This document shows positions 1 to 64,000 of a DNA stretch of 64,000 nucleotides, piece by piece. The DNA lies in assembly GCA_963833575.1 (NCBI GenBank), contig CAWHXY010000004.1, positions 128,001 to 192,000 on the forward strand. The letters run 5' to 3'. The position numbers were made by a program, and so were the translations under genes. The notes beneath the pieces are model-generated. The model was not told the DNA's origin and searched no databases. It worked only from the letters and a program-made list of their open reading frames with translations. Numbering within the stretch: the stretch's first letter is position 1; the number at the start of each line of letters is the position of its first letter. The DNA is from Candidatus Bathyarchaeota archaeon (GTDB lineage Archaea > Thermoproteota > Bathyarchaeia > Bathyarchaeales > Bathycorpusculaceae).

Positions 1-187
1 TTTCTACATTTATGGAGACACCATGTGCAGTGGCATACGGACTGGCACTCCAACATGGGACTTCCGCTACAAAACCATAAAAGAATTTACTGAACTATCA
101 CTTGGGCTAAGACAGGTACAGTATAAAACGACAAGACCTGATACATTTAAACCACAAGAAAAGTGGGGCAGACAACTATTTCCATAG
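1..187 (+). CDS. 3' end of an unknown protein entering from the left edge (partial)
   Basis: Frame 2 is open from the window start to TAG at 185-187 (...FYIYGDTMCSGIRTGTPTWDFRYKTIKEF...GRQLFP*); no recognisable motif. Confidence 0.4.
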   Translation, partial: FYIYGDTMCSGIRTGTPTWDFRYKTIKEFTELSLGLRQVQYKTTRPDTFKPQEKWGRQLFP

Positions 188-308
188 AATTATTTTTGAA
201 ATCTAGGCTCTTTTTAACCCGCATTTCAAGATTTTCCCCAATTAGGTTATTAAGCGAGTTTTAGACAACTAACCTTCAAACTCTGTTAACAAAATGAGGT
301 AACTGTGT

Positions 309-1091
309 ATGTCTAAAGCTAAAGTCGGCATCTCAATGCTCTATTGCTTGGGCGAACCATTCAATCGCATGGTTAAACGTTTAGGCACGATGAACACACG
401 AACCGTTGAAGTTTTGGATGACGGAACCCACGAACTTAACAAAAACAGAATCAGCACTCTTAAAGAAACCGCCAAATCCTTTAGCATAGAATATACCTTG
501 CATGCTCCTTTCGCAGACATTAACATCGCTTCCCCATCTAAAACCATGCTAAAGGCTTCTATGAAACGCCTCAAACAATCCATGATTTACGCAAACCAAT
601 TAGATGCTAAAGTTTGGGTTTTCCATCCTGGAGCAAAAACAGGCATAGGCCAATTCTATCCTGGCGCTGACTGGAAGCAAAATATTGAAAGCATTCAAGA
701 TCTCTACAAAATTGCTGAAGAATATGGCATAAACATGGCTTTGGAGAATTTGCCTGCAAAATACTATTTCTTCATGAGTAAACCAGAAGAGTTTGCTCGT
801 TTCTATCGTGAAACAAACTTGCCTGTTGGCATTGTCTTGGACATCGGACATGCTAATTTGGAAGGTCAAATTGAACCGTTCTTCAAATTGCTAGCAGACA
901 AAATTGTTCATGTACACGCTAGCGACAACGATGGCTCAGATGATCAGCACTTAGGCATAGGGCTAGGCAAAATCGATTATAACGCATTCGCGCAAACCCT
1001 AACACAAATAGGATATAACAAATCTGTAATAATCGAATCCATTACAAACGTGCCAGAAAGCATCCAGAAACTAAAAGCACTTCTCGCTTAG
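309..1091 (+). CDS. Sugar phosphate isomerase/epimerase / AP-endonuclease-2 family TIM-barrel protein
   Basis: Motifs TLHAPF.DINIAS, VFHPG, ALENLP, LDIGHA, HVHASDN.G..D.H, IIE; SD GAGGT upstream. Confidence 0.85.
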   Translation: MSKAKVGISMLYCLGEPFNRMVKRLGTMNTRTVEVLDDGTHELNKNRISTLKETAKSFSIEYTLHAPFADINIASPSKTMLKASMKRLKQSMIYANQLDAKVWVFHPGAKTGIGQFYPGADWKQNIESIQDLYKIAEEYGINMALENLPAKYYFFMSKPEEFARFYRETNLPVGIVLDIGHANLEGQIEPFFKLLADKIVHVHASDNDGSDDQHLGIGLGKIDYNAFAQTLTQIGYNKSVIIESITNVPESIQKLKALLA

Positions 1092-2011
1092 CTTTCTTTA
1101 AGCGGCAATTCCAGCTCCAAAAAATCCTCAGCTACGATTGTGTTAGCAAATATTTTTTTGGCTTGGTCTAAAAGCAATGTGGCATCTGGGTACCTTGCGC
1201 TGATATGTGTCAAAACCAACTGTTTTGCTCCTGCAGCTTTCGTTTCTTCTGCTGCCTGGCTAGGCGTCGAATGCCCATCCAACCTCGCTTTCTCTATCAA
1301 TGAATCGTCAAAGGTGCTCTCATGAATCACCAAATCGGCGTTTTCCGCAAACTTCGCAAACCCTTCGAATGGTCGAGTATCCCCTGTGTAAACAATTTTT
1401 CTTCCAGCCCTAAGCGGCCCCATCACATCGCTTGGCTTAACCACTTTGCCATCAGCAAGTTTAATCTCATGTCCAGCTTGAAGCTTAGACCATAACTCAC
1501 CTTTGGGAACAGCAAATGCTTGGGCTTTTTTAGGGTAAAATTTTCCAGGTCGCGGCTTTTCCAAAAATGCATAAGCATAACTTTGAACTGCATGATCAGA
1601 CTTGATGCCTATTACGGTATAATCTTCTTCATTTAGAATTTCGCCCTCATTGAGAATCTCGTTAATTTCTACTGGAAATGTTAAGCCAAAATTGAGGGTT
1701 TCTTTGGTGCAAACTAGAAAATCCTTAATCCCCGGCGGTCCATAAATTGTAACTGGTTCTTTGCGATCCATTAGTGCCATAGTTTGAAGAACCCCTGGCA
1801 ACCCCAACACGTGGTCTCCATGCAGGTGGGTGAGGAAGACTTTTAGTTTTTTGTGAAAACTCACTTTTCCCTGCATCATCTGTCGCTGAGTATTTTCGCC
1901 GCAGTCAAACATCCAGAGCCCCTTAGGACACTGAACGACAACAGAAGGCAAGCTACGCTTTAGAGTTGGTACGCTGCCGCTGGTTCCCAGAAACACCACT
2001 CGAATACTCAT
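1088..2011 (-). CDS. rnz: Ribonuclease Z
   Basis: FLGTSGSVPT, DCGE, THLHGDHVLG, GP-rich exosite arm, YTGDT, IHEST, HST, LTHISARY. Confidence 0.95.
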   Translation of the reverse strand: MSIRVVFLGTSGSVPTLKRSLPSVVVQCPKGLWMFDCGENTQRQMMQGKVSFHKKLKVFLTHLHGDHVLGLPGVLQTMALMDRKEPVTIYGPPGIKDFLVCTKETLNFGLTFPVEINEILNEGEILNEEDYTVIGIKSDHAVQSYAYAFLEKPRPGKFYPKKAQAFAVPKGELWSKLQAGHEIKLADGKVVKPSDVMGPLRAGRKIVYTGDTRPFEGFAKFAENADLVIHESTFDDSLIEKARLDGHSTPSQAAEETKAAGAKQLVLTHISARYPDATLLLDQAKKIFANTIVAEDFLELELPLKES

Positions 2012-3057
2012 TGTTTTTGCACCTTTTCGAACACGGCTATTTCCCTTGTCAGACTTCTATGGATGAAGGCGAAATGGGACTCCACATGTCTATAGCCTAA
2101 AGCTTCGCCCAACGCTTTAAGCTGTAATGTTTTAGGAGAGGCAATACAAATCCGTTGCCCCACTCCCAACAAACCGTACGTTGAAGCCAAAACATCCTGC
2201 ACCAACTGCTTAGTCGTAGATTTTAACGTACTGGAGGATCTTCCATAAGGAGGGTCAGTAACCACACAATCAACCTTATAGAATGGCAACTTACGAGCAT
2301 CAGCCAAAACCAGCCCTTCAGCCGATATGTTGAAAAAACGCAGGTTTTTTCTGGTGCCTCCAATCATTCGTCTCTGAGCGTCTACACCTACTGCTCTGCA
2401 GCCGATGTAGGTGGCTTCAATTAGCGAAGTGCCAGTCCCGCAAAATGGATCGAGCACCAAAGCCTCAGTTTTGCCATGGGCTAAGTTTACCATGCAACGT
2501 GCCATCTTAGAGGGCATCGCAGATGGGTGAAAAAAGGGTTTTTTGCGTGGTCTACGCTCTGAGAAAGTTTTTGAGGTTATATCTGTGAGTTTTAAACCTA
2601 AAATTAGCTTTTCATCAGTTATTATGCCTAGGAATGTTTTATCTGGGTTCTTTAGGCTTACTTTTGTCCCTTCGGTTCTATCTAATATTTGCTTGCCTAG
2701 TTTGCCTTCAAGCACCATTGTATTCAACGCTTCGTCAGCGTAGTTTTTAATGCGGTTGATCCGCACAGCGAAGCTTTCGCCAGCTTTTAGCACAGATTTG
2801 AAGTCGGTCTCGGAAGCCGCCTTTGCAACATCATTGTGGTTTGCGTTCGATACAAAAAGCTCTAACGCACAAACGCGTGTGTACGCTGAGCGAACTTGAA
2901 TCGTTTGCACGCTACCCAGCTCTGCTTCCAAACGCAGGATCTGATCAAATTCATCAGCATTCTTGTATTGGTAGCCTTCAGCTTCCAAAATCGCTTTAAC
3001 TTCGGCTGCAGGCAGGGATTTGTTCTCGCCTGATAATAGAAAGAATAGTTTAGGCAC
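2008..3057 (-). CDS. trm11: tRNA (guanine(10)-N2)-methyltransferase, THUMP domain plus Rossmann MTase
   Basis: LSGE...L..AE N-terminus, THUMP-like domain, RRP.KKPFFHPS, LDPFCGTG, TDPPYGRSS, HRSLTR. Confidence 0.9.
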   Translation of the reverse strand: MPKLFFLLSGENKSLPAAEVKAILEAEGYQYKNADEFDQILRLEAELGSVQTIQVRSAYTRVCALELFVSNANHNDVAKAASETDFKSVLKAGESFAVRINRIKNYADEALNTMVLEGKLGKQILDRTEGTKVSLKNPDKTFLGIITDEKLILGLKLTDITSKTFSERRPRKKPFFHPSAMPSKMARCMVNLAHGKTEALVLDPFCGTGTSLIEATYIGCRAVGVDAQRRMIGGTRKNLRFFNISAEGLVLADARKLPFYKVDCVVTDPPYGRSSSTLKSTTKQLVQDVLASTYGLLGVGQRICIASPKTLQLKALGEALGYRHVESHFAFIHRSLTREIAVFEKVQKQ

Positions 3058-3938
3058 TATTTCCGCGCCTTAAGTTCTTGACTAATAAGCGGTGCCAAAG
3101 AAACCTTACTAACGTTGCCAGGAACGCTGTCAGTGCCTACTATTTCCTCCACACCAGCGTCCAAAATGCGCTTCTCTGCATCTCCAATTAGTAAGCCATG
3201 GACACACCCACAGAAAACATGTTTGGCGCCTTGTTCACAAAGAATTTTTGCGGCTCCTACTATGGTGCCCCCAGTGCTGATAATATCGTCTAAGATGATG
3301 ACGGTTTGACCTTTCACGTTTAAGCCCTCTGCGGTCTGTTTGGTTTGTCCAGTATATCGGTCACGCACTTTATCCAAATGCCCCACTTCGCCGCCTAAAA
3401 CTGCCTGCGCTTGTTTCGCAATATACATAGCACCTTTGTCAGGAGACAGGGCAAATGCACCTTTGAAGCCCTTATCAACAAAGTGTTGTGCCAAAAATGG
3501 TATGGCACTTACTGTTTTGGCTGGAAACGGAAACTGTGTAAGCGCGGATTCTGAGTGAATGTTAACTGTGACTAATTCGTCGATTCCAGCGGCTTTGAGC
3601 ATCTTTGCGATAGTTTCAACGCTGATTCCTTCGCCTGCCAGAAACATCTTGTCTTGACGCGCATATGCCAAATATGGAACAACAGCGGTGATTTTATTTG
3701 CTCCTCCACGCTTGGCGGCGTCAGCCATGAATGCTAACTGAAAAAGCCGTCCATCCTGAGCAGGAGGACAAGTCGTCTGAACAATAACTACTTCTTCGCC
3801 CTGCACGCTACCTTCCAAACGCACATACGATTCCCCATCAGGAAAAATCTTGGCTGCAACAGGAATATTTTGGTAGCCTGTCAAGCTTGAAACTTTTTCA
3901 GCGAGATCTTTGGATGCTGGACCAGAGATAATTTTCAT
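3057..3938 (-). CDS. prs: Ribose-phosphate pyrophosphokinase
   Basis: FPDGESYVR, PYLAYARQDK, SPDKGA, DDIISTGGT, CVHG. Confidence 0.95.
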   Translation of the reverse strand: MKIISGPASKDLAEKVSSLTGYQNIPVAAKIFPDGESYVRLEGSVQGEEVVIVQTTCPPAQDGRLFQLAFMADAAKRGGANKITAVVPYLAYARQDKMFLAGEGISVETIAKMLKAAGIDELVTVNIHSESALTQFPFPAKTVSAIPFLAQHFVDKGFKGAFALSPDKGAMYIAKQAQAVLGGEVGHLDKVRDRYTGQTKQTAEGLNVKGQTVIILDDIISTGGTIVGAAKILCEQGAKHVFCGCVHGLLIGDAEKRILDAGVEEIVGTDSVPGNVSKVSLAPLISQELKARK

Positions 3939-4074
3939 CTAACTTTAGCCTCTTGCCCTTTAAAATACAAGTTCAGGTTTTAAGGCTTTATCCATTTTTC
4001 ATAACAACATCAGAGAATTTTGCATAATAGTTTTAAGCTTAACTCATTTTTTCATTGGCAAAGGTTGAATATCT

Positions 4075-4857
4075 ATGGATACTTGGCGTTTTCTGCCTCT
4101 TGAAACCAACAATGCCTTCATGAATATGGCAATTGACGAGGCAATCCTAACGGCTCGAATCTCTGGGCAAGTTCCAAACACACTGAGGTTTTATCGTTGG
4201 CAACCATCTGCTGTCAGCATTGGCAAAAACCAAAACCCTCAAACTGAGATTTACCTTGATGCTTGCCAAAAGCTGGGGGTTGATGTAGTTCGGCGGATTA
4301 GTGGAGGCGGCACTGTTTATCATGATTTTGAGGGCGAAATCACCTACAGCGTTATCGCTAAAGTTGCTGACTTGGGCACCGCCGACGTTACCTCTGTTTA
4401 CGTGAAAATTTACGAGGCGATAAAGGATGCACTTAGACTTCTGGGGATAACCGCAGACTTCAGCTCTGGCGACGCAAAAAACTGCCCAAACATGACTGTT
4501 GCCGGCAAAAAGATTTCAGGCAGCAGCCAAACCATCACGCGAGGAGTTGTTCTTCAGCATGGAACTTTGTTACGAAGTGTAGATTTGCCAAAAATGTTTC
4601 AGCTCTTAAAACTTAAAGATGCAAGTTGCACTCAAGCCGCCGATATAGCCAAACGTAAAATTACCAGTATCCAAAACGAATTAGGCCACACTGTTATGCC
4701 TGAAACGATCGCCAACGCTCTCGCACAGGGGTTTAAAGCCATCCTAAAGATTCAACTTGAGCTGGGCAAATTATCTCCCACTGAAGCTGAGCTTGCAAAT
4801 AAACTCTCCAAAGACAAGTACTCCTTCAAAGAATGGAATTTTGTTAACAAAAACTAA
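4075..4857 (+). CDS. lplA: Lipoate-protein ligase A / LipM-type catalytic domain (no C-terminal domain)
   Basis: NMAIDEA, LRFYRW, SIGKNQ, RRISGGGTVYHD, KKISGS, LQHGT. Confidence 0.85.
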   Translation: MDTWRFLPLETNNAFMNMAIDEAILTARISGQVPNTLRFYRWQPSAVSIGKNQNPQTEIYLDACQKLGVDVVRRISGGGTVYHDFEGEITYSVIAKVADLGTADVTSVYVKIYEAIKDALRLLGITADFSSGDAKNCPNMTVAGKKISGSSQTITRGVVLQHGTLLRSVDLPKMFQLLKLKDASCTQAADIAKRKITSIQNELGHTVMPETIANALAQGFKAILKIQLELGKLSPTEAELANKLSKDKYSFKEWNFVNKN

Positions 4858-4920
4858 AGATGTAACTTGTGTCAGCCTACACTGTCTCCACCTTACCTGT
4901 TTTTGGCTTGATATTCGCGA

Positions 4921-5010
4921 TTAAATACGATTGAACGCGACTAAACTAGCTTAAAAGAGCTTGAAATAGCTTAAAAGGGCTTAAGCTGGCTTAAAATAGC
5001 TTAAAATACA
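4921..5010. repeat. 10-bp-period tandem array, consensus TTAAAATAGC, about 9 degenerate units
   Basis: Consecutive units ttaaatacga ttgaacgcga ctaaactagc ttaaaagagc ttgaaatagc ttaaaagggc ttaagctggc ttaaaatagc ttaaaataca. Confidence 0.85.
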
Positions 5011-5150
5011 CTCAACCTACAAACGATTCAGACCCTAAATCAAAAAAGCAACTTAAAGCAAACAGAAATTTTTTTTCCCCAGAAATCCTCGTTAAAGATT
5101 GATTAAAAGCAATTTTGAGCTATAATTTGGCTCCACAGCAACTCGATTAA

Positions 5151-5210
5151 TAATGTCAAAAAATGTCAATTTGTGTCAAATTGTGTCAAATTATGTCAAA
5201 AAATGTATCA
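5151..5210. repeat. 10-bp-period tandem array with TGTCAA core, 5-6 units
   Basis: taatgtcaaa aaatgtcaat ttgtgtcaaa ttgtgtcaaa ttatgtcaaa aaatgtatca. Confidence 0.9.
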
Positions 5211-5314
5211 ACCTGCAGCCAATTCAAGCCCCAAACCAAAAAAACAACCCAAAACCCAAAGAAAAAAATTGCACCAAAAAATGCAAATATAAAGAACTTA
5301 ACTGAAGTAGAAAG

Positions 5315-5791
5315 TTATGGTTTTCTGTATAGGTAGATTGTGTGTGAGGGGTAGCCTAGTTGGGGGTTTTCGCAGAAATTTTCAACTTTTTCTGGGTGCC
5401 AACCTATAATTTCGTAGTCATGTGAGACTACACGAGCGCCTTTTTTCAGGTCGCTGTCGAGTTTGGGTCTGATCTTCTCATTTGCACTGGTGGTTAAGTA
5501 TAGGTAGACTACGTCTGCTGAGGTTAAGTTAACGTTAAACATGTCACTGTTCACGATGGTTACTCTGTCTTCTAAACCATTCTCGTGAATGTTACTCATC
5601 GCTTTTTTCGCCAAATCTTCCCGCAACTCTATTCCTACACCTCTTGCACCGAAAGTTTTAGCTGCCATAATAACTGTTCTGCCATCTCCAGAGCCCATAT
5701 CAAACAGAACTTCACCAGCTTTCAAACCAGACAATTTCAGCATATATTCTACAACGGTGTTTGGACTTGGAACAAAAGGAGCAATAAACAT
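5315..5791 (-). CDS. Class I SAM-dependent methyltransferase, archaeal protein-lysine methyltransferase (aKMT/FAM173-like)
   Basis: APFVPSP, LFDMGSGDGR, GVGIE, ADVVYLYL, RVVSHDY..GW.P; SD GAGGT. Confidence 0.75.
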   Translation of the reverse strand: MFIAPFVPSPNTVVEYMLKLSGLKAGEVLFDMGSGDGRTVIMAAKTFGARGVGIELREDLAKKAMSNIHENGLEDRVTIVNSDMFNVNLTSADVVYLYLTTSANEKIRPKLDSDLKKGARVVSHDYEIIGWHPEKVENFCENPQLGYPSHTIYLYRKP

Positions 5792-5826
5792 TCAATACCT
5801 CACCTTTCCAAAATTACCAATCATGC

Positions 5827-6153
5827 TTACGCCACATATGCATCTTTTTTCGGAACCGGCCGTCTAGCTTCGCCACATTTTACGCAGCTTTGACCGCACA
5901 ATTCAAGATATTTTTCTTCATCCGCCGACCCGACTGCTTTAGCTGCCTTAGTACAGAGTTCGCTAGGTTCAGAGCAACCTTCCTCTTTGCACAGATTTGA
6001 AATATATTGGCAAATTTCCTGAACATCTTTAGGTTCCAACACAGCCCTATTTGTACGAACAAGCAAGCAAAGTTCCCTTGCCATAACACAGGTTTTGACG
6101 TATTTAACTCGTTCAAGAACTTCATCGCGTAGATTCTTTCGGCTTATTTCCAC
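5827..6153 (-). CDS. Small Cys-rich hypothetical protein
   Basis: 108-aa ORF with 9 Cys, SD-like AGGAG upstream, 35 bp upstream of and co-oriented with the methyltransferase. Confidence 0.7.
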   Translation of the reverse strand: MEISRKNLRDEVLERVKYVKTCVMARELCLLVRTNRAVLEPKDVQEICQYISNLCKEEGCSEPSELCTKAAKAVGSADEEKYLELCGQSCVKCGEARRPVPKKDAYVA

Positions 6154-6268
6154 TCTTTTTTTATCTCCTGCAGGTGCTATAAGCAGATAACCAGAAATAG
6201 CAGGTCTAGGTTTAAAAAGCTGCTGTTATTCCCCCAAGACACACAATTCTATAAAGAGTTAACAGTAC

Positions 6269-9139
6269 TCAGAATCGTTTGCTCAAGGATTTACGTTCAG
6301 CCTCCATAACCAACTCGTAAAATCGGTCTGAGGGCTTAGGCTCCTTCTCCAGAACAACCGCAATATCAGCAGTTAAGACTCGTCTGGCGCTCAACGCTGT
6401 AGCAGCGGCTTTTCCATATTTCTCAATCAACTCAGCGGTACGCTTTGCTTGCAACTGCATTTTTTCTTCATCCTTAGCTAAATGTCCCTTCTTCTCAATT
6501 AACGGCAAAGCCTTCTCCTCATCAACCTTCAGTAATCCAAGCGCGAAAGAGCCACATCTGGGGCATTTTGGTTTGTCAGGTAAATCTTTTATTCGAATGG
6601 TCTCCATGTAATCCCAACAGTTCGTGCAAACAAAATTGCCTGATTCATTAAGTAATCGCGCTTTGGCTGCTGCAACAAGAACAGCGCGCATTTTCTCAGG
6701 AGGAATCAAATCGGTTTTCATACTTACCCGTTCAATTCCCACACGAGCAACAGGCGTCGCATCTCCACCAGTTGCAACAACTTGAAAGCCAACATCACCA
6801 TCATGAAAACGCTTTAGAACCATAACAAGCCCGTCTACATCAAGGTCTTTAGAGAAAACCTCCTTCAACCCCTCCTCATAAATTGGTGTTCCCTCAAAGC
6901 TAGTAATCAACTTCTGAATGCTTACGTTACTGAAGTCAGCCCACTTCTTTAATGCACCAAAACGCCTAGCTACCTGTATCACACGGCGCTTGAATAATCC
7001 CGTCTTAACGGTTGACCTAGTTAACGTGTCCTTAGCTACTTGCGTACTCATGTTTTTCAATTCATCAAAAACCTTAACCAGCCGTTCAGCGCTCATACTT
7101 CCCATAGTTTGCACGAAAATGCGGTAAGGATCATGCTGAACAACCATACCGCGCCCAAGCTTATCAGACAAAACTTCTCCAAGCAACTGGGCTAAAGCCC
7201 GATTAATTAATGAACCAAAATTAGAGTGAATAATAACAAATTCACCCCAATCCTCAAGCACAACACGTTTTAGGGTTGGAACTGCATAACCAGCATTAAC
7301 TTGCTCCACTGTTTCCGCCAACGCATGTAAAATCGTCTCGGCATCAGCAGGATAACGTTCAGAAAGTAAAACGCTAACCTGTTTAGGAGAAAAGCCACTG
7401 TGAATTTTATCCTCTGCAAAACCTCGTATTTCAGCTAGCTCCTGCGCTATCGCGTAGGGCACTGGAATTTCCTCGCCTATCCAGCTGGGAATCGAACCCG
7501 TGGGATCGTCAACAGGACGCACATACACTTTGTCTTCAGTAGCATGAATTATTTGCCATGGGCTACCCCTTATGATGAATTTCGTTCCCGGTTTGCCATA
7601 TTCCGCCATGAACGCTTCATCTAAGACACCAATAGATGTGTCTGTTGACTCATCAATGACCAGGAACTGTTTCTCTACAGGAATCATAGATAAATTATCG
7701 AAATAATATTCAAAGAGAGCCTTGGAACGCTGAGGCTTCAAAGCTACCTGATCTTCAAACGAAACCCACGCTAAACGCGGAAAACGCTCATGCATATATT
7801 TGAAAGCTTTTCCAACGTCTTCGATAGTTAAGTTTTCATATGGAGCAGCATTACGGGCTAACTCTAAAACACCGTTAAATTCTAAGCGTCTGTTTTTTAG
7901 CATCAAACCAGCAATCTGATGAACTAAAACATCGTAAGGCTTGTCTGGAATCTGCAGAGGCTCAAGCTCCTCGTTGAGTGCTCTGCGGGCAATAACTAAA
8001 GCTTCTAGTGTATCATCAGAATCCATGCCAATTATCACACCTTCAGCAACATCCCCATAAGTGTGACCGGCTCTTCCAACCCTTTGAATAAGCCTAGTAA
8101 CCTGCCGTGGACTCATATATTGAATAACAAAATCGATTCGTCCAACATCTATACCTAATTCGAGACTGCTGGTAGCAATTAAACCTTTAAGTTCACCACG
8201 TTTTAAACCGTTTTCCGCAGCTATCCGTGATACCTTAGCTAGCGAGCCATGATGGATAGATATTGGAAAATCAATATCCCACACCTTAAACCTGGAGGCT
8301 AAAACTTCTGAAATCGAACGTGTATTTGTAAAGAGTAAAACAGATTTTCGCTTATTCATGTAATCGCGAATAATACGCAGTCTAGCTGCTACCTCTGGAT
8401 GAGTATAAATTTTTGATGCAAACCGCACATCGTCTTCCGTTGGCTTAGGGTATATAACTTGCAGCTTGACCATTTTTGCAACAGGAACACGAATAATTTC
8501 TACTGGGCGCTTGGTGCCAACTAGGAACTGAGCGACCTTTTCTGGGCTGCCAATGGTGGCCGATAAACCAATCATCTGGAAGTCTTTTCCAGTCAGGCTT
8601 CTAACGCGTTCTAGCGCCAAGGATAATTGGCTTCCCCTCTTGCTATCCGCTAACTCGTGCACTTCATCAATAACTATCCATTTTAAAGCTTGAAGGTGTT
8701 GTCGCAGAACCCAACCAGAAAGTATAGCTTGCAAGGTTTCAGGAGTAGTTATTAAAATGTCTGGTGGACTACGCGATTGCCGTGTCCTTTCTTTTGTCTC
8801 AGTATCGCCATGTCTAACTGCAAGTTTTATATCTAGGCTGTTGCACCACCATTGAAGTCGATCAAGCATATCTCTGTTTAAAGCTCTTAAAGGGGTAATG
8901 TATAGGACTTTGATTCCCGGGGTTTTCGCTTCCCTTAGAAGCATGCTTAATACAGGCAGGAAGGCGGCTTCCGTTTTGCCTGTAGCCGTGGGTGAAATTA
9001 ACAAAACGTTTTTGCCTTCAAGTATTTTTGGGATTGTTTTTTCTTGAGGCTCAGTTGGTTTAGAGAAACCCTTCTGTTCTACGAGCCTTCGAACCGGCTT
9101 TACAAGCATATCAAAAGTGTTCTCGGAAGTTGCCTGCAC
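6269..9139 (-). CDS. lhr: Lhr-family DEAD/DEAH (SF2) helicase with C-terminal Zn finger
   Basis: SPTATGKT, ITPLRALN.D, TTPETL, IDEVHE, SAT, HHGSL, TSSLELGIDVG, QRVGRAGH, IPSW.GE; C-terminal CTNC...CPRC. Confidence 0.9.
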   Translation of the reverse strand: MQATSENTFDMLVKPVRRLVEQKGFSKPTEPQEKTIPKILEGKNVLLISPTATGKTEAAFLPVLSMLLREAKTPGIKVLYITPLRALNRDMLDRLQWWCNSLDIKLAVRHGDTETKERTRQSRSPPDILITTPETLQAILSGWVLRQHLQALKWIVIDEVHELADSKRGSQLSLALERVRSLTGKDFQMIGLSATIGSPEKVAQFLVGTKRPVEIIRVPVAKMVKLQVIYPKPTEDDVRFASKIYTHPEVAARLRIIRDYMNKRKSVLLFTNTRSISEVLASRFKVWDIDFPISIHHGSLAKVSRIAAENGLKRGELKGLIATSSLELGIDVGRIDFVIQYMSPRQVTRLIQRVGRAGHTYGDVAEGVIIGMDSDDTLEALVIARRALNEELEPLQIPDKPYDVLVHQIAGLMLKNRRLEFNGVLELARNAAPYENLTIEDVGKAFKYMHERFPRLAWVSFEDQVALKPQRSKALFEYYFDNLSMIPVEKQFLVIDESTDTSIGVLDEAFMAEYGKPGTKFIIRGSPWQIIHATEDKVYVRPVDDPTGSIPSWIGEEIPVPYAIAQELAEIRGFAEDKIHSGFSPKQVSVLLSERYPADAETILHALAETVEQVNAGYAVPTLKRVVLEDWGEFVIIHSNFGSLINRALAQLLGEVLSDKLGRGMVVQHDPYRIFVQTMGSMSAERLVKVFDELKNMSTQVAKDTLTRSTVKTGLFKRRVIQVARRFGALKKWADFSNVSIQKLITSFEGTPIYEEGLKEVFSKDLDVDGLVMVLKRFHDGDVGFQVVATGGDATPVARVGIERVSMKTDLIPPEKMRAVLVAAAKARLLNESGNFVCTNCWDYMETIRIKDLPDKPKCPRCGSFALGLLKVDEEKALPLIEKKGHLAKDEEKMQLQAKRTAELIEKYGKAAATALSARRVLTADIAVVLEKEPKPSDRFYELVMEAERKSLSKRF

Positions 9140-9449
9140 TATAAAGTTGACCTCGAATACTATGTTAAGCGGGTGGTCTGCTATAAAAGACGTTAGGAGT
9201 TTTACTACAATTCCGGTTTTGTAGCGTATTGCAATATTTCAAGCAATAGCTTGATTAATTATTATTGTTTTGCTTAATATTCAAGGTTTCATTAGAATGC
9301 TTTCAACCATTTCCTTTAAATGATCTCAAAGGCTTTGACAAAAATTTGTATAAATATAATGTTGAAATTGAAAATATCGATCTGAAAGCAATGGAAAGTT
9401 TTTTATCTATCAGCATAAACGATGGAGATAGGATATGGAGGAAATTAAA

Positions 9450-9623
9450 ATGGCGAAATGTCCAAAATGCGGAACTGAAGTTGCAAAACCAAAGAAGACA
9501 TGGAAAATGGCTGGCCGTCCAGATAAAGCTGGAAAACGTATGCAACTAGAAATCGGACTCTATGAATGCCCAACAAAATGTGGCCATGTATTCCGCGAAG
9601 TACTAAGCAAAAAGAAAATCTAA
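9450..9623 (+). CDS. Cren7-like chromatin protein, Zn-ribbon type
   Basis: MAKCPKCGTEVAKPKKTWKMAG...IGLYECPTKCGHVFR: P.K.W, IGL(F/Y) and FR pattern of Cren7 plus two Cys pairs; SD GGAGG at 9437-9441; U-rich tract downstream. Confidence 0.7.
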   Translation: MAKCPKCGTEVAKPKKTWKMAGRPDKAGKRMQLEIGLYECPTKCGHVFREVLSKKKI

Positions 9624-9654
9624 AAAATGCAACCGGAAAAACCTGTTGATTGCA

Positions 9655-9690
9655 CTATTTTGTCCTCTTTATTTTTTTCCTTATTTTTAT
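9655..9690 (+). terminator. Oligo-T tract, probable archaeal terminator of the Cren7-like gene
   Basis: ctattttgtcctctttatttttttccttattttt just downstream of the stop. Confidence 0.45.
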
Positions 9691-9755
9691 GACAAGTTTT
9701 AAAACATAGTAAGTTCTTATGAACTGGAATACTTTATGATTGTAGAGGCTAAAAT

Positions 9756-10436
9756 TTGATTGCACTAAAAAAAATGTGGAAAAATGATTATTTTAAGACA
9801 GTAGTTGCAATCGTTTTGATTATTGCGATTGTTCTTGGCTTTTTCTTCGGTTTACAACTAGGGCTTAAGACGTCTTATCCAATGTTGACTGTGGAAAGCG
9901 GCAGCATGAGCATTCCTTACGATGGCAGTGATAGCTTCTGGTTAAGCATAACTCACCCGTTTGACCGAACCTTAAGCATCGGAGACATCATAATTGTACA
10001 AGGCGTAAACCCCAAAGACCTAAACACAAACTACCCAAACAGCGACATAATCATATTCCACAGCCCTATAGATGGAACCTTAATTGTTCATCGCATAATT
10101 GCCACAGAAACAATCAATGGAGTAACATATTACCAAACTAAAGGTGATGGAAACGGAAACCCATGGCCACAAACCCCACGGCAAGGCTTAGACCCCTGGG
10201 ACAGCAATAACCCCCCAGGAGTTCCCCAAAACCTTGTTGTTGGCAAAGTAATTATGCGTATTCCATGGTTCGGATGGATAACACTATTCATGAGAAATAA
10301 CTCGTTAGGTTTGCCAGTGATAATAGGTCTCATACTCTTGCTTGTAATTATCGAATTTGTTATTCCAGTCATAAGAGGCAAGAAAAAAACTGAACAACAA
10401 AATGCAACCCAACCGCAGCCACAGATGTCTTTATAA
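9756..10436 (+). CDS. Signal peptidase I (Sec11/S26B type)
   Basis: N-terminal TM, VESGSM, GDIIIV, IVHRII, TKGDGN, VVGKV...IPWFG, C-terminal TM. Confidence 0.9.
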   Translation: MIALKKMWKNDYFKTVVAIVLIIAIVLGFFFGLQLGLKTSYPMLTVESGSMSIPYDGSDSFWLSITHPFDRTLSIGDIIIVQGVNPKDLNTNYPNSDIIIFHSPIDGTLIVHRIIATETINGVTYYQTKGDGNGNPWPQTPRQGLDPWDSNNPPGVPQNLVVGKVIMRIPWFGWITLFMRNNSLGLPVIIGLILLLVIIEFVIPVIRGKKKTEQQNATQPQPQMSL

Positions 10437-10491
10437 AGAAAGCTTCTGATTTATGAATATTTAAGGGCGGTTAAAGCAAGAGGGATATGGA

Positions 10492-11052
10492 TTGCCAAAA
10501 GTTAAAGCTGTCATAAGCGTCGAGAACGTGGTAGCTTCTGCAACTCTTAACCAAAAAGTTGACTTGAACGCCGTAGTTAAAGGATATCCTGGCGTTGAAT
10601 ATCGGCCAGAGCAATTCCCCGGACTGGTTTTTAGGTTAAAACGTCCTAAGACTGCAACTTTAATTTTTAATTCTGGAAAAATGGTTTGTACTGGCGCTAA
10701 ATCAGAGAAGGAAGCTCGTCGGGCTGTCATGAAGGTTGTAAAGGAACTAAAAAAGGGTGGCATAATAATTATTAGCAAACCAGAGCTTAAAATCCAAAAT
10801 ATCGTTGCCTCAGGCGGTTTAGGAGGTATGATTGATCTTGAAAAAGCTGCTTACACGCTTGGCCACGCTATGTACGAACCTGAACAGTTCCCGGGCTTAA
10901 TCTACAGAATGGCAGAGCCGAAAGTAGTGATTTTGCTTTTTGCAAGTGGCAAACTTGTTTGTACTGGAGCCAAACAGGAACAAGATGTTTACGACGCTGT
11001 AGAAAAATTGCATACGCTGTTAGAAGAGACCAACTTGATATTCTACGAGTAA
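10492..11052 (+). CDS. tbp: TATA-box binding protein
   Basis: Two repeats: ENVVAS...YRPEQFPGLVFRL...IFNSGKMVCTGAK and QNIVAS...YEPEQFPGLIYR...LFASGKLVCTGAK. Confidence 0.97.
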   Translation: MPKVKAVISVENVVASATLNQKVDLNAVVKGYPGVEYRPEQFPGLVFRLKRPKTATLIFNSGKMVCTGAKSEKEARRAVMKVVKELKKGGIIIISKPELKIQNIVASGGLGGMIDLEKAAYTLGHAMYEPEQFPGLIYRMAEPKVVILLFASGKLVCTGAKQEQDVYDAVEKLHTLLEETNLIFYE

Positions 11053-11061
11053 TATTCTGTT

Positions 11062-11688
11062 CTATCGCTTTTTTACTTGTTTTAGGATTGTTTTTAGGCT
11101 CTCATGGTCTATGGCACCTATCTCGAACAGAGTATTAGCTATTTCACTTATCTTAAGCAACGCATGAAGTTTTATTCCACTATTTTCCAATTTCTGTTTT
11201 CCTTCTTCCCTGTCAAGGAAAACAACGGCATCTGTAACGACTCCACCTTCAGCTCTGACGGCAGCACTAGTTTTTTTAAGAGTCAGCCCAGTGGTGACTA
11301 AATCATCAATTAAGAGAACTCTGTCTCCTGATGCTAAGACACCTTCGACTCTCCGTTCTCTTCCATGCATCCGAACACCTTTGCGCACGTAAAGGAAGGG
11401 TTTTCTTAGATTATATGCCACTTGTGATGCAAAGATAATACCAGCCACCGGAACACCCGCTATTCTGTCGAAGTTTTTTAGTCCAATTTGGGTGGTTATA
11501 TATTCAGCGTAGAAGTCGCAGATTTCTCTAAAAGCATCTGGAAAACTCGGTATTACTCTTAAGTCAATATAATATGGACTTGCCTTTCCACTTGATAGTT
11601 TGAATACGCCAAATTTTACAACGTCTAGTTTGAGAAGTATATTTGCCATTTGATCTTTCTTTTCTTGACTTGCTTTTTCTGTTTTCAA
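11062..11688 (-). CDS. pyrE: Orotate phosphoribosyltransferase
   Basis: FG.FKLSSGKASPYYIDLR, YVRK...HG, LIDDLVTTG, DRE. Confidence 0.93.
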   Translation of the reverse strand: MKTEKASQEKKDQMANILLKLDVVKFGVFKLSSGKASPYYIDLRVIPSFPDAFREICDFYAEYITTQIGLKNFDRIAGVPVAGIIFASQVAYNLRKPFLYVRKGVRMHGRERRVEGVLASGDRVLLIDDLVTTGLTLKKTSAAVRAEGGVVTDAVVFLDREEGKQKLENSGIKLHALLKISEIANTLFEIGAIDHESLKTILKQVKKR

Positions 11689-11692
11689 TTTA

Positions 11693-12382
11693 TCACTTCC
11701 TCTTTGATATCTGATAAATTTTGTTTAGTTGTGGAATCAAGCATGCAGTCTTTGGCAATTCCTTCTTTAACATTTCAGCAAACTCTATTTGGCTTGCGCT
11801 TGTTGCTGTATGATATGGAACAGCAACTTGAGGTTTAGTTAATCGTGCTATCTCAAAGCCTGTTGTAGGTGTTGCACCTGGGGCTATGCCAACCGTACAG
11901 AAAACTACGTCGAATTTCTCATTTTGTCCCATGACTGCGAGTTCGGGGAATGGCAGACTGTCTGCTGTGTGGTAGACTTTAACTTCATCCTCACTGGTTA
12001 TAATGTAAGACACTGGAGCTTGGGCTGGATGGTTACATTTTTCTGCTTTTATTGAGACTTCGCCGATTTTTGTTTCAACTCCTGGTTTGACTTCTTGAAG
12101 TTTCTCAGCTGGAATTGCATGTTGCAGTTTTTTGGTTGAGGCTGCATCAGCGATTATGATGCAGTTTGTTGCTTTTTGAACTTCAATTATTAGTCGTGGA
12201 TCTAAATGGTCATAATGTTCATGAGTTATTAGAATTGCATCTACGCCTTTCAGGCTCTTTGGTTTGACGTCAACTGGATCAATTGCAAGGGTTTTGCTTG
12301 GGGTTTTCAGCAATACTCCGGCGTAAGGGTTTAGCCAAACAAATAGGACAGCGTTTTTTTCTGGTATTTTCTGTATCGACAT
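11693..12382 (-). CDS. MBL-fold metallo-hydrolase (UlaG/UPF0173-like)
   Basis: IDP, ITHEHYDH, YHTADS, AVPYH; ATG at 12382 follows SD GAGGA. Confidence 0.85.
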   Translation of the reverse strand: MSIQKIPEKNAVLFVWLNPYAGVLLKTPSKTLAIDPVDVKPKSLKGVDAILITHEHYDHLDPRLIIEVQKATNCIIIADAASTKKLQHAIPAEKLQEVKPGVETKIGEVSIKAEKCNHPAQAPVSYIITSEDEVKVYHTADSLPFPELAVMGQNEKFDVVFCTVGIAPGATPTTGFEIARLTKPQVAVPYHTATSASQIEFAEMLKKELPKTACLIPQLNKIYQISKRK

Positions 12383-12466
12383 AACTTGATTCCTCAAACT
12401 AATTATGTATTTGATGTTTTAAAGAAGTTGCGTTATTTGATTTCTCGAGAAGTAGTACTCTGCTTG

Positions 12467-12754
12467 TTACTGGTTCCCGATTACATCTTTGATCCATTTG
12501 ACTAGCGTTTTATACGTCTCTATTCCTTTTGGAGTAAGCGAAATATGTTTTGAACGCTCAGCATCTTCTCTTACGTTAATTAACCCTTTATTTTCAAGCC
12601 AATCTAAATATTTAGTATAAACATTAAAGTTTAGACCAACCGCCATTTGAAGTTCCGTCTTACGTCGTGAACCACCTGAAGCAATCAATTTTTCCAGAAA
12701 CCTTGAAACCACGTATAAGTCTGGTTTAGGTTCTTTTTCCTGTGGCACTGACAT
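12467..12754 (-). CDS. Winged-helix DNA-binding protein (HTH_45-like)
   Basis: KTELQMAVGLNF...KYLDWL..KGLI, LTPKG. Confidence 0.8.
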   Translation of the reverse strand: MSVPQEKEPKPDLYVVSRFLEKLIASGGSRRKTELQMAVGLNFNVYTKYLDWLENKGLINVREDAERSKHISLTPKGIETYKTLVKWIKDVIGNQ

Positions 12755-12764
12755 ATTTTTCCCT

Positions 12765-13427
12765 TCACAGGTTTTCTATGGCGCTGGCAGTGTAGGTTCT
12801 GAATCTGACGACATTTGATTGCCATTTTTCAAATTTTAAGTTAATTCCATAGTAAGTTGCTATCGCCAAAATGAACATGTAAACAATGAAAGCAACTTCT
12901 ATTATCCTAAATTCTATAATGTTCACTTGGTAAACAGATAATAGGAAAATTACGATTGCGACGATGGGCCAAAAAAGCACGCTAAAAACATCCTTTTTTA
13001 TAGTTCTGATCCAATCGCCAGTTGCCAAAACCACTTTCATCAAGTTTTCAATGATAGACTGACCATCCCTTTGGGAGTCCAATGTATTATCAGGCTTAAT
13101 GAATGAAGCAAGTACTTTTTTCCAGTATGGAATATCCTCGGTACAACAGTTTCTGTTTCCAAGCATGTTTCTGGCGAAAACCCAAGCAGCAATTGCGAGG
13201 AAAATTACGCCTTCTGTAAAGAACTGTTGTTTGCTTGGATCTGCAACGAACAGTCCGATTGAAACTAAACCAACAATTGAAAGAGAGAGCAGCAATGCGG
13301 TAAGGCAATATTTCCACACTTTAGACAGGGTATCAAGGATTTGGTTTGCGTCATGTATCATAGAAATATAAGAAGAATCAAGATTATCTTTTGTTGAACT
13401 GTTGTTCTGACTGTCATCGTTGATCAT
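12765..13427 (-). CDS. Hypothetical membrane protein (about 4 TM)
   Basis: Two pairs of hydrophobic helices; ATG at 13427 after SD GAGGT. Confidence 0.7.
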   Translation of the reverse strand: MINDDSQNNSSTKDNLDSSYISMIHDANQILDTLSKVWKYCLTALLLSLSIVGLVSIGLFVADPSKQQFFTEGVIFLAIAAWVFARNMLGNRNCCTEDIPYWKKVLASFIKPDNTLDSQRDGQSIIENLMKVVLATGDWIRTIKKDVFSVLFWPIVAIVIFLLSVYQVNIIEFRIIEVAFIVYMFILAIATYYGINLKFEKWQSNVVRFRTYTASAIENL

Positions 13428-13488
13428 TAATTTTACCTCAAGACCCCTGAAATACAAAAAGGAGGGGAAATGCGTTTAACTTTTTCTA

Positions 13489-13680
13489 TCACTTATCAGG
13501 CGGTCTCCGGCATTCAATGGCGCAAGCGGTTATCCACAATCCTATCATAACGATTAGCATAGAACCAAAGATATCAAATCTCAAGGTTAAAACTCCAGTT
13601 TCGTTTAGTAGGTCGATGGCTCAAGCTGCAATTATGATTAGACCTAATGCCAAAAGCAACAATATACTATATTGTCTCAT
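13489..13680 (-). pseudogene. Small 2-TM membrane protein gene interrupted by an in-frame TGA at codon 20
   Basis: Strong SD AGGAGGTGAAGG then MRQYSILLLLALGLIIIAA*AIDLLNETGVLTLRFDIFGSMLIVMIGLWITACAIECRRPPDK*; internal TGA at 13623-13621. Confidence 0.6.
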
Positions 13681-13693
13681 CCTTCACCTCCTA

Positions 13694-14512
13694 TCAGATC
13701 AGCTTGCTTAGAAACCACTGCAACCCGTCGCTGAGCCACGTTACCATTATGCTCTTACGCCACAAGTAGATGGCTGCGACCAACGTAACCCCAATGAAGA
13801 CAAACGTGAACGGCAATCCCTCGTACCAGTATTCAGGATTACTCATCTCATGCAACGTGTACATGGCACCTATGAGAAAGGGCACGGCATAACGGTTCAG
13901 CCGTTTACCTATTCTGTCAGTTAAGAAGCCAAAGTAAAACAAGTTCTCCACTGTTGAAGCTGGATTCCCGAACATTCTAAACGCTGTCGCAAAGACGGCA
14001 GGTAAAAGAGCAATCTGTAAAACGCTCGAAGAAGCCACAGCTTGAAGCAAGCCTAAGCCTCCAATAATTGCAATCGCGGCAGCGTCGCCTTTCCAGCCTC
14101 TTGATCGAAAGCCTAGTTCTGACAGGTCAAATTTCCAGTGAAGGTAAATGTAAACGACGACCGCAATGGTTGCTATGTAATGCAGAGGATACCAGAGAAC
14201 TACACTGACGGCTGCGGCAGCAACAGGAATAATGAAGCCTGGTTTCTTGAAGGTGCTCCAGCCCTTGGTAAGCAGCAGAGGCAGAATTAGGAAGATTCCA
14301 GCGTAGTTGATAGAAAATAAGAGGAGCCCTTTTTCGTTTGAGTATGTCCAATCATGCATGTTTAAACCCAGAGCAATAGGAATTATCAGGTTCAACGCTA
14401 CGGTTACGGCAAAGAAAAATGTCCAAATAATTAGAGCCTGCTTCGCCTTCTTTTTTGCGTCCCAACTAAGTTTATTATTTTGTTTTTGGTTTAATGACTT
14501 ATTTGCATTCAA
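13694..14512 (-). CDS. CPBP/Abi (CAAX-type) intramembrane protease-like protein, degenerate motifs
   Basis: Multi-TM; VENLFYFGFL (EExxxR-like), YTLHE (FxxxH-like); the last-motif His is apparently missing (WLSD). Confidence 0.55.
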   Translation of the reverse strand: MNANKSLNQKQNNKLSWDAKKKAKQALIIWTFFFAVTVALNLIIPIALGLNMHDWTYSNEKGLLLFSINYAGIFLILPLLLTKGWSTFKKPGFIIPVAAAAVSVVLWYPLHYIATIAVVVYIYLHWKFDLSELGFRSRGWKGDAAAIAIIGGLGLLQAVASSSVLQIALLPAVFATAFRMFGNPASTVENLFYFGFLTDRIGKRLNRYAVPFLIGAMYTLHEMSNPEYWYEGLPFTFVFIGVTLVAAIYLWRKSIMVTWLSDGLQWFLSKLI

Positions 14513-14788
14513 TGTTTATCGATTAAATCGATTGAAGAATGTTAACAATGTCGGTTGCTCCACGCCGATACGTACCGTTGGTACAGTCAAAATTCTTGTC
14601 TATAATTTTAAAAAAAGAAAGGATGGGGTCAAGAAATCGGCTGAAAACGATTGTATGTAAATTGAATGTTAGATTATGATGGCTGGTTTGTAATTGTTTA
14701 GCTGTACAACACTAAGGCTGAGGTTGAGTTTTGGGAATAAAGGTTATGTAGACAATTATATGATAGGGGATAATAAGGGAGAAAACGG

Positions 14789-15418
14789 ATGAAGCGGTCA
14801 CTGAAAAGTTTAGGTCAAGGTTTTCTGGTGGCAACGGGGATAATTTGGATATTCAATATATCCTCACTTTTCATAAACGGTGACGCTTGGCTAGCTTTGC
14901 TTTACCTGCTGATACTGCTAATTCCTGTGTCAAGCTTTACGTATTTAGGATTCAGAAACACAAACACTCAAACTTCACACGAAATTTCAAAATGGCGGAA
15001 ACTACTTTTTTCTTTCCAAGGTGTAGCGTTGGCATTCTGGATGTTTGATTTAGCAACAACTTTCTACGCAATTAACGTTACAGGTTTAGCTGTAGAATTG
15101 AATCCTCTAGGTTGGCCGCTTGGGATTTTAGGTGCGCTAACATACTATGCTCCAACATTGGTTTTTTCATACATTTTGCTGTTTAAGATTAGAGACAAAA
15201 TTTCGTTGTACGCTGCCATACCGTTAACGCTAATTACGCTTGGCATGGGTTCAATGAATTTGATTGCGGGGGCGCAAAATTTTCAAGTGTTTGCTGACAC
15301 TGCAGCATTGGCATCGGGAGTACGATTTGGACTCTTGGCTGTTATCGGTACGGTAAGTTTGACGATTCCATTTGCTTTAAAAAGAACGACAAATCAGCCT
15401 AAAGCCGTTTTGTCATGA
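14789..15418 (+). CDS. Hypothetical multi-pass membrane protein (DUF5658-like C-terminal half)
   Basis: FDLATTFYA...ELNPL motif, about 6 TM. Confidence 0.6.
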   Translation: MKRSLKSLGQGFLVATGIIWIFNISSLFINGDAWLALLYLLILLIPVSSFTYLGFRNTNTQTSHEISKWRKLLFSFQGVALAFWMFDLATTFYAINVTGLAVELNPLGWPLGILGALTYYAPTLVFSYILLFKIRDKISLYAAIPLTLITLGMGSMNLIAGAQNFQVFADTAALASGVRFGLLAVIGTVSLTIPFALKRTTNQPKAVLS

Positions 15419-15875
15419 CGTATGCATCTTCGCCGTCTGAATAATACCCGTTTAAGGTTCTTGTAATTTCGAAGCCAAGCTTCTTGTAGAGCGAAATTGC
15501 AATGTCGTTTGTCACTCTAACTTCTAGAAAGCATTGTTTGGCTTTGTAATACTGCATACCCTCTAACGCTTTGTTGATTACCGACTGGGCAATGCCTTTG
15601 CGCCTATGCTGCGGCAACACCGCTATGGATACTACATGTCCTTTTTTTACTAAGCCGCCAAAACCATAATTTGATAAACCGACTTCAATACGGCACATTA
15701 TGTAACCTGCGATTGCCCCATTTTCTTCTGCTACGATAAAAGTTTCGGGAAAACGCTGATGTAAGTCCATAAAGAAAAAGTCGGTATAATTTTCTGGTAA
15801 ACAAACTCGGTTAATTTGCATCACACTTTGTAGGTCATCAGGCATGAATTTACGTAGCTTGAAGGTTTGTTGCAT
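15399..15875 (-). CDS. rimI: N-terminal protein acetyltransferase RimI/Ard1 (GNAT)
   Basis: LPENY, GYIMCRIE, GHVVSIAV, RRKGIA, LEVRVTN..AI.LY, YYSDGEDA. Confidence 0.92.
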   Translation of the reverse strand: MQQTFKLRKFMPDDLQSVMQINRVCLPENYTDFFFMDLHQRFPETFIVAEENGAIAGYIMCRIEVGLSNYGFGGLVKKGHVVSIAVLPQHRRKGIAQSVINKALEGMQYYKAKQCFLEVRVTNDIAISLYKKLGFEITRTLNGYYSDGEDAYVMTKRL

Positions 15876-15968
15876 TCTTTCGCCTTCTTAATCCACATTT
15901 CACTGTTGTAACTTAAAGTTTGTGCTTTAAGCGTCAATTATTTTCTTTTTGAGTATCGTAGATACTGT

Positions 15969-17258
15969 TTAAGTCTTGGTTTCTTCAGGCGCCTTAAACA
16001 CTGGCAGTGTATAGCTGCCTTGGGGCATTGCCCAAACTCTTGATGCTGAACCGGCAATCTTTAGTGCTTCGGTCATAGCGTCGTTTACTGCTCTTGCAGT
16101 TTTGAATTTGAATATGCTTGTAGCATAATAATCCGGCAAAGAAGACACCAAAATGATTTGGTGATTTTGCAGCGCTTTTAAGAGATAATAAGCCTTGTGA
16201 CCGCCCATGACAAAATTGCGCCTAATCTCGCGCTCAACATTCTTCAAATCGCCTAAACGTGCCATCCAATCATAAAACACTTGGTTCCCATGCCCTTCAG
16301 GACATTCAGCTACTAGAATTATTACGCCTCCGCGTTTGACTGCGTCTACCGCGTTGTCTAAAGCTTTGTAGGCTTGGTAAAGATTAATGTCAGCCGGGTA
16401 GCCACCTGCACTTACAACCAGGATGTCTGACCGACGTTCAACTGTTAAACGGTACATTTCATTAACGAGTTTCACGGCTTCAAGGAAAGCCTCTTCCAAA
16501 TCGCCAGCGAATGCTTTTACGATTTCGCCTTTTTTATTTTGCACAACGTTTACGACGAAATCGACTTTGGCCAATTTCGCTGCTTCAGTCATGTCTTGAT
16601 GGACGGGGTTTTCCTCTAAATTTCCTGTTCGCGCATTAGCATGAAGTAGCATGACGTGATTGTGCTTGATGGTTTCTTCGCCGCAGACCGCTGGCAAAAC
16701 ACTTTTTCTACCGCCGCCATATCCTGCATAATAATGAAATCCAACATCACCTAAAAGTACCCTTACATCTGCCTCAGCGAAAACACGGTTAACAAAAACT
16801 TTGTTGCCATGAGTTTTAGTTGTGCCCAAATATACTAAATCGGTTGCTCTGTAGTCGTGACTGACAGTTTTTACCCGTTTAAGCACTTCTTCACCAAGCA
16901 GTTCAACGGCTTCTTCAGGCTTAACCGACCGGTGTGTTCCACAGCCAAAAATAATCGTGATATTATCGTCTCTTACACCAGCCAAATTAAGCTCGGCAAG
17001 TACTGGCAGAAGCATCATTTCGCTGGGTGTTTTACGGGTGCCATCGTCAACAACTATTGCGACTTTGCTTTCTGGCTTAGCTATTTCACTTAAGCGTTTT
17101 GAACCAATAGGAATAGGATCTTTAAGGGCGCGTTCAACCTCAGCTTTGCCGTCGGGTGCACCTTGGCGTTCAAGAGGCTCGATTGTTCCAAGGAGATTTC
17201 GGGCTGGAACTCTTATGCATACGTCTGTTTTTCCATAGGGAAGCCAAACATCAACCAT
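15969..17258 (-). CDS. larA: LarA-family nickel-pincer-dependent alpha-hydroxyacid racemase/epimerase
   Basis: DDGTR, GCGTHR, HYYAGYGGGRKS, SAGGYP.D.NLYQ..K, AECPEG.G. Confidence 0.85.
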   Translation of the reverse strand: MVDVWLPYGKTDVCIRVPARNLLGTIEPLERQGAPDGKAEVERALKDPIPIGSKRLSEIAKPESKVAIVVDDGTRKTPSEMMLLPVLAELNLAGVRDDNITIIFGCGTHRSVKPEEAVELLGEEVLKRVKTVSHDYRATDLVYLGTTKTHGNKVFVNRVFAEADVRVLLGDVGFHYYAGYGGGRKSVLPAVCGEETIKHNHVMLLHANARTGNLEENPVHQDMTEAAKLAKVDFVVNVVQNKKGEIVKAFAGDLEEAFLEAVKLVNEMYRLTVERRSDILVVSAGGYPADINLYQAYKALDNAVDAVKRGGVIILVAECPEGHGNQVFYDWMARLGDLKNVEREIRRNFVMGGHKAYYLLKALQNHQIILVSSLPDYYATSIFKFKTARAVNDAMTEALKIAGSASRVWAMPQGSYTLPVFKAPEETKT

Positions 17259-17423
17259 GAGGGGTCACATGCTATTTTACATGTACTCGACGTAAGAAAC
17301 TATTAAGCCTTGTCAAAACAAAGATAAAATTCTCTGCACCATTCATCGTCCACAATACATAAATCCTAATGGGGAGAGGAATAGGCTAATTGCGATAAAT
17401 AAATTGATACAGAAAGGTTGGGT

Positions 17424-18290
17424 TTAAGCAGCTTTTGGTTTAACTTTCTCAACTGCACCGCTTAAACTTGACATTTCAGCATTTGCTTTTCTAATCAAGT
17501 CACCGATTGTTTCTTTGGTTGGAATTGCAGCGCCGACAGCCAATGCAACAGCTTTTTGATGTGCATTCTGTAGAAGCGGTTTGATTGTATCTTTGGTTGG
17601 ATAAGAGATGCCCATTGCTAAAGCGAAAGCTTCTTGGTTGCTTTGTTCAACGCTTCTTCTTGTTGCATCAACGTCTATTTTGAGTTGGTCACCGGTGATC
17701 ATCAAACCATCATCGAAAACCGCTCGCATAGAAATGCCCAACTCAACTGCTTTAATTCCTAGTTTTGAGAGGACACCTGCAAGTTGCTCGTTGATTTCTT
17801 CACCTCTCCGAACTACGAGTGTATCTTTGCTAACCCAGACACTTCCAGACTCAATTCTTGTAGGTAAGCCAACACCGTTTAGCTGGCTGATTATTGGACC
17901 TGGAGCTTGACCAGTGTTGCCGGCAGGAACAATTACGTCCATTGCGGCTTTGTCTCCTGACTTGGCGGTTGTTTTTACTTTGCCCCGTTCTAGCATCAAG
18001 GCTAGTTTGAAGGGGTTGATGTCTGTGAACAAGTAAACGTTTGACCCATCCAAGTATACTTCGAGCTTTTTCAGATTTGCTTGATTCATCTCTTCAATAG
18101 CTAACCGCATCAGAGTATTCTTTAGAACACGCAGGTAAACTTTGCCAGCCATACTCTTCTTCAATTCTTGTAGCTGAGAAGCACGGACCTTCTTCAGGCT
18201 AGCGATGCCAATCGATTTGTGTTCTTTCAGTATTCCCTTTATGGCTTCTACTTCGATTGACTTTTCATCTAATACTTGTTGGGACGGCAT
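17424..18290 (-). CDS. rpl10: 50S ribosomal protein uL10 (P0)
   Basis: KNTL, NPFKL, PAGNTGQAPGP, L.KLGI, stalk-binding helices YPTKDTI and IPTKETI. Confidence 0.95.
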   Translation of the reverse strand: MPSQQVLDEKSIEVEAIKGILKEHKSIGIASLKKVRASQLQELKKSMAGKVYLRVLKNTLMRLAIEEMNQANLKKLEVYLDGSNVYLFTDINPFKLALMLERGKVKTTAKSGDKAAMDVIVPAGNTGQAPGPIISQLNGVGLPTRIESGSVWVSKDTLVVRRGEEINEQLAGVLSKLGIKAVELGISMRAVFDDGLMITGDQLKIDVDATRRSVEQSNQEAFALAMGISYPTKDTIKPLLQNAHQKAVALAVGAAIPTKETIGDLIRKANAEMSSLSGAVEKVKPKAA

Positions 18291-18306
18291 ATTTCTCTTC
18301 TCTTTG

Positions 18307-18957
18307 TTAAGGTTTAATTTTTATTGGTTCACCCATAGATGTCTTGAGAAAAGCGTACTTTACGTTTTTCAAGCCGCGTTTAAGTTTTCCATCTAAAACA
18401 CGAAGAACTGCCATTGTGTTATCGACAAGTTCTTCATCTTTCATCTGTTGAGTGCCAACTGAAACTTGAATAATCGGTTGATTGCGCATTCTAACAACCA
18501 CGGTTTTACGATGTTTTTTCACCAATGCTGCAATATCTGCGTTAGGAGGAACAGGAATAGGCATTTTTCCTCTTGGACCAAGAACTGGACCAAGTATTCT
18601 ACCTACGAGCGGCATTAGCGGCGCTTCAGAGATGAAAACATCATAGTCGCTGGCAAGCTTGCGCAGTTCTTTCTTTTTGCCATTTAAGGAATCTAGATCT
18701 GCACGTTCAATAACGTGGTCAGCTTGGGCGTTTTTTGCTTTTAACGCAAATTCTCCAGAAGCAATAACACAAACTTTGTTTGGTTTGCCAGTGTCGTGAG
18801 GAAGTTCTACAATCTCTTGGATTTTGCCTTCTGGCGCCTTCATATCGATTTCCATAATATCTAAGATCAAATCTACTGTCTGGTTGAATTTTTTCTCGCC
18901 AGACTTAGTCTTTGCCTGTTTAATTGCTTCTGATATCGTTTTGTTGTCTAGGGGCAT
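18307..18957 (-). CDS. rpl1: 50S ribosomal protein uL1
   Basis: KFNQTVDL, LGPVLGPRGKMP, KTSMG; ATG at 18957. Confidence 0.96.
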   Translation of the reverse strand: MPLDNKTISEAIKQAKTKSGEKKFNQTVDLILDIMEIDMKAPEGKIQEIVELPHDTGKPNKVCVIASGEFALKAKNAQADHVIERADLDSLNGKKKELRKLASDYDVFISEAPLMPLVGRILGPVLGPRGKMPIPVPPNADIAALVKKHRKTVVVRMRNQPIIQVSVGTQQMKDEELVDNTMAVLRVLDGKLKRGLKNVKYAFLKTSMGEPIKIKP

Positions 18958-19015
18958 TTTTAAGCCTCGTGCCAATGAGGGATTGGAAATCGATTATAAA
19001 AGTATTCGCTTGTCA

Positions 19016-19504
19016 TTATTCAGTACCAAATAGCTGTTCGTAGGTGCCAGCGTCAACTTCTTTTTGGACTTCACGGGGATCTTTTCCTTCAACAGTGACG
19101 CCTAAACTAATGCAGGTTCCGAGCATCTCCTTTGTTGCTTTCTTGAGAGTTGGCGATAAAAGTTGAGGTTGCTTAATTTTAGCTATTCTCACCATCTGCT
19201 CCATAGATAGGTTGCCTACTTTAACTGTGTTAGGTGTTCCTGACCCCTTCTCAATTTTCAATTCAGCAACAATAAGTGCTGAAGCGGTTGGTGTGCCAAC
19301 GGAAATTTCGAAGCTTTTATCCTCTGAATCAGCGGTGATTTTTACTGGAACCTTCATTCCAGCATAGTCTTTGGTAAGCTCGTTAATTTTTGTGACGACA
19401 GCCATAACGTTTAGGCCTAACGGACCTAAAGCTGGACCCAATGGTGGACCTGCATTGGCTTGTCCTCCGTTTACGAGCAATTCTACTATTTTTTTCTCTC
19501 CCAT
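19016..19504 (-). CDS. rpl11: 50S ribosomal protein uL11
   Basis: [35 protein letters not shown]. Confidence 0.97.
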
Positions 19505-19521
19505 ATTGTTTCACCAGTTTA

Positions 19522-19992
19522 TTATTTTGCTTTCTCTACTAGTTTTACATAGTCTGAATGTACTGTAATTGGCAAAGTGAATGTTGCCTCAAGCAGTTCA
19601 AGCGTAACTTCGCCTTTTGCTTTGTCAAGTCTTGTGATTTTAGCGCGCATGCCTTTGAACGGGCCACCAGTAATTTCGACGACGTCATCTTCGTTGAGGT
19701 CTTCCATAACTGGTTTTCTAACAATGTACCGCTCAATTTCTGCGAAGCTAACGAGCCCAGGTATTCTGGAGCGCACATGCCTTAAACCTGTGATGGCTTC
19801 TTCCACTAGGTGTGGTCCGTCAGCTTCAACGAACACGTACCCTTTTAATGTGTCTGGTACAAGAAGAGCTTTTATTGGAATATGGTTCATGTCAACTTTC
19901 GAGGCAATGAGTCGTGCAACATTGCGTTCTTGGCCTGTGGTTGTTTTGACAACGAAAATTTTTACTTGTCTTTGCTCTTCTTTTTTGTCCAT
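19522..19992 (-). CDS. spt5: Transcription elongation factor Spt5 (NGN + KOW)
   Basis: KTTTGQE.NVA, LKGYVFVEA, VEITGGPFKG. Confidence 0.96.
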   Translation of the reverse strand: MDKKEEQRQVKIFVVKTTTGQERNVARLIASKVDMNHIPIKALLVPDTLKGYVFVEADGPHLVEEAITGLRHVRSRIPGLVSFAEIERYIVRKPVMEDLNEDDVVEITGGPFKGMRAKITRLDKAKGEVTLELLEATFTLPITVHSDYVKLVEKAK

Positions 19993-20008
19993 AAAATCCA
20001 GCTTCCTT

Positions 20009-20218
20009 CTAAGGTGTTGGAGTTGGTGTTGCTCCGCTTGCCGCGCCCGGGTTTATTGCGTAGGCTAAGAGCTTAATCACGAAACCGATTAAGCCCACGG
20101 CTCCTATGCCTAGGAGGCTGATCTTTATGGATAGCCATAGCTCTTCTCTTCCCGGCTTTACAGCTAGCTTTAATGTTCTTGCTGCTTGTTGTAGCCAAGA
20201 TTTTATTCCCATACTCAT
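20009..20218 (-). CDS. secE: Protein translocase subunit SecE/Sec61-gamma
   Basis: RTLKLAVKP.REE plus TM G.VG.IGF; immediately upstream of spt5. Confidence 0.9.
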   Translation of the reverse strand: MSMGIKSWLQQAARTLKLAVKPGREELWLSIKISLLGIGAVGLIGFVIKLLAYAINPGAASGATPTPTP

Positions 20219-20313
20219 CGCACACCAAGATTTCATTTATGAATAATAAACGTTACTGTAACTCGGAGTTTAAAAACTACAATTCTTAGGCTTTTAAATC
20301 TTCTTGCTTAATG

Positions 20314-21138
20314 TCAAACTTTCTTGAAAGGCAACTCAACATCTTGAAGAGTAGCAAGCAGTTTTAGCTTGTCCTCGCTTTTGATCCCTTTCCAATCAAG
20401 AATTGCCAATGGAACTTTCTCAAAAGTTTTCTCTATGCACTGGGACAGCATTTCAGCGTCAACCAGATTGACAGCATGCTTGGGTATCATATGACCGAAG
20501 GTAGCTTCACCAACCAAACCCATTAGCGTAAACTTCTGATTATAATGCATTCCACCGATACCTAAAACCGCTGAACCAGCCAGTGAAGAAAAGTTGACGA
20601 TTGCTGACATTGCTGCGTGGGCAACAGCTTCTGCTGCTACAGAATCGCTCCATTGGACTGGGGAACTCCCTAACTCAACAAACATAGCTGGCACGTCTAA
20701 GCTGGGACCATGATGAGTACATTCATAGGATACCTCATAGTTTAGGCCAAATCGTTCTTTGTAGTGCAAGAGTGCTTTTAGGGCATTTTGCATCGCAATC
20801 GCGGGTGAAACTGAAATCACTCCTGGCAACCCACCTAGTTCTGCTTCAGCAAAGTTTCCGGGTGTATGTACTGACAGTGTAGGTTTGCCGCTGGCACTGC
20901 TATGCCTTGAAATGAAAACAATCATTTCTGCTTCAGGAAAGCTTTGTGGCAGATTTTGTGCATTTATAGATTCTTGATTTATAGTTGCAAGGGTTACGTT
21001 TTTGTCATTTAAGTTAGTGTTGTAAATGGGGTTTTGTTGAAAAACTTCTGTGGTATCTATGAAGTGATAATTGTTGAGGATTTGCTGTTTGATGTTTAGG
21101 CTTGCAGTGTCTTTGGTCGATGCTACAATTAGAATCAT
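20314..21138 (-). CDS. dtdA: D-aminoacyl-tRNA deacylase (archaeal DTD2/DtdA)
   Basis: S..D.AS.NI, SRHSS, LSVHTPGN, ECTHHGP, FVELGS, GIGG.HY, GHMIPK, DWKG. Confidence 0.93.
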   Translation of the reverse strand: MILIVASTKDTASLNIKQQILNNYHFIDTTEVFQQNPIYNTNLNDKNVTLATINQESINAQNLPQSFPEAEMIVFISRHSSASGKPTLSVHTPGNFAEAELGGLPGVISVSPAIAMQNALKALLHYKERFGLNYEVSYECTHHGPSLDVPAMFVELGSSPVQWSDSVAAEAVAHAAMSAIVNFSSLAGSAVLGIGGMHYNQKFTLMGLVGEATFGHMIPKHAVNLVDAEMLSQCIEKTFEKVPLAILDWKGIKSEDKLKLLATLQDVELPFKKV

Positions 21139-21232
21139 GTCAAGTCTCTCTTATAGTGTGTTGTTTAGGTGAAAAGGGTTTCCATAAAGCTTATAATTGC
21201 TGGTTCGTCAGCGTATCTGGAAGGCTAGAAAG

Positions 21233-22141
21233 ATGCATCTAATTAATTTCAAAGAATTATCAAGCCAAGAGCTTAATGCGTTGGTTGATTTAGGCATTGA
21301 AGTTAAGCATAACCCCAAAAAATACAGCAAAGCTTTTGAAGGTAAATCATTCGCCTTGGTTTTTCAGAAAACTTCCACACGGACAAGGGTTTCATTTGAA
21401 GTTGCTGCTACGCAGCTTGGTGGTCACGGCTTATTTATTGACTGGCGAACAACCAACTTTACAATGGCAGACATAACCGATGAAGTACAGTATTTGTCAC
21501 GAAATGTTGACTGCATCATGGCCAGATTACTTTACGATACTGATTTGTTGAAGATGGCTAAAGCGTCGCGTGTTCCAATCATAAATGGGTGCGACGAGAA
21601 GTACCATCCAAGCCAAGCCTTAGCCGACTTAATTACCATGAAAGAAAAAAAGGGCGAGCTCAAAGGTGCTAAATTAGTGTACATCGGCGTGCACAACAAT
21701 GTTTGCAACTCGCTAATTGAAGGCTGCACAAAAACGGGAGTCAAAATCACAACTGTGACCCCGATTTTTAATGAAGCTGCACGAGATGAAGACGTACTTA
21801 CCGAAGCCAACAAAACTGGTCTTTGGAAGTCAACTTTAGATGCAAAAAACGCCATTAAAGACGCGGATTTCGTTTATACCGACACCTGGATTGACATGGA
21901 GTTTTTCACTGATCCAAAGTTTGCCCATGAAAAAGAAAAACGTATTAGACTTATGATGCCCTACCAAATAAACGCTGAACTGCTCAAAAGCAACAACGCA
22001 TACGTCATGCATGATATGCCCATCCACCGAGGATACGAAATAAGTGCGGAATCAATTGAGAGCCCAAAATCTGTGATTTATGAACAAGCAGAAAATAGAT
22101 TGTACTCAGCTAAGGCGATAATGCTAAAACTGCTGAAATAG
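21233..22141 (+). CDS. argF: Ornithine carbamoyltransferase-family transcarbamylase
   Basis: F.KTSTRTRVSFE, ING...YHPSQ.LAD, NNV, YTDTW.DM, MHDMP, QAENR. Confidence 0.85.
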   Translation: MHLINFKELSSQELNALVDLGIEVKHNPKKYSKAFEGKSFALVFQKTSTRTRVSFEVAATQLGGHGLFIDWRTTNFTMADITDEVQYLSRNVDCIMARLLYDTDLLKMAKASRVPIINGCDEKYHPSQALADLITMKEKKGELKGAKLVYIGVHNNVCNSLIEGCTKTGVKITTVTPIFNEAARDEDVLTEANKTGLWKSTLDAKNAIKDADFVYTDTWIDMEFFTDPKFAHEKEKRIRLMMPYQINAELLKSNNAYVMHDMPIHRGYEISAESIESPKSVIYEQAENRLYSAKAIMLKLLK

Positions 22142-22216
22142 AAACACCTATTCGGATTGCGGTATTAAGAAAGCGAGAATTCGATTTATGAAAAACTTTT
22201 AGATTTGAGGCTGATT

Positions 22217-22372
22217 TGAAAGAAGAAGAACAACAACAGTTGGTGGGTGCACCGGGTGTTGTTGTTCTCTTGAAAGAAGGAGGAGGACAATCGCAGGGAG
22301 CACCGTGTCCTACTTCTTCTCTGGAGTTAAAAGAAGAAGAAACTTGGCAGGGGCGCAGTTCTTCTTCTTTCA
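22217..22372. other. Three tandem ~55-bp hairpin units with purine/pyrimidine stems and a shared GGG(N)GCRC loop core; possible structured RNA or DNA element
   Basis: AGAACAACAACA/TGTTGTTGTTCT (22227-38/22257-68), AGAAGGAGGAGGACA/TGTCCTACTTCTTCT (22275-89/22306-20), AAAGAAGAAGAAAC/GTTCTTCTTCTTT (22330-43/22358-70); the ends also form a perfect 15-bp inverted repeat. Confidence 0.65.
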
Positions 22373-22627
22373 CTTATTGGAGTTAACTGATGAGCTCACA
22401 GGTTTTGAAAAGTCTTTAAGAATTTGGTGGTAAAAGATCGTCAGAAGGCTGATTCGTTTAATGAAAGCAGTTGATTTAGTGGCCAAACAAATGATTCCAA
22501 AATGGCTTTAACTGATCATGGAAATAGAGGTTGGAAAAGTAGAAGTTTTTCTTCGCATTGGACAAGCTATATCAACCAAAGAACACTTCTAAGCAAAATT
22601 TATTACTTCTCAAGCCTCATACCGTTT

Positions 22628-23164
22628 ATGACGCGTTTTGTAGTTTTCCTTAGGGGAATCAATGTTGGAGGCCACATTGTTAAAAAAGAGAATTTGCAAG
22701 AAGTCTTCATTTCTTCAGGATTTCAAAACGTCGTTACGTACAAGCAAAGCGGCAATGTAATTTTCGAAACCTCGATGGCAAATATTGAAGAAATCAAGAG
22801 CAAACTTGAAGCTAAGTTTCAAAATATGCTCGGTTATAACGTTGCTGTTTTTGTGCGCGCAATCCCGCATTTAAAGAACATAGTCAATCAAGAACCATTC
22901 AAAGGCCAAGAAAGCGAAGGCTCAAGCTTCTTAGTAACATTTCTTCCAACCGCACAAGCCGTTTTCTCTTTGCAATTACCTTTAACTATTCCTAAATCAA
23001 CTGCCAAAATAATCTCAGCTAAGGCTACAGAAATATTCAGCGTGACTCACGGAGGCGGTGAAGGAGCACTACCCAACCCGTTTGTTGAGTCAAAGCTGAA
23101 AGTAAAATCGACTACTCGGAACTTTAACATTATTAGAGAAATCGTTGAAAAGTTTGGCGCTTAA
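22628..23164 (+). CDS. DUF1697 family protein
   Basis: FLRGINVGG, V.TY.QSGNV.F, TTRNFN; start moved to ATG 22628 by family pattern. Confidence 0.85.
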   Translation: MTRFVVFLRGINVGGHIVKKENLQEVFISSGFQNVVTYKQSGNVIFETSMANIEEIKSKLEAKFQNMLGYNVAVFVRAIPHLKNIVNQEPFKGQESEGSSFLVTFLPTAQAVFSLQLPLTIPKSTAKIISAKATEIFSVTHGGGEGALPNPFVESKLKVKSTTRNFNIIREIVEKFGA

Positions 23165-23589
23165 ATCTTTCTTTTGTAGCCGCAACTGTAGCATTTGCCA
23201 TCATGCACAGATACTGCATCGCCACAGGTTGGGCAGCTGTACTTTTCGGCTTGGTTTTTCAAGAACTCGTCTATTCCTTTCTCTTTTAGCTCTTTGAGGT
23301 TTTCTATCATACTCATGTCGTATCGTTCGCGGTAGCGTTTGTCTAGGTGGGCTAGGTTCTTGCAAGGGATCTCTTCACATTGTTGGCAGGATTGGATTTG
23401 GTGCTTGGAGAGTTTTTTGCAGCCTCTTATTACGTAGCAGTTTTTGGCTCTGGGAAGGCATCCTGCGCAATAGGTTACTTTACCTCTTACCCGTGGAATT
23501 CCATGTGTGTAAGCTAGGTAGGCTTTGCATATGGCGCAGTTCATTCCACATAGAGCAACCAGTTTCGAAGTGAATATGCCGTTGCTCAT
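23161..23589 (-). CDS. DUF3795 Cys-rich putative metal-binding protein
   Basis: CGMNC..C, C.GC, C....C, C..C...PC, NL..LKE.G, CP.CG. Confidence 0.85.
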   Translation of the reverse strand: MSNGIFTSKLVALCGMNCAICKAYLAYTHGIPRVRGKVTYCAGCLPRAKNCYVIRGCKKLSKHQIQSCQQCEEIPCKNLAHLDKRYRERYDMSMIENLKELKEKGIDEFLKNQAEKYSCPTCGDAVSVHDGKCYSCGYKRKI

Positions 23590-23964
23590 AATTTTCTATT
23601 TATCTCTTGTTGTTTAATTGCCTTACGCAAAGTTCAGTTTATTAAACTACGTATTGGATTGGATCATCGGCATATTTTGCTGATTTTAAGGGTCTTATCT
23701 TTGTATGTTCAAAAAGCCATTTAGTTAGTTTTTGGCATTTGTCTGGGTCGCAGGAGAAGTTTCTTGTTGCTGAATCATAATTGTGACAAAGTGTGCAGGG
23801 AATTTCTGATTTGTTGCTCATATCGGCTGGTTATGTATGTTCAGAATTGATTTATCCGTTATGAAGCAACAATTAATAGTACTTGTATAGGTTTGAAGCT
23901 TTTTTAACTAAGACTTATAGGGTTTAGTTGGATAATCCAACCTATCCACTAACGAGGCTAGTAA

Positions 23965-24828
23965 TTGGACGAAGCCATAGCAATCCGAAACCTGACAAAG
24001 ACGTACAAAGATGTTAGCGCAGTAAAAGACCTAAATCTCAACGTCAATTCAGGTGAAATCTTTGGTTTTCTCGGACCAAATGGAGCAGGCAAAACTACAA
24101 CCGTACGGGTCCTCACAACCTTAGCCAAACCCTCCTCTGGATCCATTTGGGTTTCTGGCTTCGATGTGGCAAAAGAACCTGATAAAGTCAAGAAAGTCAT
24201 TGGCGTAGTACAGCAGCACTTAACGCTTGACTTAGACTTGAACGTTAGAGAAAATATGGAATTACATGCTAGATTGCACCACATTCCTTCAAATGAACGT
24301 AAGCAGCGAATTGCTGAGCTGCTCGAATATGTAGGCTTAACTAAGCAGAGTGAAAAAATGGTTGAAGAATTATCGGGTGGAATGAAGAAGGCTGCAATGA
24401 TTGCTCGTGCCCTAATTCACAAGCCGAAAGTGCTTTTCCTTGATGAGCCGACTGTGGGTTTGGATGTGCAGGTACGACGTCGAATGTGGGATCTGATTCG
24501 CAGTTTAAGTGGAAACGGTACTACAGTTTTTCTCACAACACATTACATAGAAGAGGCGGAGGCGCTTTGTCAACGCGTGGGTATAGTTCACGAGGGACGT
24601 TTGATTGCGTTGGGAAAGCCTTCAGAATTGCGAAAGACAGTTGGCATGGCAACTGTTGAGATTCTTGTTGATGGCAAGTTTACTCGTTATGAACATTTTC
24701 CTGATCGCGAAGCTGCTACAGACTATGTGCAGAGTCTTTCCTCTGACGCTAAAACCATTATAATTCGCGATTCAAGCCTTGAAGATGTATTCGTTGAACT
24801 AACAGGCAAGAAGGTGGGCGAAGACTGA
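23965..24828 (+). CDS. ABC-2 exporter ATP-binding subunit (DrrA/NodI-like)
   Basis: GPNGAGKTT, LSGGM, LDEPT.GLD, TTHY.EEA, SLEDVF. Confidence 0.93.
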   Translation: MDEAIAIRNLTKTYKDVSAVKDLNLNVNSGEIFGFLGPNGAGKTTTVRVLTTLAKPSSGSIWVSGFDVAKEPDKVKKVIGVVQQHLTLDLDLNVRENMELHARLHHIPSNERKQRIAELLEYVGLTKQSEKMVEELSGGMKKAAMIARALIHKPKVLFLDEPTVGLDVQVRRRMWDLIRSLSGNGTTVFLTTHYIEEAEALCQRVGIVHEGRLIALGKPSELRKTVGMATVEILVDGKFTRYEHFPDREAATDYVQSLSSDAKTIIIRDSSLEDVFVELTGKKVGED

Positions 24829-25577
24829 ATCTTGAAATTCTTCGCGACACTTATACAGTCGTGTGGGTTGACCTCAAGTATCTAAGTCGAAACTTGTTAA
24901 AGACAATGGCGTTAACGCTAATCGCTCCAGTGCTCTACCTTGTGGCTTTCGGCTACGGCTTAGGAAGAGGCGCCAACATTGAAGGATTCAGTTACATTGA
25001 ATTCGTTATTCCAGGAATCCTAGCGCTTACAGCTATGACAACAGCGTTTAACACATCAGGCTTGAAGTTACATGTTGACCGATTGTTCTACAAGTGTTTT
25101 GATGAGACTTTGATGTCACCTGTTAGCGCTTTTTCGATAATTATGGGTAAAACTCTGATCGGGGTGCTACGTGGGTTATTAAGTTCAGCAGCTTTACTTT
25201 TAGCTTGTCTTGTTTTTTCGCCTTTACCTGCGGTTAGCTTATTGTTCCTGTTAAGTCTGGTTGTGACCTGTTTTGTATTCTCGTTTCTTGGAGTAACTAT
25301 TGCTTTGATGTCCAAAACTCATCAGGATATGACTTTGTTCATGAGTTTGGTAATTCTCCCAATGGCTTTTCTCAGCGGAACCTTCTTTTCTCTAAGCCAA
25401 GTCCCAGAAGCTTTAAACATAATTATTTCCTTATCGCCGCTGACGCATGCATGCTTATGTCTGCGAGCTTCAGCTCTCGGACAGGTGTTTCCTTGGTTTT
25501 CTTTCTTAATTCTTTCAGGTTTTGGAGTTACTTTTTTTATTTCTTGCTTTGTTGCTCTTAAAAGATCGACCAAATGA
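24825..25577 (+). CDS. ABC-2 exporter permease (probable CTG start at 24825; first canonical start is GTG 24861)
   Basis: 6 TM, Y..F..PG, LSGTFF, SPLTH; the frame is open back to a CTG that overlaps the upstream TGA. Confidence 0.88.
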   Translation: MNLEILRDTYTVVWVDLKYLSRNLLKTMALTLIAPVLYLVAFGYGLGRGANIEGFSYIEFVIPGILALTAMTTAFNTSGLKLHVDRLFYKCFDETLMSPVSAFSIIMGKTLIGVLRGLLSSAALLLACLVFSPLPAVSLLFLLSLVVTCFVFSFLGVTIALMSKTHQDMTLFMSLVILPMAFLSGTFFSLSQVPEALNIIISLSPLTHACLCLRASALGQVFPWFSFLILSGFGVTFFISCFVALKRSTK

Positions 25578-25718
25578 GCAACTTCTTATGAGTTTTCAAT
25601 GAATCTTCACTCACCAGTTAGACGCATGTCAATGTTTTATGATAAGTTATGAACAAATCACAACTGAATTTATATTTAGCTAGGCAACTAACTAAGTAAA
25701 AATTAAAATGGTGAAAAT

Positions 25719-25817
25719 ATGTTTGGAATAATTGAATTAGTCTCAATAGCTGCAATAGTTGGTTCATTCGCCTTCGTAGTATACAACATCAGATTAGAAC
25801 TCAAAATCAAGGCATAA
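25719..25817 (+). CDS. Putative 32-aa single-TM small protein
   Basis: MFGIIELVSIAAIVGSFAFVVYNIRLELKIKA*, SD GGTGA upstream, TATA-like TTTATATT at about 25669-25676. Confidence 0.5.
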   Translation: MFGIIELVSIAAIVGSFAFVVYNIRLELKIKA

Positions 25818-26330
25818 TACAGGAAACTAGTGCACTTCATTTAAACTAGCTAAGATGAGAAAACATGGAAAACATGCAATTTAGAAACATTAACGAAGCA
25901 TTAAGGTATATAACTCATAAAGCAAAAGCCTATCCTAGCGATATTGCTTATTATTCATCGGAAGAGTACCAAAAAAATTTATCCTGAGCTATGCCGCTTG
26001 AACCGCTTACTCCAAGCTGCATATACTATTCATCATTACGACGGAATCACGCCTTAAACAAAAAAAATTGCTTGATTTCTGAAATGGTTAGAGTACTAAC
26101 GTTAAGATACCAAACATCTAATACAGCTAACAGAGTCCTATTTTGTTACCGGTTCGCCGGAAATATTAGAATTGATCTTTCGCCTGTGAATTAAGGTATT
26201 TTCACAATAGGGGTACCCTGGAGCAAGATAATCGAAAAACATGTAGCAATCATGGAAAGTCTTTTGGGAGAGTTTTATAGCTTGGGTTTTTAAGGAAGAC
26301 AATATTAGATGATTCAAAGGTGTTGCTAGC

Positions 26331-26771
26331 TTGGAGCCAAGCGAAGAACTTAACGCATCAACTTTCCAAACTTACATGTATCTTGTAAAAGTTGGGAGAC
26401 CTGTTGGCCCAAGAGATGTTATGCGTGGAGCTAACCTTAGCAGCCCAAGCGTCGCGTACAGAAATCTGCAGAAGCTTATTGATTTAGGCGTGGTAGTTAA
26501 GGACGAATACAACAACTACGTGGTCAAAGAAAAAGTAACCAAGAAGGGTTACGTTTGGGTCGGGAAGACACTAATGCCGAGCTTTGTCATCATTGGTTTC
26601 ATTTTCGTCGGCATCCTAATCGCAGAGATTGCAATCCTGGTTCCCCATTTGCTTGTAGGAGCACCAATTCAAGAGTCATTTTGGTTTTGGATATTGACTA
26701 CAATTGTTGCCGCCTCGGTTTTCCTATTTGAAGCAATCCGGTTTAGGATGAAATCGAAAACTAACCTCTAA
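26331..26771 (+). CDS. Membrane-anchored HTH transcriptional regulator (N-terminal wHTH plus 2 TM)
   Basis: GPRDVMRGANLSSPSVAYRNLQKL..LG.V.KD followed by two TM helices. Confidence 0.8.
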   Translation: MEPSEELNASTFQTYMYLVKVGRPVGPRDVMRGANLSSPSVAYRNLQKLIDLGVVVKDEYNNYVVKEKVTKKGYVWVGKTLMPSFVIIGFIFVGILIAEIAILVPHLLVGAPIQESFWFWILTTIVAASVFLFEAIRFRMKSKTNL

Positions 26772-26827
26772 AGGCGACGCCTTCTAGTTATTGGAACATT
26801 TTTCTGACTAAAGACACAAAATGTTAA

Positions 26828-28111
26828 ATGCAAATTTTCAATATATTTTGTGAAAGAACAAGTTGTAAAGGAAAAGAAAACTTGAAGAGCCTATTAGCGG
26901 TTACGTTTGCTACAATCTTGTTTTTGTTCATTTTTTCAGCGCTCGCTTCTACGGTGACTGCTCTACAAGATTCAAGAGATTGGCCCATGTTCCGTGCGGA
27001 CCCATCTCACAGTGGAGTTGGAATGGGCAATCCAGTGTTAACCGCTACCGTGCTCTGGAATTATTCAACTGGCGGTCAAATCTATTCATCTCCAGCAGTC
27101 GTTGGTGGTGTGGTTTACATTGGCTCCTTAAACGGCAACATCTATGCGCTTAAGGCTAATACTGGGACAAAGCTGTGGACTTACACTACGGGTGGTCCAG
27201 TTTATTCTTGTCCCGCTATTTCTAGCGGCGTTGTCTATGTAGGCTCGGCTGACGACAAAGTTTACGGCCTAAACGCGACCAGCGGCGACAAATTTTGGAG
27301 TTTCACAACGGGCAACGAGGTAGATTCATCTCCAGCCGTGGTAAACGGCGTTGTCTACGTAGGATCATACGACGACAATGTCTATGCATTAAACACCACT
27401 GATGGGGCAAAACTCTGGGTTTTCAGCACCTCCGCCCCAATTTGGTCCTCTCCCGCTGTTGTTGCAGGAGTGGTTTACATAGGCTCAACTGACGGCAACA
27501 CTTACGCATTAAATGCCTCTAGCGGCAACAGACTTTGGAATTATACTAACGGCTACGCAACTGAATCATCACCTACTGTTATAGGAGGATTCGTTTATAC
27601 CGGTTACGAGAACGGTAGCGTTTATGATTTAGATGCAACTAACGGCGCACAAGTCTGGAGCTTCCCCACAGGCAACATTATTAAATCCTCTCCTGCCGTT
27701 GCTGACGGCGTGGTTTACATCGGCTCTTTAGATCACAATATTTATGCCTTGAATGCTACTAACGGAGCAAAAATTTGGAATTATACCACCGATGGCACCG
27801 TTTATTCAGCTCCGGCACTAATTGATGGCATATTATACATGGGTTCCCAAGATGGAAACATTTATTCTCTAAACGCCACAAACGGGGATAAGCTTTGGAG
27901 CTACAAAACTGACGGTTTCATTGAATCGTCCCCTGCTGTCGTCGGAGGAGTAGTTTATGTAGGCTCTCTAGATAGTAATGTTTACGCGTTGACTAGTCCA
28001 GCCAAGACGTCTAACGAATTATTGGCTATTATTGTTGCCGTAATCTTAGTCGTTATTGTTGCCTTTCTAGCAGTCTTCATTATTTTTAGAAAAGGGCATA
28101 GAACTTGTTGA
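26828..28111 (+). CDS. Secreted, C-terminally anchored PQQ-like (BamB-type) 8-blade beta-propeller protein
   Basis: Signal peptide, DWPMFRAD..HSG, eight 40-aa repeats W.Y.TGG.V.SSPAV..GVVY.GS.D..VYALNA, C-terminal TM with basic tail; the true start may be TTG 26882. Confidence 0.88.
   Translation: MQIFNIFCERTSCKGKENLKSLLAVTFATILFLFIFSALASTVTALQDSRDWPMFRADPSHSGVGMGNPVLTATVLWNYSTGGQIYSSPAVVGGVVYIGSLNGNIYALKANTGTKLWTYTTGGPVYSCPAISSGVVYVGSADDKVYGLNATSGDKFWSFTTGNEVDSSPAVVNGVVYVGSYDDNVYALNTTDGAKLWVFSTSAPIWSSPAVVAGVVYIGSTDGNTYALNASSGNRLWNYTNGYATESSPTVIGGFVYTGYENGSVYDLDATNGAQVWSFPTGNIIKSSPAVADGVVYIGSLDHNIYALNATNGAKIWNYTTDGTVYSAPALIDGILYMGSQDGNIYSLNATNGDKLWSYKTDGFIESSPAVVGGVVYVGSLDSNVYALTSPAKTSNELLAIIVAVILVVIVAFLAVFIIFRKGHRTC
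27055..27992 (+). repeat. Eight 120-bp coding repeats (propeller blades)
   Basis: The YAL-type motif recurs at exact 120-nt spacing: 27141, 27261 ... 27981. Confidence 0.85.
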
Positions 28112-28137
28112 AATTACAGCTCTAGTCTATAGCTGGT

Positions 28138-28164
28138 GTTCCATCTTTGGAACGTTTTGTTCCA
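28138..28164. promoter_or_regulatory. Candidate operator GTTCCA-N4-TGGAAC-N5-GTTCCA
   Basis: Perfect inverted repeat TGGAAC-gtttt-GTTCCA at 28148-28164 in an intergenic gap; half-sites recur at 26792, 30250 and 31993. Confidence 0.45.
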
Positions 28165-28216
28165 TGTGTAGAACTAAGAGTTAGCTGTTGCATTCTTAGC
28201 TTGTAAGGTGGTAAGA

Positions 28217-28951
28217 ATGCAAAAAGAAAAATTATCCGGGCAAACAAAGAACAAAATTAAGTCTGCTCTTCTGGTTGCTGTAGTAACCGTAATTATTGGT
28301 TTTTTCATGTATTACTTCACTTTTACATCGGTTGGATACAACAATTGGCAATTTGTAATCATGAATATTGTTCTCTTCAGCGTTTTCTTTTTGCTCGCAG
28401 GCTTCCGAAGAAAACTCAACCGGTTACCCAATAGCGTCTATGTAGCTTTCATCGTTGCATTGTTCGCAGAAATGTATGGCATTCCATTAACAATGTACTT
28501 TTTCATGGGCATCTTCGGCTACAACAAAATCTTCAGCCTTGAATTCCTTCTCACCCAAGTGACGGGACAACAGCCTTTCTACATAGTATATCACTATTGG
28601 GTCTTTCCTGCCTCTAAAATAATAATTGGTGCAGGCATGCTCTTGGTAATTTTCGGCTGGTACCAAATCTTCCAAGCCAAAGGAAAACTGGTAACCACTG
28701 GACTCTACAAGTACACTCGCAACCCCCAATACCTTGGATTTCTTATGATAACCGGCGGCTTAAACGTTCAATGGTTGACAATCATTACAACAGCAATTTG
28801 GCCGATTCTAGCAGTCCTGTATTATCGCCTGTCAAAGATTGAGGAAAAAGAATCCGAGGCAAAATACGGCGCAGAATTCACTCAATACAAACGCACGATA
28901 CCCCGATTTATTCCTCGACTAAGAACAAAACTGCAAAACAAAGAGGGATAA
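28217..28951 (+). CDS. Isoprenylcysteine carboxyl methyltransferase / PEMT-family membrane protein
   Basis: AFIVALFAEMYG.PLT, LVTTGLY.Y.R.PQY.G, EE...KYG..F..YK...PRFIP. Confidence 0.82.
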   Translation: MQKEKLSGQTKNKIKSALLVAVVTVIIGFFMYYFTFTSVGYNNWQFVIMNIVLFSVFFLLAGFRRKLNRLPNSVYVAFIVALFAEMYGIPLTMYFFMGIFGYNKIFSLEFLLTQVTGQQPFYIVYHYWVFPASKIIIGAGMLLVIFGWYQIFQAKGKLVTTGLYKYTRNPQYLGFLMITGGLNVQWLTIITTAIWPILAVLYYRLSKIEEKESEAKYGAEFTQYKRTIPRFIPRLRTKLQNKEG

Positions 28952-28954
28952 ATT

Positions 28955-30247
28955 TTGGTCAATCCTTCAAAAAAACAGAGATATGCCGTAATTGCCTCAA
29001 TAGTGATTGCAATGCTTTTGGCTTCTATAATTGTCGCATTCGCTATCTCTTGTCAAGCACCAACTACCAATGCTCTTAATGCTCAAGGAATAATTGACAA
29101 AATAAATTTAAAAACCCCCGGAGGTTATTACGGCGCAGCCTATGATTCTGCTAAAGGAGAGGTATTCGTTACCAATGCGGATTACAGTTCGGTTTCCGTG
29201 ATATCGGACAACAACAATACTGTGGTTGCCAAAATACCTGTAGGAAACTTACCTCTTGGCGTAATCTACGATTCTGGCAAAAACGAGATATTTGTTGCCA
29301 ACTATGCTTCCGATTCAGTCTCAGTCATATCGGACACTAATAATACTATAGTCGCAAACATAACTGTAGGAAGTCAACCTTCTGGGCTAGCTTATGATTT
29401 CGGAAAGGGAGAAGTTTTTGTAGCCAATAGATTTGACAACACGGTTTCGGTGATATCTGACAGCAATAACAGCGTACTTGCAACAGCAAGTGTAGGAAAT
29501 AGCCCTTATAATCTGGCCTACGACTCTGTTAAGAGCGAGATTTTTGTGATTAATTATGGCAATAATACGGTTTCAATTATTTCGGATAACACAAACAACG
29601 TTGTTGCTACCATAACTGTGGGGAATAATCCCTATTCTGCAGCATATGATTCGGGCATGGGTGAAATCTTTGTGACTAATTACAATTCAAGTTCAATCTC
29701 GGTGATATCGGATAGCAACAACAGTGTTGTTGCTAAAATAACCTCATTAAACCAACCCTTTGGTTGCATTTATGATTCTAGTAAGGGGGAGATATTCGTA
29801 GTAAACTATCATTCGATTGCAGTCATATCCGATAGCAACAACACCATAGTTGCAAACATACCCTCAGAAATCCAATCTCAAAGCATAACATATGATTCGG
29901 GCAAAGGAGAGATATTTGTACCCCATTCTGAACACGGTACTTTATCAGTGATATCTGATTCCTTGGGCGCCACTGTATCGCCAAGTTCAATTACGATGGC
30001 AGCCTTGCAAAATCAGGATCCTACCCTTAAACCCTTGTCTCCGCAGTCAACGCCTTCTCCTAATTCAACATCCACGCAATTCGCCCAACCCAAAAACTAT
30101 GAAACGAAAACTCTTGCAGGCTACTACCTGATTTTATCAGCGGCTATAGCAGTCGCTACACTGATTGTTATCGTCATAATCTCAATTATTAAGCGAAGCA
30201 ACTTAATTTCCCCTGACAAAACACCCCCTCAAAATAGCGATGATTAA
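28955..30247 (+). CDS. YVTN/YncE-type 7-blade beta-propeller surface protein with S/T/P linker and C-terminal TM
   Basis: Seven ~42-aa repeats YDSGKGEIFV.N....SVSVISD.NN.VVA.I.VG..P. Confidence 0.88.
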   Translation: MVNPSKKQRYAVIASIVIAMLLASIIVAFAISCQAPTTNALNAQGIIDKINLKTPGGYYGAAYDSAKGEVFVTNADYSSVSVISDNNNTVVAKIPVGNLPLGVIYDSGKNEIFVANYASDSVSVISDTNNTIVANITVGSQPSGLAYDFGKGEVFVANRFDNTVSVISDSNNSVLATASVGNSPYNLAYDSVKSEIFVINYGNNTVSIISDNTNNVVATITVGNNPYSAAYDSGMGEIFVTNYNSSSISVISDSNNSVVAKITSLNQPFGCIYDSSKGEIFVVNYHSIAVISDSNNTIVANIPSEIQSQSITYDSGKGEIFVPHSEHGTLSVISDSLGATVSPSSITMAALQNQDPTLKPLSPQSTPSPNSTSTQFAQPKNYETKTLAGYYLILSAAIAVATLIVIVIISIIKRSNLISPDKTPPQNSDD

Positions 30248-30341
30248 AATGGAACCTCGAGGAGCAACTAATTTTTTCATGATTCGCATCCCTCAATCCG
30301 CAAATTGTCTTCGCTCAATAAAACGTTCTGGGTGAGGACAC

Positions 30342-31937
30342 ATTAAACAGCGAACCCTTGTTTGCTTCGTTATTGCAGTTATAATCGCCCTTTATCTTGT
30401 TAACATTGATTTTATTCGGCCAGCCAGCTCTTGTTATGGTCCATGCATAACCGCTAACATTGACAAGACCCAAGTGAACATTAACGGAACTGTCACGATA
30501 ACTGGACAAGTGTGCCCTCCTGCACAAAATATTACAGTTGAAGTAATTTATACACGACCCGATTACACTTTTATTCAACAATATGTTATTGCTAACCCGA
30601 AAACTGGCAATTTCTCTGTTACTCAAAAGCTTGACATGATTGGTTACTGGAACATTTTCGCTCTGAATGGCGCTATTCTCGATAGATTGTTTGTGGTGGT
30701 AATAGACCCAACGAATCCTAATGCGTCTGAACCTACTCCAACAGTTCCATTGAAAGTTAACTCTAATTATTCACTTTTGGGCGCAACTGGAGCCTTGCTA
30801 AGCGTAGGCATAATCGGAGTAGTCTATGGTGTGAAAAGAAAGACTATAAAAATTAGCTCCATCAGACTACTTGTACAAATTGGTTTGCTCTTTTTAATTT
30901 TCTTCGGCGTTTTCGTTGAAGGCCACTATCCAATACCAGCGGCAACAGTCAGTCCTCATGAAGCCTTAGTTGCAACCAACGCTTTGGGCGTGCAAATGCC
31001 CGATGGAATACCAGCACCCTTCCTTTCTTGTTACTTTCCTTGTGGAAAAACCGTAACATGCGCTCTTTGGGAACTTCAAACATACATTTACCCATTCTTT
31101 AACACTGGAAGTGGCTGGGGCGTCCAGTATTCTTCAACAGGCATCGAACGATTAGGCATTGTTTTGGGAGTAATAATTGTGGCTGGAGTGCTTTTAGGCA
31201 GGCTGTTTTGTGGCTGGGTATGTCCGTTCGGCTTATATTTGGATTTGGTAACCCGAATAAGAAAAGCGCTTAAAGTTAGACGGCGTAACCTTTCGCCCAA
31301 GTTTAGCGAAAGATTTCACCAATTAGGCTACCTTATTTTAGCGCTTATTATCATTGTAAGCGTACTTTTTGCTTCTCAAGCGATTGCTGGCATCCAACTC
31401 GTACCTGGAACTCAAAAAGAAGGCTTCGTCTGGAACTATTTTTCAGCGCCGTTTTGCCAAGTTTGCCCCATGAAACCGTTATGCGTTTTGGTGGAAATCG
31501 GTGTGGGCATAATGCCGCCCTCACACGCTACTCAAACCACAACTGGTTTGCTAGACACGCTTGGTTACTATCTCACGTCAATTAACTTGCTAATACTATT
31601 ATTAGTAACGGCAGCTGCATTCTTCATCAGACGTTCATGGTGTCGGGTTTGTCCTCTTGGCGCTTTGATGGCATTGTTTAACAGGTTTCCGCCATTCAAA
31701 TGGATTTCAGGTGTACGCTTAAACAAGCAAGGTGAAAAATGTAAAAACTGTGGTATCTGCAAGCAAGTTTGTCCTACCCAAGTCAAAAGTATATACGAGC
31801 AAAAAATTGGAGATGTTGCAGACTCACAATGTATATGGTGTTTAAGGTGTGTCGAAATGTGTCCATACGAGGATTGCCTGCAGTTTAAGTTTGCTAGTAA
31901 AACAATTGTTAAATCAAGAGACTGGTTAAGCCAATAG
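30342..31937 (+). CDS. Membrane 4Fe-4S-binding protein (NapH/MauN-like) with N-terminal extracellular domain; probable ATT start at 30342 (first canonical start GTG 30474)
   Basis: GRLFCGWVCPFG, FCQVCP, RSWCRVCPLG, CKNCGICKQVCP, CIWCLRCVEMCP; the upstream in-frame extension encodes a signal-peptide-like segment after SD GGTGAGG. Confidence 0.85.
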   Translation: MKQRTLVCFVIAVIIALYLVNIDFIRPASSCYGPCITANIDKTQVNINGTVTITGQVCPPAQNITVEVIYTRPDYTFIQQYVIANPKTGNFSVTQKLDMIGYWNIFALNGAILDRLFVVVIDPTNPNASEPTPTVPLKVNSNYSLLGATGALLSVGIIGVVYGVKRKTIKISSIRLLVQIGLLFLIFFGVFVEGHYPIPAATVSPHEALVATNALGVQMPDGIPAPFLSCYFPCGKTVTCALWELQTYIYPFFNTGSGWGVQYSSTGIERLGIVLGVIIVAGVLLGRLFCGWVCPFGLYLDLVTRIRKALKVRRRNLSPKFSERFHQLGYLILALIIIVSVLFASQAIAGIQLVPGTQKEGFVWNYFSAPFCQVCPMKPLCVLVEIGVGIMPPSHATQTTTGLLDTLGYYLTSINLLILLLVTAAAFFIRRSWCRVCPLGALMALFNRFPPFKWISGVRLNKQGEKCKNCGICKQVCPTQVKSIYEQKIGDVADSQCIWCLRCVEMCPYEDCLQFKFASKTIVKSRDWLSQ

Positions 31938-32111
31938 CAAGGTCTGTTTTCAATAGTACTTTTGTGGTTTGCTTAGAGATCTTGGTTTAGATGTTCCAAC
32001 TTTGGATTTAGGAGCCGAGCGTAAACTTGAAGGTCTTGAACGATTTTATCAATGTAGTCAGCATTCTTTTCAATTTCATCCATGCTTTCGTATAAAAACT
32101 TCAGCGCGTAC

Positions 32112-33209
32112 TTAAGCCAATATACCCTTTTTCATTATTACTTTTGATGTCCCATCAGCGTAGTAGCTTGTAATCGTTGGTTTGCTGACTAACATATCAA
32201 CATGACATCTGATGTTACCTGGAGCGAGGTGACAGGTGCCTCTTATTTTTTCATCCTCCAGCATATTTCCCGTTATTCTTGACTTATCATTTAGGCCTAT
32301 ACCAACTTCTTCTAAAACTGTTGGTAAGCCATATTTCGATTCAGAACCCAGTATATCTTTTCGAATGCTGTTGAGCGCTGAGTCATCGCATTGCAACTCG
32401 GTTAAGACGCCATCTTTGAATTTAGCGGTTAAAGGTTTTTCAGGATCAATTTTACCTTCATAACCTCCTGCCGTAATGTCACAGACCAATATGCCGTTTG
32501 CTATCTGTCTTAAAGGATAACTCTGGCTTTCGACTTCGCCAGTTTCTTTATTTAATGCTCTGACGATTTCGCCCTTCTGTGACCATACTTCGCCTATAGG
32601 GAGGTTGCCAAACTTTCCAGGCTTGCCGTAAACATTCGGCGGCACAATAGTGCAGTCTGTGTCAAATTTAATTTCTCTGGGAACAAGCACTTCTATGTCA
32701 GTTCCTCCGGGCGCAGTTATGTATATCTTCTCTATGTTCTGCAGTCTCTGTAACATTTTTTCCGATTCTTCAGCCATCTTTCTATAGTCACATTGGAGTG
32801 GCCCATTGACAGCCATGTCCAAAGTTATGCCTGGTGAGTGAGCCCAGCTTATTGGTACTTCTTCGATGGTTTGATGCAGCAATTCTATTCTTGCTCCAAC
32901 TTCTTCTAGGTTCCAGTCTGGATTTTGGCTGTAATCAAAAAGGCCAATTCCAGCCTTAGGAGTTTTTTGGTGAAGCAATGTTACGAGTTCTTTCGGAAAG
33001 TGTTTGTAAGATCTTTTTGCCGCCAAGTCAAAAGTACTAACGTTTAAGCCACAATTCTGTGCAGCCGTTTGCGCTGCTTTAGTAAGTACAGTAGAGTTAC
33101 GGTTAATGATAAGGTAATCCTCATGAGCTTTCACTTTTTGGCTATACAGCATGAACTCCCTAAGTTTGTTCGCAACCTTATCAAGATCATCTTTAGCTAT
33201 CTTTTGCAT
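32112..33209 (-). CDS. Thermophilic metalloprotease (M29) / leucyl aminopeptidase-like protein
   Basis: PGIT, PGGTD, GNLP.GEV, E.GIG.N, LEDEK..GT.H.A.GN, H.D. Confidence 0.75.
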   Translation of the reverse strand: MQKIAKDDLDKVANKLREFMLYSQKVKAHEDYLIINRNSTVLTKAAQTAAQNCGLNVSTFDLAAKRSYKHFPKELVTLLHQKTPKAGIGLFDYSQNPDWNLEEVGARIELLHQTIEEVPISWAHSPGITLDMAVNGPLQCDYRKMAEESEKMLQRLQNIEKIYITAPGGTDIEVLVPREIKFDTDCTIVPPNVYGKPGKFGNLPIGEVWSQKGEIVRALNKETGEVESQSYPLRQIANGILVCDITAGGYEGKIDPEKPLTAKFKDGVLTELQCDDSALNSIRKDILGSESKYGLPTVLEEVGIGLNDKSRITGNMLEDEKIRGTCHLAPGNIRCHVDMLVSKPTITSYYADGTSKVIMKKGILA

Positions 33210-33802
33210 TTTGTATATTCCTCATTCATGCTGTAAAGTAGATTGTGCGTTCTGCTTTTCAAATTTGCCCAAGCAAATTTATGAAACCTCACATTTTTCT
33301 CATCAAAAGCTTCTGAAAAAATTACCTTACCAAAGACAAAATAGTCGAACACATTGATCAAAAACCAGATAAAGAAACAATAGTACCTTCGAAACTGTTG
33401 ATCCCGGAAAAAGGCATAATCCTAGCAAACGAAGCTAGCAAAAAAAAGACGCGCTCAAAGTCTTAACTAATTTTGTGTTTAATCCTAAATTTTTAAGCAC
33501 TGCAAGAATTTCCTTTTAATCGGTTAAAAGCTTCTGAAATGTTGACTAATTAGGCTTAGCTTTAATCTGAGATATGCGTAAGAATTCCAATTGGAGCTTT
33601 AAATTATTGAAGAAAAAAGACAGCATAGACGTAAGCGAATGCGAAACATTCGCATCTTACGATGAGAAGTTGAGAGAGAAGTACGGTGACAACTGGTTAG
33701 GCAAGGGCAAGTGCACAGGACTTGAGTTTAAACGTTGGTTAGCTCTACGTGATAATAAAACAGAAATTCCGTGACTCATGCGCTAAAAATTATGTTAACC
33801 GC

Positions 33803-33937
33803 ATGGCATTAACTATAATTATCATGGCAATTCTCAACATAATTCTTAATTACCTCATTGTCCAAAGTCTCTGGCTTGAAGGTAAACAAAATGGTAAAGA
33901 TGGATTTCGGTGGCGTCAAAGAAGATGTCATCACTAG
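33803..33937 (+). CDS. Putative Ile/Leu-rich leader peptide (uORF) overlapping the ilvC start
   Basis: MALTIIIMAILNIILNYLIVQSLWLEGKQNGKDGFRWRQRRCHH*; 14 of the first 25 codons are Ile/Leu/Val; alternative ATG at 33824. Confidence 0.45.
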   Translation: MALTIIIMAILNIILNYLIVQSLWLEGKQNGKDGFRWRQRRCHH

Positions 33938-34958
33938 AGAAGAGTTCACTGTGGCGAAGGCCCAAAAAATCCTTAAAGACGAAGTTGTCGTCTCCCTTGG
34001 CTATGGCATTCAAGGCCAAGCTCAATCACTTAACATGCGAGACAACGGAGTAAAAGTAATAATTGGACAAGAAAAAGAAGGCGTCTTCAAAAAAGAATGG
34101 GACAAAGCAATAGCAGACGGCTGGAAACCAAGCGAAAACCTATTCCCCATGGAAGAAGCAGCCAAAAAAGGAACCATCAAAATGTTCCTCCTAACGGATG
34201 CAGCACAAAAATTGGTCTGGCCAAAAATCAAAGCAACTCTCAAAGCAGGCGACGCACTCTATTTCAGCCACGGTTTTAGCATCGTTTACAAAGAACAAAC
34301 AGGCGTTATCCCGCCCATAGATATTGATGTAATCCTTGTCGCGCCGAAAGGCTCAGGCACATCTGTGCGTAGAAACTTTGTTGACGGCAGCGGCATAAAC
34401 TGTAGCTTCGCTGTTCACCAAGATGCAACTGGCAAAGCAATGGATCGGGCAAAAGCATTGGGAATCGCCATCGGCGGAGGGTATCTGTTTCCTACTACTT
34501 TTGAAAAAGAAGTTTACAGCGACCTTACAGGCGAACGTGGCACATTAATGGGAGCACTCGCAGGCATACTTGAAGCCCAATACAACACTCTTCGCGCGCA
34601 TGGTCACAGCCCAAGTGAAGCCTTCAACGAATCCGTCGAGGAACTCACACAGAGCCTCATACGCTTAGTTGACGAAAACGGCATGGACTGGATGTACTGC
34701 AACTGCAGCGAAACCGCACGCATAGGCGCCCTACGATGGAGACCCCGATTCCGCGAAGCCACACAACCCGTATTCGATTCACTTTACGAACTCGTCGCAG
34801 CAGGAGAAGAAACACGCATCGTATTGGAAAAGAGTAAAGCACCCGACTACCGACAAAAACTTGCTGATGAACTAAAAGAAATGGGCAACAGCGAAATGTG
34901 GCGTGCAGGCCAAACCGTACGCTCACTACGTCCCGGCAAACAGAAAAAGAAAGAGTAA
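33891..34958 (+). CDS. ilvC: Ketol-acid reductoisomerase
   Basis: GYGIQG.AQ.LN, LL.D..Q, YFSHGF, VAPKGSG, SDLTGERG.LMG, EAFNE, CS.TA..GA; ATG 33891 after GAAGGT. Confidence 0.95.
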   Translation: MVKMDFGGVKEDVITREEFTVAKAQKILKDEVVVSLGYGIQGQAQSLNMRDNGVKVIIGQEKEGVFKKEWDKAIADGWKPSENLFPMEEAAKKGTIKMFLLTDAAQKLVWPKIKATLKAGDALYFSHGFSIVYKEQTGVIPPIDIDVILVAPKGSGTSVRRNFVDGSGINCSFAVHQDATGKAMDRAKALGIAIGGGYLFPTTFEKEVYSDLTGERGTLMGALAGILEAQYNTLRAHGHSPSEAFNESVEELTQSLIRLVDENGMDWMYCNCSETARIGALRWRPRFREATQPVFDSLYELVAAGEETRIVLEKSKAPDYRQKLADELKEMGNSEMWRAGQTVRSLRPGKQKKKE

Positions 34959-35022
34959 TTTTCTAACTCTTTTCTTTAATTTTTTGTTCGCGAAAAAACA
35001 GCGAGCTAACTTCTTTTTTCAA

Positions 35023-35910
35023 TTAATTTTTTGTTGAATCAGTTTTTGATGAGTTATGCGACTGTGCAGATTTTCTTTGCAGGAATGTGATCACTGTATC
35101 TATGAGGGCTTCACAGGCAAACCATCTTTCTTCTAAGGAACCATCTGTCTCCAAGTTCTGGGATATCTTGTGGAACTTTTTTAGTTGATCCAACACTGGC
35201 TCTCGTCTTGTTTCGTATTCCTCGCGGAGTTTCTTTTGTTGGGCATTAAAATTCAGTTCAGCAAGTTCAAGTTCCCTTTGTTTATCGTTTAATTTCTGTG
35301 CTATCTCTATTTCCTTCTGTTCCCTGTCCTTTCTGGAAATGCCACGGAAAAATCCCGTTTTCATCCGAATAACCTTATCCTGCTCTCTTTTAGCCTGGTC
35401 TATGGAGATATACAGACGCTTAATTTCTCGGTTTTTCCGTTTTTTAAGCTCTGCCATCGTGGTTACATATTCAGTGTCAATTTGTTTCAGGCGGCTTTTG
35501 TAGTAGGTTAGGTTTGTTATTTCCTGATCCTGTGAGGCTTCTTTTTTGCGTCTCTCTTCAAGCTGTGATTTAATTACGACGAGTGTTTGTGCGCGGTCCT
35601 TCACGTATTGATCATCTGCGTTTATGTTGGGGTGAGACTCAAATTCGCTTAGAACAATCGCAACATCAGTTAGCCAACGATCAAAATGGATGCTGAATGG
35701 GGAAGAACCAAACTTCTGGCTGCCTAAAGTATGTAGTCGTTTAATTGTTCCTTCTGAAACCTCTCTTTCAGTAGCAGTCTGCTTCTCTTCCTGTATTGGT
35801 CTGCCAACACGACTATGGCCGCGTTTTCTATCCTTGCGTTTTTCGCGAAGAGGCTTTTTGTACTCGTGAATGGCGCCTTTAGGCGATTTTATCCGAGTCG
35901 GATATCCCAT
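35023..35910 (-). CDS. Hypothetical coiled-coil protein with basic N-terminus
   Basis: Long charged helical ORF of about 295 aa, no catalytic motif recognised. Confidence 0.7.
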   Translation of the reverse strand: MGYPTRIKSPKGAIHEYKKPLREKRKDRKRGHSRVGRPIQEEKQTATEREVSEGTIKRLHTLGSQKFGSSPFSIHFDRWLTDVAIVLSEFESHPNINADDQYVKDRAQTLVVIKSQLEERRKKEASQDQEITNLTYYKSRLKQIDTEYVTTMAELKKRKNREIKRLYISIDQAKREQDKVIRMKTGFFRGISRKDREQKEIEIAQKLNDKQRELELAELNFNAQQKKLREEYETRREPVLDQLKKFHKISQNLETDGSLEERWFACEALIDTVITFLQRKSAQSHNSSKTDSTKN

Positions 35911-36030
35911 GACCAAAACGTATCATTCTTCAAGTATTTAGTTTATGCTCAAAATGTCGTTTAACCAATCTTCATTCTCACAAAAAATCAGCGATACAGC
36001 AAAAATAAATTTATAACCTATAAGCAACCA

Positions 36031-36516
36031 ATGTCTTTCATGAATAAAAAAGAGAGCTCAATAGTTATCCAGCAAGTTGATGAAGAAATATTTGATGATT
36101 TTTTAGGCTTAATTGACAAGCTTGCAGAATATGAAAAGCTGGCTCCACCCAACGAAGAAGCAAGAAGAAGACTACGAATAGACTGTCTATCTGATAAACC
36201 CAAATATCAAGCATTCATTGGGAAAATAGGAAACAAAAGCATATCATACGCAATTTATTTCTTCACTTATTCGAGTTTTCTTGCCTTGCCAACATTGTAT
36301 CTTGAAGATATTTTTGTTCTTGAAGATTATAGAAGGCAAGGGGTTGGCCAGAGAATGTTCGACTACTTAAAAGCAATAGCAAAGCTCGAAGGATGTGGCA
36401 GAATAGAATTTACTGTTTTGAAATGGAACAAGTCCGCGCAAGAGTTTTATGAAAAAAACAAAGCCAAACGACTAGAATGGTTCTTGTATCGGTTAGTCAA
36501 GGAAGATTTTGGCTAA
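36031..36516 (+). CDS. GNAT N-acetyltransferase (diamine/spermidine acetyltransferase-like)
   Basis: LAEYEKL, YSSF....LYLEDIFV...YRRQGVG, VLKWN..A..FY. Confidence 0.85.
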   Translation: MSFMNKKESSIVIQQVDEEIFDDFLGLIDKLAEYEKLAPPNEEARRRLRIDCLSDKPKYQAFIGKIGNKSISYAIYFFTYSSFLALPTLYLEDIFVLEDYRRQGVGQRMFDYLKAIAKLEGCGRIEFTVLKWNKSAQEFYEKNKAKRLEWFLYRLVKEDFG

Positions 36517-36561
36517 CATATTCTCAAAAAGCAAATGTTATATTTGACGTGTATGGGGGTG

Positions 36562-36789
36562 TCAAGATTCTTTTTGGTCTGGTACAACTTTGACTGTAAC
36601 GTTTGGCCCTTTTATTCCAGTTAGTGGTGGCAGAATATGAGAAATAAATTGTTCTGCGGTACATGGGCGAACTATTCCGTTGCTGTTGTATTCTTTCCAG
36701 CAGTCTTTTTCTTTTCTAAACTTCTGTAGCCATCTATCGTGGAACATTATGTAGATTGTGCATTCGGAATTTTTCATGATAATTTTCAT
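36562..36789 (-). CDS. Small hypothetical protein
   Basis: ORF of about 75 aa from ATG 36789 with G.VR.CTAEQF.SH.LPPL.G. Confidence 0.55.
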   Translation of the reverse strand: MKIIMKNSECTIYIMFHDRWLQKFRKEKDCWKEYNSNGIVRPCTAEQFISHILPPLTGIKGPNVTVKVVPDQKES

Positions 36790-36899
36790 GCAGGCGTAAT
36801 TATTAAAATCTGATGCCAAAAAAGGGTTAAAAAAGGAAGCATAGTCTCATCTTTCATAACTGGTAAACATCAGGAGAGATTACAAGAAATGACTTTTGG

Positions 36900-36920
36900 T
36901 TAAAAAAGAAAAAAGAGAGT
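36900..36920 (-). terminator. Oligo-T terminator downstream of the Lys-rich micro-ORF
   Basis: Minus strand reads ACTCTCTTTTTTCTTTTTTAA about 25 nt after the stop. Confidence 0.5.
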
Positions 36921-36942
36921 AAATATGCCTTTGGCCGAGATT

Positions 36943-37005
36943 TTACTTTTTCTTTGCTGGGGCTTTCTTAACTTCTTTCTTAGCTGGTTTCTTCGCCACT
37001 GTCAT
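36943..37005 (-). CDS. Lys/Ala/Pro-rich micro-protein MTVAKKPAKKEVKKAPAKKK (histone H1-tail-like), divergent from the histone gene
   Basis: ATG 37005 (or GTG 36999) to TAA 36945-36943; TATA TTATATATA at 37047-37039, GAGGG upstream of the start, U-tract downstream; 9 of 20 residues are Lys, two PAKK units. Confidence 0.7.
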   Translation of the reverse strand: MTVAKKPAKKEVKKAPAKKK

Positions 37006-37038
37006 GACCCTCGGGATTTCATATATGTAAGTACTTTG

Positions 37039-37056
37039 TATATATAATTTACTTAA
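37039..37056 (-). promoter_or_regulatory. BRE-TATA promoter of the micro-ORF
   Basis: Minus strand TAAGTAAA-TTATATATA, ending about 35 nt upstream of the ATG. Confidence 0.55.
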
Positions 37057-37127
37057 ATTACAGAGGAAAAAGATAACAAAGCTTAATATTGCCTTAAAAA
37101 ATTAAAGAGGCTGTAGAGGAAGACGAT

Positions 37128-37349
37128 ATGAAGGAAATAGAAATACCGGTGGCTCCAATGCACAGATTGTGTAAGAAAGCTGGAGCAGAAAGAGTAAGTG
37201 AAGCAGCAGCTCATGAGCTTGCAAAAGTTCTCGACGAAATTGGCACCAAGATTGCAAAAGAAGCATTTGACTATGCGATGTATGCTGGAAGAAAAACTAT
37301 TAAAACAAAAGACATAGAAATCGCGACTAGAAAAATCATAAAAAAATAG
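37128..37349 (+). CDS. Archaeal histone (HMf family) with Tyr at the His49-equivalent position
   Basis: IPVAPMHRLCKKAGAERVSE.A...LA...EA..YA.YAGRKTIK..DIE.A; SD GAGGA. Confidence 0.95.
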   Translation: MKEIEIPVAPMHRLCKKAGAERVSEAAAHELAKVLDEIGTKIAKEAFDYAMYAGRKTIKTKDIEIATRKIIKK

Positions 37350-37503
37350 CAATCTAGGACATAAGCACATAATGCTTTTCAATTTATTTTTCATTGATTC
37401 CGGAAAAAACTGAAGCCAAAACGAATGACTTGATAAACAAGTAATAAGTTGCGGAAGACTTAAGGACTCATTTCTGTTTACACAAAATAAGGCAGGGTTT
37501 TGC

Positions 37504-37743
37504 ATGGTTCATAGAAGAGTGCGAGGCGGACACTACAAGATTAAACACGTTGACAAGCCATGCCCCGTCGAGTTGGGAAACGAATTATTAGTGAACATCA
37601 CTGACATATGTCCAAATGGCGATGGAATGACAAAAATTCAGGGCTATATAATAATGGTGCCAAAAGCCAAGCCAAGAGATTGCGTAAAAATTAAAGTGAT
37701 ACAAGTCGGCGAAAAAGCTGCAATTGGCGAAATAATCATATAA
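37504..37743 (+). CDS. Single TRAM-domain protein (putative RNA chaperone)
   Basis: PVE.G....V.I.D....GDG..KI.GY.I.VP.A...D.VKIKV..VG...A.GE. Confidence 0.85.
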   Translation: MVHRRVRGGHYKIKHVDKPCPVELGNELLVNITDICPNGDGMTKIQGYIIMVPKAKPRDCVKIKVIQVGEKAAIGEIII

Positions 37744-37902
37744 TTCTTTCTAGCTTGTCAGACATTAAAATTCAATTTTGACGAAAACTTTGATCGAATA
37801 CGAAAAGTAGTTGCGCTTTGTTACTTCCACGCCCAGGCGAGATAGGACTAAGTTTTATTTATTTAAAAAAATAAAAGACAGCATGATGGAGAAGTATAGG
37901 TT

Positions 37903-38250
37903 ATGATTTACAAAAAAGAAAATGCGGTTAACATTGAGAAAAATGGCGTAAGAATGAGGATATACAACGGAAGGGAACAGTGTCCTCAAGCTGCAGTAGC
38001 TTATCAGGAAACCGAAACTGGCCATTGCGAGGAATTTCTGCATAAAAAAAGCTTCTTTATCTTCTACATCATTGAGGGCAAGGGAACGTGGTTTATTGAG
38101 GATAAACAGTATGATGTTGAGGAAGGAGACTCAATTATTATTCCGCCTAATACAAGGTTTTATTATAAAGGGAACTTGAAGCAGGTGTGTGTGACTTCGC
38201 CTGCATGGGAACCAGAACACGAGCAACATACAAGAGACATGCGCTTCTAA
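37903..38250 (+). CDS. Cupin-domain protein
   Basis: H.EEF.H, FYIIEG.G, GD..IIPP. Confidence 0.8.
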   Translation: MIYKKENAVNIEKNGVRMRIYNGREQCPQAAVAYQETETGHCEEFLHKKSFFIFYIIEGKGTWFIEDKQYDVEEGDSIIIPPNTRFYYKGNLKQVCVTSPAWEPEHEQHTRDMRF

Positions 38251-38372
38251 CACAAATCAAGACCATCTATGAGCGCCGATAAATGCCGGTTCACATAGGC
38301 GAGTCCTTGTTTAGACCACTTAGTCTTTTATATATCCAAAAAATAGTGGCTAGCTAAAACAAGCCAAAGAAG

Positions 38373-39728
38373 GTGTCATTATCGAATTACATTACGGTTG
38401 CTGCTGTGGCTATCTTTGCAGTGACGCTTTTCTTGATGATTAGGCGTCCGCGGGGTTTGCGGCTGGGTTATGCGGCTGGAATCGGCGCAGCAGCTTCGCT
38501 TTTACTTGGGACGGTTAGTTTGGGGCAGGCTGTGCAGTCTTTTTTGAATATTTGGGATGCAGCACTTGCGTTTCTTGGAATCGTGGCGTTGTCGGTTACG
38601 TTAGATGCTATGGGCTTTTTTAAATGGGCTGCATTGCGTGTGGTGAAGTTGGCTGGAGGCAGCGGTTTACAGCTTTACTTCTACATCGCCTTGTTAACGG
38701 CGGCGGTGAGTATTCTTTTTGCAAATGACAGCGCAGTTTTAATCTTAACCCCGATTGTTTTGGAAGTTGTCACTTGCTTAGGCATAGGTGGAAAAAGCAG
38801 GCTTGCCTACCTTTTCACTGCAGGCTTAATCGCAGATACTGCAGCAATGCCGCTAATAACAAGCAACCCCATCAACATCTTAAGCGCCGACTTTTTCAAA
38901 TACAGCTTCATCGACCACTTGATCTTTATGGGTCCAGTCGCCGTTGTAGTTCTCTTAAGCAGCTTATTGTTGATTTATCTCTTTTTCCGAAAACAAATAC
39001 CCAAAACCTACGACACCAAAGCTGCAGAGGCTTTAACCAAAGGCAAACCAGCAATTTCCCCCAGTTTATTGAAAATAATTGTAGCAACGCTCATGGCGAT
39101 CGATGTAGGATACATTTTAACTTCCTTGAATAGATTCCCAGTTTCAATTATAATATGCAGTGGCGAAGCGTTTCTAGTGGTGGTTTACTGGTTTACGTTG
39201 AAGCATAATGGTTCCGTTAACGGTCAGAAGAAAGGACTGATGGGTTTGGCAAGAGAAATCAATTGGGATATCATATTGTTCATGCTTAGCATCTTCTTGG
39301 TGGTTCAAGGGTTAGAAACTGCAGGCGTCACAAACCTATTAGCATCCGCGCTCGTAGCAACAAGCAAATTTCCATCTTTGCTAGGAGTTTTTGCACCAAG
39401 CATGGTTGTGACGGTTGGAGCAAGTTTCATGAATAATTGGCCAATGACGATTCTGGGTTTGCTAAGCATCAAGCAAGCGGCAGTTGCGGGAACAACATTA
39501 ACAAAATTGATTTTCAGCAACATAATAGGAAACAATTTGGGACCTCACTTTTTCCCGCTTGGGTCATTGGCGATTTTGATGTGGATGGAAATGATGAGGC
39601 GCAAAGGCGTCAACCTTAGCCTAAAAGAATACCTCAAAGTGGGCGCAGTACTTTCTATCGCACAAGTTGCCATCGCATCCTCTGTATTGTGGATCGAATT
39701 AAGCACGGGCTTTCACCTATTACTATGA
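38373..39728 (+). CDS. arsB: ArsB/NhaD-family anion permease (arsenical pump-like)
   Basis: LDAMGFFKWAA, FAND.A.LILTPIV, IADTA..PL..SN..NI, MNN.P, IG.NLGP...P.GSLA.L.W. Confidence 0.82.
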   Translation: MSLSNYITVAAVAIFAVTLFLMIRRPRGLRLGYAAGIGAAASLLLGTVSLGQAVQSFLNIWDAALAFLGIVALSVTLDAMGFFKWAALRVVKLAGGSGLQLYFYIALLTAAVSILFANDSAVLILTPIVLEVVTCLGIGGKSRLAYLFTAGLIADTAAMPLITSNPINILSADFFKYSFIDHLIFMGPVAVVVLLSSLLLIYLFFRKQIPKTYDTKAAEALTKGKPAISPSLLKIIVATLMAIDVGYILTSLNRFPVSIIICSGEAFLVVVYWFTLKHNGSVNGQKKGLMGLAREINWDIILFMLSIFLVVQGLETAGVTNLLASALVATSKFPSLLGVFAPSMVVTVGASFMNNWPMTILGLLSIKQAAVAGTTLTKLIFSNIIGNNLGPHFFPLGSLAILMWMEMMRRKGVNLSLKEYLKVGAVLSIAQVAIASSVLWIELSTGFHLLL

Positions 39729-39751
39729 CGACGACAGATTTCTTCTCATGC

Positions 39752-40000
39752 TTATTTTTGAAAGGCCTTTAGAATTTTTCTTTTGTCTAAGTAGCTAACG
39801 AGAATCACTGCTAAGAATACAAGTAAAATTGCAGCCAGGATAGTCGAGAAAACCGCGAGGAATATATCGATATATATTCTTAAAAATACGTACCCGTAAA
39901 AATTACTTGCTGAACCAAAAACAAAAAAAGATTCTAAAGCCAACAGTCCCATAACTGCTAAGCGATCTTTCGTCTTTTGATTCAGCGGCTTTATCTTAAT
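39752..40000 (-). CDS. Small 2-TM membrane protein (possible ATT start at 40000; first ATG at 39952)
   Basis: Two hydrophobic helices and a basic tail; in-frame basic extension IKIKPLNQKTKDRLAV after AAGGAG. Confidence 0.5.
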   Translation of the reverse strand: MKIKPLNQKTKDRLAVMGLLALESFFVFGSASNFYGYVFLRIYIDIFLAVFSTILAAILLVFLAVILVSYLDKRKILKAFQK

Positions 40001-40386
40001 TCGCTCCTTGGATAATTTGTTTTACATTAGGTTGATATTCTTTTTTACAATTTGAAAGAGATATCTTTTGAGGCTCAAATCTTTCGATTGAGAGCATATT
40101 TTAGCACCCAAAGTTTAGCATTATATAGGAAACTGGAGTTTTAAAATTTTGTCTCCCAAAGAAGATGGAAGTCAGGTGCAGTGTGAATGTCACTTCACAG
40201 TCACACACAACTTTAAGACTTTTCTGCAATTCAATCATTATTGAAGGCAACAAATAATATGAAAGATACATTGACTTCTTGGGCAAAGAAAGTGTTCTTG
40301 AGTTTAACAAGGAAGCTGTTTTGGTATCTTAAGTGGATGTAAAAAGCTTACTTTGATGAACTAAGCAGGTTTGATCACTATATTTC

Positions 40387-41436
40387 TTAAGTAACTGTTA
40401 ATTTACTGATTATTTGCCTGTATACACCGAGGGCTTCTTGTTCGCTGGCGACGTTTTTTATTAGCATGCGTCCACCGTTAAACAGGCTGACCTCGTAGCT
40501 CTTGTAATTGAACATGAGTGCCAAACGTGATTTCAAACGTATTTTGAATTGCTTGTTTAGGTTAGGGTATATTTCGTCCAGGTTCAGTTGCAACGGTTTT
40601 TCTGGGTTAATGTTTGCTGTGTCTCGTCCGCATAGCCAAACGAGGCTTTCTCCGCCCGAAATGCCCGATAAGTCGCCGTGGCAGACGGGGCACCGGGAGC
40701 TTTTGGATATGTCTATGATTGTGAAGTCCATGTCGCTAAAGTCACAGATCAGCAGTTTGCCCTTCAAAGTGTGCCCCACTCCAGCTAAAAGTTTTATGGT
40801 TTCCATAGCCTGCAATGAACCGATAATTCCTGGAGTAGCCCCGACTACGCCGCGGGTAGCGCATGTTAGCAAGTCGTTGTCGGAAAGGTTAGGCATCAAA
40901 CATTCCAAACATCCAGTTTCAGGAGGCAAAAAAACGGAGAGGTTACCTTCTATCCCGATGGCTGCGCCAAACACGTAGGGGATTTTTAGTTTTACGCAGA
41001 TACGGTTAACGAGGTAGCGAGTCACCATATTATCTAAACCGTCAACAACACAGTCTACGCCGCTCAAAAGTCGCTCGACGTTGCCCGCGTTCACATTTTC
41101 GGTGAATGCTTCGGTTTGTATAAGCGGATTAAGTTCTTGCAGACGTTTTGCGGCGATTTCTGCTTTAGGATAATGCAAATCAGCGCTGGTATAAATGATT
41201 TGGCGGTGAAGATTCTGCACTTCAACGGTGTCCTGGTCAATTAAGCGAATGTAACCAACACCTGCTAAAGCAAGATAAAGCGAAGAAACCGCACCCAAAC
41301 CACCAGTCCCGACAACCGCCACTCTGGATTTAACCAAGCGCAGTTGCCCTTTTTCGCCTAGTTCTTTCATTGTGATTTGGCGACTGTAGAATTCTTTGGC
41401 GAACGCTTTCTTTTCTGCCGCATCCAAACTGATCAT
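40387..41436 (-). CDS. ThiF/MoeB (E1-like) adenylyltransferase with C-terminal extension
   Basis: YSRQ, VVGTGGLG, D.D.VE..NLHRQ, DGLDN, CLEC, TC...GV, CPVC, LCGR. Confidence 0.9.
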   Translation of the reverse strand: MISLDAAEKKAFAKEFYSRQITMKELGEKGQLRLVKSRVAVVGTGGLGAVSSLYLALAGVGYIRLIDQDTVEVQNLHRQIIYTSADLHYPKAEIAAKRLQELNPLIQTEAFTENVNAGNVERLLSGVDCVVDGLDNMVTRYLVNRICVKLKIPYVFGAAIGIEGNLSVFLPPETGCLECLMPNLSDNDLLTCATRGVVGATPGIIGSLQAMETIKLLAGVGHTLKGKLLICDFSDMDFTIIDISKSSRCPVCHGDLSGISGGESLVWLCGRDTANINPEKPLQLNLDEIYPNLNKQFKIRLKSRLALMFNYKSYEVSLFNGGRMLIKNVASEQEALGVYRQIISKLTVT

Positions 41437-42085
41437 TCTCCAGTGTTGTGTTGATAATCAGTATTATATTTGCTTTTTACCCCATCATTGGCTTATGAAA
41501 ATGGTTTTTTGCTATTTTCTGCAAAACGAGTAAAGACTGTTTCTGTGGCGTTATGGATCGCTGGGTATTCCCTTTTGTTCTTGAAATCTTTTTTTTTAAA
41601 TCATATAATACTGCGATGACCAGAATTGGAGGGCTATCATCCAAAAATCCGCTAAAGGCAAGAAATCACGGTAAATCGGTACCCAAACTGAAACCAAATC
41701 ATAAATAACAAAGCAACTTACTAACCAAAATTATGGCGGTTCCTACTAACAATGCGTCAAGTTTTTTCACTAGATGGTGACGATCAACAGTGCTTTCTTC
41801 GTAAACGCGGTCTTATTAAAATCCATAACCGATTCAGTTTCTCCGAAATTCAACATTGGAAGTGACCACTTAGTTTTCTTTCCAGAAAATAAATGTTTTT
41901 TCTTTTTACACACATTTCATGAGAGGTTTTGCAGGGAGTGGAACGATGTGCGTTGAAAACGATTATTTGTCCATTGTCGTATTGTATAACCAAGCAACCA
42001 AGCGCTGAGAATTTTTAGATACTTTTAATTAATGGATTGAAGATAACAGTTTCCGTTCAATAAAGTTTTAGGAAAGGAGAAAAAA

Positions 42086-44941
42086 ATGCAAAACTCAAAA
42101 AATAAAATGGTAATTATTTCGATTGCAATATTCCTAATGTTTTCAATGACAGCTTCAATGATGCTGCAGCCAAATGTTAATGCACACAGTCCTGCGTGGA
42201 CTATTACAGATCATGCTTACATTGCCCTTGCGCCTAACCCAATTGGGGTTGGCCAAACCATGGTTATTACTATTTGGACTGCTCAACCACTTGCAAATTC
42301 ACAGGTCACCAACAACATAAGAAAAGAAAACTACACCCTCACGATCACGGCACCTGACGGCACAAAAACCACACAAAGCTGGGCCGTAGTTGACAACACG
42401 GGCGGAGAACAAAGCACTACCTTCATACCGTCACAAGTTGGCAATTACACTGCAACATTCAATTTTGGAGGAATGACCTACCCATCACTATCACAAGTAA
42501 CTTCAACTATTGCTCTCACCGCAGCAAATAACGCTTCAATTAACGCTTATGCTGGAGACATTTTTACACCTGGAAGTGCAACCACAACATTCACCGTACA
42601 GCAACAACCATTACCTCAAACAGTCTATCCACTACCAACCAGCTACTGGGCGCGCCCAATAGAGGGTGAAAACATCTATTGGTACACAATTGGCTCAAAC
42701 TGGCTCGGTCCGTCATCTGCCCAACTTGGCTCAACCAATGAACCAGGTTACAACTGTTTCCAACCAGACGGCACAGCACCCAACAGCGGACACATACTAT
42801 GGACAAAACCCATTGAATTCGGCGGCGTCGTCGGCGGAAGCAACACAGTTGTCCCAGGAGCAACCTACTATTCAGGAAGCTCATACCAACCAAGATTCTA
42901 CAACGCAATAATCATGAACGGATACCTATACTTCAAAATGCCACTTAGCGATCAAGGCGGAATTACCACATTCACAAGCCCAACCGGTGCACTCATATCT
43001 GCCTATGGCGGAGCATACGTCTGCCTAGACTTACGCACTGGACAAACAGTTTGGACCAACAATAATGCAATATTCAACCCAACATGGGGACAACTATACA
43101 ATGAAATCGACCCTAACCAATCAGGCATCATCCCAAGCGGCTACCTTTGGCAAGCATTTACCTTAGCTAATGCAGTAACAAATGCACAAGGCAGCACAAC
43201 TCAAATGGCCAACGTAACATGGATAGCTTATGATGGATTCACTGGAAACTGGGTATACAACATAACCAACGTACCACAAACCATGAGCATTTATGGTCCA
43301 GGGGGCGCAATACAGCAAACACAAACAATAATGGCAGCTTATGATCAAGGCGGAGCATTAGATAGATACGTGTTAAACTATAATACAGCCACTCAAACTG
43401 GTTGGCTAGCACTATGGAACACTTCTCAGTTAGTTGTCAATCCTAACTCAGTAGGCAGTCCATACAGACCAGTAGGCAGATCAATCGACGGAAGCGTCCC
43501 AGGCGCATATAGCTGGAACGTAACAATAAACGCCAATTTGAACGGTCTTGTCATCAATTCAACCGCTCCTACGGGAGTTTCAACAGGTGCACCCACAATC
43601 AACGGAGTTATTATCGGTGATGTAATGTTTGGAACAAGCAGCGGCTTAACAGAATCCGTAGGACCACAGTACACACCAAACCCATTCACAATGTGGGCAA
43701 TAAATCTCAATGCATCCAGAGGCGCAGTAGGTTCAGCCTTATGGGTAAAAACCTATGCAGCACCAGACTTAATGACCAACAACAATAACTTAGGCAGCTA
43801 CACGCAAAGAGTCGTCGCAGTCGATCCAACAACACGCGTAGTCACAATGATGATCGGAGAAACCATGGAATGGCTAGGCTACAGTTTAGACACAGGAGCA
43901 CTCCTATGGGGCCCAACAACCACACAGTTCCCCGACGGCTATCAATATTTCGGCAGCGGACTAGGCATTGGACAAAACGCTATTGACGCATACGGCAAAA
44001 TCTATGTCCAGGGCTACGGTGGAGAAATTTGGTGTTATGATACATCAAATGGAAACCTGCTCTGGCAATATGGTAACGGTGGCGAAGGCAACAGCACTAA
44101 CGACGGAATTAATTCACCTTGGGGACTTTTACCCACTATGGTAACTGCAGTTGCAGATGGAAAAGTATACGGATACACTACCCAACATGGAAACGGCGCT
44201 CAATCACCATACTACGTAAACGAAATGGAATTCTGCCTTAACGCTACAACAGGACAGGAAATTTGGAACATGCTAGGTCAAAGTCCTAACGATGGAGGCC
44301 CAGGATACCCAGAAAACATTGTAGCAGACGGCACAATGGTCTACCAAAACATGTATGACAACCAAATCTATGCAGTCGCCCAAGGACCCAGCCAAACAAC
44401 AGTTAACGCACCTAACCCAGTTACAACCGTAGGCACACCAGTCGTAATCAGAGGAACAGTAATGGACATATCCGCAGGCACAAAACAAAACCAGCAAGCA
44501 GCACTCTTTCCAAGCGGTGTACCAGCAGTTTCCGATGTAAGCCAAAGCCAATGGATGGAATACGTCTACATGCAAAAGCCATTCCCAACCAACGCAACCG
44601 GAGTTCCAGTTGTCTTAAGTGTAATTGACTCAAATGGCAACCAAAGACAAATCGGCACAACCACAAGCGACACAAGCGGCATGTACACATTAACATGGAC
44701 ACCAGACATAGCAGGCAACTACACAGTCATCGCCAACTTTGCAGGCACAAAATCATACTACCCATCAAGCGCAGAAACATCATTCTATGCATCATCTGCC
44801 CCAGCACCAACAGCAACCCCGCAACCAGTAGCAGCACAAGCACCAGTCGGAATGTACATCACACTAGCAGTAGTCGCCATAATCATTGCAATAGCCATAG
44901 GCTTCGCAGTAACCATCATAACGCTCAAAAAAAGACCATAA
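42086..44941 (+). CDS. Large secreted PQQ-like beta-propeller cell-surface glycoprotein with C-terminal TM anchor
   Basis: Signal peptide, PNP.GVGQ, P..YW.RPI, H.LWTKP, CLDLRTG..VW, YD...G.LLW, CLNATTG..IW, GVPAVSD.S...WMEY.YMQ, A/P linker, TM, KKRP; many N-X-S/T sequons. Confidence 0.85.
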   Translation: MQNSKNKMVIISIAIFLMFSMTASMMLQPNVNAHSPAWTITDHAYIALAPNPIGVGQTMVITIWTAQPLANSQVTNNIRKENYTLTITAPDGTKTTQSWAVVDNTGGEQSTTFIPSQVGNYTATFNFGGMTYPSLSQVTSTIALTAANNASINAYAGDIFTPGSATTTFTVQQQPLPQTVYPLPTSYWARPIEGENIYWYTIGSNWLGPSSAQLGSTNEPGYNCFQPDGTAPNSGHILWTKPIEFGGVVGGSNTVVPGATYYSGSSYQPRFYNAIIMNGYLYFKMPLSDQGGITTFTSPTGALISAYGGAYVCLDLRTGQTVWTNNNAIFNPTWGQLYNEIDPNQSGIIPSGYLWQAFTLANAVTNAQGSTTQMANVTWIAYDGFTGNWVYNITNVPQTMSIYGPGGAIQQTQTIMAAYDQGGALDRYVLNYNTATQTGWLALWNTSQLVVNPNSVGSPYRPVGRSIDGSVPGAYSWNVTINANLNGLVINSTAPTGVSTGAPTINGVIIGDVMFGTSSGLTESVGPQYTPNPFTMWAINLNASRGAVGSALWVKTYAAPDLMTNNNNLGSYTQRVVAVDPTTRVVTMMIGETMEWLGYSLDTGALLWGPTTTQFPDGYQYFGSGLGIGQNAIDAYGKIYVQGYGGEIWCYDTSNGNLLWQYGNGGEGNSTNDGINSPWGLLPTMVTAVADGKVYGYTTQHGNGAQSPYYVNEMEFCLNATTGQEIWNMLGQSPNDGGPGYPENIVADGTMVYQNMYDNQIYAVAQGPSQTTVNAPNPVTTVGTPVVIRGTVMDISAGTKQNQQAALFPSGVPAVSDVSQSQWMEYVYMQKPFPTNATGVPVVLSVIDSNGNQRQIGTTTSDTSGMYTLTWTPDIAGNYTVIANFAGTKSYYPSSAETSFYASSAPAPTATPQPVAAQAPVGMYITLAVVAIIIAIAIGFAVTIITLKKRP

Positions 44942-44962
44942 ACTAAAGCACACAAAAACAAC

Positions 44963-44992
44963 TATCTTTTTCTTTTTTTTAGTTCTATTTTT
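44963..44992 (+). terminator. Oligo-T terminator after the surface protein gene
   Basis: tatctttttctttttttagttctatttttc. Confidence 0.5.
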
Positions 44993-45178
44993 CAGCTCTG
45001 CTATTTTGATTTCTCCTTTTGAAAAGCCTTAACATCTTTTTGTAAACGATTAATAGTGGCTAAAGTTGTAGCTATCATAATTGAAGGCAAAACGATCCTT
45101 GTTGAGTTGTGGAATTGAAGGAGTTGTTGGTACGGGTGGAGTTTATATAAAAAAATGTAATTATTTGGCATTTTGGGG

Positions 45179-45982
45179 TTAGAAGAGTTCGTCGGTTGCG
45201 TAGGTGGGCTTATTGCATGTGGGGCATTTCTCGTCTGTTGTCTGGATGCGGTTTCCGCAGTGTGGGCAGGCGTGGTTCTTTTTGTTTGCATGTAGACCTT
45301 GCAGCTCTTTGACTATTTTTCCGTCTTTGAGAAGAAGCATTCGTTCAGTATTTCGCGCAGCTTGACTATCATGCGTAACCATAATTATAGTTGTGCCTTG
45401 AGTGACGTTGAGGTTTGCGAGCAATTTTATTATTCCATTCTTGTTTTGGCTATCTAAGTTTCCTGTAGGTTCATCAGCAAGAATTATAGCAGGATCGTTT
45501 GCTAAGGCTCGGGCAATTGCTACTCTTTGCTGCTCTCCAGCGCTGAGGCGTTGTGGCCTATGTTCTTCTCTACCTGAAAGATCAACCATAGCTAGTAGTT
45601 CACTTGCGCGTTTCTTTTGTTCGGCCTTTGATTTGCCTCGTCCTTCCATGGGTAATTCGACATTTTCTCTAGCATTTAGGTATGGCAGCAGATTGAAGGT
45701 TTGGAACACAAAGCCCATCTTGTCTCTTCTAATCTTGTAGAGCTGGTTTTCTGGGAGCTCTGTGGCATCAATGCCGTCTAGCAGAAGTTTACCTTTAGTT
45801 GGTTTATCAATGCAACCAATAACATTTAGCAATGTAGTTTTGCCTGAACCTGAGGGACCCATGATAGAGACAAACTCGCCTGCGTTTACAGTGAGATTCA
45901 GATTTGCCAAGGCTGGAACTTCGCGTTTGCCAAGAGTGTAGGTTTTGCCCAGGTTTTCTAGTTGCAATACTGGTTTACTCAT
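45179..45982 (-). CDS. LolD/MacB-type ABC ATPase with C-terminal Zn ribbon
   Basis: GPSGSGKTT, GFVFQ.FNL, LSAGEQQRVAIARAL, ADEPTGNLD, VTHD; tail CPHCG...CPTC. Confidence 0.92.
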   Translation of the reverse strand: MSKPVLQLENLGKTYTLGKREVPALANLNLTVNAGEFVSIMGPSGSGKTTLLNVIGCIDKPTKGKLLLDGIDATELPENQLYKIRRDKMGFVFQTFNLLPYLNARENVELPMEGRGKSKAEQKKRASELLAMVDLSGREEHRPQRLSAGEQQRVAIARALANDPAIILADEPTGNLDSQNKNGIIKLLANLNVTQGTTIIMVTHDSQAARNTERMLLLKDGKIVKELQGLHANKKNHACPHCGNRIQTTDEKCPTCNKPTYATDELF

Positions 45983-47470
45983 ATTTCATCGCCTCTGCTG
46001 GTCTTATTTTTGCTGCTCTCCATGCAGGATACAAACTGCCTAACGTCCCAAGCAAGACAGCAATGCCGAAACCCAGAAGTACGAGCTCAGGAGTCAACGT
46101 TGCCACTGCTAATGCGCCGAATCTGGTGGTGCCTGCAAGCGCGGGACCAGCTGCTCCGACCGTTGACCTAACGCCTACGCTTGGAAGCAGAAGTGATGTA
46201 ATTGTGGGTGCTGCGATACTCCCTACTGCAATACCAACCGCGCCTGCAATAACGCTTAGGAACACGCCTTCAAGCATAAATTGGCTCATCACTGTAGAAT
46301 TGCTAAAGCCTATTGCTTTGAGCGTACCGATCTCTTTAGTTCTCTCCTTAACAGTATATAACATGACAAATAGCACTATCAGACTTGTTGCTGCAACCAC
46401 TACGATGATTTCTTCGATTGCAGTTGAATATGTTTGATTATTAGCTGTTTGGGCACTTGCCAATTCTGTACTGTAAGTTGATTGCAATGTTTGAAGCTGA
46501 CTTAAACGAGTTTGATCAGTAGTAACGGTAAGCTCTGGATGCAACGAACTTATGGAGGTAGCTACCTGCGAAACGACACCGCTGCTTTGGGCAAAAACTG
46601 CGAGGCTTGTTATGTATCCAGTATTGTTAGTTATTGTTTGAGCGTCGGATAGATTCATGAATAATGTTTGCGTGGTCGAAACTGAGGATGGACTATAGAT
46701 GCCCACCACTGTAAAGGTTTGATTCAAAATGGTGACTGTGTCGCCTACTCCTGCTTTGAAGTAAGCTGAGTTGTTTTCGCTAAGCAAGACAACTCCGCTG
46801 TCTCCTGCTTCTAAGTTGCGTCCAGCTGTTATGTTTGTTGCCAACACAGGATAGTTGTTTATCAAATCAGAAGTTAACGGGATGCCTTCAATAGTGTATT
46901 GAACATCTAGACGTGTGATGTTTTGTGTGTATCCGTTAAATGACAAGCTTGCGTTACATTTTGTCCTTCAGATGCTTGAAGTATAGGTTCAACGGCTGCG
47001 ATTCCAGAAATAGTGGTATTGATGTCAGTGTATAGGCTCTCGTTCATGGGGCTTGATTCGCCACCATTAAATGCACTACCGCCAAATTGACCTGGTGTAC
47101 CGCCGCCTCCAAACTGGGGAGGTGTACCGCCGCTACTTGATGTACTGCTACCGGTTTGAGGAGGCACACTGCCGCCACTGCTAGATGTGCTACCACTCGA
47201 CGTGGTACTAGGCGGGGTAAAACCGAAACCTGAAAAGCTCGATGCAAGATTGCAATCTATTTGTGTTGATGTCTGGTTAATTGATGCGCTGGTTTGACTA
47301 ATAACATTACTCAAGTTTGATTCTGCCGCGGTTGATGCCTGTTGATTAGCCATAACGCCTGCAGGAATTGAAATCATGATTGCCATGGAAAAACCCAATG
47401 CGATAATTACTAGTAATGCACGAATTTTCCTTCTGGAAATATTTTTTACTGCTCTACTTACGATTCCCAT
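45975..47470 (-). pseudogene. MacB/FtsX-family ABC permease split by a single-base frameshift near 46947 (pseudogene or sequence error)
   Basis: 47470-46907 encodes the N-terminal A.KNI.RRK.R, TM and extracellular part; 46946-45975 encodes the rest (GRNL, VGD, VVGI, ERTKEIGTLKAIG, YPAWRAA..P.EA); junction CAA GC TTG. Confidence 0.8.
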
Positions 47471-47627
47471 ATTTCATACCTTTTTCCTAATATCTTCATT
47501 TATCAGAAGACTATCAAAAAGAGAACTGAAATGACTTTATTTTTGTTAGCCATTGATCTTATGGCCCATATTTTCGTTTTCTGTTCTCTTTTTGGTGCCT
47601 TTCTCTTCATTTCGCTTAGGAGCGATA

Positions 47628-47688
47628 AAACAATTTTTCAAAATTCCATCCACATCTAATCCACATCTGTACCAAACAAAGACCAAAT
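47628..47688 (-). promoter_or_regulatory. Promoter with five 11-bp-phased ATTTGG-like boxes ending in ATTTTGAAAAAT, then a weak TATA
   Basis: Minus-strand hexamers ATTTGG, GTTTGG, ATGTGG, ATGTGG, ATTTTG with left ends at 47683, 47672, 47661, 47650, 47639. Confidence 0.65.
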
Positions 47689-47844
47689 CTCATTCATTCC
47701 TTACCTTGCTTACCGATTTTCTGCCGACAATCGTTCCGGACCCAAAGCGAGCCAAAGATCTTTGTGCTAAAGAATTATCAAAATCATTTGGGTAATTGCT
47801 TAAATTAAGAATTAGCATATTTTCTTCAGTTGAGACGGGCTTGA

Positions 47845-48153
47845 ATGGCTGTTAATGTGCGCCAATTCAAATATCTACTCGGATGGCTGATCGCGGGATC
47901 AAAAGGCGGTCCGATGCGAGCCAAAATGGTTGAAATCTTAAAAGATACTCCGCAAAACGCAAATCAGCTAGCTACTCTGCTTGAAGTTGATTACAAAACT
48001 ATACGGCATCACGTTGAAATTCTTGAAAAGAACAACATGATTACAGCAGGAGGAACTGGAGCAGGATATGGAACTACATACTTTCTGTCACCTGCGTTAG
48101 AGGAGAATTACGCATTGTTTGAAGATATTAGGAAGAGAATGTGGAAAAAGTAG
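47845..48153 (+). CDS. ArsR-like winged-helix transcriptional regulator
   Basis: WLIAG.KGG..R..., P.NANQLA..L..DYKT.RHH...L, YG..YF.S. Confidence 0.88.
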   Translation: MAVNVRQFKYLLGWLIAGSKGGPMRAKMVEILKDTPQNANQLATLLEVDYKTIRHHVEILEKNNMITAGGTGAGYGTTYFLSPALEENYALFEDIRKRMWKK

Positions 48154-48171
48154 AAAAGAGGGAAAGACAAA

Positions 48172-48615
48172 ATGGAGAAACGTATGAGCAAAAATTTGAA
48201 AATAGTATTAATCACAGTCATCTTGATATTAGTGGCTTTGGCTGCAGCCCTTTTGGCTACCTACGCGTTTAGTCAACCATTTAACCCTTTAAGACCAATT
48301 CCGCCTCCACCAGCCGGTAACCCTGGCGACCTTCAGGTATTTTACATGTCAGAAGCAGTAGTTTCCACCCTCAACATGATGCTGCTTGTTCTACTTCTCG
48401 TTACAAGCGCCGACATATTTAGGAAAACAAGATCCAAATTCACCTTTGGACTACTAATTCTGGCAGCAGCTTTCCTTGTTAACGTCACGATATCCAATCC
48501 CTTAGTGATTTGGGCGTTCGGTTACCACCAAATAGGTCTAGGTCCATTCGCGTTGTTGCCGGACTTATTCGAGTTAGTAGTTTTGTGCGTACTGTTGTAC
48601 CTCAGCTTCGAATAA
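48172..48615 (+). CDS. Membrane protein (about 4 TM) co-oriented with the regulator
   Basis: Hydrophobic helices, F.K.RS.FT.GL, GPF..LPDLF; 18 bp after the regulator stop. Confidence 0.75.
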   Translation: MEKRMSKNLKIVLITVILILVALAAALLATYAFSQPFNPLRPIPPPPAGNPGDLQVFYMSEAVVSTLNMMLLVLLLVTSADIFRKTRSKFTFGLLILAAAFLVNVTISNPLVIWAFGYHQIGLGPFALLPDLFELVVLCVLLYLSFE

Positions 48616-48860
48616 TGGAATATTCTTTTCCCTATTTCTAATGAAACCGATTGCTTTGGAGATTTAGAAACTTAATTTTCAGAAGCTTTTGTTATAATCT
48701 GTGTCTATACAGTCAAAACTTCTTGAAGTTGTGCCGTTTGCCTTTTGCCCTTCTGAATCTGGATCAACGGAAATAGTCACTACTGTCTGTGACGTTTGGG
48801 AGCACTCAACATTTGTCAGCAGTCAGTCAATTGTAAAACATTTGAGTTAATTGTTGTTGA

Positions 48861-48932
48861 ATTTGGAGTTGATTTGGGATTTATTTAGAAGAGAGTTGGC
48901 TTCAATTTTGAAAAATCCGTTAATAACGGATT
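48861..48932 (+). promoter_or_regulatory. Promoter with five 11-bp-phased ATTTGG-like boxes ending in ATTTTGAAAAAT, with a 19-bp palindrome over the TATA region
   Basis: ATTTGG 48861, ATTTGG 48872, ATTTAG 48883, AGTTGG 48894, ATTTTG 48905; AATCCGTTA-A-TAACGGATT at 48914-48932. Confidence 0.65.
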
Positions 48933-48972
48933 GAGTAAGTGTGTTTTCAAGATAAAAGGAGGTGGAAAAAAA

Positions 48973-49524
48973 ATGGAAAGAAAAACCGTTGCGTTGGCGC
49001 TACTTCTAATAACAGCATGCGCCGCAATCATTGGAGGCTTCGTAATGACAGCACACGCAAGTGACACAAATTCAACCACAACTTCAAGCACGAATTCCAC
49101 AACAGGAGCAATCTCGGACAGTAACGCAACAAACCCGCAGCTATGGGGAATGAGCGGCATCAGTCCAGGTGATCAGGGATTCGACGGAGCAATGGGACAG
49201 GGAATGAGTCATGGAGGATTCATGGGCGGCATGAACAACCTTGAAGTTACCTCAGAATACACAGCCAACGTAACTGCAGTACTCAACGCAGACACAGACA
49301 TAGCGAACCTAATTGCACAAGGCTACAACGTAACATCAATCAACCCAATAGTTAAAGACGTCATCCAAGGCGACGGAACAATCGCCACTCAAGCAACCAC
49401 AGCAATAGTTACACTGCAAAACGGCACATCAAGCTATGCAACAGCCAACGTGGACCTATCACAAGCTAAAGTTACACAAATAGTCATCATCACACGAACA
49501 GTAATTGACAAATCCACAACCTAA
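48973..49524 (+). CDS. Secreted/surface protein with Thr/Ser- and Gly/Met-rich low-complexity segments
   Basis: SD GGAGGTGG, signal peptide MERKTVALALLL..., T/S-rich then G/M-rich linker, small C-terminal alpha/beta domain. Confidence 0.8.
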   Translation: MERKTVALALLLITACAAIIGGFVMTAHASDTNSTTTSSTNSTTGAISDSNATNPQLWGMSGISPGDQGFDGAMGQGMSHGGFMGGMNNLEVTSEYTANVTAVLNADTDIANLIAQGYNVTSINPIVKDVIQGDGTIATQATTAIVTLQNGTSSYATANVDLSQAKVTQIVIITRTVIDKSTT

Positions 49525-49877
49525 GACAAAAAAAGGCATGCAACAACACGGGGAAAGCTCCGTAGCTCTCCCTCACTCCACGATTCTTGCCCGTTAACAC
49601 TAAAAAATCACATAAACGAAGCAAAAAAATTGGGGGCTGAGTAGGTTCTGGTTAAATTCACGATTCATGGCATAGGCTCGTGAAAAAAGAAATTTGCATT
49701 TTTTCTTTTTCTCCTAAGTTTTTCCAGATCTTCAGCAAACCCTAAATTTTTTCAGTCTTAGCAAGAAGGTGGCCTCAATCTTTGAGGATTCGCTTAAGTA
49801 AACAAGAGACCTCCATCGGAACAGATATTTAGAAATAGAGGGCGATGATTTGATGAAAAATTGTTGACATATTTATT

Positions 49878-50663
49878 GTGGAACTTGAATCTGTTTTAGC
49901 GAGTGTGAAAATCGTGGGAAACAAAGCTGTTCTTTATGTTGAGAAGCTGAAATCGCTAAAGGATTGGGATAGTTTTCTTATGAAAGAGTCTGGTTTACCT
50001 GGACCCAGAGGGAATCTTGAATTAGCGCAAGCGTTCGCTGACATCGCAACAGAAAGCCGAATCCAGAAATATATCTCCATGAAGCCAGATCAGGCTCCTG
50101 AGAATACCCCTGAGGTTTTCTTGACATTTTGTGGTGTCGTGGGCCTCGGAACTTTAGTCAACAACGGCAAGATAAACTACCTAAAACAGCTTCGATGTTT
50201 TGCTTCAGATCACCGTTGGAGAATCCGAGAAGCCGTAGCAATAGCACTCCAGAGAATTGGCGACAAAGACGTTACTTTTCTGCTAAAAGAAATGAAGGAT
50301 TGGAGCAAAGGGAATCTCTTTGAAAAAAGAGCAGCCATAGCTGCACTCTGCGAACCCAGACTACTTGACTCAGATGAAGTAACAAGCACAGTTCTGGACA
50401 TTCTAGAAGACGTAACCTCATCAATCGCGAGCTCAACGGAATCCAAAAGCGAAGCATCTGAAGTACTCAAAAAAGGACTCGCCTACTGCTGGAGCGTCGC
50501 AATAGCAGCATACCCAGAAAAAGGCAAAAAAGTCTTCGAGAAATGGGTAGGAAGCAAAAACAAAGAAATCGTCTGGATAATGAAGGAGAACCTCAAAAAG
50601 AACAGACTCCTGAAAACAGACAAAGAATGGGTTTTGAAACAAATGGTAAAAATGGGTTTGTAG
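49878..50663 (+). CDS. HEAT/ARM-repeat hypothetical protein
   Basis: SGLPGPRGNLELA, ASD.RWR.REAVA.ALQ, AALCEPRLL, L.KGL.YCWSV, ENLKKNRL. Confidence 0.75.
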   Translation: MELESVLASVKIVGNKAVLYVEKLKSLKDWDSFLMKESGLPGPRGNLELAQAFADIATESRIQKYISMKPDQAPENTPEVFLTFCGVVGLGTLVNNGKINYLKQLRCFASDHRWRIREAVAIALQRIGDKDVTFLLKEMKDWSKGNLFEKRAAIAALCEPRLLDSDEVTSTVLDILEDVTSSIASSTESKSEASEVLKKGLAYCWSVAIAAYPEKGKKVFEKWVGSKNKEIVWIMKENLKKNRLLKTDKEWVLKQMVKMGL

Positions 50664-50697
50664 TTTCTGTTTATTGCTAGATTAGCTACTCAATTCT

Positions 50698-51630
50698 TCA
50701 GACAATTACTGGCGCGTTTGCTTTCTTTTTGGTAATCTGCTCTATTTTTATAAGGATTACGCTTAAGATTGCAATGGCTGCTGCTCCTAGAATTAGCAGT
50801 TGCCAGTTTTCAAAAATTGCTTTAAGATTATCTAATATTTCGATACGGTACAGGACGATCCAGGCGCCAAAGCTCACAAGTCCCGCTATGAACAGAGGCA
50901 TTTTATAGATGTCTTTGTGCTGAATCATCGTCTTAGGTATCACTTTGAGCGGTACCTTTCGGTCTCTACGATCTAGTTCACCTGCAAAATATACGAGACC
51001 AAAGAAAGTAAAAGCCGCTATGAACGGATAATAAAATGTTAGAGGTTGATTGAAAACTCCATAATTCTTGAATCCGGGTGCCGCCAACCATATTATTGCG
51101 AGAGCAATGGATCCAAATAGGAAGCCCCGATCCAAAAGGCAAGCGTTGAGTGCAAATCCATACACCCGTCTCCAAGGAGTAGGATCTTCGCCTTGCAAGC
51201 GCAGGTCTGGATCTGCCTGCTCAACTATTCCCTTGTCATCTTCTTGGTAGAAGTAGATTTTTCCCGGCTCAACATTTAGCTGAGCCTTTCCATCGACATC
51301 TATTGTGCCACGCTTGACAATTCGCGTAAGCGGATAGAACCATTCGCAACCTCTATCTTTCACCGTTGTAAATGAATCTTGTAGCGAATGAAGAAAAATG
51401 CCCAACGCGAAAAACGGGCTTATCAGGTAACCTGCCGCCATTACAAAAACATTATGAAATCTGGCTCTATGAGGTTGTTCATCCCGATATTTATTTTCGC
51501 GAACAAACCAGTATTCTCTGTCCAAATCATTAACCAAAGCTCCTAAGGTTACTAGAAGTGCAGCTGTGGGATTCGCAAAAAAGATTAATCCAATTGCAAA
51601 AGCAAAAACAGCATGAGTTGTTAATTGCAA
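50698..51630 (-). CDS. Membrane metal-dependent hydrolase (YdjM/DUF457-like)
   Basis: TH, G....D.D, HR..FH, H...D.FT, W.YP; C-terminal TMs. Confidence 0.75.
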   Translation of the reverse strand: MQLTTHAVFAFAIGLIFFANPTAALLVTLGALVNDLDREYWFVRENKYRDEQPHRARFHNVFVMAAGYLISPFFALGIFLHSLQDSFTTVKDRGCEWFYPLTRIVKRGTIDVDGKAQLNVEPGKIYFYQEDDKGIVEQADPDLRLQGEDPTPWRRVYGFALNACLLDRGFLFGSIALAIIWLAAPGFKNYGVFNQPLTFYYPFIAAFTFFGLVYFAGELDRRDRKVPLKVIPKTMIQHKDIYKMPLFIAGLVSFGAWIVLYRIEILDNLKAIFENWQLLILGAAAIAILSVILIKIEQITKKKANAPVIV

Positions 51631-51857
51631 GGTTTATCCTCGTATGTGCTCTAATAGTTGCTATTGTTTATCAAGTTATCGGGTGTCTGAACTGTCATTA
51701 AACTCTGAAAGTAAGAGGCCATAGTTACCTAATAATTCCGCTATAATGAACAACGTAATTATATAACAAGAAAAATAGCCTAGTTAATTTTCAGTATTTC
51801 CATGCACCCATTTAAAAGATAAATAATTGTCTTAGCTTCTTATCAAGGTTGATTTTT

Positions 51858-52313
51858 ATGGCAGCTCCTGACGATTTGAAAGACATTCTTGACTCCAACG
51901 AAACCGTTGAACTATACATTAAACAAAAATTTTATCATCTTGTAATTGACATAGACTCGGTTGTTATAACCAACAAAAGAGTAATTTTACGTCATCCCCA
52001 TGCATTGAGGCTAAAAAAAGATTACACCGAATACAACTACCTAGACTTTGAAAACGTAATCTTAGACAAAGGAACAGTGCGTTCCACAATAAGATGCACT
52101 TTCAAGTTCAAAGTGGCGCCACTTGTGCTAAGTGATGTACCCAAAGACGACGCAGAAAAAGCCTACAGAATAATCAGAGACAACATCAGCAACGCTCAAA
52201 CTCAGGCATTAATAGAAGAAACAACTCCACCAATGATAATCTGTTCATACTGTGGAACCAAAAATACACCAGATGCTTCCAAATGCATTAACTGTGGAGC
52301 AACCTTAACATAG
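51858..52313 (+). CDS. Bacterial-type PH-domain protein with C-terminal Zn ribbon
   Basis: L...E.V, V.TNKR.I, PH-like beta strands; CSYCG..N...A..C.NCG..L. Confidence 0.8.
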   Translation: MAAPDDLKDILDSNETVELYIKQKFYHLVIDIDSVVITNKRVILRHPHALRLKKDYTEYNYLDFENVILDKGTVRSTIRCTFKFKVAPLVLSDVPKDDAEKAYRIIRDNISNAQTQALIEETTPPMIICSYCGTKNTPDASKCINCGATLT

Positions 52314-52335
52314 AGAAACACTCGTGCTTTCCAAA

Positions 52336-53316
52336 TTAGGTGGGCGCGTGAAAACGGTTTTTTTGAACCCGACAGACTGCCAAGGCTATCCAGAGATTCA
52401 AGTCCTTATCTTTACCCCTAACAAGATGTACATTCCAAAAACTGTTTTCGTTTTGTGCGTTGATGAGCCAATCAATGGCTTTTTTGATTTGTAGGTCTTG
52501 CATTTTGAAGCCCAGAAGCGACAAAGAATCTAGAGATGACAAAATGTCTGTGAACCAGAATGGATAGGAGAATTTTGTCCAGAAAACAATAGTTCCTCGG
52601 TCTGGATAAGCGTCTTTTTTGAAAAATCTTGAGGCTAAGAGTTTTCCAGCGGCTTTTGCTTCGTCGATTTGGCGATATTTGGGGTGAGCGGCAAATGCGC
52701 GTAGCACAACGCCTGTCACGAGGTGTGAGAAAGGTTTTGTTCTGTCTGGCTGAGTTGTTTCTGCCTGAAACAGAAAATCATTAATTTTCACGTTTCTTGT
52801 TCGACTAGGTATTGCCCATCCACCATCATTCTGCCTGATAGAAAGGAGCCAACGGAAAGCGTTCTCAACCCGAACATCGCTCTGGTAACCCGATTTTATG
52901 AGAAGCTCCATAATCGCGGCGGTGTAGTTTGGAGAATACTGGTTTCCATATATTCCTCTAAAATCTCCTTCTTCTGTTTGGAAGCTAAACAGGAACTCAG
53001 CTGCATTTCGAAGGGCATTGTGTGAGTTTGTGAAGCCGTATTTTTCCACGAGTTCTCCGACGACTCGGTAAGTTTCTATCTGATTATAGTTCTGCTGGCT
53101 ACGAATGTTTAATTTTGCTCCTGGATATCTCCATGAACCGTCAGGCTGTTGATTACCCACAATCATATTGATTATAGGTAGTTTCCAGAGAGTCTCTATC
53201 GTGTTGACTTTTTCGTTTTGCAGGTCACGCTTTGTAAAGAACACTAGTGCTGGATTCTTTGACGATAGCAACGTATGCAACGGGTCGTACCTTAAAAGGC
53301 TCTGCCATTTCTCCAA
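52336..53316 (-). CDS. Alpha/alpha-barrel protein of the prenyltransferase/terpene-cyclase-like fold, function unknown
   Basis: QW-like motifs QQPDGSW, QTEEGDF, RQNDGGW, QNENSFW; F.YP.W..D.L..LD.L. Confidence 0.7.
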   Translation of the reverse strand: MEKWQSLLRYDPLHTLLSSKNPALVFFTKRDLQNEKVNTIETLWKLPIINMIVGNQQPDGSWRYPGAKLNIRSQQNYNQIETYRVVGELVEKYGFTNSHNALRNAAEFLFSFQTEEGDFRGIYGNQYSPNYTAAIMELLIKSGYQSDVRVENAFRWLLSIRQNDGGWAIPSRTRNVKINDFLFQAETTQPDRTKPFSHLVTGVVLRAFAAHPKYRQIDEAKAAGKLLASRFFKKDAYPDRGTIVFWTKFSYPFWFTDILSSLDSLSLLGFKMQDLQIKKAIDWLINAQNENSFWNVHLVRGKDKDLNLWIALAVCRVQKNRFHAPT

Positions 53317-53448
53317 AGCAATTTCCCAGTTTCATCACTGCTTAAAGCGTTTATATCATTTTTCTAAAACTTGCCGCTATAGATTGATTTAAGCAATCCA
53401 AATTGTGTTTCCACCGCAGGTTTATAAAAGAAAAAATAGATCTTGTGG

Positions 53449-54216
53449 TTATGCTGCCATTTTCTTAAGCGATCTCAAACTCCACAGGAACACAAGAGTT
53501 GCCATTACACCAATGATGACAAAGCCCTCCACTACTCCTAGGCTTGTGAAGTTACCAGAGAATAAGTCTCTGGTAGCGTCAACTGCGTAGGAGAATGGGT
53601 TGATTTTGGATAGGTCTTGGAGCCAGATTGGTGCAAGTGCAAGTGGAAGTATGATTCCGGATAGCAGAGAAACAGGCAGTGTAATTGTGTTTAGGGTAGG
53701 GGCGAGGGCGTCTTCTATTTTGTATATCAATGCAAATCCGTAGGAAACAGAAGCCATTGTGATTCCGACTAAAGCGTATAGCAATAGTGAGAGCAGAAAG
53801 CCAGCTGCGTTTACATTTAGTCCGAAAGGAATAGCAACTAAAGTAATTAATGTGCATTGAAGCAAAAGGATAACTGCGTCTCTTAGAACTCTGCCAAGTA
53901 GAATTGATGAACGTGTTACTGGGGTAACCAAAAACCGTTCAATAACTCCTGTTCGGATATCGTCAATAAGTGAGAAGCCAACAAAGGCTGTGCCAAAGAG
54001 CGCTTCCAGAACCAACAGTCCTGGAATAAACTCATCTACCGCTTTCCCAGCAGGAATTCCAGGAACAGAACCCAAACCATTTAGCAACGGCATAAACAGA
54101 AGCAGGTACATCAGCGGCTGGAACATGCTTACAAAAATGAAAACGGGCGTCCGAAGCGTATGCTGCAAATTACGAATAAACATTAATTTAGTATCGTGCA
54201 AAAATTTCATGCTCAT
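53449..54216 (-). CDS. ABC-2 exporter permease (DrrB-like)
   Basis: QPL.YL.LF, F.PG, G..ER..VTP, LLSG, P.WL....INP..Y.VDA.R. Confidence 0.9.
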   Translation of the reverse strand: MSMKFLHDTKLMFIRNLQHTLRTPVFIFVSMFQPLMYLLLFMPLLNGLGSVPGIPAGKAVDEFIPGLLVLEALFGTAFVGFSLIDDIRTGVIERFLVTPVTRSSILLGRVLRDAVILLLQCTLITLVAIPFGLNVNAAGFLLSLLLYALVGITMASVSYGFALIYKIEDALAPTLNTITLPVSLLSGIILPLALAPIWLQDLSKINPFSYAVDATRDLFSGNFTSLGVVEGFVIIGVMATLVFLWSLRSLKKMAA

Positions 54217-55208
54217 TTTATTAGATCCTCCCTCAGTGAACGCCCAGTGTATTTCAGGAAAACATCGTCGAGGCTGGGTCTGGATAAAGTGACGGTTTGC
54301 GCTTCCAAGTTTTTTGCATCTAGCGAACGCAAAAGGTCAGCAATTTTTCCTTCGCCATCCCTAATAGTTAAGTGAACCGTGTTGTTGATGGTTTGAATTT
54401 TTTCTGCCTGAATGTTCTCGGTTAAGAGAATTTGGGCTTTCTTCGCGGTTTCCTCAGATTGAAAACTAAACACTATCGTGTCACCGCCTACACTGATCTT
54501 TAATTCTTCGGGCGTTCCCGTGACTATGATTTCTCCGTTATCAATAATCGCTATTGTGTCACAGAGTTTGTCCGCTTCATCCATATATTGAGTAGTTAAG
54601 AAAATAGTAACGCCATCAGCTTTTAGTTTTTTTATTTCTCCCCACAGATAGGCTCTACTTTGCGGATCAAGCCCTGTTGTCGGCTCGTCAAGAAGTAGCA
54701 GTTGGGGATGATGAATCATTCCAAGCGCAATATCTAAACGGCGTTTTTGACCCCCAGAGTAAGTCTGTGCAGTTCTGGCTATAAATGAGACCATTTGGAA
54801 GCGGTCTGCAAATTCAGCAGCGTCTTTCTTTGCCTTTGCAGAATCCACTCCATACAGTTGAGCTTGCAACACGAGGTTTTCTGTACCTGTTGAACCCAAG
54901 TCTGCTCCACCTGCTTGACTAACACATCCAACGTTCTGTCGGATCTTTTCTTGCTGTTCTGCCAAATCAAATCCCAGAACTTTAGCTTCTCCGCCAGTTG
55001 GACACAGCAAAGTGGAGAGCATTTTTTGTGTCGTCGATTTGCCGGCGCCATTTGGACCAAGAAAACCAAAAATTTCTCCTTTCCTAACAGTAAGATCTAT
55101 GCTTTTTACTGCTTCGACCTCTTTTTTGCCGCTTCCCTTTCCACCCCTCTCCTTAGAAATGAAAACTTTGCGAAGACCTTTAGTCTCTATCACCAAATCG
55201 CCGCTCAC
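54213..55208 (-). CDS. ABC-2 exporter ATP-binding subunit (DrrA-like)
   Basis: GPNGAGKST, YSGGQKRRLDIA, LDEPTTGLDP, TTQYMDEAD, PSLDDVFL..TG. Confidence 0.93.
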   Translation of the reverse strand: MSGDLVIETKGLRKVFISKERGGKGSGKKEVEAVKSIDLTVRKGEIFGFLGPNGAGKSTTQKMLSTLLCPTGGEAKVLGFDLAEQQEKIRQNVGCVSQAGGADLGSTGTENLVLQAQLYGVDSAKAKKDAAEFADRFQMVSFIARTAQTYSGGQKRRLDIALGMIHHPQLLLLDEPTTGLDPQSRAYLWGEIKKLKADGVTIFLTTQYMDEADKLCDTIAIIDNGEIIVTGTPEELKISVGGDTIVFSFQSEETAKKAQILLTENIQAEKIQTINNTVHLTIRDGEGKIADLLRSLDAKNLEAQTVTLSRPSLDDVFLKYTGRSLREDLIK

Positions 55209-55434
55209 AACAAATCACCAATATACAATGCGTTTAATTCTTTGACTCGAACCGCTACCAAAAAGACCTATATAAGAATTCTGACGCTTTAGCATGTTTA
55301 ACCTTTTGTGATGAAATTCGGAGAGCTCCTGCTTTGCCCTAAAATAAGTGCATACTCAAAAATGTGACTGCAACAGTACACTAGCATACTGATATTAGGT
55401 TCCAGAGGGTTCTTGAGGCAGAGGCGAAATCGGA

Positions 55435-55830
55435 ATGTCTCTTGATGAGAACAAAGCTGTGGTTCGTCAATTTATCACAAATGTCTTGATTGGCCACGAT
55501 GTCGACATGGTTGACAAATTGGTTGCGGTGAATTATGTGAACCGCAGCATGGGCAATTCGGGTAAAGCTGCCTTTAAAGCGATGATTTCCGCTATGAAAT
55601 CTGCATCGATTGTATCAGATATTGAAATCGAGGATCTGATTGCTGAAGGTGACTCGGTTGTTTTCCGTGGCAGATTAGCTGCGACTCCTGCGAATGGGAC
55701 CAAAGTCATCGCGAGAGGTATGACTTTTTATCGTCTTGCGAACGGGAAGATTGTTGAAGATGATCCTGTGTTTGTTCCGGATCTTTCTCAGATACTTGGT
55801 AACATTATGCCGCCAAAGTCTGGTCCATAA
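55435..55830 (+). CDS. SnoaL-like / ester cyclase (NTF2-fold) protein
   Basis: E.NKA.VR.F, IED.IAEGD.V, YR...GKI.E. Confidence 0.8.
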   Translation: MSLDENKAVVRQFITNVLIGHDVDMVDKLVAVNYVNRSMGNSGKAAFKAMISAMKSASIVSDIEIEDLIAEGDSVVFRGRLAATPANGTKVIARGMTFYRLANGKIVEDDPVFVPDLSQILGNIMPPKSGP

Positions 55831-56035
55831 GCTTGCTAATTTGAGAATTACCCACAAATTAATCTAAAAATAATTCAAAGCAATCAAATCTACTTCTGAA
55901 ACTAAACAAGTATATTGTTGAAGTTGTAGTTGTTTGCTCACAGTCACACATCTTAAAATAATCTCTGCCAAGTTAATGCTAACTATACCTGAAAGTCGTA
56001 AAATCGAGAAATGATTAGGTTAGGATGAAAAACGA

Positions 56036-56740
56036 ATGAAAGATATTATGAATATTTTTCTTGAAGCTGGAACGTTCAGGATGTTTGTTTCAGCAGTTCA
56101 AGCAGCAGACTTAGTTGATACCCTTAGAGACGGGGTTTTCACGGTTTTTGCACCAAATGATGAAGCATTTAACAAACTTCCCAAAGGCGTATTCGACGAT
56201 CTTCTAAAGAACCCACCACAGTTAACCGCCGTTCTAATGTATCACATAGTTGCTGGAAAACATAGAATTAACGAAATCAGTAAAATGGAAAGTGCCAAGA
56301 CAATTCAAGGCCAAGAAGTTAAAATTGACGGGCATAAATGGCATCTTCATGTAAACCCAAAAATCAATGACGCGAACATAACAAATTACAACTTAGTAGC
56401 AGACAACGGCGTAATTCATGTTATAGATAAAGTGCTTATGCCAAATATGGAGCTAACATGCCCCGTGTGCGGAATGGGCTTCATGTCCATGGAAGCTTTG
56501 AATACACACACCAAAATGGGACATGACACTGAGAAAGAATCAGAGCCAACGCCTGAAAATTTGCCCGTGGTCCAAAAAGCTGCTGTACCAATGTCTGGCA
56601 TTTCATCTCAAGAAACACCGCTGAGAGGTTTAGAACCTAACCAAGTCAAATGCCCCGACTGTGGCAGAACCTTCAAGAGCCACTCAGAAATGGATAGACA
56701 CAGAGACACCACACACCACGAAACAAAAGGACACCAATAA
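56036..56740 (+). CDS. Fasciclin (FAS1) domain protein with two C-terminal C2H2 zinc fingers
   Basis: FTVFAPNDEAF, L.YH.V.G, NGVIHVIDKVL.P; CPVCG..F....L..H....H and CPDCG..F.....M..H....H. Confidence 0.88.
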   Translation: MKDIMNIFLEAGTFRMFVSAVQAADLVDTLRDGVFTVFAPNDEAFNKLPKGVFDDLLKNPPQLTAVLMYHIVAGKHRINEISKMESAKTIQGQEVKIDGHKWHLHVNPKINDANITNYNLVADNGVIHVIDKVLMPNMELTCPVCGMGFMSMEALNTHTKMGHDTEKESEPTPENLPVVQKAAVPMSGISSQETPLRGLEPNQVKCPDCGRTFKSHSEMDRHRDTTHHETKGHQ

Positions 56741-56956
56741 TACTATTTGAGATCTGAATCCTAATTGAACGTCTTCTTCTGAATATTTTATCAGGTATTC
56801 TCCATCCTTGGTATGGGTACCAATACATAGTTGGTAGGTATTTCGAGGTTCAGCCAAACTACAAAACTTGCTTATCGTTCAATATTATAGTGTTTTCTAA
56901 ATGAGAAATTTTAAAAGCTCATTTTGATTAGGTAAGAGCCACGAATTTCTCGAGGA

Positions 56957-58231
56957 TTGACAGGAATGAAGAAAATATTAAGTGTGGTTTTTTTGGGACT
57001 TTTGTGTTTCTCGATGTTTTCGATTTTCGCTCCAAAAGCAGTAGCTCAGCAATCGGCTGTGGATTGGTGGCCTACTTTCCGTCATGACCTAACTCTTAGC
57101 GGTTATTCAACTTCGACAGGCCCTGTCACAAATACACTCTTGTGGAGTTATAAGACTGGTAATTTGGTGGATTATTCTTCAGCTGCTGTCATAAACGGCG
57201 TGGTTTATGTTGGCTCAAATGATCACTACGTCTATGCTTTGAACGCTGCCAATGGCGCTTATGTATGGAGTTACAAGACTGGTGGTTCAGTGGATTCTTC
57301 CCCAACCGTTGAGAGCGGCGTTGTTTACGTTGGCTCAGAGGATCACAACATCTATGCTTTGAATGCAACTACAGGAGGTAAAATATGGAGTTTTGGAACG
57401 GGTGATAAGGTAGAGTCTTCGCCTGCGGTTGTCAATGGGGTAGTCTATGTGGGTTCAGACGACAACAAAGTTTATGCTTTAAATGCTGTAAATGGTCTCA
57501 AAATTTGGAGTTATGGCACAGGCGGCGCTGTAGATTCATCTCCCGCAGTTGTCGACAATGTGGTTTACATTGGTTCAGAGGATAACAATGTGTATGCTTT
57601 GAACACTGCAAGCGGTAGTAAAATATGGAGTTATGGAACCGGCGATCAAGTAGATTCTTCACCTGCAGTTGTCAACGGAGTAGTGTATATCGGCTCAGAT
57701 GACTACAATGTCTATGCTTTGAATGCTGCAACCGGCAGTAAAATATGGAGTTTTGGCACAGGCTACTATGTGGCTTCTTCTCCTGCAGTGGCAAACGGAG
57801 TGGTTTACATTGGCTCACAAGACAACAATGTGTATGCTTTAAACGCTACGAGTGGCAGCAAGTTATGGAGCTATTCTACAAGCGACGAAGTTGAATCTTC
57901 TCCAGCAGTGGCAAATGGCATCGTCTACGTAGGCTCAGACGACAACAACGTGTACGCCTTAAACGCCACATCCGGCACCACCTTGTGGACTTATGGAACA
58001 GGCAATCTTGTAGATTCCTCTCCAGCAGTTGCCAACGGAGTAGTTTACATCGGCTCAAACGACAACAACGTATATGCCTTTGGATCAGTTACGGCTACTC
58101 AACCATCCCCTCCTTCAGTTCCAGAGTTTCCAAGACAAATACTCGCGCTGTTATTGGCTGCAATTGTATTATGTACTGCATTTGCCTTTGTTACCACAAG
58201 AAAAAGAAGGAAACCAAGAAAAATTCTGTAA
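56957..58231 (+). CDS. PQQ-like 8-blade beta-propeller surface protein with PEF-CTERM-like sorting signal
   Basis: Signal peptide, DWWPTFRHD, eight near-identical 40-aa repeats, VPEF + TM + RKRRKPRK; the start may be ATG 56966. Confidence 0.9.
   Translation: MTGMKKILSVVFLGLLCFSMFSIFAPKAVAQQSAVDWWPTFRHDLTLSGYSTSTGPVTNTLLWSYKTGNLVDYSSAAVINGVVYVGSNDHYVYALNAANGAYVWSYKTGGSVDSSPTVESGVVYVGSEDHNIYALNATTGGKIWSFGTGDKVESSPAVVNGVVYVGSDDNKVYALNAVNGLKIWSYGTGGAVDSSPAVVDNVVYIGSEDNNVYALNTASGSKIWSYGTGDQVDSSPAVVNGVVYIGSDDYNVYALNAATGSKIWSFGTGYYVASSPAVANGVVYIGSQDNNVYALNATSGSKLWSYSTSDEVESSPAVANGIVYVGSDDNNVYALNATSGTTLWTYGTGNLVDSSPAVANGVVYIGSNDNNVYAFGSVTATQPSPPSVPEFPRQILALLLAAIVLCTAFAFVTTRKRRKPRKIL
57142..58082 (+). 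repeat. Eight highly similar 120-bp coding repeats
   Basis: tctatgcttt-like motif at 57231, 57351, 57471, 57591, 57711, 57831, 57951, 58071. Confidence 0.9.
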
Positions 58232-58316
58232 CGATAGCAATAAAATAAATCATTAATACGCCCAAAGGCAAGTTATTAATAATTCCCTCGCATTCTTTTA
58301 GGGTGGATGTGAGTTT

Positions 58317-58952
58317 TTGTCAAGTCCCTTTGATGCAGTACGCTCTTTACATAATGCGTTTCGAACCGATATTTTACAAATTGATAATTTAACTCTAAAA
58401 ACAGCGAGAGACGGAGGAAACTTTACCCCCGTTTTTGATCGTTTACATGTTATTGGGGAGATTTTGGATTATCACGCTCAAGGTGAGGAGGCAGCTGTTT
58501 TTCCGGCCGTTGACAAGTTGGCGCCTCTTGTAGCTAGAGCTTATTTTCTGGATCATCGGGAACTTGACTTAATGGTCAATGGGTTGGAATCAATGAGAAA
58601 TATGCCTGATCCACTGGCAACAGCTAGGGCGACAGCAGTTCTGGGTTCGCATCTTCGGATTCATCTAAACAAGGAAGACGCTCATCTCTATCCAATACTC
58701 AGGGAACGAACGTCAATTCCTGAACAAGCTGCTATTGCTGGTCAAATGTCAAGGAAAGTCCCCGCAGACAAATTTCCCATCTTAATACAGTGGCTGTTCC
58801 CCTTGCTTAACCTTGAAGACCAAACCGTGATTACAAACGTGTGGATGAATGCAATGCCTCCACAGGTTTTTGAAGGTGTTAAACTGCTAATTCAAAAGGC
58901 TATTCCTAACAGTTGGATCGAATTGACTCAGAAAATTCCACAACTCCTCTAA
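58317..58952 (+). CDS. Hemerythrin-like (HHE) domain protein
   Basis: H.A.R, YH...EE...FP, DH, H...E...LYP. Confidence 0.82.
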   Translation: MSSPFDAVRSLHNAFRTDILQIDNLTLKTARDGGNFTPVFDRLHVIGEILDYHAQGEEAAVFPAVDKLAPLVARAYFLDHRELDLMVNGLESMRNMPDPLATARATAVLGSHLRIHLNKEDAHLYPILRERTSIPEQAAIAGQMSRKVPADKFPILIQWLFPLLNLEDQTVITNVWMNAMPPQVFEGVKLLIQKAIPNSWIELTQKIPQLL

Positions 58953-59191
58953 AAATAAATCGAGCAATATGGCGACCCTAAAGCAAAGGCTTTAACTAAA
59001 AGAACGATCCAGGAATGACAATTTGTTCTCACTGTGGAATCAAAAATAAACCAGATACCGTTGCTTATGTTAATTGTGAATCAGCATTAACATAGAGATA
59101 CTGTTTTTTTCCAAGTAATTTCAGGGTTGTGTCACTAGAATCAATTGGTTTGTTTGTTTGAAGTGTTGTTTTGTGTTGGGAATATTAAAAT

Positions 59192-59227
59192 ATTAGTTAG
59201 AAAAGCTAATTGTTAGAAGATGCAATT
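59192..59227 (+). promoter_or_regulatory. Candidate MarR operator (TTAG-N5-CTAA plus a second imperfect copy)
   Basis: attagTTAGaaaagCTAAt tgTTAGaagatgcaat directly upstream of the marR ATG. Confidence 0.45.
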
Positions 59228-59230
59228 AAT

Positions 59231-59692
59231 ATGACTTTATCTCCACAAGAAGCAGCACATCAATTACTTGAAGTAATCCCCGTCGTCATGAGAGAAATAC
59301 GATCAGAAATGCGTAGCCGAAGATCACCCGACCTAACAGTTCCCCAGTTCCGCACCCTATCTTTCGTAAACCGAAACGTCGGATCCTCACTCTTGGAAGT
59401 AGCAAACCATCTTGGCTTAACTCCACCCTCAACATCCAGACTAGTCGACGGGCTAATTTATCGCAACATGATGACAAGAGAAGACCATCCGGGCGACAGA
59501 AGAAGAGTAAAACTAACCGTAACTCGTCTTGGACAACAGATCTTGGAAGCCTCACGTCAAGACGCGTTAAGGTATTTGTCTGCAAAACTAAGCAACATTA
59601 ACGCTGACGACAGAGAAGCCATCGTTAAAGCCATGAACATTTTGCAGCCTATCTTCACAAGCGGCGCAAAAACCAGAATGGGGCTAAAGTAA
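59231..59692 (+). CDS. MarR-family transcriptional regulator
   Basis: LT.PQFR.L, VA..LG.T..S.SRLVD.L, DRR...L..T..G. Confidence 0.92.
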   Translation: MTLSPQEAAHQLLEVIPVVMREIRSEMRSRRSPDLTVPQFRTLSFVNRNVGSSLLEVANHLGLTPPSTSRLVDGLIYRNMMTREDHPGDRRRVKLTVTRLGQQILEASRQDALRYLSAKLSNINADDREAIVKAMNILQPIFTSGAKTRMGLK

Positions 59693-60489
59693 TGTTTATC
59701 TTAACAACAGAGCATCTTACCCGCCGCTTCAAAGATTTAACTGCGGTTGATGACCTGACGATATCCGTTGAAGAAGGAGAAATCTTCGGTCTCCTCGGCC
59801 CGAACGGCGCGGGCAAATCGACCGCAATCAAAATGATAACCACCCTTTTGCCCCCGACCTCTGGACGCGTAAGTGTCGGCGGTTTCGATTTAGCGCATGA
59901 CGCAAACAAGATCAGAAGATTGATCGGTTACGTGCCCCAAATCCTCTCAGCTGACGGAACACTCACAGCCCGCGAAAACCTCACCGTCTTCGCTAGCCTA
60001 TATGACATTCCAAGAAAGGAACGTCCCAAAAGAATCGCCGAGTCGTTGGCGTTAATGGAGCTCACAGAAGCCTCGGATAAACTTGTGAAAAATTATTCAG
60101 GCGGCATGATTAGACGATTAGAAATAGCACAATCAATGCTTCATCAACCCAAAGTTCTATTCTTAGATGAGCCAACCATAGGTCTTGACCCAGTTGGGCG
60201 CAAAGCAGTTTGGGACCACATCCAAAAACTGCGTGACAACTTTGGAACAACCATTTTTCTAACAACGCATTACATGGAAGAAGCAGACAAACTGTGCTCC
60301 AGAGTTGCGATTATGCATTTAGGAAAATTAGCTGTTGTCGGTGTACCCGCCGATTTGAAGATGTCTCTACATTTAGACAATGCGACACTTGAAGATGTTT
60401 TTACACATTACACTGGAGGCGCACTCGATCGAGGAGACAGTTACCGAGAAGCAAGAGCAACAAGACGAACAGCGAAGAGGCTCGGATAA
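59692..60489 (+). CDS. ABC-2 exporter ATP-binding subunit
   Basis: GPNGAGKST, YSGGMIRRLEIA, LDEPT.GLDP, TTHYMEEAD, TLEDVF. Confidence 0.93.
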   Translation: MFILTTEHLTRRFKDLTAVDDLTISVEEGEIFGLLGPNGAGKSTAIKMITTLLPPTSGRVSVGGFDLAHDANKIRRLIGYVPQILSADGTLTARENLTVFASLYDIPRKERPKRIAESLALMELTEASDKLVKNYSGGMIRRLEIAQSMLHQPKVLFLDEPTIGLDPVGRKAVWDHIQKLRDNFGTTIFLTTHYMEEADKLCSRVAIMHLGKLAVVGVPADLKMSLHLDNATLEDVFTHYTGGALDRGDSYREARATRRTAKRLG

Positions 60490-60490
60490 A

Positions 60491-61297
60491 ATGTCCACAG
60501 ACAAATTGAAGACCACATTCAGCTCTGTAAGCTGTTTCTTTAGTAAAACTTTGAGTATAGCGGCAATGGATGTTCGGAAACTTCGACATGACCCAGCAGA
60601 GTTGATAACCCGAGCAGTGCAACCAGCACTTTGGCTACTGGTCTTCGGAGAAGTCTTCACTAGAGTACACCTCATACCGACAGGTAATCTGTCTTATTTA
60701 TCCTTCATGGCACCTGGAATTTTAGCTCAAAGCGTACTTTTCATAGCCATATTCTTCGGCATAACCGTTATCTGGGAACGCGACCTAGGCATTATCCATA
60801 AGTTCTTGGTCAGCCCTACTCCTCGAGAAGCATTAGTTCTTGGAAAAGCCCTATCCGCAGGAGTCCGCGCTCTCTCTCAAGTGGTCATCATTTATGTTTT
60901 GGCCGTTTTGATTGGTGTTGGAATTAATTGGAACCCGATAAATTTAACATTGGTCGCAGTAGTCGCAGTCATAGCTTCAGCAGCGTTCTCTACATTTTCG
61001 CTAATCATAGCTTCCGTCGTGAAGACACGAGAACGTTTCATGGGGATAGGTCAGATCTTAACGATGCCGCTGTTTTTTGCAAGCAACGCTATTTACCCGC
61101 TGTCCATGATGCCCAGTTGGCTGCAAGCGGTGGCACAGGTTAATCCACTCACATACACCGTGGATGCTCTACGAGGACTAATGATCGTCGGAGGAACCAG
61201 CGTCTACGGTGTCGGTTTAGATATGCTTGTACTATTCGTTAGCATGACCGCCCTGATAATAATCGGAGCTAAACTCTATCCAAAAGTCATTGTTTAA
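60491..61297 (+). CDS. ABC-2 exporter permease
   Basis: R.VQP.LWL..FG, Y..F.APG..AQ, IWERD.G, PLFFASNA.YP, NPL.Y.VDA.R; ATG 60491 directly after the ATPase stop. Confidence 0.92.
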   Translation: MSTDKLKTTFSSVSCFFSKTLSIAAMDVRKLRHDPAELITRAVQPALWLLVFGEVFTRVHLIPTGNLSYLSFMAPGILAQSVLFIAIFFGITVIWERDLGIIHKFLVSPTPREALVLGKALSAGVRALSQVVIIYVLAVLIGVGINWNPINLTLVAVVAVIASAAFSTFSLIIASVVKTRERFMGIGQILTMPLFFASNAIYPLSMMPSWLQAVAQVNPLTYTVDALRGLMIVGGTSVYGVGLDMLVLFVSMTALIIIGAKLYPKVIV

Positions 61298-61503
61298 GAC
61301 CCCATCTCGTATGCATCATTGTGTTGCGGCACTGTCAACAGGAAAGTCTTGCTAAAAACTCTCAAAGTGTTTTTGCTATGCTGAGCTTTTTCCATGATTA
61401 ACAACAGGTTTGCTTCTGGTAACCCTGTTTTCCCTTTCTTAATGACACTGCAAAAGTATTGCTGGCTGAATTTCAGCGTTCATTTCAACGGGGTGCACAC
61501 TTT

Positions 61504-62283
61504 TCAAGTGCTGTTTTTGCCCGGTAGCTTTTCAATCTCTAAACTAGCAGTGTATTCACGATCTTTTGGCTGATTCTTATCTTTCTCTTTTTCAAACGTG
61601 ATTGTGGTTTTCCAACCCAGGTGTTCTGCTGCAAGCTGCAAGTGGCAAATAGCAATACCCATGTTGACAGGGAAATAGCTGCCGCCGACGATGTTTCTAA
61701 GAAAGCCAGGTTTAGAAGAATAGGCATGAATCAAATTCTTATCTCCGGTGAAGTACCAGTTCTGTAAATTAACTGCTGAAGGAGCTAGACGGGCTGGTTC
61801 CAACAATTCATCGGCGCCTTCAATATTGGTTATCTCCGAGAGATGTTTCCTCTTAAACTGCGAAACACTGGTCCTGTATAGTGTTTCCTTTGAATTTCCA
61901 AATGACATCAAAATGATAAATTCAAGATTTGAAGACTCTGTTACTTCTTTAGTGGGTTGAGGAATGCCCAGCCAGCAGCTGCCTATGCCCGTCGCTGAAA
62001 AATAAAGATCCAGTTGCTGTAACATAAAACCGATGTTGGCCTTGTAAGTGTCTTTTGCTTCGGCGAATGCTGCTATATAATAGGGTGCTTTGTTCATAGT
62101 TTTTCTGGTTACTTGATCTGGCGAAATAATCTTGAACTCTGTCTTAATTCCCGCGGACATTGGCTTTAAAGTCTGCAAACTCTTGGAAATCTCTTCGAGA
62201 CGATTTTGATCAATAGGAGCTGAATCATAATTCCTAATTGATTTTCTCTTGAAAATCGTTTCGTACAGATCAGTCTCATTCAT
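61504..62283 (-). CDS. Nitroreductase-family protein (TM1586-like double domain)
   Basis: RKSIRNY, L.....GIGSCW.G, RK, ARLAPSA.N.Q.W, GIA..H; start moved to ATG 62283. Confidence 0.85.
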   Translation of the reverse strand: MNETDLYETIFKRKSIRNYDSAPIDQNRLEEISKSLQTLKPMSAGIKTEFKIISPDQVTRKTMNKAPYYIAAFAEAKDTYKANIGFMLQQLDLYFSATGIGSCWLGIPQPTKEVTESSNLEFIILMSFGNSKETLYRTSVSQFKRKHLSEITNIEGADELLEPARLAPSAVNLQNWYFTGDKNLIHAYSSKPGFLRNIVGGSYFPVNMGIAICHLQLAAEHLGWKTTITFEKEKDKNQPKDREYTASLEIEKLPGKNST

Positions 62284-62600
62284 TTTCTCACACAGAATAA
62301 TCACAGATTGACTGCTAGTAAAAGCTTCCCCTGTGGAGTGTATTCCGGAAATAGCATGGTCTAACAGGGATTTCGGTGGTTGACCTGAGATATTTTGTTG
62401 GAGACCAATGGACATGTTTAAGATTTATTTTGCTGGCAAATTTGGGCTAGTCAAAGGATATGTCTCTAATGCTTTCCTGCATATTTTCTGTCGAATTGTT
62501 TGCGTTCTTCTAAATTAGCCGCACCTTAAATTGCTCAGTTTTTTCGCCGTTTCTATATCTTGACTTTCGTCTTGGCGTTTCTGATCTTTAGTCAATGTAG

Positions 62601-62978
62601 TTATTGGGTATTCTCAGATTCTAAAGCTCGAATTTGGACTCTATCGTAGCTTTTTAATGGCAGTCCTAATTTAATTGCCAGTGAAACGAAAACTGCGTCG
62701 TATATTGTAATTCGTTGCCTTTTTGCAATTAAATATGATTTCTGCATCAACTCTTCGTTTGGAGCTAGGATCTTTATTTTCCCAGCTTCTATTAGACCGT
62801 AGAAAATCGATATGTATGGTTTACCGTTTTCTAAGTCCTTCAAAAGATGTTCATGTTTCCAAATGGCGTTCGTGACTTCATAGGCAACTAACTCAGGAGC
62901 CACAATCTGGTCATTCGCAAGTAATTGTTTATTCTTAAGGAGACCTTCAACAATGAAACTGCTGTCGGCAACTATCAG
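62601..62978 (-). CDS. vapC: VapC-type PIN-domain toxin (probable CTG start at 62978)
   Basis: IVADSS (first PIN Asp, upstream of the tracked GTG), AP.L..YE..N..WK, T.YDA..V.LA, L.S.D. Confidence 0.85.
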   Translation of the reverse strand: MIVADSSFIVEGLLKNKQLLANDQIVAPELVAYEVTNAIWKHEHLLKDLENGKPYISIFYGLIEAGKIKILAPNEELMQKSYLIAKRQRITIYDAVFVSLAIKLGLPLKSYDRVQIRALESENTQ

Positions 62979-63199
62979 CGTTCTCTATCCTCTCGAATCA
63001 GCTTCACTTCTTCCTCAATTGAGGTTTTAATTTCGCTTTCAGATTGCATTTTTTCCAGTTTGCACAGCAACTCGTCGGATTTCCTCTTGTTTAGGTAGAG
63101 TTTCATGCCTTCCCTTAGGGTATCCGATAATCTGCCATACTTCTTTAATTGGCGCTTTTCTTCTTCGGATATTCTCACGCTAACTGTCTTCATCGTCAT
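62975..63199 (-). CDS. vapB: VapB-type antitoxin (RHH-like N-terminus)
   Basis: MKTVSVRISEE.K..L, C-terminal LIREDRER; overlaps the PIN gene by 4 nt. Confidence 0.8.
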   Translation of the reverse strand: MTMKTVSVRISEEEKRQLKKYGRLSDTLREGMKLYLNKRKSDELLCKLEKMQSESEIKTSIEEEVKLIREDRER

Positions 63200-63504
63200 A
63201 CGTTACGTAAGACACAATGTATGATTTAAGGTTTTCACGACTTTAACCTACAATAAAAGTAACAGTTCAATTCTGAATTAAGCTATACCCTAAACTGCTC
63301 CAACCCGCTTCGCTGACTAGCGCGGCGAGCTGGTTGTAGGTTTCAATTCCTTTCTGGTCGCAACTTCATTTTGAGTTTTGGCAGTGTTTTAGCAGAAATG
63401 GTAAATATTGCGTTTTTGGTTAGTTTGAGTATCATTGTTGGGATGTTTGGGTCTGAAGGTTAACTTTATCGAACTTGGCTCAAACAATCTTGCAGAGTGG
63501 TGTC

Positions 63505-64000
63505 ATGTTGGTGGAAAAAACAGCAAATAGTAATAGTCCGATCTGGGTAAGTCGGGAATTCTCAAAGTGTTGCGGGTGCAGAAAATGTGAAATTGCCTGC
63601 TCGTTGAGTCATGAGAGCAAGATCTGGCCTGAAGCCTCGCGAGTCCGCGTGTTCATGCTTGTTCCGGGCACAGAATTCCCACACCTCTGTACGCAATGTG
63701 AGGATTATCCATGCGTTGCAGTCTGCCCGTTTAAAGCTCTGAGCATTAACAAGAAAACTAGTGCAGTCACCGTCGACTCGGCGAAATGCACTGGCTGCGG
63801 AAAATGCGTAGACGCTTGCCCAGGCAAAGTTCCGCATATCCACCCGACAACTAAGAAGATTTTGATCTGCGACTTATGCGGAGGCGACCCACAGTGCGCC
63901 AAGGTTTGTCAGAGAGGCGGCTGGAACTGCCTAGGCGTCGTAGACCGGGAAAACCTTGAGTTTAAACTTTTCGCGCGTCCACCTGAGGAGACAGCTAAAG
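63505..64000 (+). CDS. Multi-[4Fe-4S] electron-transfer protein (DmsB/HybA-like), truncated by the window end
   Basis: Not in the ORF track because there is no stop: CCGCRKCEIAC, CTQCEDYPCVAVCP, CTGCGKCVDACP, CDLCGGDPQCAKVC. Confidence 0.85.
   Translation, partial: MLVEKTANSNSPIWVSREFSKCCGCRKCEIACSLSHESKIWPEASRVRVFMLVPGTEFPHLCTQCEDYPCVAVCPFKALSINKKTSAVTVDSAKCTGCGKCVDACPGKVPHIHPTTKKILICDLCGGDPQCAKVCQRGGWNCLGVVDRENLEFKLFARPPEETAK

Follow-up and report, generated by a model that had tools for sequence, protein, structure and literature searches.

A conserved stand-alone gene for an 18-residue lysine-rich peptide, divergent from variant histone genes in Bathyarchaeia

A very small gene for a lysine-rich peptide, divergent from a variant histone gene, is conserved among relatives of the archaeon whose DNA was analysed here (the window, a stretch of 64,000 nucleotides; Table 1). 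Judged by the way its codons vary among these relatives, this micro-gene is a genuine, stand-alone gene under purifying selection at the amino-acid level, and at the loci of the window's genus the micro-gene and the histone gene form the only conserved unit. We propose that the product is a diffusible nucleic-acid-binding polycation that would here be tied to histone-bound DNA and would compact the chromatin of tail-less histones, a reading to which we give a probability of about 45%.

A preliminary description had claimed a Lys-rich ORF with nine lysines and two PAKK units at 37005..36943 on the minus strand. This ORF is present in the sequence and, in its earlier 20-aa version, reads MTVAKKPAKKEVKKAPAKKK up to the stop; its coding content stands, while its start has to be moved, since the conserved start codon is GTG 36999. 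From there the micro-protein is MAKKPAKKEVKKAPAKKK, 18 aa with 9 Lys, 4 Ala, 2 Pro and 1 Glu, both PAKK units and a net charge of about +8. We rejected ATG 37005 as the start: among 12 aligned loci it is found only in the window copy and its closest relative, and it lies just 3 nt after the GAGG motif, against 9 nt for GTG 36999. At the equivalent of position 36999, 34 loci carry either GTG (19) or ATG (15), so that the two codons are swapped among relatives. Neither the 20-aa nor the 21-aa form matched a model of Pfam (E up to 10) or NCBIfam, searches that have little power at such length, and an exact look-up among about 15 billion proteins found neither form. A scan of the window with Rfam at gathering thresholds and a tRNA scan gave zero matches.

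Table 1. Features of the micro-gene and of the divergent histone gene, in window coordinates
Feature	Position	Strand	Remarks
CDS of the 18-aa micro-protein	36999..36943	minus	GTG start 36999, TAA stop 36945..36943
Extra in-frame codons ATG ACA	37000..37005	minus	probably 5' UTR
Putative TATA box TTATATATA	37047..37039	minus	39 nt upstream of the GTG; role assigned from position and sequence
Putative Shine-Dalgarno region CCCGAGGG (GAGG)	37015..37008	minus	also 5' half of a possible 5'/3' pairing
3' UTR element (U)CUCGGCC	36933..36940	minus	right after the stop; complements CCGAG of the Shine-Dalgarno region
Putative oligo-T terminator CTCTCTTTTTTCTTTTTT	~36919..36902	minus	role assigned from known archaeal oligo-T termination
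Tail-less archaeal histone, 73 aa, variant paralogue	37128..37349	plus	PF00808, E 3.1e-13
Histone promoter and 5' UTR	37062..37127	plus	conserved upstream of histone paralogues in relatives' loci
Putative histone elements: TATA-like cttaatatt; GAGG	~37082-37090; 37116-37119	plus	roles assigned from sequence

Firstly, we analysed how the micro-ORF varies among 34 distinct loci. Entropy is 0.06, 0.20 and 0.44 at codon positions 1, 2 and 3, synonymous differences outnumber non-synonymous ones (91 versus 40), and the latter are limited to residues 6, 9, 10 and 15 (A/V/E/T), the Lys and Pro positions being invariant. Codon 2 always specifies Ala, through all four of its codons (GCG 9, GCA 10, GCT 7, GCC 8), the stop is TAA in 34 of 34 loci, and the indels are all in frame, with 3-nt ones in L025 and L026. 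The check for synonymous conservation in relatives that the preliminary description had called for thus bears out its claim of a stand-alone micro-gene, together with the in-frame indels and the invariant stop; held by selection in many relatives, the gene would encode a real small protein. An ORF antisense to it (36925..37047, plus strand, 40 aa, hydrophobic) was considered as a gene and rejected. It shares the codon register with the micro-ORF, so that its position 3 would be the most conserved and its position 1 the most variable, the opposite of what coding would entail, and codon 2 of the micro-ORF would there be read as R, G, C or S.

Secondly, the presence of the micro-ORF is well past chance expectation. 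The host is a soil archaeon; its whole 2.75-Mb genome contains 85,664 ORFs of 12-30 aa, only 30 of which reach at least 40% Lys, and the window micro-ORF is the sole K/A/P one among these 30. Across the order, an N-terminal pattern found matches in 41 of 401 genomes, while the reversed control pattern gave 4 matches in total; 42 of the 47 distinct pattern matches are ORFs of 17-23 aa with a KKK end. At 13 histone loci without the micro-ORF, no comparable K/A/P micro-ORF was found.

These data bear on the view that the micro-ORF is no gene and that a stretch with another role is open in one frame by accident, either a small non-coding RNA or a purine-rich element serving the histone as promoter or regulator. 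It does sit in the upstream region of the histone gene, its sequence is rich in A and G and low in complexity, protein collections hold no entry for it, and the first 40 nt of its 3' flank are conserved about as well as the ORF (mean entropy 0.90, versus 1.81 further out). However, substitution at third positions, four-fold variation of codon 2 with an invariant Ala, exchange of GTG and ATG, in-frame indels and an invariant stop all argue against this view, as does the finding of the same gene away from histones; we consider it strongly disfavoured and extremely improbable.

Thirdly, the micro-gene is flanked by expression signals, as the preliminary description had stated for the window (TATA element, GAGGG-type site and T-tract), and these signals are conserved in 48 sequences. 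In the TATA element, whose version in relatives is TTATAAATA, positions T1, T4, A5, A7, T8 and A9 are invariant; in the Shine-Dalgarno region the same holds for C34, G36, A37, G38 and G39, and the T-tract is likewise invariant or nearly so. The 3' end of the 16S rRNA, located with the Rfam SSU model, is GGATCACCTCCT, which makes GAGG(T) a plausible Shine-Dalgarno site. Similarity to relatives stops right past the T-tract. Together, these features support a micro-gene with a promoter, a Shine-Dalgarno site and a terminator that would be its own. A complement of the Shine-Dalgarno region is present in all 48 sequences: in 41, of the genus type, it is the CCTCGG kept in the 3' UTR, and in the seven without it (L064-L070) a CTCG adjoins the start codon instead. 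Since no covariation occurs within a type, the 5'/3' pairing is put forward as a candidate. The expression unit would accordingly work as follows: a strong archaeal promoter would yield a leadered mRNA of about 100-120 nt ending at the oligo-T tract, on which ribosomes would initiate in vivo at the GTG past the GAGG site, and the product would be an unstructured 18-residue polycation.

We then assessed the linkage with the histone gene in a sample of 52 high-scoring places from 45 genomes of the genus, 50 of which were assessable. In the window, the GTG of the micro-gene and the histone start are divergent and 128 bp apart. A histone gene lies at most 500 bp from the micro-gene in 46 of the 50 assessable loci, mostly divergent and at 125-143 bp; three loci are without a histone inside 1.5 kb, and one genome holds four micro-gene/histone pairs. 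Histone ORFs aside, the 52 loci fall into 21 flank groups with no common flank. A TRAM gene is adjacent in 2 of the 52 loci, and a GNAT gene in one, the window's own, which leaves the modification by GNAT suggested in the preliminary description without synteny support. The window histone is placed among the linked histones, a long-branch set outside the tight canonical clade in which all 10 unlinked histones fall. The head-to-head pairing reported for the window is hence a persistent trait of the genus, and its partner is a divergent variant histone rather than the canonical paralogue. In two other genera, a type-1-like copy is divergent from a histone at L071 (241 bp) and L227 (214 bp).

An origin of the pair by fission of a histone with a KKPAKK-type tail was rejected, no such fusion being found among 13 homologues longer than 128 aa (10 of them read). 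The micro-protein is not contiguous with the histone fold, its gene standing apart on the other strand, and the tailed histone of the same genome bears PTEMKKLE-type repeats, not KKPAKK.

The histone-linked gene is one branch of a wider family of Lys-rich micro-genes of 15-23 aa. Within the genus, the type 1 micro-gene was found in 45 of 120 genomes and its copy number ranges from 0 to 4, and a sequence-only model matches a family member of any kind in 97 of these 120 genomes; across the taxonomic family it matches in 70 of 151 genomes and 33 of 55 sampled genera, counts that are lower bounds because the filters were strict. Between genera the Lys-rich composition is kept and the sequence is not, as in MAKAAKGKKKKGGKKK and MAKKPVKKEEKKAPAKKK. 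Elsewhere in the family the commonest neighbour is a double-ferritin-like gene downstream (13 of 20 sampled loci, and all seven of L064-L070, from genera g21/g31), the micro-gene lying 100-190 nt upstream on the same strand in most genera. In 16 of 20 fetched loci a type-2 paralogue precedes pyrD-pyrK at a distance of 210-255 nt; Pfam confirmed the identity of this gene pair at one locus, and at the others it was taken from the presence of ORFs of roughly 305 and 272 aa. Micro-genes of similar design are also conserved in bacteria (Cytophagales, Acidobacteriota and others); to our knowledge, Cytophagales and Acidobacteriota are not groups that use histones. The preliminary description had held that homologues unlinked to histones, and associated with ribosomes or RNA, would speak against a chromatin component: for part of the family the first of these points holds. 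Our literature search found nothing on a stand-alone Lys-rich peptide gene beside archaeal histones, and the main text of PMC13260811 contains no mention of Bathyarchae-, lysine-rich, operon or peptide.

The same-strand neighbours raise the question of a translation-dependent cis-regulatory leader, in which translation of Lys codons between a sequestered Shine-Dalgarno site and the oligo-T terminator would set the read-through or the mRNA fate of the neighbouring gene, the peptide being a by-product. The spacing to the ferritin-like gene and to pyrD-pyrK would suit such a leader, as would the Shine-Dalgarno complement that is always present, in the 3' UTR or near the start codon. However, each micro-gene copy ends in a T-tract of its own, and pyrD (in the 10 loci printed) and the ferritin-like gene (in one locus) have their own TATA-like elements; a co-directional ORF without an intervening promoter, the mark of an attenuator, is absent from the window, where nothing downstream is conserved and similarity ends at the terminator. 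Moreover, copies linked to a histone diverge from it instead of preceding it, lysine has no connection with the downstream genes, and it is amino-acid identity (Lys and Pro), beyond mere purine content, that is kept. We regard this explanation as quite improbable.

The proposed polycation is consistent with the way the peptide is conserved. Having neither a hydrophobic segment nor a signal peptide, the micro-protein would be cytoplasmic. Selection maintains Lys and Pro at their places along with the overall charge, whereas no specific sequence is retained from genus to genus, which fits non-specific electrostatic binding to nucleic acids, and on these grounds the 18-aa micro-protein probably binds DNA or RNA, in the manner of oligolysines, polyamines or the H1 C-terminal domain. 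Because the gene of the genus is locked back to back with fast-evolving histone variants, as the sole conserved unit, the likeliest target would be histone-bound DNA; a tie to chromatin in the window's genus is thus probable, and there the peptide, co-regulated with the histone, would neutralise charge and compact chromatin made of tail-less histones. Several observations weigh against this explanation. A large share of the family has no histone link, its neighbours being ferritin-like or pyrD-pyrK genes, the bacterial look-alikes come from groups not known to use histones, type 1 is patchy within the genus, and no histone with a KKPAKK tail appears among the 13 longer homologues. The linkage itself may be passive, as genes 125 bp apart travel together without a functional tie, and same-strand arrangements of the pair could stem from local inversion. 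In addition, with its charge of +8 the peptide would have no preference for DNA over rRNA or tRNA.

This last point leads to a rival in which the micro-protein belongs with the tiny basic peptides that accompany the ribosome or RNA (of the eL41, bS22 or Thx kind), or a general counter-ion or chaperone of RNA, and the histone neighbourhood is an inherited accident of the 125-bp gap. The micro-protein is indeed tiny and very basic, with a promoter that appears strong and a Shine-Dalgarno site, its family is widespread and mostly away from histones, and analogous bacterial genes exist. According to PMC9769792, H1-like proteins devoid of a globular domain can be found with the nucleolus and with ribosomal proteins as well, and tiny ribosomal proteins such as bS22 and bL38 are described as having been overlooked before structures were available. 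Yet the copy number of the micro-gene varies from 0 to 4, type 1 occurs in just 45 of the 120 genomes from the genus, and the sequence is not conserved between genera, unlike that of proteins seated in a defined pocket of rRNA. Of the neighbours examined, a non-systematic set, none was recognised as coding for a ribosomal protein, and no ribosomal model of Pfam or NCBIfam matched the 20-aa form, at a length where such models have little power. We therefore hold this rival to be unlikely, although less so than the leader.

Two bolder extensions of the preferred reading, a polycation that binds nucleic acid, are rather doubtful in our view. The micro-proteins may be free, diffusible 'histone tails' of Bathyarchaeia: a shared bidirectional promoter region would drive the peptide and the fast-evolving tail-less histone variant, and the peptide would serve in trans as a minimal tail or linker, compacting or tuning hypernucleosomes. 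More broadly, polylysine 'peptide polyamines' of 15-23 aa might form an overlooked nucleoid-condensing class in archaea and bacteria, each recruited beside a tail-less DNA-associated protein, for instance a histone or a Dps/ferritin-like one.

Archaeal histones are mostly tail-less, and it is an open question where tails and linker histones come from. A gene that is conserved beside histone variants and encodes nothing but a tail-like peptide offers a concrete and cheaply testable case for it. Apart from this, micro-proteins no longer than 23 aa emerge as a family spread over 33 of the 55 genera sampled in one family of Bathyarchaeia, with look-alikes in Cytophagales and Acidobacteriota. The two forms of sufficient length for a look-up are missing from the protein collection and matched no curated model, and the family illustrates how much conserved coding capacity lies beneath the cut-offs of gene callers.

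We compared the micro-protein with known systems. The tiny basic ribosomal proteins (eL41, bS22, bL37, Thx, bL38) resemble it in being very short, basic and missed by gene callers. They are Arg-rich or mixed in composition, conserved in sequence and encoded by single-copy core genes, whereas in the micro-gene family sequence and copy number vary and presence is patchy; neither the core single-copy status of the eL41/bS22/Thx type nor the cross-genus sequence conservation of an rRNA-site protein is found. Of the same chemistry as the micro-protein are the Lys/Ala/Pro repeats that condense DNA in the C-terminal PAKKA repeats of HupB/Hlp, in chlamydial Hc1/Hc2 and in AlgP; there, however, the repeats are joined to a folded domain or run over tens to hundreds of residues, while the micro-protein is the repeat alone. 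As for histone H1, the micro-protein has the Lys/Ala/Pro-rich, low-complexity basic sequence of its C-terminal domain; 18 aa leave no room for the winged-helix globular domain of canonical H1, for which the 20-aa form gave no Pfam match (E up to 10). H1-like proteins consisting of this C-terminal domain only, Lys/Ala/Pro-rich and devoid of a globular domain, occur in kinetoplastids, dinoflagellates and Toxoplasma (TgH1-like), as PMC9769792 describes; they are eukaryotic proteins whose chromatin binding was found by experiment, and several times longer (91 aa for TgH1-like) than the 18 aa of the archaeal micro-protein. Like the micro-protein, they are stand-alone gene products of K/A/P low complexity with PAKK-type units, a low complexity that makes alignment meaningless, so that homology between the two cannot be shown. 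Their expected action is electrostatic compaction of DNA and chromatin, which that of the micro-protein may resemble. Within archaea, PMC6136690 describes tailed histones in Heimdallarchaeota LC_3 (HA), Huberarchaea and Bathyarchaeota B23, and proposes that such tails touch DNA around hypernucleosomes. These N-terminal tails share with the micro-protein a Lys-bearing basic stretch and the same phylum, but they are covalently part of the histone, whereas the micro-protein has its own gene, which lies on the strand opposite to that of the histone.

The minus strand of the window encodes MTVAKKPAKKEVKKAPAKKK* at positions 36943..37005, and the expression signals that the preliminary description had attributed to this micro-gene, a TATA box, a Shine-Dalgarno region and a T-tract, were all located (see table). 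The ATG at 37005 did not hold as its start: among 12 aligned loci it is present just in the window copy and in one other (L005), and the codon that follows in frame is GTG or ATG at every locus. The 16S rRNA 3' end is GGATCACCTCCT, which makes GAGG(T) a plausible Shine-Dalgarno site; GAGG lies 9 nt from GTG 36999 and just 3 nt from ATG 37005 in the window, and in most relatives the start codon comes 7 nt after GAGGT. The predicted start is GTG 36999. Across the 12 loci the TAA stop is fixed, 3-nt in-frame indels occur in two, and similarity between genomes stops directly past the T-tract. In a 48-sequence alignment the TATA box, the Shine-Dalgarno site and the T-tract show little or no variation.

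Features of the micro-gene and its surroundings in the window
Feature	Position	Strand	Remark
GNAT acetyltransferase	36031..36516		neighbour of the micro-gene
T-tract	~36919..36902	minus	seen in the window sequence
Shine-Dalgarno region CCCGAGGG	37015..37008	minus	seen in the window sequence
TATA box TTATATATA	37047..37039	minus	seen in the window sequence
Histone, 73 aa	37128..37349	plus	PF00808, E 3.1e-13
TRAM-domain protein	37504..37743		neighbour of the micro-gene
Cupin	37903..38250		neighbour of the micro-gene

All 48 sequences also contain a complement to the Shine-Dalgarno region (in the window, 37008-37015 versus 36933-36940). This is CCUCGG directly past the stop codon in 41 sequences; in the seven without this 3' element (L064-L070) CUCG abuts the GTG start instead, a shift that rests on one phylogenetic switch, with no covariation in the alignment. 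The arrangement suggests that the mRNA may sequester its Shine-Dalgarno site or pair its 5' and 3' ends.

The window spans positions 128001-192000 of contig C4 in a 2.75-Mb, 8-contig genome (G000); scanning it for Rfam families and tRNAs gave no matches. An 85-aa minus-strand ORF (36562-36819), possibly a small gene that is conserved or mobile, lies between the micro-gene and the GNAT gene. It had no match in a Pfam search, and eight relatives carry stretches with 77-83% identity to its DNA at other, unlinked loci.

In a BLAST search with 36500..37360 against 24 genomes drawn from the genus, 10 matched 36899..37050 (78-86% identity) and an eleventh gave a weaker, shorter match (36940..36996, 79%). 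Over 34 distinct 18-aa loci, entropy averages 0.06, 0.20 and 0.44 at the first, second and third codon positions. Codon 2 encodes Ala throughout (GCG 9, GCA 10, GCT 7, GCC 8), the start is GTG in 19 loci and ATG in 15, and no Lys or Pro position varies. The check for synonymous conservation in relatives proposed in the preliminary description bore it out, with 91 synonymous versus 40 non-synonymous differences, the latter confined to residues 6, 9, 10 and 15 (A/V/E/T). An antisense 40-aa ORF (36925..37047) was rejected as the coding frame, since its codons are in register with those of the micro-ORF, which would make its third position the most conserved.

That the micro-ORF is no gene is scarcely credible. 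The genome contains 85,664 ORFs of 12-30 aa, 30 of them with at least 40% Lys, and the micro-gene is the sole K/A/P one among these 30 and single-copy. Among 401 genomes of the order, 41 matched a pattern for its N terminus (31/88, 6/23 and 2/5 in genera g1, g21 and g31; 1/192 across 87 further genera), and the reversed control pattern had four matches in the same search. Forty-two of 47 distinct matches are 17-23-aa ORFs with a KKK end, the exceptions being L028, L029, L032, L042 and L030, the last cut by the contig. No comparable micro-ORF is present in 13 histone loci that lack the micro-gene. Three intermediate or diverged members (L196 and L197 in genome G280, L027 in G020), with the peptides MAKDKSPKKEEKKQPAKKK (19 aa) and MPAKKPAKKETKPAQKKK (18 aa), escaped the strict pattern, so that prevalence based on it is a lower bound. 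Judged from these comparisons, we regard it as settled that the micro-gene is conserved and coding and has its own expression signals.

The head-to-head pairing with a histone, noted for the window in the preliminary description, recurs in the genus. When 120 genomes of the genus were scanned with a sequence-only covariance model, 45 of them had high-scoring places, 52 in total (51 at ≥99 bits and one truncated at a contig end). Two loci at contig ends could not be assessed for a histone; 46 of the other 50 have one within 500 bp, which is divergent in 42 (33 at 125-143 bp, nine at 259-451 bp) and upstream on the same strand in four (95-370 bp). One further locus has a divergent histone ~760 bp away, three have none within 1.5 kb, and a single genome carries four micro-gene/histone pairs. 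Beyond the pair, the surroundings are not conserved: with histone ORFs excluded, the 52 loci split into 21 flank-sharing groups, GNAT adjoins the micro-gene in the window's own locus alone and TRAM in two.

The micro-gene-linked histones are, by their sequences, variants. A tree was built from 53 distinct histones; many of its forks have weak support, since the alignment has just 73 columns. All 10 unlinked histones group in a single tight clade whose branches are close to zero in length, and the 31 closely linked ones form long branches outside it; linkage requires two changes on the tree, and none of 500 shuffles was as low. Among 48 distinct histones aligned, the His of the HAGRKT motif, which we take to be a dimer-dimer interface residue of HMfB, is Tyr in 15 of the 28 histones closely linked to the micro-gene and in none of the 10 unlinked ones (nine His within HAGRKT, one Gln in QTGRKT); HARRKT, HSGRKT and YAKRKT also occur among the closely linked.

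The peptide had been proposed to be a trans-acting histone tail or an H1-like element. A search for histone homologues of ≥129 aa found 13, and the 10 sequences read contain no KKPAKK-type tail. In five, PTEMKKLE-type repeats extend the N terminus and the C terminus reads FFDYY, one being a paralogue of G000 itself (L002 1481..1981, minus strand; contig C8 near 160.7 kb). This paralogue, with a 93-aa in-frame extension and a C-terminal GKLFFDYY, is likely a genuine tailed histone; the architecture recurs, with varying repeat number, in database proteins P0001, P0002, P0004, P0007 and P0011.

The claimed histone association stood for the window's genus and failed for much of the wider family, whose members mostly lie beside a ferritin-like gene or upstream of pyrD-pyrK. 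Within the genus, a second tier of full-length covariance-model matches (30-47 bits) occurs mostly once per genome. Of 20 weaker matches fetched (30-61 bits), two encode a 19-aa intermediate and 18 (L191-L195, L198-L210; for example L193 at ~2046-2096) a 16-aa paralogue, M[AP]K[AT][AP]KK..KK.KKKK (type 2), with promoter, Shine-Dalgarno site and T-tract arranged as in the histone-linked type 1; type 2 is absent from G000. Sixteen of the 20 loci have a gene pair (~305 + 272 aa) 206-258 nt downstream, pyrD-pyrK in the one locus scanned (PF01180, E 1.9e-74; PF10418). Family-wide, the model has matches in 70 of the 151 genomes, representing 33 of the 55 genera; both counts are lower bounds given the strict filters. 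In other genera, 13 of 20 sampled loci have the micro-gene 100-190 nt upstream of a same-strand double-ferritin-like gene (PF00210, two stretches, E 3.6e-37), as do all seven of L064-L070 (genera g21/g31), which have no histone within 1.5 kb. Such positions could suit a translation-dependent leader, which we nevertheless hold to be improbable; pyrD carries a TATA-like element of its own in the 10 loci inspected, as does the ferritin-like gene in the one locus inspected. Type-1-like copies are divergent from a histone in two other genera (L071, 241 bp; L227, 214 bp). The ~326-aa two-ferritin-domain protein is the commonest downstream neighbour in other genera (L064-L070, L228-L236; L068 1780-2757), at least one such locus (L068) has an ECF-transporter S component on the upstream side, and the ferritin-like gene of G000 (contig C7, 671084-672061) has no micro-gene upstream.

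A search for the N-terminal motif combined with KKK-stop in ~186,000 species genomes gave at least 119 stretches, the search pattern itself imposing the shared ends and short length of bacterial matches (L072-L190), not their within-set conservation. Besides Bathyarchaeota, the matches listed include a large Cytophagales/Cyclobacteriaceae/Ohtaekwangia set encoding the 21-aa MAKKPAKKAAKKAKKAAKKKK (for example L124, 2343-2405, minus strand) and smaller sets of shorter versions from Acidobacteriota, Omnitrophica and Lentisphaerae. The bacterial set has 111 synonymous versus 11 non-synonymous differences (57 contexts). At the one locus read, the 21-aa gene comes with a perfect hairpin terminator; in most of 25 loci listed it lies ~145 nt downstream of a ~340-aa gene, which looks like murB. 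The peptides are so low in complexity that homology between archaeal and bacterial forms cannot be judged.

The product would most likely be an abundant, unstructured peptide of net charge ~+8 that binds polyanions through charge. Peptides in other genera are alike in composition and not in sequence (for example MAKAAKGKKKKGGKKK, MPKAAKKPKKKAAKKK), which speaks for electrostatic binding of a non-specific kind rather than for a fitted site on a protein or rRNA; a role in RNA or the ribosome, which such a polycation might have, seems unlikely to us. The lasting pairing in the genus, always with fast-evolving histone variants, suggests that the target there is chromatin, although the 125-bp gap alone would hold the two genes together; the wider family and bacterial analogues imply that histones are not required. 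Our leading reading, a polycation that binds nucleic acid and in this genus has a role in chromatin, is tentative, at a probability of roughly 0.45.

Pfam and NCBIfam models gave no match to the peptide, and exact look-up found neither the window's 20-aa form nor the bacterial 21-aa peptide among ~15 billion proteins. We found no description of such a micro-gene in the accessible portions of the literature, including the archaeal-histone papers PMC6136690 and PMC13260811. The nearest known systems are H1-like proteins without a globular domain (PMC9769792) and tails that some archaeal histones carry as part of the same polypeptide (PMC6136690).
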